DNA of 28,586 bases. Source: a virus (lineage: Duplodnaviria > Caudoviricetes). The DNA is taken from positions 1 to 28,586 of the IMG/VR virus record IMGVR_UViG_3300020043_002719, one strand, 5' to 3'. The position numbers were made by a program, and so were the translations under genes. A model generated the notes under the pieces. It was not told the origin of the DNA and ran no database searches. It was given only the letters and a program-made list of their open reading frames with translations. Shown here in pieces: positions 1-28,586 of this stretch (positions are counted from its first letter, which is position 1; every line of letters begins with the position of its first letter).

Positions 1-112
1 TCAGGTTGCTGCTCGATCTTTTGCGCGGCGATATTTCCAGCGAATCCCCCGGCCAATGCGCCGCTGATATACCCAATAACCGCCCCGGCAGGAACAGTTC
101 CAGGTGCAACAG
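1..112. repeat. Left arm of a 112-bp perfect inverted repeat (partner 505-616)
   Basis: 1-112 (tcaggttgct...gtgcaacag) is the exact reverse complement of 505-616 (ctgttgcacc...caacctga). It runs to the window edge. Confidence 0.95.
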
Positions 113-437
113 GTCCACCTGCCAAGCCAAGTGATGCGCCACCAGCAGTAAACGCTGCTTTAGTTCCTTCAGCAATTGCAATCTCTGCGGCAAGTCCAGC
201 ACCAATACGGGCAAGGCTTGGATCTGCCTTCTCGTCAATATTCTGCCCTGCTTTCTGAATCTCGTTCTCGCGCTCTTTCTGCCACTTCGCTACTTCTTCT
301 TGAAGCATTTCAGTGGTACGCTCTTGAGCTTGCTCTTGGTCTACTTCTTTAATCGTGGATTTCCACCCAGAAGCAGGTGCTATATCAGTTGGTTTCTCCT
401 CAACTTGTTCTTCAGTGATTGTATCTTTCCAGCCCAT
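1..437 (-). CDS. Inverted N-terminal segment of the large virion protein (partial, runs off the window edge)
   Basis: ATG at 437 after an AC-rich leader (aaccaaactcaccaca). Reads MGWKDTITEEQVEEKPTD...GPVAPGTVPAGAVIGYISGALAGGFAGNIAAQKIEQQP with no stop; its end equals the start of ORF 561-3872. Confidence 0.8.
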   Translation of the reverse strand, partial: MGWKDTITEEQVEEKPTDIAPASGWKSTIKEVDQEQAQERTTEMLQEEVAKWQKERENEIQKAGQNIDEKADPSLARIGAGLAAEIAIAEGTKAAFTAGGASLGLAGGPVAPGTVPAGAVIGYISGALAGGFAGNIAAQKIEQQP

Positions 438-504
438 TGTGGTGAGTTTGGTTATTCAGACCAACCTTCTCCAATGGCTTGGTCAAGTTCATCTTGGTTC
501 TGAA

Positions 505-616
505 CTGTTGCACCTGGAACTGTTCCTGCCGGGGCGGTTATTGGGTATATCAGCGGCGCATTGGCCGGGGGATTCGCTGGAAATATCGCCGCGCAAAAGA
601 TCGAGCAGCAACCTGA
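505..616. repeat. Right arm of the 112-bp inverted repeat
   Basis: Reverse complement of 1-112; identity stops at the 504/505 junction. Confidence 0.95.
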
Positions 617-3600
617 GATTTCTTATGGAAGAGCAACTGCGTCTGCTTTGCTGAATCTTGTTCCTGGTGGTCTTGGTAAAATCGCCAAGGGTCCAAAATG
701 GCTGCAGCGTCTATCTGGCGTTGCTGCTCGCCACCCAGTGGCATTGACATCAGCTATTGGTGCTGCTGCCGCACCGGCATCTGTTGCCATCGAGCGTTCT
801 ATTGAGGGACAGGAGTCAATGTCTCAGAAAGAATTGCTGACCTATATTGGTAGCGGAGCAGCTATAGGTGCTGGTCTTGGCAAAACTGCAGAATACGGAA
901 AGAAACTTCTAACTCGTTTTGCTGGCAAGAATCCAGCAGAGATTGATCTGATGGTTCGTCGTGGCGATCCTGATGCGGTAAATTATGTCGATGCTTTTCG
1001 TGGTGTGAACAAGAACGATCTCGCTACCGTTGACGACATGAAAGCATATGTCAACGAACTTGGTGCTATCGCAAGAGCTAGAGTTGCTCCAAGTACTGTG
1101 CTTGGCCGGAAAGCTACAGAGGAGATCATGGCCGCACCAAATAGGATTACCGGAACGCAGCAAACTGGTCGTATCCTAAATAAGAAGGTCACAGACTTCA
1201 TTGCAAAGTCTGAAGACAAGGATCTTACTGATGCGCTAATTTACAATTACTTGACTGGATCTGCTGGACCAGTCCCAAGGGAGATCGCTCCAATTGTTGA
1301 TGACTTGGATCTTGCAAGAACTACAATCAAGAAACTTCAAGACGAGCTTGTTCAAAACCATTATAATGGTCAACGTGTTCTTCCAGAGGAAACACTAAAG
1401 ACTATTGAACAAAGTATGAATCGTGGGGACTACCTCACAGGCGAATATCAATTCTTCTTAAACAAGAACTACCAACCGACAAAGCAGCAGACCAAGGATT
1501 TGATGACTAGGTTGCAAGCTGACGGCATGTCCAAAGCAGATGCCGAGGCATATATTGCAAATCTTAATAAGAGCAAGGCTGCAAACGCTGATGACCTTGG
1601 AAATTTTGTTGCATCACAGAATGCAGGAATCCTAAAAAATCGAAACGATCTTTCACCGGAACTTCGTAACTATCTTGGTGAGATTGCAGATCCAGGTGAG
1701 ATGATTGAAGGAACGGTATCTAAGCTATCCCGGCTTGTTGGGTATGACACTGCTGATTTCAATATCAAGAATATATTGCGAGAAACCGGTATTGCGAAAG
1801 TTGCAGGAGAAGGTGTTGAGCAGGGTGAGTTTGTTCCGCTAAACCTTCGTCGTGGAGAGGCGCGGCTAAGAGTTGCAGATCCTAATGGGAACATGGTAGA
1901 TGAACAACTCTATGTGCCGAAACCAGTACAAGAGGCAATTCAGTCCATCTATGCAAAGAAGGCAGATAACTCCTTAATGGACAAGACTACAAGGTTTATC
2001 GGTGATGCTTTTTCAGCAGCAACGGCACTAAGTAAAGCTGCCAAGGTTCTTGGCAATCCTCCATCATATCTCATCCAGCTTTATGGAAACGTGGCAAGTG
2101 TTCTTGGTCAAGGCATGAATCCTGTTCGCGGACTTGTCCGTGGAACAAAATATGCCACTGCCCAATATGATTCTATCGCTAAGAGGTTGAGTTCATCAAA
2201 CATTGCTGAAATGCAACGTCTATCAAGCCTTGGCCTGATCAATGATGGAGTAACGGTAAGTGATATTAGAGAAGGACTTGGTGGCATTGGTCGCGTTGCA
2301 CAGAAGGTAGTTAATCCTTTCGGCAAGGCGTACAGCATACCAGATACGGCAATGAGGATTTCAGTATTTGATAATAATTCCCAAATGCTCAGGAGAATCG
2401 TTCCCGGAATTTCTTCTCTAAAGAATGGTGATGAAGTTGTCGACAAGTACGCTGCAAGATTGACTCACTTTACCTATCCGAACTACGACTACTTGAACAG
2501 AGGTCTTAGGACTCTATCTAAGTTTGGTGCGCTTGGGCAATTTGCCTCATTCGGAATGGAGCTTGCAAGAACTCAATTCAATCAAGGAAGGTTGATTAAG
2601 TCGATGTTGGATGGTTCTCTTGCTGATGAAATCGCGCAGGATGTTGGTACGGTTAATAAAGATGCATTGAAAAAAGAAGGTCTCAAAAGGCTTGGGGCAA
2701 TGATTGGTACATATGGTGCTACTGTTGGTGGCATCTATGGATTCAATAGGCTTAAATCTGGATACACATCAGATCAACAACAAGCACTAAAGGAAAGCGT
2801 CCTACCAGAATGGGACGAGCATAAGCCACTTGCATTCTACAAGGGTAAGGACGGCAAGGCATATTACATGAACTCAAGCTATCTTGTGCCACAGGCGCAG
2901 CTTATCGCTCCATTCATGGCCGGTCTTGAGGGTCGCAATTTCAAGGATGCCGCAGGTAGGTTTGCGGAAACTCTTGTTGAGGATCTTGGGGGTGAAGGGA
3001 ACTTTGTCTTGAATGCGCTTGTCCCAGCAATTCAGAACTACGACCCAAAAACAAAAGAACCAATCTCCAAGAAGGTTAGCGCACAGGATAGTCGAATGGA
3101 TAGGCTTGGTTGGTTTGCTGACGAGACCTTCACTCCTGGCATTGCTAGGGAGTTTGAACGCGCCACTAGCAAGACAAGACTCCAGCCGATTCAGCAGACT
3201 GTTCTTCGTCAGGCCGGCATTCGGGTAAATGACACTACCATCGAGGATGGTGCGCGATTCCGATTGAACAAGGTAAAGGACAGCTTGACTGCTTTGTCCA
3301 AAGACTACTCGTATCAGAGGTACAAGAAACAAGGTCAAGACCTTGACGCTGAGTATCAGCGCATCAATAAAGACTATCGAGACAATTCCGCATTGCTGGC
3401 GAAGCATGCCAAAAACTACCGCACTCTTGGGTTTAGCGAAGATAAGGTGCTACAACTTATGCGCGACAACGGCATCGGTCCAGCAAAGGCACTTGCTGCA
3501 ATCGACGGAGAGGTGCTTGATCTCCCAAAAACCCCGCGTAAGTCTATCACTGAAATGTACGAGACGCTCCCTGGGCAGACCCAGAAGGAGAAAATGCAAG

Positions 3601-3872
3601 CAATCAACATGGTTGCAAAAGATGACCCATTCCTTGCCAAGTCGCTTGTTACAAAGATGCGTGAGGAAGCTAAGATCAAGATGCTAAAGATTAGCGAGCG
3701 AGACAAGGCAGTCATGGGGCTTGGGGCAGAGGACGGAACCCGTGCTGCGTACATCTTCTCTCAAATGCAGAAATCCCAAGATCCAGATGGGGTTTACAAA
3801 AACTACTTGAAGAAAGGCTTGATTGATGCTCAAGTGCAGCAGCAACTGCAATCACTAAAAAACGCGAAATGA
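561..3872 (+). CDS. Large putative internal virion (ejected) protein, N-terminally truncated by the inversion
   Basis: 1103-aa ORF with Gly/Ala-rich hydrophobic N-terminal stretches, in the structural arm. The function is inferred from size, composition and context only. Confidence 0.6.
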   Translation: MAGGFAGNIAAQKIEQQPEISYGRATASALLNLVPGGLGKIAKGPKWLQRLSGVAARHPVALTSAIGAAAAPASVAIERSIEGQESMSQKELLTYIGSGAAIGAGLGKTAEYGKKLLTRFAGKNPAEIDLMVRRGDPDAVNYVDAFRGVNKNDLATVDDMKAYVNELGAIARARVAPSTVLGRKATEEIMAAPNRITGTQQTGRILNKKVTDFIAKSEDKDLTDALIYNYLTGSAGPVPREIAPIVDDLDLARTTIKKLQDELVQNHYNGQRVLPEETLKTIEQSMNRGDYLTGEYQFFLNKNYQPTKQQTKDLMTRLQADGMSKADAEAYIANLNKSKAANADDLGNFVASQNAGILKNRNDLSPELRNYLGEIADPGEMIEGTVSKLSRLVGYDTADFNIKNILRETGIAKVAGEGVEQGEFVPLNLRRGEARLRVADPNGNMVDEQLYVPKPVQEAIQSIYAKKADNSLMDKTTRFIGDAFSAATALSKAAKVLGNPPSYLIQLYGNVASVLGQGMNPVRGLVRGTKYATAQYDSIAKRLSSSNIAEMQRLSSLGLINDGVTVSDIREGLGGIGRVAQKVVNPFGKAYSIPDTAMRISVFDNNSQMLRRIVPGISSLKNGDEVVDKYAARLTHFTYPNYDYLNRGLRTLSKFGALGQFASFGMELARTQFNQGRLIKSMLDGSLADEIAQDVGTVNKDALKKEGLKRLGAMIGTYGATVGGIYGFNRLKSGYTSDQQQALKESVLPEWDEHKPLAFYKGKDGKAYYMNSSYLVPQAQLIAPFMAGLEGRNFKDAAGRFAETLVEDLGGEGNFVLNALVPAIQNYDPKTKEPISKKVSAQDSRMDRLGWFADETFTPGIAREFERATSKTRLQPIQQTVLRQAGIRVNDTTIEDGARFRLNKVKDSLTALSKDYSYQRYKKQGQDLDAEYQRINKDYRDNSALLAKHAKNYRTLGFSEDKVLQLMRDNGIGPAKALAAIDGEVLDLPKTPRKSITEMYETLPGQTQKEKMQAINMVAKDDPFLAKSLVTKMREEAKIKMLKISERDKAVMGLGAEDGTRAAYIFSQMQKSQDPDGVYKNYLKKGLIDAQVQQQLQSLKNAK

Positions 3873-3997
3873 AAACCAAGAGCAAAAAGCAAGTTGGATA
3901 CCTTTTAAGTAAGGGTTCTCCACTAACCTCTAAAGAGCAGGCCAAGCTCAAACGCGAACTTCACTCCGGCAAGGTGAAGGTCAAGAAGTCTAAATAA
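3869..3997 (+). CDS. Small basic hypothetical protein (42 aa)
   Basis: ATGA overlap with the upstream stop; MKTKSKKQVGYLLSKGSPLTSKEQAKLKRELHSGKVKVKKSK fills the gap before the next gene. Confidence 0.7.
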   Translation: MKTKSKKQVGYLLSKGSPLTSKEQAKLKRELHSGKVKVKKSK

Positions 3998-4005
3998 TCG
4001 GTCAT

Positions 4006-4575
4006 ATGACTGAACAAACCGAACTCCGAGAGTCCTCCGATGTGGACTCCCCGGAAGCATTGCGTGAGTTCTTCCACCAGGTGAAGGACCGTGCCAAGGA
4101 CATGTCACCGGTCTGCTTTGAAAACCGCTACCCGCATGTGGCAGCAAAGGTTCTCTGGATGCTTGCCCAAGGTGCGCCTGTGAGCGTGATTGCCAAGGCG
4201 ACCAACGTGGGCCGGTACTCCATCCGCAACATGGAATGGAGGCACAACGACACGCTAGAGACCAAGCGCAAGGAGTTCTCCAAGAAGTACGCCATTGCTG
4301 CGGCAGAGTACACCGATTTGCTTTTCGAGAAGGCGGAACAACTGGCGAACGATCCCGAGCAACTGTCCAAGATCTCGCCTGACAAACTTGCCTTGACTGT
4401 CGGCATCATGACCGACAAGAGTTCGCAGCTTTCTGGCATGGCGACCTCTGTGGTTGAACACCGCAAGGGAGCGAGCATTGACGATGCTGCCAAGATGATC
4501 GCTGATGCCAAGGCTAGGATCGCCAACAAAGTCCGCGAGGAAGCTATCGAGGCGGAAGTCGTAGAGGGCAAGTAA
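4006..4575 (+). CDS. Putative terminase small subunit
   Basis: HTH-like segment (MLAQGAPVSVIAKATNVGRYSI), helical body, TAATG-coupled directly to the large terminase. Confidence 0.6.
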   Translation: MTEQTELRESSDVDSPEALREFFHQVKDRAKDMSPVCFENRYPHVAAKVLWMLAQGAPVSVIAKATNVGRYSIRNMEWRHNDTLETKRKEFSKKYAIAAAEYTDLLFEKAEQLANDPEQLSKISPDKLALTVGIMTDKSSQLSGMATSVVEHRKGASIDDAAKMIADAKARIANKVREEAIEAEVVEGK

Positions 4576-6176
4576 TGCTGAACTGGCGCAAGCACCCGAT
4601 TCTGACTCCTCCGACTGACGAGGAGATTGCGATGATGGACGCAGAGGAACTCCTCAATGTCCATACGGTCTACCATGAAGCGATTGAAAACGCCGAGAAA
4701 GACCCGTACTACTACGGGTTTCGACTACCCCACTGGGAGCGAGCGGAGGAGCAACTTGGCAACGTTGATGAGATCCTAGCACTGGGGGGCAATCGTAGCG
4801 GGAAGACTGCCTGGGGATCTTACTGCGTGGTAAAGGCGGCATACGAAAACCCCGGCGCGGAGATCTTCTGCTTTGCCCAGACTAGCGAGGTGTCCATCCG
4901 CCAGCAGCAGAGTGCCATCTGGAACTGGTTGCCAGCAGAACTACGGACGAAGCACACAAGTTCTGGAACGTACATCTCGTACAAGAAGAAGACCGGGTTT
5001 ACCGATAATTCACTGATCTTACCGAATGGTAGTCAGATCATCTTCAAGACCTACAGTCAGTACCAGAACAATCCGACAATCCTAGAAGGTGCGGAACTTG
5101 GAAGCAAAGATCCCAAGTGGCACAATATCGGCGTTTGGTTAGACGAATACTTGCTAGGCAATGAATTGATCAACACATTGCGGTTTCGTCTAGCCACTAG
5201 GAACAGCAAGATGCTCGTCACGTTCACGCCAATCGACGGGTGGACCGAGGTGATCAAGGAGTACCTTGACGGAGCGACAAGCATTGAGAACAAGCCAGCA
5301 GAACTGCTAAATGGCGAACTTGTCCCGTATGTCCAGCGGAGCAAGAAGCGCAACGCTACGATCCACTACTTCCACTCTCAGGACAATCCATTCGGTGGAT
5401 ACGACCGCATTCGGGACACGCTAATCGGCAGACCCAAGGAGGAGATTCTAATCCGAGCCTATGGGGTTCCGGTGAAGTCCCACACCACGAAATTTCCCAA
5501 GTTTAACAAGGAAGTCAATGTGGTATCCAGTGATAAAATCCCTACGAAATCTATCACTAGATACCAGATCATCGACCCCGCCGGTTCCAAGAACTGGTTC
5601 ATGTGCTGGATCGCGGTGGACGAGTCTGGGACATTCTGGGTCTACCGTGAGTGGCCTGGGGTTGACGTTGGCGACTGGGCGGAATGGAAGAGCGGGAAGT
5701 GGATGCCGGGGCCGGGAGCAAAGGGGCAGGGGTACGGTATCCGGGACTACATCGAACTGATCCAGAACCTTGAGGACGGGGAGGAAATCTTTGAGCGTCT
5801 CATCGACCCTCGACTGGGGGCATCCAAGTACCAAGCGGCAGACGGGGCATCCTCGATCATCGAAGACATGAACGACCAAGGGATGGTCTGTATCCCGGCT
5901 CCGGGGCTGGACATTGACGATGGGTTGCAAGCCCTCATCGGGAAAATGGCATGGGACACAACCAAACCGCCGGATTCCCTCAATCGACCCCACTTCTACG
6001 TTAGCGAGGAGTGTGAGAACATCATCATGGCGTTGTCAGAGTACACCGGGGAACAAGGTCTCAAGGAGGCTTGGAAAGACCCTGTGGACGTTCTACGGTA
6101 TGCCGCAATCGCAGACATCGACCATGTGGATGCCAAGCGCACCATGACCACCAGACAAGGTAGTGGAGGATACTAA
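4575..6176 (+). CDS. terL: Terminase large subunit
   Basis: Walker A GGNRSGKT, Walker B WLDE, coupling motif TFTP, nuclease-domain acidic motifs IIDPAG and KDPVDVLRY. Confidence 0.93.
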   Translation: MLNWRKHPILTPPTDEEIAMMDAEELLNVHTVYHEAIENAEKDPYYYGFRLPHWERAEEQLGNVDEILALGGNRSGKTAWGSYCVVKAAYENPGAEIFCFAQTSEVSIRQQQSAIWNWLPAELRTKHTSSGTYISYKKKTGFTDNSLILPNGSQIIFKTYSQYQNNPTILEGAELGSKDPKWHNIGVWLDEYLLGNELINTLRFRLATRNSKMLVTFTPIDGWTEVIKEYLDGATSIENKPAELLNGELVPYVQRSKKRNATIHYFHSQDNPFGGYDRIRDTLIGRPKEEILIRAYGVPVKSHTTKFPKFNKEVNVVSSDKIPTKSITRYQIIDPAGSKNWFMCWIAVDESGTFWVYREWPGVDVGDWAEWKSGKWMPGPGAKGQGYGIRDYIELIQNLEDGEEIFERLIDPRLGASKYQAADGASSIIEDMNDQGMVCIPAPGLDIDDGLQALIGKMAWDTTKPPDSLNRPHFYVSEECENIIMALSEYTGEQGLKEAWKDPVDVLRYAAIADIDHVDAKRTMTTRQGSGGY

Positions 6177-6180
6177 TCAA

Positions 6181-6450
6181 ATGAACACACAGAAAAAGCG
6201 TGGGCGACCACCCAAAATCGTTAAGGAACAAGTCGAAGTGATTACTTCAGAACAAACTGAACCAGAAGTTATTAATGCCACCTGTTTGCGTCAGCATCCC
6301 AATCCGATGTGGATTCGCGCCAATATCAAAGGTGAGGCAGTAAATGTAAAAATCCACAGGAAATACGCAAACAAACTCGTTGGCAAACCAATAAAAGTTG
6401 TTAAGGTATCGCCGGAAAACCAAGATCCATATTACGAATACGTCCCATGA
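6181..6450 (+). CDS. Hypothetical protein with KKRGRPPK motif
   Basis: ORF between terminase and portal, ATGA-coupled to the portal. ATG 6181 is preferred because it lies just past the terL stop. Confidence 0.7.
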   Translation: MNTQKKRGRPPKIVKEQVEVITSEQTEPEVINATCLRQHPNPMWIRANIKGEAVNVKIHRKYANKLVGKPIKVVKVSPENQDPYYEYVP

Positions 6451-8516
6451 GCGATCCTACTGAAGAACAATACGAGTCAATGGTCTATGTTGACAAGACT
6501 CCAGATGTTGCGGCTTTGACGGATGCTTACGACCGTTGCCTACTGGATCTTGAGGAGTACTTTGAGGCATGCCTCCAATCCTACGAGGACAGGCGGAATA
6601 TCTGGGAGGGCAAGTCTGACGACCTCCGTAAGTCTGGAGCAAACGCATTCCCGTGGCAGGGAGCGTCCGACATGGAAGTGAACGTCATTGGCGAGCGGAT
6701 TGACTCCTACGTCGCCATGTTCGACCAAGCCCTCCAGCGTTCCCACATCAAGGCATTCCCCACCAGCATGGCGGCAATGCCCCGTGCGGCAATGGTGTCC
6801 TCGTTCCTCAAGTGGATGCGTTCCTCGTACATCCCGGACTTCAAGAACCAGATGGAGCTTGGGGCGAACTACCTGCTGGAGAAGGGTCTAATGATCTCCT
6901 ACGTTGGCTGGAAGCGTGAGAAGCGCACCTACCAGCAATCCGTTACACTTGAGCAGATCGCGGCACTGTCGCCCGACATGGCAGAGATGATCATTGCCGG
7001 TGATAACGAACAGGACGTGATCGCAATGGTCCTCCAAGCGTTCCCCAGCATGTCCCAGAAACGTGCGCGGAAGGCAGTGAGGGAACTCCAGAAACAAGGT
7101 GTCACGACGATCTCGATGCCGAGGACTAGCGTGGACTGCCCTGTGGTGTACTCCTGCGCTCCCGATGGTGAGGTGATCTTCCCGCCGTATGTGTCCGACC
7201 CGCAACGTTCTCCCTACGTTTTCTGGCGAACCTTCCTAACTGCTCAAGAGCTTGAGAAAAAAGTGGCAAACGAGGGATGGGATGAGAAGTGGGTTGAGAA
7301 CGCGATCCAGACGCTTCGTGGCAAGGACTCGTACTACCTGGATGGCGAGAAGCAGAAGACCTTGGACCGTCTCCCGATCACGGACGACAACGATCTGATC
7401 ATGGTGGTCTATGGCTACCAACGTCTGATTGACGAGGAGGACGGTTCCGAGGGCATCTACTGCACGGTGTTCCACCCGACGACCGATGGCTACGCCAAAC
7501 ACGAACTTCTGAACGGATACGACGACTACCCGTTTGTCGTTACCCGCTTGTCCAACAACCAGAAGCGGATGTATGAAATCGAGAACTTCTCTGACATCCT
7601 CCGTGGTCCACAGCTTCAGATCAAGACCGAGCGTGATAGTCGGATTGACCGTGCTTCTCTGGCTACCCTTCCTCCCATCATGCACCCTGCCGGTCGCCCA
7701 CCGACAGAGTGGGGTCCAGGTCGCAGGATTCCGTACCGTCGCCTTGGGGAAATCGCCTTTGGTCCCGTGCCACAGATGGACTCCGGTTCCATCGAGATTG
7801 AGACTGCCATGACGCTACAAGCGGACAATAGTGTCGGTCTTAATCTACAAAACCCAATTGCTGGCGTTCGCCAACAGTTCTTCATCAATAAGTTCCTTGA
7901 CCATGTGCGTGACGTTCTGGACCTAGCGTGGAAGCTATTCCGGCGCATGGGGCCAGATGAGGTGTTCTTCCAAGTGACCGGCAATCCCAACCCGCAGGTG
8001 ATGACCAAGGGTAGCCCGGACGAGGACTACAGCATCGTGGTAGCATTTGACTCCCAGTCTACCGACCCAGAGACGGCAGAGTCGCAACTCAAGAACATGG
8101 TGTCCCTCCTCCAGTTCGACCGGAATGGACGAGTGGATGTGGATAAACTGCTTGAGTTCACCGCTGCGTCGATCAATCCGATCTTTGCTGATTACGTCCT
8201 GCGTCCAGCGGAAGAGAGTCAGCAGCAGGTCCAGAAGAACGTCACGGACGACCTTGCTAAGATCTTCTCTGGCATCGAGGTTCCTGCCCAACCCAATGGG
8301 GCGCAGATCGCCCTACAGCTTGTCCAAGCATATGCCCAGCAACCGGATGTGGCGCAGCGTCTCCAAGGCGACCAAGCGTTTGCGGAGCGTCTCCAGAAAT
8401 ACGCCAGTCAGTATCAATTCCAGTTGCAGCAAGCACAGAACGCTCAAATCGGACGAATCGGAACTGCACCCGCAGAGATGGGTGGAGTCCAAACCCAAGG
8501 AATGAACCAACAATGA
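6447..8516 (+). CDS. Portal protein
   Basis: 689 aa, follows terL and precedes scaffold and capsid; YPFVV motif and Gln-rich C-terminus as in podovirus-like portals. Confidence 0.85.
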   Translation: MSDPTEEQYESMVYVDKTPDVAALTDAYDRCLLDLEEYFEACLQSYEDRRNIWEGKSDDLRKSGANAFPWQGASDMEVNVIGERIDSYVAMFDQALQRSHIKAFPTSMAAMPRAAMVSSFLKWMRSSYIPDFKNQMELGANYLLEKGLMISYVGWKREKRTYQQSVTLEQIAALSPDMAEMIIAGDNEQDVIAMVLQAFPSMSQKRARKAVRELQKQGVTTISMPRTSVDCPVVYSCAPDGEVIFPPYVSDPQRSPYVFWRTFLTAQELEKKVANEGWDEKWVENAIQTLRGKDSYYLDGEKQKTLDRLPITDDNDLIMVVYGYQRLIDEEDGSEGIYCTVFHPTTDGYAKHELLNGYDDYPFVVTRLSNNQKRMYEIENFSDILRGPQLQIKTERDSRIDRASLATLPPIMHPAGRPPTEWGPGRRIPYRRLGEIAFGPVPQMDSGSIEIETAMTLQADNSVGLNLQNPIAGVRQQFFINKFLDHVRDVLDLAWKLFRRMGPDEVFFQVTGNPNPQVMTKGSPDEDYSIVVAFDSQSTDPETAESQLKNMVSLLQFDRNGRVDVDKLLEFTAASINPIFADYVLRPAEESQQQVQKNVTDDLAKIFSGIEVPAQPNGAQIALQLVQAYAQQPDVAQRLQGDQAFAERLQKYASQYQFQLQQAQNAQIGRIGTAPAEMGGVQTQGMNQQ

Positions 8517-8665
8517 AAAATAAGCCAACTCAATCGGGCGCAGAGAAATCCATGAAAACCTACTTCGACTTCAAGCTCAAGAAAGAGAAGATGGAGATGA
8601 AGGAAGAAAAGATGGAGCGCAAGCGTGAGAAGAAGGGTCGCCGCGAATGCGGTTGCATGGACTAA
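8513..8665 (+). CDS. Small Lys/Glu/Met-rich hypothetical protein (50 aa)
   Basis: ATGA overlap with the portal stop; MKNKPTQSGAEKSMKTYFDFKLKKEKMEMKEEKMERKREKKGRRECGCMD. Confidence 0.6.
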   Translation: MKNKPTQSGAEKSMKTYFDFKLKKEKMEMKEEKMERKREKKGRRECGCMD

Positions 8666-8670
8666 TCCCC

Positions 8671-8835
8671 ATGAAATCAGCAAAGAAAAACCTCATCAAG
8701 CGGAAGGACGGTTCCTACTCGCCTCGCGGTATGTGGGACAATATCCGTGAGAACGCTGGATCTGGGAAGAAACCCACCAAGGCGATGCTTCGTCAAGAGC
8801 GCAAGATTCGGCTCAAGGAGAAAGGCAAAGCCTAA
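8671..8835 (+). CDS. Small basic hypothetical protein
   Basis: MKSAKKNLIKRKDGSYSPRGMWDNI...; TAATG-coupled to the next gene. Confidence 0.7.
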   Translation: MKSAKKNLIKRKDGSYSPRGMWDNIRENAGSGKKPTKAMLRQERKIRLKEKGKA

Positions 8836-9077
8836 TGGAGAAGCGATTCAAGAAGGTAGTCACCAATCCAGATACCGGCAGGAAGAAGACGATCCGCTAC
8901 GGTCAAGCAGGCAAAGCCAAGGACGGTGGTGACCGCATCCGGCCAGGTACATCAAAAGGTGATTCTTACTGCGCTCGATCCAACAAGATCAAGGGAGATT
9001 GGCGCAGTGACCCTAATAGTCCTAACAACCTATCGAGGCGCAAGTGGAAGTGCCGGGGTGACAAGTCCATGAAATAA
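8835..9077 (+). CDS. Small basic phage protein with GDSYCARS...RRKWKC motif
   Basis: 80 aa, very basic; the motif resembles small proteins I recall from aquatic phage structural regions. Confidence 0.75.
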   Translation: MEKRFKKVVTNPDTGRKKTIRYGQAGKAKDGGDRIRPGTSKGDSYCARSNKIKGDWRSDPNSPNNLSRRKWKCRGDKSMK

Positions 9078-9088
9078 CCATCAAAAAT

Positions 9089-9292
9089 ATGACACATTTA
9101 CCAACACCAACAGTCAATGAGGCAGTCCAAATCCTACGGGACAGGGATGAATTTAAAGCAGTAATTAAATTCATTAAAGACGAAAGAGAGAGGTTTTTCT
9201 CTGATCTTCGTCAGGTTGAGAATGAACGAGACGTAATGAAAATTGTAGGATCAGTCTCAACTCTTGATGAGTTACTTCAGATCCTCTCTTGA
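9089..9292 (+). CDS. Small helical hypothetical protein between portal and scaffold
   Basis: 67-aa ORF with an A-rich leader, at a position where podoviruses often carry a small helical protein. Confidence 0.7.
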   Translation: MTHLPTPTVNEAVQILRDRDEFKAVIKFIKDERERFFSDLRQVENERDVMKIVGSVSTLDELLQILS

Positions 9293-9318
9293 CAGATCTT
9301 GAGTTTCGCTTAATCACT
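9289..9318 (+). promoter_or_regulatory. Possible sigma70-type promoter for the intergenic RNA
   Basis: Perfect TTGACA (9289-9294), 16-nt spacer, TAATCA(CT); the -10 match is weak. Confidence 0.4.
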
Positions 9319-9319
9319 G

Positions 9320-9407
9320 TCCTGTCGGGAGTGGTTTCCCGCGTGTGTTATTGCATTGTGTTGTGTGTCTTGCCCTGGGGGGAGCAATCCTCTCAGGGCA
9401 TTTTCTT
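9320..9407 (+). ncRNA. Candidate trans-acting small RNA
   Basis: Non-coding. 5' hairpin cggga-GTGGTT-tcccg (9326-9341), GU-rich single-stranded core (9342-9370), 3' terminator. The core is complementary to early-gene leaders. The 5' end is estimated. Confidence 0.5.
9371..9407 (+). terminator. Intrinsic terminator
   Basis: 13-bp stem tgccctgggggga/tcctctcagggca with two G-U pairs (so it folds best as + strand RNA), GCAA tetraloop, then ttttctt. Confidence 0.8.
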
Positions 9408-9462
9408 GTACAATTGGTGCTGATTCTTGGGAGTACAGATTTTACCGATCCGCGCCAAATAG

Positions 9463-9510
9463 CGTCAAGATTATTTCTGCTTGACGGTAATACAGTATTA
9501 CCGTAATACT
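9463..9510. promoter_or_regulatory. Capsid-operon promoter region with palindromic operator-like sites
   Basis: TTGACG (9481-9486)-17 nt-TAATAC. Palindromes acggtaatac-a-gtattaccgt (9484-9504) and agtattac-c-gtaatact (9494-9510). Inverted pair cgtcaag/cttgacg (9463-9469/9480-9486). Confidence 0.6.
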
Positions 9511-9555
9511 CCAGTATCGCCTTCGCCAATGGCGTTGAATTGGTGTCCACAAAGC

Positions 9556-10632
9556 ATGAAAGCAACCGATCCATCCATCGCTGGGGATGAAAATCCAGTG
9601 TCAGACAACATCAGTTTTGAGGAGCTTATCGCTCAACGAACTGGAAAAGCTGCTGCCCGAACTGAACCGTCCGAACAATCAACAGAAGAACTAGAATCGT
9701 CAGATGAAGAATCCGAAGAAAACGATGAGCATGCCAGTCAAGAAGACGATGCCGGGTACGACGAAGAAGGTTCCGAAGAAGAGCGCGAAGATGGGCAAGA
9801 TGGGCTGCAAGAAGTAGACCTGTTGAATCTGTCTCCTGAGCAAATCCAGGAGCTTGCGAAATCAGCGAAAAGCCGGTTACTCGATGACCTTGGCAAGACT
9901 CGTAAAGAGAATCGCCAGATCAAAGAGGAGATCGCTCAACTGAAGGAGCAACTCCAAGGACAAGGTCAGAAGACAGTCAAGGAAATCCCAGACTCCGACA
10001 ACCCTTTCCGCGAACTCTCCTCACCGGACGAGATCAAGGCGAAGTACGACGAGATGGAGCGCACCTTGGAAACGACAGACGCACTCCTTGAGGAATACGA
10101 AGACTACGGACCAGATGATCTCATCACGGTAGGTAGCCAAGAGTTTTCCAAGAGGGACATCCGTAAAGCTAACCGGAATGCCCGTGAGGCAATTACCAAG
10201 TACCTACCCGCCCGACACCAGCAATTGGCCAAGGTGGCGCAGTACGAGGCACTTGCCCAGCAGTATTCCGAAGCAGCACGGAAGGAGGTTCCAGAGATCG
10301 AGGACGCAGAGTCCGAAGTTGGAAAGAACTTCCAGAGTCTACTTGCTGATCCGCTAGTTGGTCGAGTCCGAAAAGAAATCCCAGAACTGGGTATGCAGAT
10401 TGAGTACCTGTTGGCACATGCCGCCAGGTCGATCTTTGGGAAGAAATCCAAACCTATCCAAACCGGAGCAGGAACGAAGATGAAGGTGGAACCACCCGCT
10501 TCGCCTGTTGGGTCCGGGGCAGCTAGGTCTGGGAAGAATCCCAAGGGGAAAGTTCAAGATGCTTTCAACAGGTTTGAGAAATCGGGTGCTGTTGAAGATT
10601 GGGTTGCTGCTCGTATCGCCAAACTCCGCTAA
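9556..10632 (+). CDS. Capsid scaffolding protein
   Basis: Highly acidic N-terminal region and coiled coils, directly upstream of the capsid gene. ATG 9556 is preferred over TTG 9481, which lies in the promoter. Confidence 0.8.
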   Translation: MKATDPSIAGDENPVSDNISFEELIAQRTGKAAARTEPSEQSTEELESSDEESEENDEHASQEDDAGYDEEGSEEEREDGQDGLQEVDLLNLSPEQIQELAKSAKSRLLDDLGKTRKENRQIKEEIAQLKEQLQGQGQKTVKEIPDSDNPFRELSSPDEIKAKYDEMERTLETTDALLEEYEDYGPDDLITVGSQEFSKRDIRKANRNAREAITKYLPARHQQLAKVAQYEALAQQYSEAARKEVPEIEDAESEVGKNFQSLLADPLVGRVRKEIPELGMQIEYLLAHAARSIFGKKSKPIQTGAGTKMKVEPPASPVGSGAARSGKNPKGKVQDAFNRFEKSGAVEDWVAARIAKLR

Positions 10633-10655
10633 CAAACTTCTAATCTACTGAAACA

Positions 10656-11645
10656 ATGGCTATTAGTAATACCTACCAACCGTCGGTCCCGACTCAGCCC
10701 ACCTCGGCTGGATCGAATGTCGGCAACCGGGAAGACCTCAGCAATGAGTTGACCCTGCTTGCCCCAGAAGAAACCCCCATCCTGTCGCTTGCTGCGAAGA
10801 GCCGGGCGTCCTCAACCTTCCATGAGTGGGTTGTCGATGGTCTTGCTGCTCCTAGTACTGCTGGTATCAGCGAAGGTCAAGATGTCACCTCGTTCACTGA
10901 CCAATTCTCCGGTCGTGCGCGTCTGGGTGACTACACCCAACTGTTCCGCCGCGACTACTTGGTGTCGAACCTTCAACAAGCTGTGTCTAGCGTTGGTCCC
11001 GCCAACGTGGCGCAAGCCGAAGCGAAGGCGATGCGCGAACTGAAGCGTGACGTTGAGGCCCGTATTTGTAGTTCCTCGGACATGACTGCTGAGAACGGTG
11101 CTGGCACTCCCTATACCTTCCGTGGTCTTGGTTCGTGGATCAGCAACTCGGCTCAAACGACCAATCCGGTTCCTGCTGCGTATCGTACTCCTACTGACTC
11201 AATCGTTTCTAGTTCTTTTACGGAAGACAACTTTAACACGATCCTTAGTTCGATCTTTACGCAGACTGGCGAGATGGGTAATCTTACCCTTGTTGCCAAC
11301 GTGACGCTCCGTAAACTTGTTAGCAACTTTGCTCGCGCCGCTGACCTTACCGGTACTGAGATCTATCGAGTTAATCAAGACGCCGATTCCAAGAAGATCA
11401 CCTTCTCGGTCTCGTTGTACGAAAGCGACTTCGGTCTTGTTAAGGTCATGAACGGAAACCCGGCCTGCATGCCTAGCGGCACTGTTGGTTATGTGCTTGA
11501 TCCCAAGTATATCGGTTTCGCTACCCTCATTCCGATGGGTGCTACCCGACTGGAGAATCAAGGTGGTGGTGAGCGTGGTTACGTTGACATGGCTGGAACG
11601 CTTGTCTGCAAGTCGCCCCTCGCGCACGGCAAAGTTGCGTACTAA
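10656..11645 (+). CDS. Major capsid protein (SU10/DUF5309-like)
   Basis: 329 aa; N-terminal GNREDLS...PEETP, HEWVVD, YTQLF and ELKRDVE motifs recognised from this family; follows the scaffold. Confidence 0.88.
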   Translation: MAISNTYQPSVPTQPTSAGSNVGNREDLSNELTLLAPEETPILSLAAKSRASSTFHEWVVDGLAAPSTAGISEGQDVTSFTDQFSGRARLGDYTQLFRRDYLVSNLQQAVSSVGPANVAQAEAKAMRELKRDVEARICSSSDMTAENGAGTPYTFRGLGSWISNSAQTTNPVPAAYRTPTDSIVSSSFTEDNFNTILSSIFTQTGEMGNLTLVANVTLRKLVSNFARAADLTGTEIYRVNQDADSKKITFSVSLYESDFGLVKVMNGNPACMPSGTVGYVLDPKYIGFATLIPMGATRLENQGGGERGYVDMAGTLVCKSPLAHGKVAY

Positions 11646-11672
11646 TCCGAACCCCAACTAGAAGAAACAGAT

Positions 11673-12104
11673 ATGGCTAAAGTTGCTCAACAAGAATCCT
11701 TCAACGGGTTCACTGATGTATATCGCCTCACTGCCGCTGAGATCACCTCTCTTGGCACTGGGAATCAGAAGACCATTGCACTGCTGCCTGCTGGTGGTGT
11801 TGTGACTGGTGCTGCCGTGTTCGAGATCACAAATTTCGCGGGAACCTCGACCAACCTCACTCTTGATGTTGGTACGACTGTCGCAGACCCAGATGAATTC
11901 ATCGACGCTCTTGACCTCGATGGACTCACGAAGGCTGCGTACAATACCGGCGACGTCCTGATCAATACTGCTGCTGGCTATGTGATCAACAACACCGCGA
12001 GTGCTGTCAACATCGTCCTTGAACCGAACTTCACTGGTACGGTCACGGGTGGCGAGTGGGCGATCTGCCTCACGATCCTTGATCCTGGCAACCTCGTCTC
12101 CTAA
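11673..12104 (+). CDS. Putative capsid decoration/cement protein
   Basis: 143 aa, beta-rich (LPAGGVV, LDVG), lies between the capsid gene and a terminator. Confidence 0.55.
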   Translation: MAKVAQQESFNGFTDVYRLTAAEITSLGTGNQKTIALLPAGGVVTGAAVFEITNFAGTSTNLTLDVGTTVADPDEFIDALDLDGLTKAAYNTGDVLINTAAGYVINNTASAVNIVLEPNFTGTVTGGEWAICLTILDPGNLVS

Positions 12105-12119
12105 TTAGGAACACAATTT

Positions 12120-12160
12120 AGGGGAGCGATCTGGTTTTTCTGGGTCGCTCCCCTTCTTTC
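12120..12160 (+). terminator. Intrinsic terminator after the capsid genes
   Basis: Stem aggggagcgatctgg/ctgggtcgctcccct with G-U pairs, followed by tctttc. Confidence 0.75.
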
Positions 12161-12164
12161 AACC

Positions 12165-12455
12165 ATGCAACTACCTGCCTCTGAAGAAGCAATGACTGCT
12201 GCGCTGATCACTGAGCTTTGCTCTGGTCGCCAGTTCCTTGACTCCCTCCAGAAGTACCGTGAGGCATCCGCTGCACAAATCGCGGCAGACTCGCGGAAAT
12301 ACGCACCAAACAAAAACCTCCGTCATGTGGCGGAAATCCCTCAGCGGGAGTTCTTCCAGATGGCGCACAAATACGGACACGACTGCTGGGCAGACCGTGA
12401 ATTTGTCCGTGACTTTCAACGACTTGAGCCTACCATGGCCGTGCATAAGATCTGA
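12165..12455 (+). CDS. Hypothetical protein (structural module)
   Basis: 96-aa ORF tiling between the terminator and the adaptor gene. Confidence 0.7.
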   Translation: MQLPASEEAMTAALITELCSGRQFLDSLQKYREASAAQIAADSRKYAPNKNLRHVAEIPQREFFQMAHKYGHDCWADREFVRDFQRLEPTMAVHKI

Positions 12456-12457
12456 CG

Positions 12458-13075
12458 ATGCAGACGAAAAGTTACTCCGAACTCTACTCCCTAATTCAGA
12501 GTCTTTGCGGAGTAATCTTCGCAGACATCGAAAAGCCTCGGATTCGTTCCTTGGTAAACCGCCGGGCCGAACGTGCATACCGTGCGTCGAACTACTGGAC
12601 TAGGTTCCTCCACATTGGCGAGGAACGTGATGTGGTCTCTAACGTGATCTCGTTCACCCAGACCGGTAGCGACTCGATTGACACCTTCCTGCGGATCTTT
12701 AAGCAGCAACCGTATCAGTCCTCCTCGGTGCAGGAGTTTGACTTTATGGTGACTTCCGTGGGGGCTACTCTGGTGGCTGGATCGCTTGACCCTACGAGTG
12801 CCTGGGTGACGTACAAGGCGAGGCTGGAGGACACCTACGGAGACCAGACTGGAGACACCACCACGGTTCCCAAGGAGTGGTTTGAGTACATTGCTCCAGG
12901 GACTTACGCCGACTACCTCCGTGCTGAAGGTCAGCAGGAGAAAGCTGCGGTAGCAGACGCTGAGGCGATCGACATCCTCACCGATGAACTCATGCGCCTT
13001 GATGAGCAAGGAACGCAGAACGTGATCTCCAACCGGATTAGCACGAACGCAAACCAACAAATTCGCGGATACTGA
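12458..13075 (+). CDS. Putative head-tail adaptor
   Basis: 205 aa; size, position and helix-beta-helix pattern fit podoviral adaptors (T7 gp11-like). Inference. Confidence 0.6.
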   Translation: MQTKSYSELYSLIQSLCGVIFADIEKPRIRSLVNRRAERAYRASNYWTRFLHIGEERDVVSNVISFTQTGSDSIDTFLRIFKQQPYQSSSVQEFDFMVTSVGATLVAGSLDPTSAWVTYKARLEDTYGDQTGDTTTVPKEWFEYIAPGTYADYLRAEGQQEKAAVADAEAIDILTDELMRLDEQGTQNVISNRISTNANQQIRGY

Positions 13076-13076
13076 G

Positions 13077-14957
13077 ATGTCTTACGCTTTAAGCCTTTCA
13101 CAGAAAATTGGGAACACGCAGAGGCTTGAGCCTTTCCCATCGTTGGACTTTGGATTCAGCACTTCTGGTTATGTGAATGACGGTGGATTCGCAAATCAGC
13201 AATCTGTTGGTAGTTCTAACTTTCTCATCCCGTCTTACAGCGGACCAAACCCAGTCTTCTCCCGTGCCACTGCGGCGACCTTCCGTGGCAGTGACGGGCT
13301 GATCCAGTATGCGCCTGAGAATTTAATTCCGAACTCTGAGTCATTTGACAACTTAACATGGACTAAAGGGAACCTAAATACTACAGGAACCCCATCATGG
13401 ATCAATGTTGAGACTGCCCCCAACGGGCTGAATGTTGCAGATTGTATTTTCGCTAATTCAACTGCATCAGGTCACTATATTAGATATACTGGATTATCTG
13501 GGATACAATCAAACGCAGTTACATTTAGTGTGTTTCTTAAAAAGAATGGGTATGATCGTGCTATTATTTCTGTCTTGTCGGTAACCTCTCCTTTTGAGCA
13601 GTTTAGAATAGATGTAAACTTATTGACAGGTAGTTACTCATCGGCAGCATCTGGAGGGGGCGTATTTATCACTGCTTCAGTCATTGATGTTGGCAACAGT
13701 TGGTTTAGGTGTTCTGTCACAGGTAGTATTGGCACTAAAACTGAACCAACCCCAAATGTAAGCATACTTGAATCTTCTGGTGCTAGTTCTTTCTCGGGAG
13801 ACCCAACCAAAGGCATCTACATCTGGGGCGCACAGCTTGAACGCGCAAGTACTGCTCGTCCCTACATCAGTACGACTACAACGGAACGATATGGCCCTCG
13901 CTTTGAGTACGACGCCAATGGAAACCCGCTAGGCTTGCTCATGGAGGAGCAATCCGCCAACGTGTTTCAGTACTCGGAGCAGTTCAATAACGCATCTTTT
14001 TGGACTCCCACGAACATAACGGTTGCTGCTGACCAAATCACATCTCCATCTGGTCTTTTGACTGCAGATAAGCTCACCACAAGTGGCGCGGCTGCTACGC
14101 AGAGGATTGTGTATAATACAACTCAAACCGGAGTATCCACATACTCGATCTACGTTAAAGCAGGGACAGCATCATTCATCCAAGTTGTAAATGGCTCAAG
14201 TGCAAACGTGTACGCCAATTTCAACGTGTCCACTGGAGTCGCCGGCAACGTTGGTTCATCAGCGACATCATCCATTACAAGTGTTGGAAACGGTTGGTAC
14301 AGATGTGTTGTTTCAGCAACAATTGCATCATCATCAAGTTGGCAATTATACATTGTCCAAAGCAATACTGCCGCTTATGGTGCAGCTTTTTCGGCAACTG
14401 TAGCAAATCTTTATGTCTGGGGCGCACAACTGGAAGCAAAGCCTTTCGCCACAAGCTACATGCCTACCGTTGGTGGGACCAGTACTCGCAATGCTGATGT
14501 TGTAAACTCCACGATTGGTTCTTGGTTTAACCAGACAGAAGGAACTGTGGTCGTCTCTGGCGATAGGAATAACAATCCCACACTTAATTCTTCTGGGCTG
14601 GATTCATTCTTTGAGTTCACTGGCACTGCAAGCTATCTGTTAGTCCATGCCTGTGATGGAACCACTGAAGCTGTCTATGATGCTGCTGGTAGTCCAGCAA
14701 CAACCGTTGGTGTTACGATTGGGTCATTGACTTCTATTGCGGCTTCATATTCAGATACTACGGATTTGCTGCACATCTCCCGTAATGGACTGGCAACTCA
14801 AAGCGGTCCATCAATCGGTCTTGGCGTTGCCCCAACAACGCTTAATGTCGGCTATGCGCCAGTAAGTTTGATCGGATATTGGAATGGACACATTAAGTCA
14901 TTCCGGTATTTCCCGAAAGCCCTTCCTGATAACCTCCAGCGATACTCTGAAGTATGA
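13077..14957 (+). CDS. Fibre/spike protein with two carbohydrate-binding-like repeats and a C-terminal lectin-like domain
   Basis: 626 aa, Ser/Thr/Gly-rich; FSRATAAT and GLLMEEQSAN motifs; repeated N...SE.F...W...W(F/Y)RC...Y.WGAQLE module. Confidence 0.75.
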   Translation: MSYALSLSQKIGNTQRLEPFPSLDFGFSTSGYVNDGGFANQQSVGSSNFLIPSYSGPNPVFSRATAATFRGSDGLIQYAPENLIPNSESFDNLTWTKGNLNTTGTPSWINVETAPNGLNVADCIFANSTASGHYIRYTGLSGIQSNAVTFSVFLKKNGYDRAIISVLSVTSPFEQFRIDVNLLTGSYSSAASGGGVFITASVIDVGNSWFRCSVTGSIGTKTEPTPNVSILESSGASSFSGDPTKGIYIWGAQLERASTARPYISTTTTERYGPRFEYDANGNPLGLLMEEQSANVFQYSEQFNNASFWTPTNITVAADQITSPSGLLTADKLTTSGAAATQRIVYNTTQTGVSTYSIYVKAGTASFIQVVNGSSANVYANFNVSTGVAGNVGSSATSSITSVGNGWYRCVVSATIASSSSWQLYIVQSNTAAYGAAFSATVANLYVWGAQLEAKPFATSYMPTVGGTSTRNADVVNSTIGSWFNQTEGTVVVSGDRNNNPTLNSSGLDSFFEFTGTASYLLVHACDGTTEAVYDAAGSPATTVGVTIGSLTSIAASYSDTTDLLHISRNGLATQSGPSIGLGVAPTTLNVGYAPVSLIGYWNGHIKSFRYFPKALPDNLQRYSEV

Positions 14958-15358
14958 TCTACGGACCAGCAGACTACATTCTGTGTTTTGACAGCCAGTT
15001 AGAAGCGGAACAATTCGCGCTTGCATACGGGTTTGCCACTGTCGGCAAGGACGGCAAGGTCCACACTACGCTCGCTACCCACCAGTACGGTCTGTGCGTT
15101 ATTGGAGAGTGGATGATCCAGACTCCGGGAACGGACGAGAATGGCGACCCTTATCCTTCCACGCCGGATGGGAACTACTGGTGCATCTTCCGCGACCTTG
15201 TTGGGCTTGATGTCCCGGATGCTGGCTTGCAGTACATCGTCTGGGCATCGTGGCAGACAGAGGAGATCCCGGACCCAGAAGACCCATCCAAGACCATTAT
15301 CGTGCCTGTGCCGCGTCCGACAGACGATCCCCTAATCCCGAACACCTGGTGGTTGTGA
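14954..15358 (+). CDS. Fibre-associated hypothetical protein
   Basis: ATGA-coupled to the fibre gene; acidic and Pro-rich with a terminal Trp motif. Confidence 0.65.
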   Translation: MIYGPADYILCFDSQLEAEQFALAYGFATVGKDGKVHTTLATHQYGLCVIGEWMIQTPGTDENGDPYPSTPDGNYWCIFRDLVGLDVPDAGLQYIVWASWQTEEIPDPEDPSKTIIVPVPRPTDDPLIPNTWWL

Positions 15359-15540
15359 ATCATTCTCCGCAGTACATCATTCTAAATGGCTTGACGGGAG
15401 TATCCGCATCGTTCATAGCTTTCACCGCAACATTGATCCAAGGGGTTGAGGCGTGGATTCGCCTTGCCACATCATTCTTGGGGTTGGTCATTGCGATTAT
15501 CACGCTGATCAATCTGGTTAAGAAAAAGACAACCAAATGA
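15355..15540 (+). CDS. Small membrane protein, holin-like
   Basis: GTGA overlap; two hydrophobic segments and a basic tail (KKKTTK). Confidence 0.6.
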   Translation: MNHSPQYIILNGLTGVSASFIAFTATLIQGVEAWIRLATSFLGLVIAIITLINLVKKKTTK

Positions 15541-15698
15541 ACAAAGAACAAACGCTCGGCATCGTCCGACACATCCTCACCTTTGGCGGCGGATTCGTCG
15601 TTGCAAAGGGCTACGGTGATCCTCAACTGGTCACCGAACTCGTTGGTGGGCTAGTCTCCATCATCGGCGCACTGTGGTCTATCCGCAGCAAAAAGTAA
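15537..15698 (+). CDS. Putative holin (Pam3-gp28-like, 53 aa)
   Basis: MNKEQTLGIVRHILTFGGGFVVAKGYGDPQLVTELVGGLVSIIGALWSIRSKK; two TM helices; ATGA overlap. Too short for the supplied ORF track. Confidence 0.75.
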   Translation: MNKEQTLGIVRHILTFGGGFVVAKGYGDPQLVTELVGGLVSIIGALWSIRSKK

Positions 15699-15699
15699 G

Positions 15700-16494
15700 A
15701 TGGTCTCCAAAAACAAGATCGTGATGGTTCTCTCGGACCTTCACGTTGGGTCCACTGTTGGGTTATGGCCGAATGGATTCGTTTCAAACGAGGGGAACCT
15801 GATTGGTCAGAACAAGTTCCAAGAGTGGTTATGGGAGTGCTGGGAGGACATGCTCAAGTGGTCCGACAAGATCATTTCCAAACAACCGTTTGAATTGGTA
15901 CTCAATGGAGACCTTGTGGACGGCATCCACCACAAGACGTTGCAGGTGATGACCCCGGACCCAGGCGATCAGGTCAATGCCGTGAAGGCTGTTCTTGAGC
16001 CTCTGGCGGCATCTGCTGCGCGTTTGCATCTCATCAAGGGTACAGAGTGCCATACGAGAAACGATGAGGTCAGAATCGGTCGTGCGCTCAATGGGTCAAA
16101 AGATCCCTCGACCGGGCAACATGCGTGGGATTCCCTCGACCTACGGGTCAATGGAGTCCTGTACAACTTCATGCACCACATCGGGACCACGGCTCGATCC
16201 TACCTTGAGGCATCTGCCCACAGTATTGCCCTTGGGAACCTATCCCACACCCGTGCTCGGGCTAAACAACCGGTCCCAGACATCATCGTGCGTGGTCACC
16301 GGCATCGTCACGGGATCTGGGATGATGGTAACCAGATGAGCGTCATCACCGGCGCATGGCAGGGACTGACTCGTTACGGTCACAAGGTTGTGCCTGGAGC
16401 GATCTGCCAACCTAGTGCGGTGATCTTTGACCACCGTGGACAGGAGGCAGGAGAACCACCTCTGGTCCATCGGAGAATCTACACAGCAAAATAA
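15700..16494 (+). CDS. Calcineurin-like metallophosphoesterase
   Basis: SDLH, GDLVDG, GTECH (in place of GNHD), HH and GHRH metal-binding motifs. Confidence 0.85.
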   Translation: MVSKNKIVMVLSDLHVGSTVGLWPNGFVSNEGNLIGQNKFQEWLWECWEDMLKWSDKIISKQPFELVLNGDLVDGIHHKTLQVMTPDPGDQVNAVKAVLEPLAASAARLHLIKGTECHTRNDEVRIGRALNGSKDPSTGQHAWDSLDLRVNGVLYNFMHHIGTTARSYLEASAHSIALGNLSHTRARAKQPVPDIIVRGHRHRHGIWDDGNQMSVITGAWQGLTRYGHKVVPGAICQPSAVIFDHRGQEAGEPPLVHRRIYTAK

Positions 16495-16505
16495 CCAACA
16501 CAAAA

Positions 16506-16754
16506 ATGCACAAGAAAATCGGAAGCCAGTCAGCACTTAAACGAGCGTTTGAATCCGTCAAGGACTACAAGGAGATCCAGCCAGACGAGTTTACCTGCGC
16601 GGACTTTGTTAGGTTCTGCGCTGATGGGGGCGTCAAGATCAAGACCAAGACTGCCAATGAGAGGCTGAAAGCGATGGTTGATTCCGGTGAACTTGAGTGC
16701 CGCGAGACCATCGTGAAATCGGTGCGGATGAACGTCTACCGGGAGAAACTCTGA
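16506..16754 (+). CDS. Small winged-helix-like protein
   Basis: 82 aa; EFT..DF...TANERLKAMVDSGEL...NVY pattern; AC-rich leader. Confidence 0.6.
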   Translation: MHKKIGSQSALKRAFESVKDYKEIQPDEFTCADFVRFCADGGVKIKTKTANERLKAMVDSGELECRETIVKSVRMNVYREKL

Positions 16755-16757
16755 CCA

Positions 16758-17345
16758 ATGACTAGCAACTCACGCATCAGAGAGATCCAAAGGAAGATTG
16801 GGGCAGAACCAGATGGGTTCTGGGGGCCAAAGTCTGTCACGGCTTGCCAAAAATATCTCAAAGGAATCTTGGATGAAAGCTACCGGGAGAGTGCAGAGGA
16901 TGCCCCTCCAGCCTCGGACGACAAGTCAATGGTGGCGCACTATGGGGAGTCAGGTGATGAGAAGAACCTGATCTACATACCGACAACCGATCTTGGTCTC
17001 CAGTACGACGGCAAGCCCGTCAAGATGATCCGCATCCACAAGAAAGCCGCAAGGAGCCTTTACCGGGCCTTGGAGGAGGTCTCCAAGAGCGAGTCAAAGT
17101 GGGTACTGAAGGAGTACGCCGGGTGCTACAATAACCGCAAGATGCGAGGTGGTAGACGACCCTCAAAACACGCTTGGGGAGTCGCCATCGACCTTTGCCC
17201 GGACGAGAACATGTTGAACGAGCATTGGCCTACCTCAGCGATAATGCCTTTTGAGGTCATGGAGATCTTCGCCAAGCATGGTTGGATGTCTGCCGGGGCA
17301 TTCTGGTCCAGGGACGCGATGCACTTTGAGCGAACTAGACCGTAG
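16758..17345 (+). CDS. Endolysin: M15-family peptidase with N-terminal peptidoglycan-binding motif
   Basis: IQRKIG..PDGFWGPKS; Zn motifs SKHAWGVAIDL and DAMHFE. Confidence 0.88.
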   Translation: MTSNSRIREIQRKIGAEPDGFWGPKSVTACQKYLKGILDESYRESAEDAPPASDDKSMVAHYGESGDEKNLIYIPTTDLGLQYDGKPVKMIRIHKKAARSLYRALEEVSKSESKWVLKEYAGCYNNRKMRGGRRPSKHAWGVAIDLCPDENMLNEHWPTSAIMPFEVMEIFAKHGWMSAGAFWSRDAMHFERTRP

Positions 17346-17553
17346 TGGTTGGCGTGTCGTACTCGACGTGCCTCCCGTAGTATTCTAGTTCCGCGTCTCT
17401 CCTCGCCTTCACCGCATCCTCCAGGTTCTGGAATTGACCAAGGAACAGGTTCTTCCCGTGCATCTTGATTTGCGCCTCCCACTTGGATCGCTTGCTCTTC
17501 CATGAGACTCCAGTGGTCCCGGAGCGATTGCTTTTGATTGGTTTTTTCCTCAT
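17335..17553 (-). CDS. Stand-alone AP2-domain protein
   Basis: NRSGTTGVSW...KWEAQI...LGQF..LEDAVKARRDAE. Confidence 0.8.
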   Translation of the reverse strand: MRKKPIKSNRSGTTGVSWKSKRSKWEAQIKMHGKNLFLGQFQNLEDAVKARRDAELEYYGRHVEYDTPTTTV

Positions 17554-17558
17554 TGCTT

Positions 17559-18110
17559 TTACCTAAAAGACCCCCAGTTGAAGTGCAGGCCAATCCCGTT
17601 CTCCTTGATCCTATCCACGACAGCAGGGGACAGTGCCTCGATGAACCTCTGCTTGTCGTAGTTGGAGATCAGGATGGTGGGTCTGGCGTCCATGTACCTA
17701 GCGTCGATGATCTGGGTGAGCTTCCGGTCCTCGAAAGGAGTCTCGCCACGCTCTTGGATCTCATCAATGACCAGAAGTGCCGCTTCGGACATGGAGCGTA
17801 TAATCGACTTTTCGGAGACCTCGGAGCGATCACGGAACGTATCACGAAGATCCATGAATAGGTTCACGGCAGTAGTGTAGATCCTAGGTAGATCCTTCTC
17901 GATCCCGGCCTGCTTGTAGGTGGATCGCGGGAACTTGCCGGCAAGCGCAAGCTCATACGCCATGCGGGTTTTGCCTGTCCCGTGACCACCGTACATGACG
18001 ACGATGCCTCCAGCCTGGAGCTTCTCAAGTGCCTTCTGCTGGTACAACAACCACCGATCCCCGGTCGCCTTCTCGCAACCTTTGTAGCGTGTCGGGAATC
18101 CGGTCATCAT
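17559..18110 (-). CDS. DnaC/IstB-like AAA+ ATPase
   Basis: Walker A GGHGTGKT, Walker B LLVIDE, IIDARY...PTILISN, VVDRI. Confidence 0.88.
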   Translation of the reverse strand: MMTGFPTRYKGCEKATGDRWLLYQQKALEKLQAGGIVVMYGGHGTGKTRMAYELALAGKFPRSTYKQAGIEKDLPRIYTTAVNLFMDLRDTFRDRSEVSEKSIIRSMSEAALLVIDEIQERGETPFEDRKLTQIIDARYMDARPTILISNYDKQRFIEALSPAVVDRIKENGIGLHFNWGSFR

Positions 18111-18820
18111 AGTGGTCCCTCATTTGCCTCTGGGTTGTACACAGACTCCGCGTAGGTCAAGTCATCGTGCGAGTCGAAGTCTGACTCTGAAAAGTCACAA
18201 CCTTGATGCTTCTCAATAAACGCGAACTCCTTATGATAAGCTAGCGCAGCATCATTGTACGCTTTGGCGGCATCCTCAATCGTATCGAAAATTCCAAGGT
18301 ACTTGTATTGACCTCCAACGGTGATCTCGGACTTCCATTTGTTCACGTTTTTGGCCCATGATACTCCCTTGTGTCCAGAGGTGTTGTTGGCTTGTTTGCC
18401 TCGATTCCTTTGATTTTCTGCGTTGGAGCATTCACGAAGGTTGGTGATCCTGTTGTCTGTCCTATCCATGTTCTTGTGGTCAAGACAGTCTTTCGGCCAA
18501 TCACCGTAATACATAGCCCATGCGACTCGGTGACTAAATACTTGGATTCGATCTACTACGACTTTTCTGTATCCTTGACCATTTAGATATCCAGCGATCT
18601 TCCCTGCTCTAATCTTTTTGTGATTTACTTTCCATGTTAATTCACCAGTCTCATGGTTGTACGAAAGCAATTCACGCAATCTGGAGATGCTAGGCAGATT
18701 CTCACTGCATGGTGGTCTTGGTAGTCCTGTTGGCTTGCGTCTGTGTTTAGAACTTGAGATTCGCTCTTTTGTGTTTCCCTCGGATTGTGTCAATGATACT
18801 GTACTTTCTTGCTGGTTCAT
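18107..18820 (-). CDS. HNH endonuclease with C-terminal AP2 domain
   Basis: LRELLSYNHETG, HRVAW, DHKNMDRTDNRITNLR, NTSGHKGVSW...YLGIF. ATG 18820 follows an AC-rich leader. Confidence 0.88.
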   Translation of the reverse strand: MNQQESTVSLTQSEGNTKERISSSKHRRKPTGLPRPPCSENLPSISRLRELLSYNHETGELTWKVNHKKIRAGKIAGYLNGQGYRKVVVDRIQVFSHRVAWAMYYGDWPKDCLDHKNMDRTDNRITNLRECSNAENQRNRGKQANNTSGHKGVSWAKNVNKWKSEITVGGQYKYLGIFDTIEDAAKAYNDAALAYHKEFAFIEKHQGCDFSESDFDSHDDLTYAESVYNPEANEGPL

Positions 18821-19091
18821 TGGTGTGTGGTTTCGGTTGTGCCTGTGGAGTTGGTTCGATCTCCTCGGATTGCGGTGTGTTGAGTAGTTTGACCAGAGCA
18901 TCAGAAGACGAAATGCCATCGCGCTCCGCCAGGTTGTTGATGCGCTTTACGGTTTCTGGAGGCAAGGCGAACGAGACCCTCACGGTATCTCGAAACTCCT
19001 TTCTTGGCCTGCCGGTAGACGTAAACCGGTAGGTGTCCCAGTTCATGGATTTGGTATTTAGCACACCATCCCAGTGGTTCTTCATACTCAT
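18747..19091 (-). CDS. Ribbon-helix-helix-like DNA-binding protein
   Basis: GRPRK...VRVSFALPPETVKRINNLAERDGISSSDALVKLL; ATGA overlap with the MazG-like gene. Confidence 0.7.
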   Translation of the reverse strand: MSMKNHWDGVLNTKSMNWDTYRFTSTGRPRKEFRDTVRVSFALPPETVKRINNLAERDGISSSDALVKLLNTPQSEEIEPTPQAQPKPHTNEPARKYSIIDTIRGKHKRANLKF

Positions 19092-19411
19092 TTGGCGTTC
19101 TTCACGAATGTTCCGTTGATCATGCGACCCTTGCGATCCTTGATCTCGTTCCATGCCTGCTCGACGCAATCCTCAAAGATGAGACCGGCACGTTCTGCAG
19201 CAAGCACCAGGCACACGGTGACATCCCCGATAGCGTCAGCAATCTCATGCTTGTCGTCATCATAGAGGGCATCAAATGCCTCCTGCAATTCCTCCTGCGC
19301 CTTGCTGAGTTGGCTACCAAGAGTGCCTTCGCCTTCTGGTCCGCAGATGTACCTATCGACCCCCCATTGGCGAATCTTTCCGATCAGTTCATTCATGTTA
19401 ACGTGTTTCAT
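19088..19411 (-). CDS. MazG-like nucleotide pyrophosphohydrolase
   Basis: KAQEELQE...DAIGD...AWNEIKDRKGRMINGTFVK. Confidence 0.88.
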   Translation of the reverse strand: MKHVNMNELIGKIRQWGVDRYICGPEGEGTLGSQLSKAQEELQEAFDALYDDDKHEIADAIGDVTVCLVLAAERAGLIFEDCVEQAWNEIKDRKGRMINGTFVKNAK

Positions 19412-19875
19412 TTGTTGTGTGTTTTGGTTCCGTAGTGCGCGATTAGTAATGCGTCAGCAGTTGCGTGGATCACCTTGAGGTGAGGGAACAACTCCTGTGC
19501 GCGGCGTTTACTTACGTTCTTGTCGCCGCCAGTCAAGCAGGAAAGTTCCTTCTGCCAGACTTGCGGTCTAACCCGCTCGAAAGGAATCCCTGCTGCGGTG
19601 AGTGCCATTTCAAGATGCCCGAATCCATTCCCAAACGTGAAGGCGGATTTCACGCCCATCTGCGGAGAGGAGTGGACCTGTTCGATGTAGGCGACATGAC
19701 CAAGCACTACCTTATCCAGACGTTGCCGTGGTTCACCTCCATCCCGGATGTCCAAGATTAGATCCCACAGATCCTGTAGCGTGTCGGGCATCTTCTCGAC
19801 GCATGCTTTCCCATCAGAGATCCATGCGATTCCTCCGTTAGCCCCAGGGTCAATCCCGATGATGCATTTGCTCAT
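19408..19875 (-). CDS. RuvC-like Holliday junction resolvase
   Basis: IIGIDPG, IEQV, SAFTFG, PQVWQK and ADALLIA motifs. Confidence 0.85.
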   Translation of the reverse strand: MSKCIIGIDPGANGGIAWISDGKACVEKMPDTLQDLWDLILDIRDGGEPRQRLDKVVLGHVAYIEQVHSSPQMGVKSAFTFGNGFGHLEMALTAAGIPFERVRPQVWQKELSCLTGGDKNVSKRRAQELFPHLKVIHATADALLIAHYGTKTHNK

Positions 19876-19879
19876 GGTT

Positions 19880-20143
19880 TTAGGTGTGAATGATGATTCT
19901 CTCGTTTGGTTCAGATGTGATCTTCGTGATCTTCTTTTTGGGCAGGTTCCTGTGGAAGATATGAAGCGAATCGCCTACTCCAATGAACGGTCCACCGTCT
20001 GGGTCAACGAATAGCAGCGAGTCCTCATCTGCGGTCATGCCAAATCGCATGAAGTCATTGAATGTGTAGAACTCCCACTTTCCATCATCCAGCTTTTTCA
20101 GTATGCAGCTTGGACCAAATCTCCCTTTGATTTCGCATTTCAT
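19880..20143 (-). CDS. Hypothetical protein
   Basis: Tiles the operon with an ATGA overlap; FVDPDGGPFI motif. Confidence 0.7.
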   Translation of the reverse strand: MKCEIKGRFGPSCILKKLDDGKWEFYTFNDFMRFGMTADEDSLLFVDPDGGPFIGVGDSLHIFHRNLPKKKITKITSEPNERIIIHT

Positions 20144-20352
20144 TCTTCGTCCTCCTGCGGTTTGGTCGTTGGGTACAGCAACTCGTCAAGATCGCGGGTG
20201 CCGTACCCGTAGGCGTTCATCAATGGTATGACGACCTGACCGAGCAAATCTTCATAGGATGGTAGATCATCATCAGTCTCAAGGGTCAGCTTGGTAATGG
20301 ACATGCCGATCTTGAACGGTGGCTTATTGGTTTGTTCGATTGTGATTCTCAT
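20140..20352 (-). CDS. Hypothetical protein
   Basis: ATGA overlaps at both ends. Confidence 0.7.
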   Translation of the reverse strand: MRITIEQTNKPPFKIGMSITKLTLETDDDLPSYEDLLGQVVIPLMNAYGYGTRDLDELLYPTTKPQEDEE

Positions 20353-20543
20353 GCTGCTGCTGGTTTAGGTTTGCGTATCCATTGGTTGTAGTAATCGCGG
20401 CGACGTTCACGAACACGATCAGAGTTTACATCGTAGTATTGTCGGCGCAGTTGCGATATGCATGGCTTGCATTGCCACTTGTTCTCGTAGTACTGGTCAA
20501 GTGGTTTGTCTTCAGCGCAGTGGCTGCATTTATGTGTGGTCAT
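20349..20543 (-). CDS. Small C4 zinc-binding protein
   Basis: KCSHC...KP...CKPC followed by an Arg/Tyr-rich helix. Confidence 0.7.
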   Translation of the reverse strand: MTTHKCSHCAEDKPLDQYYENKWQCKPCISQLRRQYYDVNSDRVRERRRDYYNQWIRKPKPAAA

Positions 20544-20713
20544 TTGTATTTTTGTTTGAATGCAATACAGGCTTGTTTCGCTTCCTCAAGGTCATCGAAC
20601 ATCCCAACCTGTCTGGTCCTGTTCCTAACCTTGATTCTTGCTCTCCATTTCCCTCCGGTCTTGTCCCAAGATACGCCTGGAACTCCAGAGGTGTTATCTT
20701 TGCGTAGCTTCAT
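20540..20713 (-). CDS. Stand-alone AP2-domain protein
   Basis: RKDNTSGVPGVSW...KWRARI...GMFDDLEEA; ATG 20713 overlaps the upstream stop. Confidence 0.8.
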   Translation of the reverse strand: MKLRKDNTSGVPGVSWDKTGGKWRARIKVRNRTRQVGMFDDLEEAKQACIAFKQKYK

Positions 20714-21090
20714 GGGAATATGATTTTCTTCATGTCGCATTTTAGGCATCCACCTTGCGGCAGTTCGCTTTGGCAATCGCACTCACTAATGCCGTGCCAG
20801 TACCGTGCGATCTCCTCGATCTGTGCAATCCTCTCAAGGAACAACTCACGTTCACAATTGGCCTTGGCGACAAAGTCCTCGACTAGCTTCGGGATTGTTT
20901 CGAGGAAATCAGAAGGGCTATGTTCCGTGCAATGCTCCCCAGTTCCAAGCGATTTCAGGATCTCTGGGAAGATGGAGCGAATCCTAGCGTGTTGGTCCCG
21001 GAGGTCGCAGTAAACACCGACAATGTGTGTACGGATGTCGTTAACAACGGTTTCGTGAGACTCGTAATGGATGTCTCCTGGTAGCTTCAC
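20710..21090 (-). CDS. Hypothetical protein
   Basis: GTGA-coupled, preceded by AAGGAGG; C-terminal CxC...CxxC. Confidence 0.65.
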   Translation of the reverse strand: MKLPGDIHYESHETVVNDIRTHIVGVYCDLRDQHARIRSIFPEILKSLGTGEHCTEHSPSDFLETIPKLVEDFVAKANCERELFLERIAQIEEIARYWHGISECDCQSELPQGGCLKCDMKKIIFP

Positions 21091-21440
21091 TTGCGTTCCT
21101 CCTTCAGATGTTCGTTAATCATTTCTGCGATTGCTTGTAACGCTCGCATTGGCAGATCTGCCGGGTGCGGTTCACCAATCTGCGTGATGTTGAAGATATC
21201 GCGCAGCAAATCGCTGGTGTCATTACACTTAAATGTCAGATCAACGCTCATGCGAGACGCCTCAATCAAACGCTTGTGCAAATCGACAGCCTTCTTGCGC
21301 CACTCATCGCGCTCGCGTTCCAGCGTTCTGGCTAATTCACATATGCGGCGGTAAGCCGTGAGTGGGGCGGAGTATTCCTCAATGCGGTGCGCATCCGTTT
21401 CCATCATTGCATCCGTTTCCGGTGTCATGCTGTTGCTCAT
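21087..21440 (-). CDS. TPETDA/LERERDE coiled-coil protein, copy 1
   Basis: Shares both motifs with 21636-21950; TAATG start at 21440. Confidence 0.7.
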   Translation of the reverse strand: MSNSMTPETDAMMETDAHRIEEYSAPLTAYRRICELARTLERERDEWRKKAVDLHKRLIEASRMSVDLTFKCNDTSDLLRDIFNITQIGEPHPADLPMRALQAIAEMINEHLKEERK

Positions 21441-21643
21441 TATTTCTCCTTCCATTTGAATTGTACTTTCTCGTTGTCGGTGATCACCGCGTCAACGTAG
21501 CCGCGATCGTATGCTTCCTTCATGGTTGCGCGGGTGTTTTGTTCAACGACCCACGGTAGGTGCGGGACGTACACTAATGCGATCAACGTCGCTGCGATCG
21601 ACCCCATCATCAGCCCGACAAAGAATCCTGATCCGTCACTCAC
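21440..21643 (-). CDS. Small membrane protein
   Basis: N-terminal TM segment (FFVGLMMGSIAATLIALVY) and EAYDRGY motif. Confidence 0.65.
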   Translation of the reverse strand: MSDGSGFFVGLMMGSIAATLIALVYVPHLPWVVEQNTRATMKEAYDRGYVDAVITDNEKVQFKWKEK

Positions 21644-21950
21644 TGCGTGCCTCCTTCAATTCTGCAAGTTCCTTGCGTAGGTCCTCGCGCTCAATCGTGC
21701 AGACAACACCATACTGGCACACCTCGATCAGTCGTTTGTTCAACTCGTCGAGTTCACGCCTCAGCTTCGCGTTGTCCTCCTTCATGACTCGCTTGTAGGC
21801 TTTCGCCTTGTCAACGGCGTCTAGTGCCTCGTCGCGCTCTCGCTCAAGTCGTCGGGAGAGGTTTAGCATCTCGAAATACTGACTCATCACATCGCGTGAC
21901 ATGCGCTTTTCATGCAGCGCATCAGTCTCCGGTGTCGGTCGATCAGTCAT
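21636..21950 (-). CDS. TPETDA/LERERDE coiled-coil protein, copy 2
   Basis: Shares motifs with 21087-21440; AAGGAG upstream. Confidence 0.7.
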   Translation of the reverse strand: MTDRPTPETDALHEKRMSRDVMSQYFEMLNLSRRLERERDEALDAVDKAKAYKRVMKEDNAKLRRELDELNKRLIEVCQYGVVCTIEREDLRKELAELKEARSE

Positions 21951-22155
21951 TGGTTTCTCCTTTCAGTTCGTTGATGAGTTCGTCTGCATTGTCACCATTC
22001 ACCAGTGCCTCGATCCAGTACACAGTGTTAAGGGTTGCGGTGTGTCGCCAACCGTTGTCCTCAAGACCGTCCATTTCCGCGCCTTGCCCAGTCGTCAGGC
22101 AACGGATCTTGCTGTCCTTGGCATAGACGAAGACGAATGTATCAGGAATAGTCAT
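21943..22155 (-). CDS. Hypothetical protein
   Basis: Coupled ORF with GGAGGT upstream. Confidence 0.65.
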   Translation of the reverse strand: MTIPDTFVFVYAKDSKIRCLTTGQGAEMDGLEDNGWRHTATLNTVYWIEALVNGDNADELINELKGETND

Positions 22156-22331
22156 GGCTGCACCTCCAGTCTTTCCGCTTGCTTGTACATCGCTTCCGCC
22201 ATCATGTCATAGTAGCGGCAAAGAAGCAAAGCGACTGCCTGCTCTGTGGTTTTCTCCTTGGTCTGGTAGAACTCTATCGGAATCATTGCGCTGATCCTTC
22301 CAAGCATTTGAGAGTCTTTTTCGTAGTTCAT
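22152..22331 (-). CDS. Hypothetical protein
   Basis: ATG 22331 overlaps the upstream TGA; AAGGAG upstream. Confidence 0.6.
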   Translation of the reverse strand: MNYEKDSQMLGRISAMIPIEFYQTKEKTTEQAVALLLCRYYDMMAEAMYKQAERLEVQP

Positions 22332-22480
22332 GCGTTCTCCTTTCTCCAGAAGCACACCAGTGCCTTGATGCGCTCAATCCTCGCCTTGCGCTGAGTCTCT
22401 CGCTCGTTGCGTTCGGCAAGTGCCTTGAACAATTCGTATGTAAGTGCAGGTGTCTCCCTGCCGATTGTGATGGTTTTCAT
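22328..22480 (-). CDS. Hypothetical protein (50 aa); best predicted target of the candidate sRNA
   Basis: MKTITIGRETPALTYELFKALAERNERETQRKARIERIKALVCFWRKENA; leader aaaccacgacacataacaca. Not in the supplied ORF track. Confidence 0.65.
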   Translation of the reverse strand: MKTITIGRETPALTYELFKALAERNERETQRKARIERIKALVCFWRKENA

Positions 22481-22498
22481 TGTGTTATGTGTCGTGGT

Positions 22499-22705
22499 TT
22501 ACTCTTCGTTCCAGAGTCTGATCTTTAGCTTCTTGGCAAGCCCGACAATGGCATTGTCCTTATCCTTGTCACGCCAGAAATGCTTTGACCCTGATTTATA
22601 GGCGATCCATTCCCCACTGTCTGCTGCCTGCACCTGGATGTGGTGCTTACGCATCCACTTGAGGCGAGGAGACAGTGACTCCATGTCGCTAAATAGCTCA
22701 CTCAT
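22499..22705 (-). CDS. Hypothetical protein
   Basis: Coupled ORF; SPRLKWM...LWNEE. Confidence 0.7.
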   Translation of the reverse strand: MSELFSDMESLSPRLKWMRKHHIQVQAADSGEWIAYKSGSKHFWRDKDKDNAIVGLAKKLKIRLWNEE

Positions 22706-22920
22706 CGTTCTGTGATCGTGTTGAGTTCCGATTCATGCCTCCAGATCTCGACTGATTCTGGGTTAGCAAACTCGACCAGCACGATGTCGCACGTTTTGAG
22801 GTCATCGAATGCCCTGTTGAACCATTCCATCTGTTCCGCGTTCTTTCTGGAGTAAGGGGTGGTGAGCGGGATGTACCCGCTCTCCCTTGCCTCCATTGGT
22901 GATAATGTGAGGACTCTCAT
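22702..22920 (-). CDS. Hypothetical protein
   Basis: Tiles the operon downstream of the SSB-like gene. Confidence 0.7.
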   Translation of the reverse strand: MRVLTLSPMEARESGYIPLTTPYSRKNAEQMEWFNRAFDDLKTCDIVLVEFANPESVEIWRHESELNTITER

Positions 22921-22923
22921 GGA

Positions 22924-23232
22924 TCAGAAAGGAATCCCGGAATCATCGGGTTCATCCCATCCAAGGTTATCGTTCTTGGCAGGAGCATTCTGTTGCTGCG
23001 GTGCAGTACCTGGACGTTCCTTGATCTTCGCGTTCCCAAGGATCGGTCCCTTGTCACGCTCGACTCCTTGCGGAACCTTCTGGGTCACGAATCCATCGTT
23101 CCCGTATTGGTCCTTCTCGTCACGGATGAGGACGGCAAGGTTCAGATAGGTGCGCCCGGTTTTGGGAGACTTGTACATCAATCCCTTCTCGATTTTGCTC
23201 ACATCAATGCTCAATTCGATTACTTGTTTCAT
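22924..23232 (-). CDS. Putative ssDNA-binding protein
   Basis: Small beta-rich body, flexible linker and acidic tail ending DDSGIPF; adjacent to the RecE/RecT-like pair. Confidence 0.65.
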   Translation of the reverse strand: MKQVIELSIDVSKIEKGLMYKSPKTGRTYLNLAVLIRDEKDQYGNDGFVTQKVPQGVERDKGPILGNAKIKERPGTAPQQQNAPAKNDNLGWDEPDDSGIPF

Positions 23233-23240
23233 GTTTTTGT

Positions 23241-24056
23241 TTATTGGTTTTCTTGTTTCGCCCATGCTGGGAGATCTACTTCGACGACACCATCAATCGC
23301 CTTTGGCCAATTCTTGGTGGCTACGCACTTTTGCCAGCGCAGGATGGCATTCATGTACGCCACTCGACCCGCTTGGATGAGGTCATCAGAGAGCGAGATC
23401 CATGCGGTCTCAAACGGTTCGGTGTCTTCGACGAACAGGAGCCAAAACTGGTCACGATTTTCGCCAGACGCTGCGTTCCAGAGGTCGAGGTACAACGCTG
23501 CCTGCCAGTGGTATCCGCGCCGGATGATGTTGCCCTGGAGTTGCGCCACAGACTCAACGCTGCCGGTGGTCTTGAGGTCCACCAGTTGAGGGCCTGATTC
23601 CGGGACGATGTCGATCATCCCGCGAACCTTGGTGTCACCGATCTGGTTGTAGACCGCAACCTCGTAGTCCTTCTTCCCGAGGGAGAAGAACGTCTGGTCC
23701 TCCTCGATGACGCTCACACAGTTGGCAGCACGGTCGATGTCCTTCTGGGTGATCACGCTTTTGCCGTCAGCGATCTGCTGTTCCTTCCATTCCCGTGCTT
23801 CGGTCTTACGAAAGTCGTCGTAGGGACTGACTGCGAACAGCTTGTCGGTCTCGTTTTCCGTGAGGAGCATGGAGTGGACGAGTGTACCCCATTCCATTGC
23901 CTTGGTGGGTTTGAACGCCGGCCCGTACTTCCACTTGAAAGGCCTCTGGTTAAACGCCCACAGCATGGACTTGGATACCTCCCCGGCCAGATCCCGAGGG
24001 GTTGCCCCCCCGAGATAGTAGTCGAGTCCGAGATTCTTGATGATTTTTGCGCTCAT
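23241..24056 (-). CDS. RecE/exonuclease VIII-like PD-(D/E)XK nuclease (DUF3799-like)
   Basis: SKSML, GTLVH, RGMID...VDLKT, GYHWQAALY. Confidence 0.85.
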   Translation of the reverse strand: MSAKIIKNLGLDYYLGGATPRDLAGEVSKSMLWAFNQRPFKWKYGPAFKPTKAMEWGTLVHSMLLTENETDKLFAVSPYDDFRKTEAREWKEQQIADGKSVITQKDIDRAANCVSVIEEDQTFFSLGKKDYEVAVYNQIGDTKVRGMIDIVPESGPQLVDLKTTGSVESVAQLQGNIIRRGYHWQAALYLDLWNAASGENRDQFWLLFVEDTEPFETAWISLSDDLIQAGRVAYMNAILRWQKCVATKNWPKAIDGVVEVDLPAWAKQENQ

Positions 24057-24835
24057 TGGTCGTCCTCCGCCATTGCCATTGCCTCGTCCAAGATCGACTC
24101 CAGAGACATGGGTTTTCTCCTTGGCTTTTCTTGCTGCACTGGAGCCTCCACAACGGGTTCCACGGCAACCTCTGCGACAACCTCCACGGGTTCCGGTTTA
24201 GGCTCAGGAATAGCCTCTGGAGCGGGTTGCTGGGCGAATGGGTTCTGGCGCGGCGTGACGTTCCGTGGTGGTTCTGCGAAGTCGCGGACTTCATCCTGGG
24301 TGTAGAACCCGAGGGAGAGATCCGATGCGTAGGCGCGACTCCAGAACGATGCAGCACGGTAGCGGAGCATTTGACCCGGCATCGTAAGCCACTTCGATCC
24401 GTTCTTGGTACTCCAGCCCTCTTTCTTTGCCATCTCCAAGGTGATCTTCTCACCCTTGAGTTCTTGCCCCGATGCCTTATCGGTGGCAACAGCGTAGCAG
24501 GATGTAGGTGCGTCCTCGTCGTCGAAGACAAAGCGGAGTGGGGTATAGCGACCGCATGAATTGATCATGCCGATCAGTGCCGTTGCGCTCCAGCTTGGGC
24601 GACCGTGGATGATCGCCAGATTTTGGCAGACCATCAAGGGATCGAGGCGGGTGCGTTTCGCCACGTTGATGGCGATGCCGCAGTTGGCAACGTTCCCCTG
24701 GAAGTCCTTGGGAACGAGTGAGGATGAGGCGAGCATTTTCGCCTGCCGTTGGGCAAGCTCGAAAGCCTGCGTTTCAGCTTGGACGAGGAGCATTGCGCTC
24801 CCCTCGTTATTGGTGGTGATGTCGGTGTTTTCCAT
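24053..24835 (-). CDS. RecT-like ssDNA-annealing protein
   Basis: LVPKDFQG, IHGRPS, MAKKEGW...W.TMP.QMLRYRA..F..R; coupled to the exonuclease. Confidence 0.82.
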   Translation of the reverse strand: MENTDITTNNEGSAMLLVQAETQAFELAQRQAKMLASSSLVPKDFQGNVANCGIAINVAKRTRLDPLMVCQNLAIIHGRPSWSATALIGMINSCGRYTPLRFVFDDEDAPTSCYAVATDKASGQELKGEKITLEMAKKEGWSTKNGSKWLTMPGQMLRYRAASFWSRAYASDLSLGFYTQDEVRDFAEPPRNVTPRQNPFAQQPAPEAIPEPKPEPVEVVAEVAVEPVVEAPVQQEKPRRKPMSLESILDEAMAMAEDDQ

Positions 24836-24836
24836 T

Positions 24837-24998
24837 CTAGTGTGTGTGTTTATGGATTCTTTTTATGATTCCCTCGCTGATCCCCACCAGTGCCGCGCAG
24901 AACATTGCGACGAACACCAGCAAGATAAGCGGAGAGTGCATGATCAGGAGTGCAGCATCATTCGCTGCATTCCACAGTGTCTTGGGTTTCGGGTTCAT
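24837..24998 (-). CDS. Small membrane protein (53 aa)
   Basis: MNPKPKTLWNAANDAALLIMHSPLILLVFVAMFCAALVGISEGIIKRIHKHTH; one TM helix; fills the gap. Confidence 0.5.
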   Translation of the reverse strand: MNPKPKTLWNAANDAALLIMHSPLILLVFVAMFCAALVGISEGIIKRIHKHTH

Positions 24999-25155
24999 TG
25001 GGGATCTTGGTTGCTTCCAAGGTCTCGATCACCCACTCAAAAGCAGCGGATGCCAGTGCCGGGTGAATGATCACCGTCTGCTGGCGTTTGAGCTTTTTCA
25101 AGTGCTTGATTTTGACGACCACCTCGATGTGGTCTGGTTTTGCGATGCGTCCCAT
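24958..25155 (-). CDS. Hypothetical protein
   Basis: ATG 25155 follows a long AC-rich leader and a putative promoter. Confidence 0.65.
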   Translation of the reverse strand: MGRIAKPDHIEVVVKIKHLKKLKRQQTVIIHPALASAAFEWVIETLEATKIPNEPETQDTVECSE

Positions 25156-25196
25156 GTGTGTGGTTTGGTTTGTGTTGTGTGCCGATTGGCGATGGA

Positions 25197-25224
25197 AAAA
25201 TGCCTGATTCCTGGAAAGAGTCAA
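25197..25224 (-). promoter_or_regulatory. Putative promoter of the recombination operon
   Basis: TTGACT-16 nt-CATTTT in an intergenic gap with an AT-rich upstream tract; same layout as 28467-28494. Confidence 0.5.
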
Positions 25225-25239
25225 AACAATTTTCAAGAA

Positions 25240-26406
25240 TTATTCGTGTAATGTTTGCATTAACGTGCGGAATGCCTTCTTTGCGGTAGCCGGCACTACT
25301 CCATTTCCGAGGAGTCGCAGTTCGTCTGTGCGATTGTCACAGGTGACGTACAGCTTGGCATCGTCCATCCGATCGGCAGGCCCATCAGCGTCTCGACCCA
25401 GCGCGGGTTGAGCTTCCCCCTCTGCGTCCGCTCCACCATCGGCGTGAGTTCCTTGTATTCCCGTTCCTCGTTCCCGCGACCGCTCTTGTGATCGCGTGCT
25501 GTCGGCGTTGCCCAAGCCTTCCCAACTTGGGTCTCTAGGTTTGGAAACCTTTTCAGATTGTTTGCTGACTCCGCTGTGATCGTCGCCGCCATTGCTGAAC
25601 AACTGCGTGGTGTCGCCCATTGTTTTTGTTCCTGCATCACCGCAATCGGAAGTGGGCGATGCAGGTTGATCCCTTCTGCCTGCTTCCGATCCCGTCTCGC
25701 AGTCCAAGTCTCCAGTGACTCGTTGATAAGCCCATCCATGCTTCTTGCCGTCGGCCACGACTCTTGGCGGTTCCCAATCGTGCTGTTGTTCGCCTGGTCG
25801 GCTTGGCCAAACATCGCTGCCATCGTTGCAAGCGGGATACTGTTGCGATTCATCTGCGATCCTCCAATCGAGTTCTTCGACTCGTTGACGCTGATCGTAG
25901 GCCAAGATAAACACCCGCTTGCGCTGATGAGGCGCGCAGACTTCACGCGCTGAGAATATTCCCCACGACACCTTGTAACCCAGCTCTTCCAAATCGCTGA
26001 TGACGCTGGAGAGTCCCAGCGAAATGTGTCCTTCGACGTTTTCAAAGAAGCACATTCTTGGTTGAAGAAGTCGAATCCCATCTGCGATCCAAGGCCAGAG
26101 GTGTCTTGGGTCGTCCTTGCCTGCTCGCTTTCCTGCGGCAGAGAATGGTTGGCAGGGATATCCGCCAGTGAGGATGTCCACCTTTCCACAAAACTCTGCC
26201 CATGGGAAGGTTTTAAGATCCGACCAAATAGGTGCTGGGTCCATGAGTCCCGCCTCCATTTTTGCGACCAAGTTCGCGCAGGCGAAGGCCTCGATCTCAC
26301 AAAGAGCGATTGTGCGCATATCTGGGATGACTCGTTTGAGTCCAAGTTCAATGCCTCCGTATCCGGCACAAAGACCGATGTGTGTAGTTGTTTGGGTAGT
26401 ATCCAC
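25240..26406 (-). CDS. C5 cytosine DNA methyltransferase, catalytic (alpha-like) polypeptide
   Basis: Motif I LCAGYGG, IV GGYPCQPFS, VI ENV, VIII HQRKRVF, X LGNGVVP; no recognisable motif IX. GTG 26406 is the likely start. Confidence 0.88.
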   Translation of the reverse strand: MDTTQTTTHIGLCAGYGGIELGLKRVIPDMRTIALCEIEAFACANLVAKMEAGLMDPAPIWSDLKTFPWAEFCGKVDILTGGYPCQPFSAAGKRAGKDDPRHLWPWIADGIRLLQPRMCFFENVEGHISLGLSSVISDLEELGYKVSWGIFSAREVCAPHQRKRVFILAYDQRQRVEELDWRIADESQQYPACNDGSDVWPSRPGEQQHDWEPPRVVADGKKHGWAYQRVTGDLDCETGSEAGRRDQPASPTSDCGDAGTKTMGDTTQLFSNGGDDHSGVSKQSEKVSKPRDPSWEGLGNADSTRSQERSRERGTGIQGTHADGGADAEGEAQPALGRDADGPADRMDDAKLYVTCDNRTDELRLLGNGVVPATAKKAFRTLMQTLHE

Positions 26407-26408
26407 AT
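25296..26408 (-). CDS. Overlapping-frame (beta-like) methyltransferase polypeptide carrying motif IX
   Basis: 370 codons open in an alternative frame; four W(P/A)T repeats and LNPRWVETLMGLPIGWT; TAATG-coupled start. Confidence 0.72.
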   Translation of the reverse strand: MWILPKQLHTSVFVPDTEALNLDSNESSQICAQSLFVRSRPSPARTWSQKWRRDSWTQHLFGRILKPSHGQSFVERWTSSLADIPANHSLPQESEQARTTQDTSGLGSQMGFDFFNQECASLKTSKDTFRWDSPASSAIWKSWVTRCRGEYSQRVKSARLISASGCLSWPTISVNESKNSIGGSQMNRNSIPLATMAAMFGQADQANNSTIGNRQESWPTARSMDGLINESLETWTARRDRKQAEGINLHRPLPIAVMQEQKQWATPRSCSAMAATITAESANNLKRFPNLETQVGKAWATPTARDHKSGRGNEEREYKELTPMVERTQRGKLNPRWVETLMGLPIGWTMPSCTSPVTIAQTNCDSSEME

Positions 26409-26704
26409 TATTGTTTGTTTTCGGTTTCAAGAAATCCCTCCAGTACATTGCTTGCCTTGAGCGCGAACCAAGGTTCGTGTTCGACTAGGTAGCGTACCCG
26501 GTCCCTAGCGTTCACCACGGTGTAGTGGTAGCGGTTGAATCTGCGTGCGGTGGCTGCATGGGTGTCGTTGTCGCTCCAGATCGCCATTGCAAGCATCCGC
26601 GCCAGTGATGGGTTGGATGTCCTGGCTGGAGACAGGATCTCCTCGACGGTCGTGCCGAATTCCTCCGCGCAGATACCCAACAGTCGTTTGAATTCATCGT
26701 CCAT
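26408..26704 (-). CDS. Stand-alone DnaA C-terminal (domain IV)-like HTH protein
   Basis: EEFGTTVEEILSPAR...ARMLAM...RRFNRYHYTVVNA matches the DnaA domain IV pattern (RDHxTV). Confidence 0.75.
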   Translation of the reverse strand: MDDEFKRLLGICAEEFGTTVEEILSPARTSNPSLARMLAMAIWSDNDTHAATARRFNRYHYTVVNARDRVRYLVEHEPWFALKASNVLEGFLETENKQ

Positions 26705-26879
26705 AGGTACGGTTCCAGTGCAGAAGTTCTTTGGCTTGCTCCCGTGGGATTCTGATCACTGCTGGACCAACGTATAGATCTGCGGCGAACTTAAGCCCAT
26801 TGCGGCATCGTGAAGTCACAAGATGCGTTGACCTATCCAGCCGGTATTGGTTAGTGGTTCTTGCTCTGTAGATTTTCAT
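26694..26879 (-). CDS. Hypothetical protein
   Basis: ATGA-coupled, AC-rich leader. Confidence 0.65.
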   Translation of the reverse strand: MKIYRARTTNQYRLDRSTHLVTSRCRNGLKFAADLYVGPAVIRIPREQAKELLHWNRTYGR

Positions 26880-27145
26880 TGGTTCGTGTTCTTACTCAGT
26901 GCGTCGAGTAGTTTGTGGATTGCGTTGTGTGAGATCGAGGCGTTCCTCCGTACCATGTCGCACCAGTACGATGCGCTGATGCCGGTGAGTGCCGCTAGGT
27001 GTCTTGGTTTGAGTTCGTGTTGTTCTTTGATGTCCTGCAAAAGTTGGATTGATCGACCTATATAAGACTCTTTTTTGGTGTTCCAACTGGTCTGTTCATC
27101 CGACCAGTTCTTGAGTAGTGACCGTAGTTCATCATGGGTAGTCAT
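26876..27145 (-). CDS. XRE/Cro-like HTH protein
   Basis: IKEQHELKPRHLAALTGISASYWCDMVR. Confidence 0.7.
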   Translation of the reverse strand: MTTHDELRSLLKNWSDEQTSWNTKKESYIGRSIQLLQDIKEQHELKPRHLAALTGISASYWCDMVRRNASISHNAIHKLLDALSKNTNQ

Positions 27146-27473
27146 GCCTGGTGTCCTCAAGGTAGCTCTCCCTGATGTCATTCCACTCCGGCGAGTCAAT
27201 CGGGATTGGGACGTTAAGCTCGATCCCGAGGATCTCTGCGGACTCCAGTGCCATGCCGAGGTTCATCCACGGGTGCGCCTTGTCGAACGCGTAGTCGAGC
27301 CGCCAGCAGGACTCAAGCGTGGACCTGCGTTGGTAGTCGAGACACCGCTTATCACTGGTCACATCTAGCAGGTAGTCCGCGACCTCCTGTGCTTGCTCCT
27401 GGGCCATGCACGGTGGGCATCCGAGGTCCACAAGCAGGCATGCGATTCGGTTTATGTGTGGGTCGATGGTCAT
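27132..27473 (-). CDS. Hypothetical protein
   Basis: ATGA-coupled ORF tiling the early operon. Confidence 0.6.
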   Translation of the reverse strand: MTIDPHINRIACLLVDLGCPPCMAQEQAQEVADYLLDVTSDKRCLDYQRRSTLESCWRLDYAFDKAHPWMNLGMALESAEILGIELNVPIPIDSPEWNDIRESYLEDTRHDYP

Positions 27474-27754
27474 TGGTTTGTGTCTAATGTTGCGAAGTAT
27501 TCAAATTCTCTCCTGTTTTGATCCTCCCACTTCTGGGTATTCTTCTTCATGCGCTGGATCTGGTCATCCGAAATGATCATCCAGTGACCGGCATCCCTCG
27601 CGGTGACGTAGCAGTCTGGATCTCCGACTGTGCCGCAGAACGAGCATTCTGGGCAGATGCAGCGATGGTCCGGTTCGCCGCAGATCCAGCAATAGCAGTC
27701 CTCATCTGGAGGTCCAGAACATCCTGGGGGATAGCTCCATCCGAAAATTCCCAT
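27470..27754 (-). CDS. Cys-rich putative zinc-binding protein
   Basis: GWSYPPGC...CYCWIC...CICPECSFC...GDPDC; ATG 27754 follows an AC-rich leader. Confidence 0.7.
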   Translation of the reverse strand: MGIFGWSYPPGCSGPPDEDCYCWICGEPDHRCICPECSFCGTVGDPDCYVTARDAGHWMIISDDQIQRMKKNTQKWEDQNRREFEYFATLDTNQ

Positions 27755-27803
27755 TGGTTCGTGTGGTTTGTGGTTTACCGGGGATCGGACCCGGCTTTGT
27801 TTA

Positions 27804-28148
27804 TCAGAGCATCCCCTTGTCAATCTTGGCAGCGTACTCCTTAAGGGATTGCGATGCACGGTGGAGAATATCTTCGCGGAGTTTCCACGCCTGATCCTTA
27901 GCTTCCTGGATCAGCTTCTCGCAATACTTCTTCGTTTCCGCTTCTGTCTTGCGTGCATCCTCACGGGCCTTGATGACCATCTCTTTAGCTTCTGAGATGG
28001 ACACCGCAGCGGTCCCCACTGGGTAGTCCGATCGGATGTCCATCTGGATGAACGGGATTTGCTCGTTGAGCCATGTTCCCGCGTAGGAATCAGGGCCGAG
28101 CTTGTTTGCTGCGTCGATCAGGATTTCGATTTCTTGGTTCTTGGTCAT
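27804..28148 (-). CDS. Hypothetical coiled-coil protein
   Basis: ATG 28148 follows gaaccgtaaaccgaaacacacc. Confidence 0.7.
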   Translation of the reverse strand: MTKNQEIEILIDAANKLGPDSYAGTWLNEQIPFIQMDIRSDYPVGTAAVSISEAKEMVIKAREDARKTEAETKKYCEKLIQEAKDQAWKLREDILHRASQSLKEYAAKIDKGML

Positions 28149-28179
28149 GGTGTGTTTCGGTTTACGGTTCAGGAAAGAT

Positions 28180-28431
28180 TCAGACCCAGCCAATGGCGAC
28201 CTGTTTGTAGTCGTTGAGGTTCTCACTGGGGTAGCTTGCCAGCATCCATTGCTGCCACCCTGCTTTGTACTTGCTGTAAGCCTTTCGAGCGTCCTCGATC
28301 GAGGCACAGAACACCGCGAAGCCGCATGGCTTGTCGAGGTCTTCAAAGTGCAAGGCAATGGTCAAGCCCGAGCGGATCGCGGCGATCATCTGGCTTGCGG
28401 TTGACTGGGTTCCGGTGGTTACGGTTTGCAT
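28180..28431 (-). CDS. Hypothetical protein, first gene after the right-end promoter
   Basis: ATG 28431 follows gaaccgtaaaccacaacacgct. Confidence 0.65.
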   Translation of the reverse strand: MQTVTTGTQSTASQMIAAIRSGLTIALHFEDLDKPCGFAVFCASIEDARKAYSKYKAGWQQWMLASYPSENLNDYKQVAIGWV

Positions 28432-28466
28432 AGCGTGTTGTGGTTTACGGTTCGGGTTACGGGTGA

Positions 28467-28494
28467 AGAATGGTCTGGATTTCGTGGCAATCAA
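28467..28494 (-). promoter_or_regulatory. Putative early promoter
   Basis: TTGATT-16 nt-CATTCT with A-tract-rich upstream sequence. Confidence 0.5.
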
Positions 28495-28586
28495 GAAAAT
28501 TCTGTGCTTTTGTGAAGATTTTTTCGTGCATCGTTTGCACTTTGATTGTGGTCATATAGGGGGATAAATTTCCATGCGGTTTCTAC

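Follow-up and report, generated by a model that had tools for sequence, protein, structure and literature searches.

The locus and its genomic setting

The window analysed here is the whole stretch of 28,586 nucleotides of IMGVR_UViG_3300020043_002719, a 28.6 kb record of an uncultured aquatic phage; because relatives rated complete are ~37-43 kb, it is probably incomplete. Its + strand carries a virion arm encoding terminase, portal, scaffold, capsid, tail and endolysin proteins, and its - strand carries an early arm (17335-28586) encoding RecT, exonuclease VIII, and DnaC-like, MazG-like and HNH proteins. Two styles of initiation occur in the early arm: overlapping early genes often carry GGAG-type Shine-Dalgarno (SD) words (8 of the 32 early leaders), and free-standing early genes use A/C-rich leaders without SD. 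At the contig end, positions 1-115 repeat 502-616 in inverted orientation (99%), which probably arose as an artefact of assembly or amplification.

In the interval between the portal region and the scaffold gene lies p67, a conserved hypothetical gene of 67 amino acids (9089..9292, + strand), delimited by its ORF and aligned homologues, whose product has no PHROG or Pfam match. Its TGA stop falls within a -35-like box, TTGACA, and the sRNA-like unit described below sits between this stop and the promoter-like site of the scaffold-capsid operon (9481..9510, + strand). The latter, located by a promoter scan, is distinct from the unit's own, and a -35-like word upstream of scaffold was present, by a permissive test, in 61 of the 62 unique loci examined. 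Positions 9439-9510 of the window hold back-to-back promoter-like sites, a minus site at 9468-9439 and the plus site at 9481-9510; a short palindrome in the spacer of the plus site is a possible operator, and the minus site could yield an RNA antisense to the unit.

A search for the host in a genome collection gave one distant MAG contig, and the RecT homologues and their clusters carry no taxon. For C75C1, the annotated phage nearest to this one, no host is recorded and no paper of relevance was found, and blastn of the region against annotated phages returned short chance matches only.

Architecture of the predicted small RNA

The sequence-only reading of this DNA had proposed a non-coding unit composed of TTGACA, a short hairpin, a GU-rich core and a terminator specific to the + strand. 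TTGACA is indeed present at 9289..9294 on the + strand, where its overlap with the p67 stop across loci marks it as the predicted -35 box. A candidate -10 region follows at 9311..9317 (+), suggested by its preservation in a strain variant and by a weak A/T bias across clusters; it was not called by a sigma-70 scan, which gave no promoter at 9289 because this -10 is non-canonical. The predicted small RNA of ~85 nt occupies 9321..9407 (+), its start (~9322) being placed by promoter spacing. Its fold begins with a 5' hairpin (9326..9341, +) whose G/U-rich loop, GUGGUU, is complementary to AACCAC in five early leaders. A single-stranded U/G-rich core then follows as the predicted pairing region (9342..9370, +), with CAU at 9354-9356, and terminator scan and fold both place an intrinsic terminator-like hairpin, with a GNRA loop, two G-U pairs and a U-tract, at 9371..9407 (+).

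The proposed layout was confirmed. The fold of the whole unit beats 200 of 200 dinucleotide shuffles (z -3.95) and the terminator at 9371-9400 folds more strongly on the + strand (-24.3) than on the - strand (-15.6). The 5' loop needs revision: it measures 4 nt in the minimum free energy fold, but relatives break the top stem pair, and the real loop is therefore probably ~8 nt. This loop is kept in L001, L063, L178 and strain variants. Searches of Rfam gave no match at gathering score anywhere in the window, the GcvB family included, one chance miRNA match within 9250-9560 (E 2.7), and none at E <= 1 for 18 loci.

Conservation of the unit in related phages

Searches with the capsid, p67 and the p67 alignment yielded 196 loci with p67; only the best 80 of 374 viral and the best 80 of 259 metagenomic p67 matches were used, so the sample favours close relatives. 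A unit, parsed as TTGAC followed by a hairpin that folds at or below -17 kcal/mol and ends in a U-rich tail, was found at the portal-scaffold interval in 169 of the 196 p67 loci among the matches listed, giving 93 unique RNAs in 17 sequence clusters. The layout proposed for the window recurs in related phages: TTGAC is followed by a 5' hairpin that varies, an unpaired U/G-rich stretch and the terminator. The RNAs of the 17 cluster representatives are 71-102 nt long, and in their folds two stem-loops flank an unpaired U/G-rich region. Mean column identity is 53% among eight closer units, and RNA family searches based on sequence miss such genes, as their lack of an Rfam match illustrates. A literature search, with limited coverage of subscription journals, returned no description of this p67-adjacent unit family.

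The 27 loci without a parsed unit comprise 18 with an empty slot, 8 in which TTGAC stands at the stop but the locus ends early or falls under the thresholds, and one (L019) with linker and terminator and no TTGAC. Although p67 varies in length, its stop shares bases with TTGAC in 147 of 169 unit loci, versus 0 of 18 empty slots; in 13 of the 169 TTGAC lies 88-295 nt downstream of the stop, behind an inserted ORF where inspected. The unit is gained or lost as a block, as the 18 empty-slot loci illustrate. On a quick tree of 51 capsid rows, presence of the unit takes 4 changes to explain, which is consistent with an old unit that was lost a few times.

The search for reads of this locus turned up no run recorded as RNA, and the contigs aligned to the window gave strain variants only, a kind of material from which strand and RNA ends cannot be read. 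One variant differs at 10 of the 16 spacer positions 9295-9310, with the -35 box and 9311-9319 unchanged and the GNRA terminator loop kept; across strain variants, 9343-9370 shows one deletion and zero listed substitutions.

The terminators also reveal polarity. In the 19 sequences of another cluster, each of the 14 terminator pairs stays intact throughout (19 x 14 cells, 0 broken); 3 pairs carry double changes, and single changes move among G-C, A-U and G-U only, never producing A-C on the + strand. The terminators of all 17 representatives fold better on the + strand, on which they had been chosen beforehand. Judged from these comparisons, the structure of the unit is specific to the + strand.

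The open strand and its predicted targets in the window

The open part of the units, loop plus linker, consists of 56% U, 24% G, 10% A and 10% C (U+G 80%). CAU is the top of all 64 trinucleotides there, with 13 occurrences versus 2.1 expected (0 of 2000 mononucleotide shuffles). Dinucleotide shuffles retain CAU (12.6 versus 13) because most CA and AU steps sit within CAU, and they are therefore uninformative as a control for this enrichment. CAU is found in 11 of the 17 cluster representatives and is missing from the other 6.

Complementarity was evaluated against 52 hand-curated starts in the window (32 early leaders, 20 late). Each of the matches reported earlier was recovered. The core at 9354-9369 matches 22478-22493 at 15 of 16 positions, and the single difference is a G-U pair for a + strand RNA, so that the first predicted target, the leader and AUG of a 50-aa early gene (22480-22328), would form 16 pairs at 22478..22493 (-). 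The second predicted target is the leader of a 65-aa early gene (25155-24958) at 25160..25183 (-), where the 12/12 match at 25170-25181 extends through a U-G pair to 14 core pairs (25170-25183) and the loop finds AAACCAC at 25160-25166, in collinear order with the core match; this leader may thus be bound in a bipartite manner by core and loop. Its core site spans -28 to -15 and leaves the AUG uncovered. Weaker predicted targets are the leader of the MazG-like gene 19411-19088, with a 10/10 match at 19413..19422 (-), and the leader and AUG-CAA start of the first early-arm gene, 28431-28180, with a split match across the start at 28426..28442 (-). AACCAC, the complement of the loop, occurs in 5 of 32 early and 0 of 20 late leaders, and CACAC in 7 of 32 early versus 0 of 20 late.

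Among the 52 curated starts, the core scores best on the 25155 and 22480 leaders, and a scan of both arms in 50-nt windows puts its top five on these same two sites. The best site was matched by 1 of 300 shuffles and, with accessibility, by 1 of 200 that kept dinucleotides and 2 of 200 that kept mononucleotides, figures unadjusted for the fact that the unit had been picked beforehand for its matches. The mean over all early starts is not better than in shuffles (44/300; with accessibility 26/200), nor is the count of sites at or below -8 kcal/mol (8 versus 5.3 in shuffles; 26/200), and early starts are not better than the early-arm background (p 0.26). The window therefore supports two strong and a few modest sites, and no class-wide effect beyond composition. 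Compared with shuffled controls, the 22480 and 25155 sites stand and the early class as a whole does not, so the proposal that one RNA blocks early genes in general through the leaders they share is not supported in that form; two or three sites stand out. What is supported of the original sRNA claim is a self-contained + strand unit of conserved layout, with an open strand of anti-AUG and anti-A/C-leader character whose predicted fit is to starts, those of early genes more than those of late ones.

In L001 and L139-141, a 1-nt insertion interrupts the 16-pair helix when judged against the window's 22480 leader, while bringing a start of the 28431 type into better register, as read from the sequence. 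A search of viral contigs returned no relatives of the genes targeted at 28431, 22480 and 25155.

Predicted targets in related phages

The analysis was extended to 30 records of relatives, with genes from a leader-blind caller that recovered 43 of the 52 curated window starts. G029, which has no parsed unit, was left out of all target scans; G019, G020 and G027, with little early arm, were left out of the accessibility-aware scan, and G021, for the same reason, out of the comparison of own with foreign genomes. An energy-only scan of 25 genomes was weak: the best-scoring site coincided with a start in 4 of them (1.7 expected), as did 12 of 125 top-five sites (8.6 expected). The accessibility-aware scan, designed after this result, required perfect helices and charged the opening of both RNAs. 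Of 22 genomes, 9 then had their best site at a start, against 1.65 by area and 1.9 in shuffles; of 110 top-five sites, 27 fell at starts (8.2 by area, 11.5 for shuffles).

Against 12 composition-matched shuffles per genome, the best start site was better in 19 of 22 genomes (p 1e-4) and the best non-start site in 14 of 22 (p 0.04); in G005, G014 and G021 the real RNA does not beat its shuffles. The RNA fits its own genome better than those of other clades in 11 of 12 clades (p 0.005), or 10 of 11 without the window, the clades being not fully independent; for G004, G005, G014 and G028, foreign genomes fit as well or better. The gain over shuffles is -2.7 kcal/mol at own starts versus -1.0 at foreign starts. 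The own-genome excess, which lies in exact matches, could also stem from local duplication or a shared leader style. The argument from wobble, namely that differences fall where G-U pairs would form on the + strand RNA, stands for the two window sites (22480, 25155) and fails across the family, where the own-genome excess is equal for G-U and A-C rules.

The top-4 targets include 55 of 556 early-strand versus 29 of 625 late-strand genes, labels that are wrong for one-strand genomes. An SD-like word precedes 1 of 84 top-4 targets versus 77 of 1097 others, and the AUG is covered by 22 of 84 top sites, with CAU doing the pairing in 9 of these; shuffles cover it in 75 of 504 cases (p 0.016). In the sister phage (L063 with L002), which has two UUGCAUAGUGUU copies, the best predicted pairing runs over a start codon and comprises 13 pairs; the gene homologous to 22480 does not figure in that phage's four best targets. 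From clade to clade the top targets change, and no recurrent orthologous target emerged.

Two further candidates were set aside. The ssDNA-annealing genes, considered as a conserved target, had the highest mean rank, but the RNA of the same genome was not consistently the best there. The G028 unit can pair with its own terS coding region (L267, ~1320-1350) over ~27 nt, at -41 kcal/mol by energy only and -19.6 with accessibility; this pairing needs the 5' hairpin opened and is weaker in the sister genomes G007 and G008.

Comparison with known small RNAs

The comparisons with GcvB, DapZ and the csRNAs draw on PMC9299463, PMC3091779, PMC7821165 and PMC4098024. GcvB of enterobacteria has a G/U-rich R1 seed (PMC9299463) and silences through ACA-containing enhancer elements (PMC3879156). 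Like GcvB, the unit has an open G/U-rich strand. Pairing of this strand with C/A-rich (ACA) elements at or upstream of several starts is a prediction on which the scans are divided, the accessibility-aware ones of relatives being positive and the energy-only scan and the early class in the window giving little. Unlike GcvB, it is phage-encoded and 70-100 nt long, turns over in sequence between clades, often carries CAU, and has targets that are predicted only; it has no Rfam match and is not a member of the GcvB family.

The csRNAs of streptococci use CAU as an anti-AUG in 53 of 61 cases (PMC3091779). The unit resembles them in having two stem-loops, an unpaired anti-start region between them, a promoter-like site of its own, and CAU (11 of 17 representatives). 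The csRNAs are C/U-rich, anti-SD and controlled by CiaR, whereas the unit is U/G-rich, fits SD-less leaders, has a TTGAC-type promoter-like site and is viral. No anti-SD sequence was found in its unpaired region, given an open strand with 10% C and top targets that avoid SD-like starts.

DapZ, a Type I 3'UTR-derived sRNA, has a G/U-rich seed. It represses oppA and dppA, as GcvB does, and is expressed from a promoter at the end of the upstream gene with a terminator shared with the operon, an arrangement that the unit shares at the level of prediction. Unlike DapZ, the unit is optional and stays intact behind inserted ORFs, and the two have no sequence relation.

Among phages, the unit resembles StxS, PreS (LPR1) and SviR in being a short trans-acting RNA encoded by a phage or satellite, if its predicted action is correct. 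StxS arises from a late promoter-terminator pair, and StxS, PreS and SviR act on specific host, toxin or rival-phage transcripts, whereas the unit is predicted to mirror the starts of its own genome. Unlike the lambdoid PR'/tR' arrangement (6S/StxS), the late operon here has its own promoter-like site, and no dependence on terminator read-through is apparent from sequence. Few phage sRNAs have known targets, and those compared here act on host, toxin or rival-phage transcripts; a 2024 review considers such phage and satellite RNAs little explored.

Proposed mechanism and alternative explanations

With its observed layout, its conservation under free turnover of sequence, its + strand polarity, its CAU enrichment and its complementarity to leaders, the unit is very probably a real, conserved sRNA gene. 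The reading preferred here, somewhat more likely than not, is that of a phage-encoded, GcvB/csRNA-like anti-start sRNA that represses a few of the phage's own, mostly early, genes. Host RNA polymerase would start near 9322 from TTGACA and stop at 9407, leaving a U/G-rich, often CAU-bearing strand held open between the 5' hairpin and the terminator hairpin. This strand would pair with accessible A/C-rich, SD-less leaders, sometimes across the AUG, and by analogy with GcvB the pairing would hinder 30S loading on a handful of early genes; at the 25155 leader, core and loop would bind in collinear order. The likely best candidate targets here are the genes starting at 22480 and 25155, followed by those at 19411 and 28431.

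A bolder version is tentative: a late-arm sRNA, rewritten in each lineage to mirror its own SD-less early leaders and start codons, would silence early translation in trans and partly run the early-to-late switch, and it may also target host or rival-phage mRNAs of the same leader style. The early-to-late role would be read solely from the predicted identity of the targets. If it were true, a widespread aquatic phage family would run its early-to-late switch partly by RNA. Since structure and anti-start character persist and the sequence is rewritten, the units offer natural compensatory pairs for testing, and the family may serve as a handle on the control of SD-less, A/C-rich leaders.

The same anti-start base pairing may have been selected against mRNAs of the host or of competing phages, in which case matches to the own genome would reflect a shared leader style. 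Real RNAs beat shuffles on foreign phage starts in 10 of 12 clades (by the -1.0 kcal/mol given above), some genomes lack a good own site, no own target is conserved, and known phage sRNAs such as PreS and SviR act on host or rival genomes. This reading is nevertheless unlikely in view of the better fit to the own genome in 11 of 12 clades and of the 14-16 pair helices within the window.

It is also unlikely that the unit only ends the terminase-portal-p67 operon, as its 3' part and terminator, or forms a promoter-terminator leader of the PR'/tR' kind, with a short RNA that is a by-product or binds protein without pairing to mRNA. The unit does sit at the operon end, the lambdoid PR'-tR' pair makes a comparable short RNA, energy-only targeting was weak, and in distant relatives the terminator comes with a short U/G run but without a clear TTGAC of its own. 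However, scaffold has its own -35-like word in 61 of 62 loci, opposite-strand insertions can put as much as 2.1 kb before it, and the 18 empty-slot loci work without any unit. No antiterminator was recognized among 54 ORFs scanned in a window that may be incomplete, and neither the CAU enrichment nor the own-genome fit would be explained.

The preferred + strand reading leaves one older alternative, that the minus strand is the functional one, as a leader-ATG minigene, a ribosome decoy or a decayed inverted early cassette. The minus strand does resemble an early leader plus ATG, the promoter-like site at 9468-9439 points that way, relatives show opposite-strand genes inserted just behind the unit, and a hairpin often precedes early genes. 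However, the minus-strand ORFs that start at the CAT measure 2-117 aa, bear no relation to one another and do not occur in 6 of 17 clusters; only 18 of 62 loci have a TTGAC on the minus strand within 130 nt; and in G002 and G003, where nearly all genes lie on one strand, CAU lies on that strand. The hairpin in question, whose loop resembles a tRNA T-loop, has the sense orientation before early starts at 16 of 29 distinct sites and the antisense one at 1. The L016 unit ends in this hairpin, which there too has the sense orientation relative to the unit, and since it stands in sense on the + strand of the L012/L016 unit, leader and hairpin were not inverted together. Because of these results and the terminator pairing, with its G-U and never A-C variation on the + strand, the minigene or inverted-cassette reading is very unlikely to hold.

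Additional elements around the unit

T-loop-like hairpins lie 26-41 nt upstream of early starts, at 27777-27795 (-) in the window and in many relatives (for example L233, L234, L241, L244, L257, L261 and L263), including genomes without a unit; they are possible processing or stability signals of early cassettes.

In distant relatives (L039-L057, 42-44% capsid identity), a terminator with a short U/G-rich run follows the gene at the p67 position, upstream of scaffold, with no clear TTGAC of its own; this arrangement may be a simpler form of the unit. In the stretch that separates the unit from the scaffold promoter, L003, L004 and L011-L017 carry a conserved segment of 600-700 nt with short tandem repeats and no convincing ORF, and other clades have opposite-strand genes there (L015, L068). 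As arranged in these loci, the slot is an insertion hotspot.

An optional hairpin module of ~30 nt is nearly identical in the 5' part of the units of L071, L096, L091 and L099, and a variant of it occurs in L012 and L016; its presence in units of different clusters suggests exchange between lineages. Additionally, L233 and L267 (G007 and G028) contain a second unit-like element, antisense inside an early-strand ORF and conserved in both genomes, which consists of TTGCGT, a U/G-rich strand with CAU, a hairpin and a U-rich tail.
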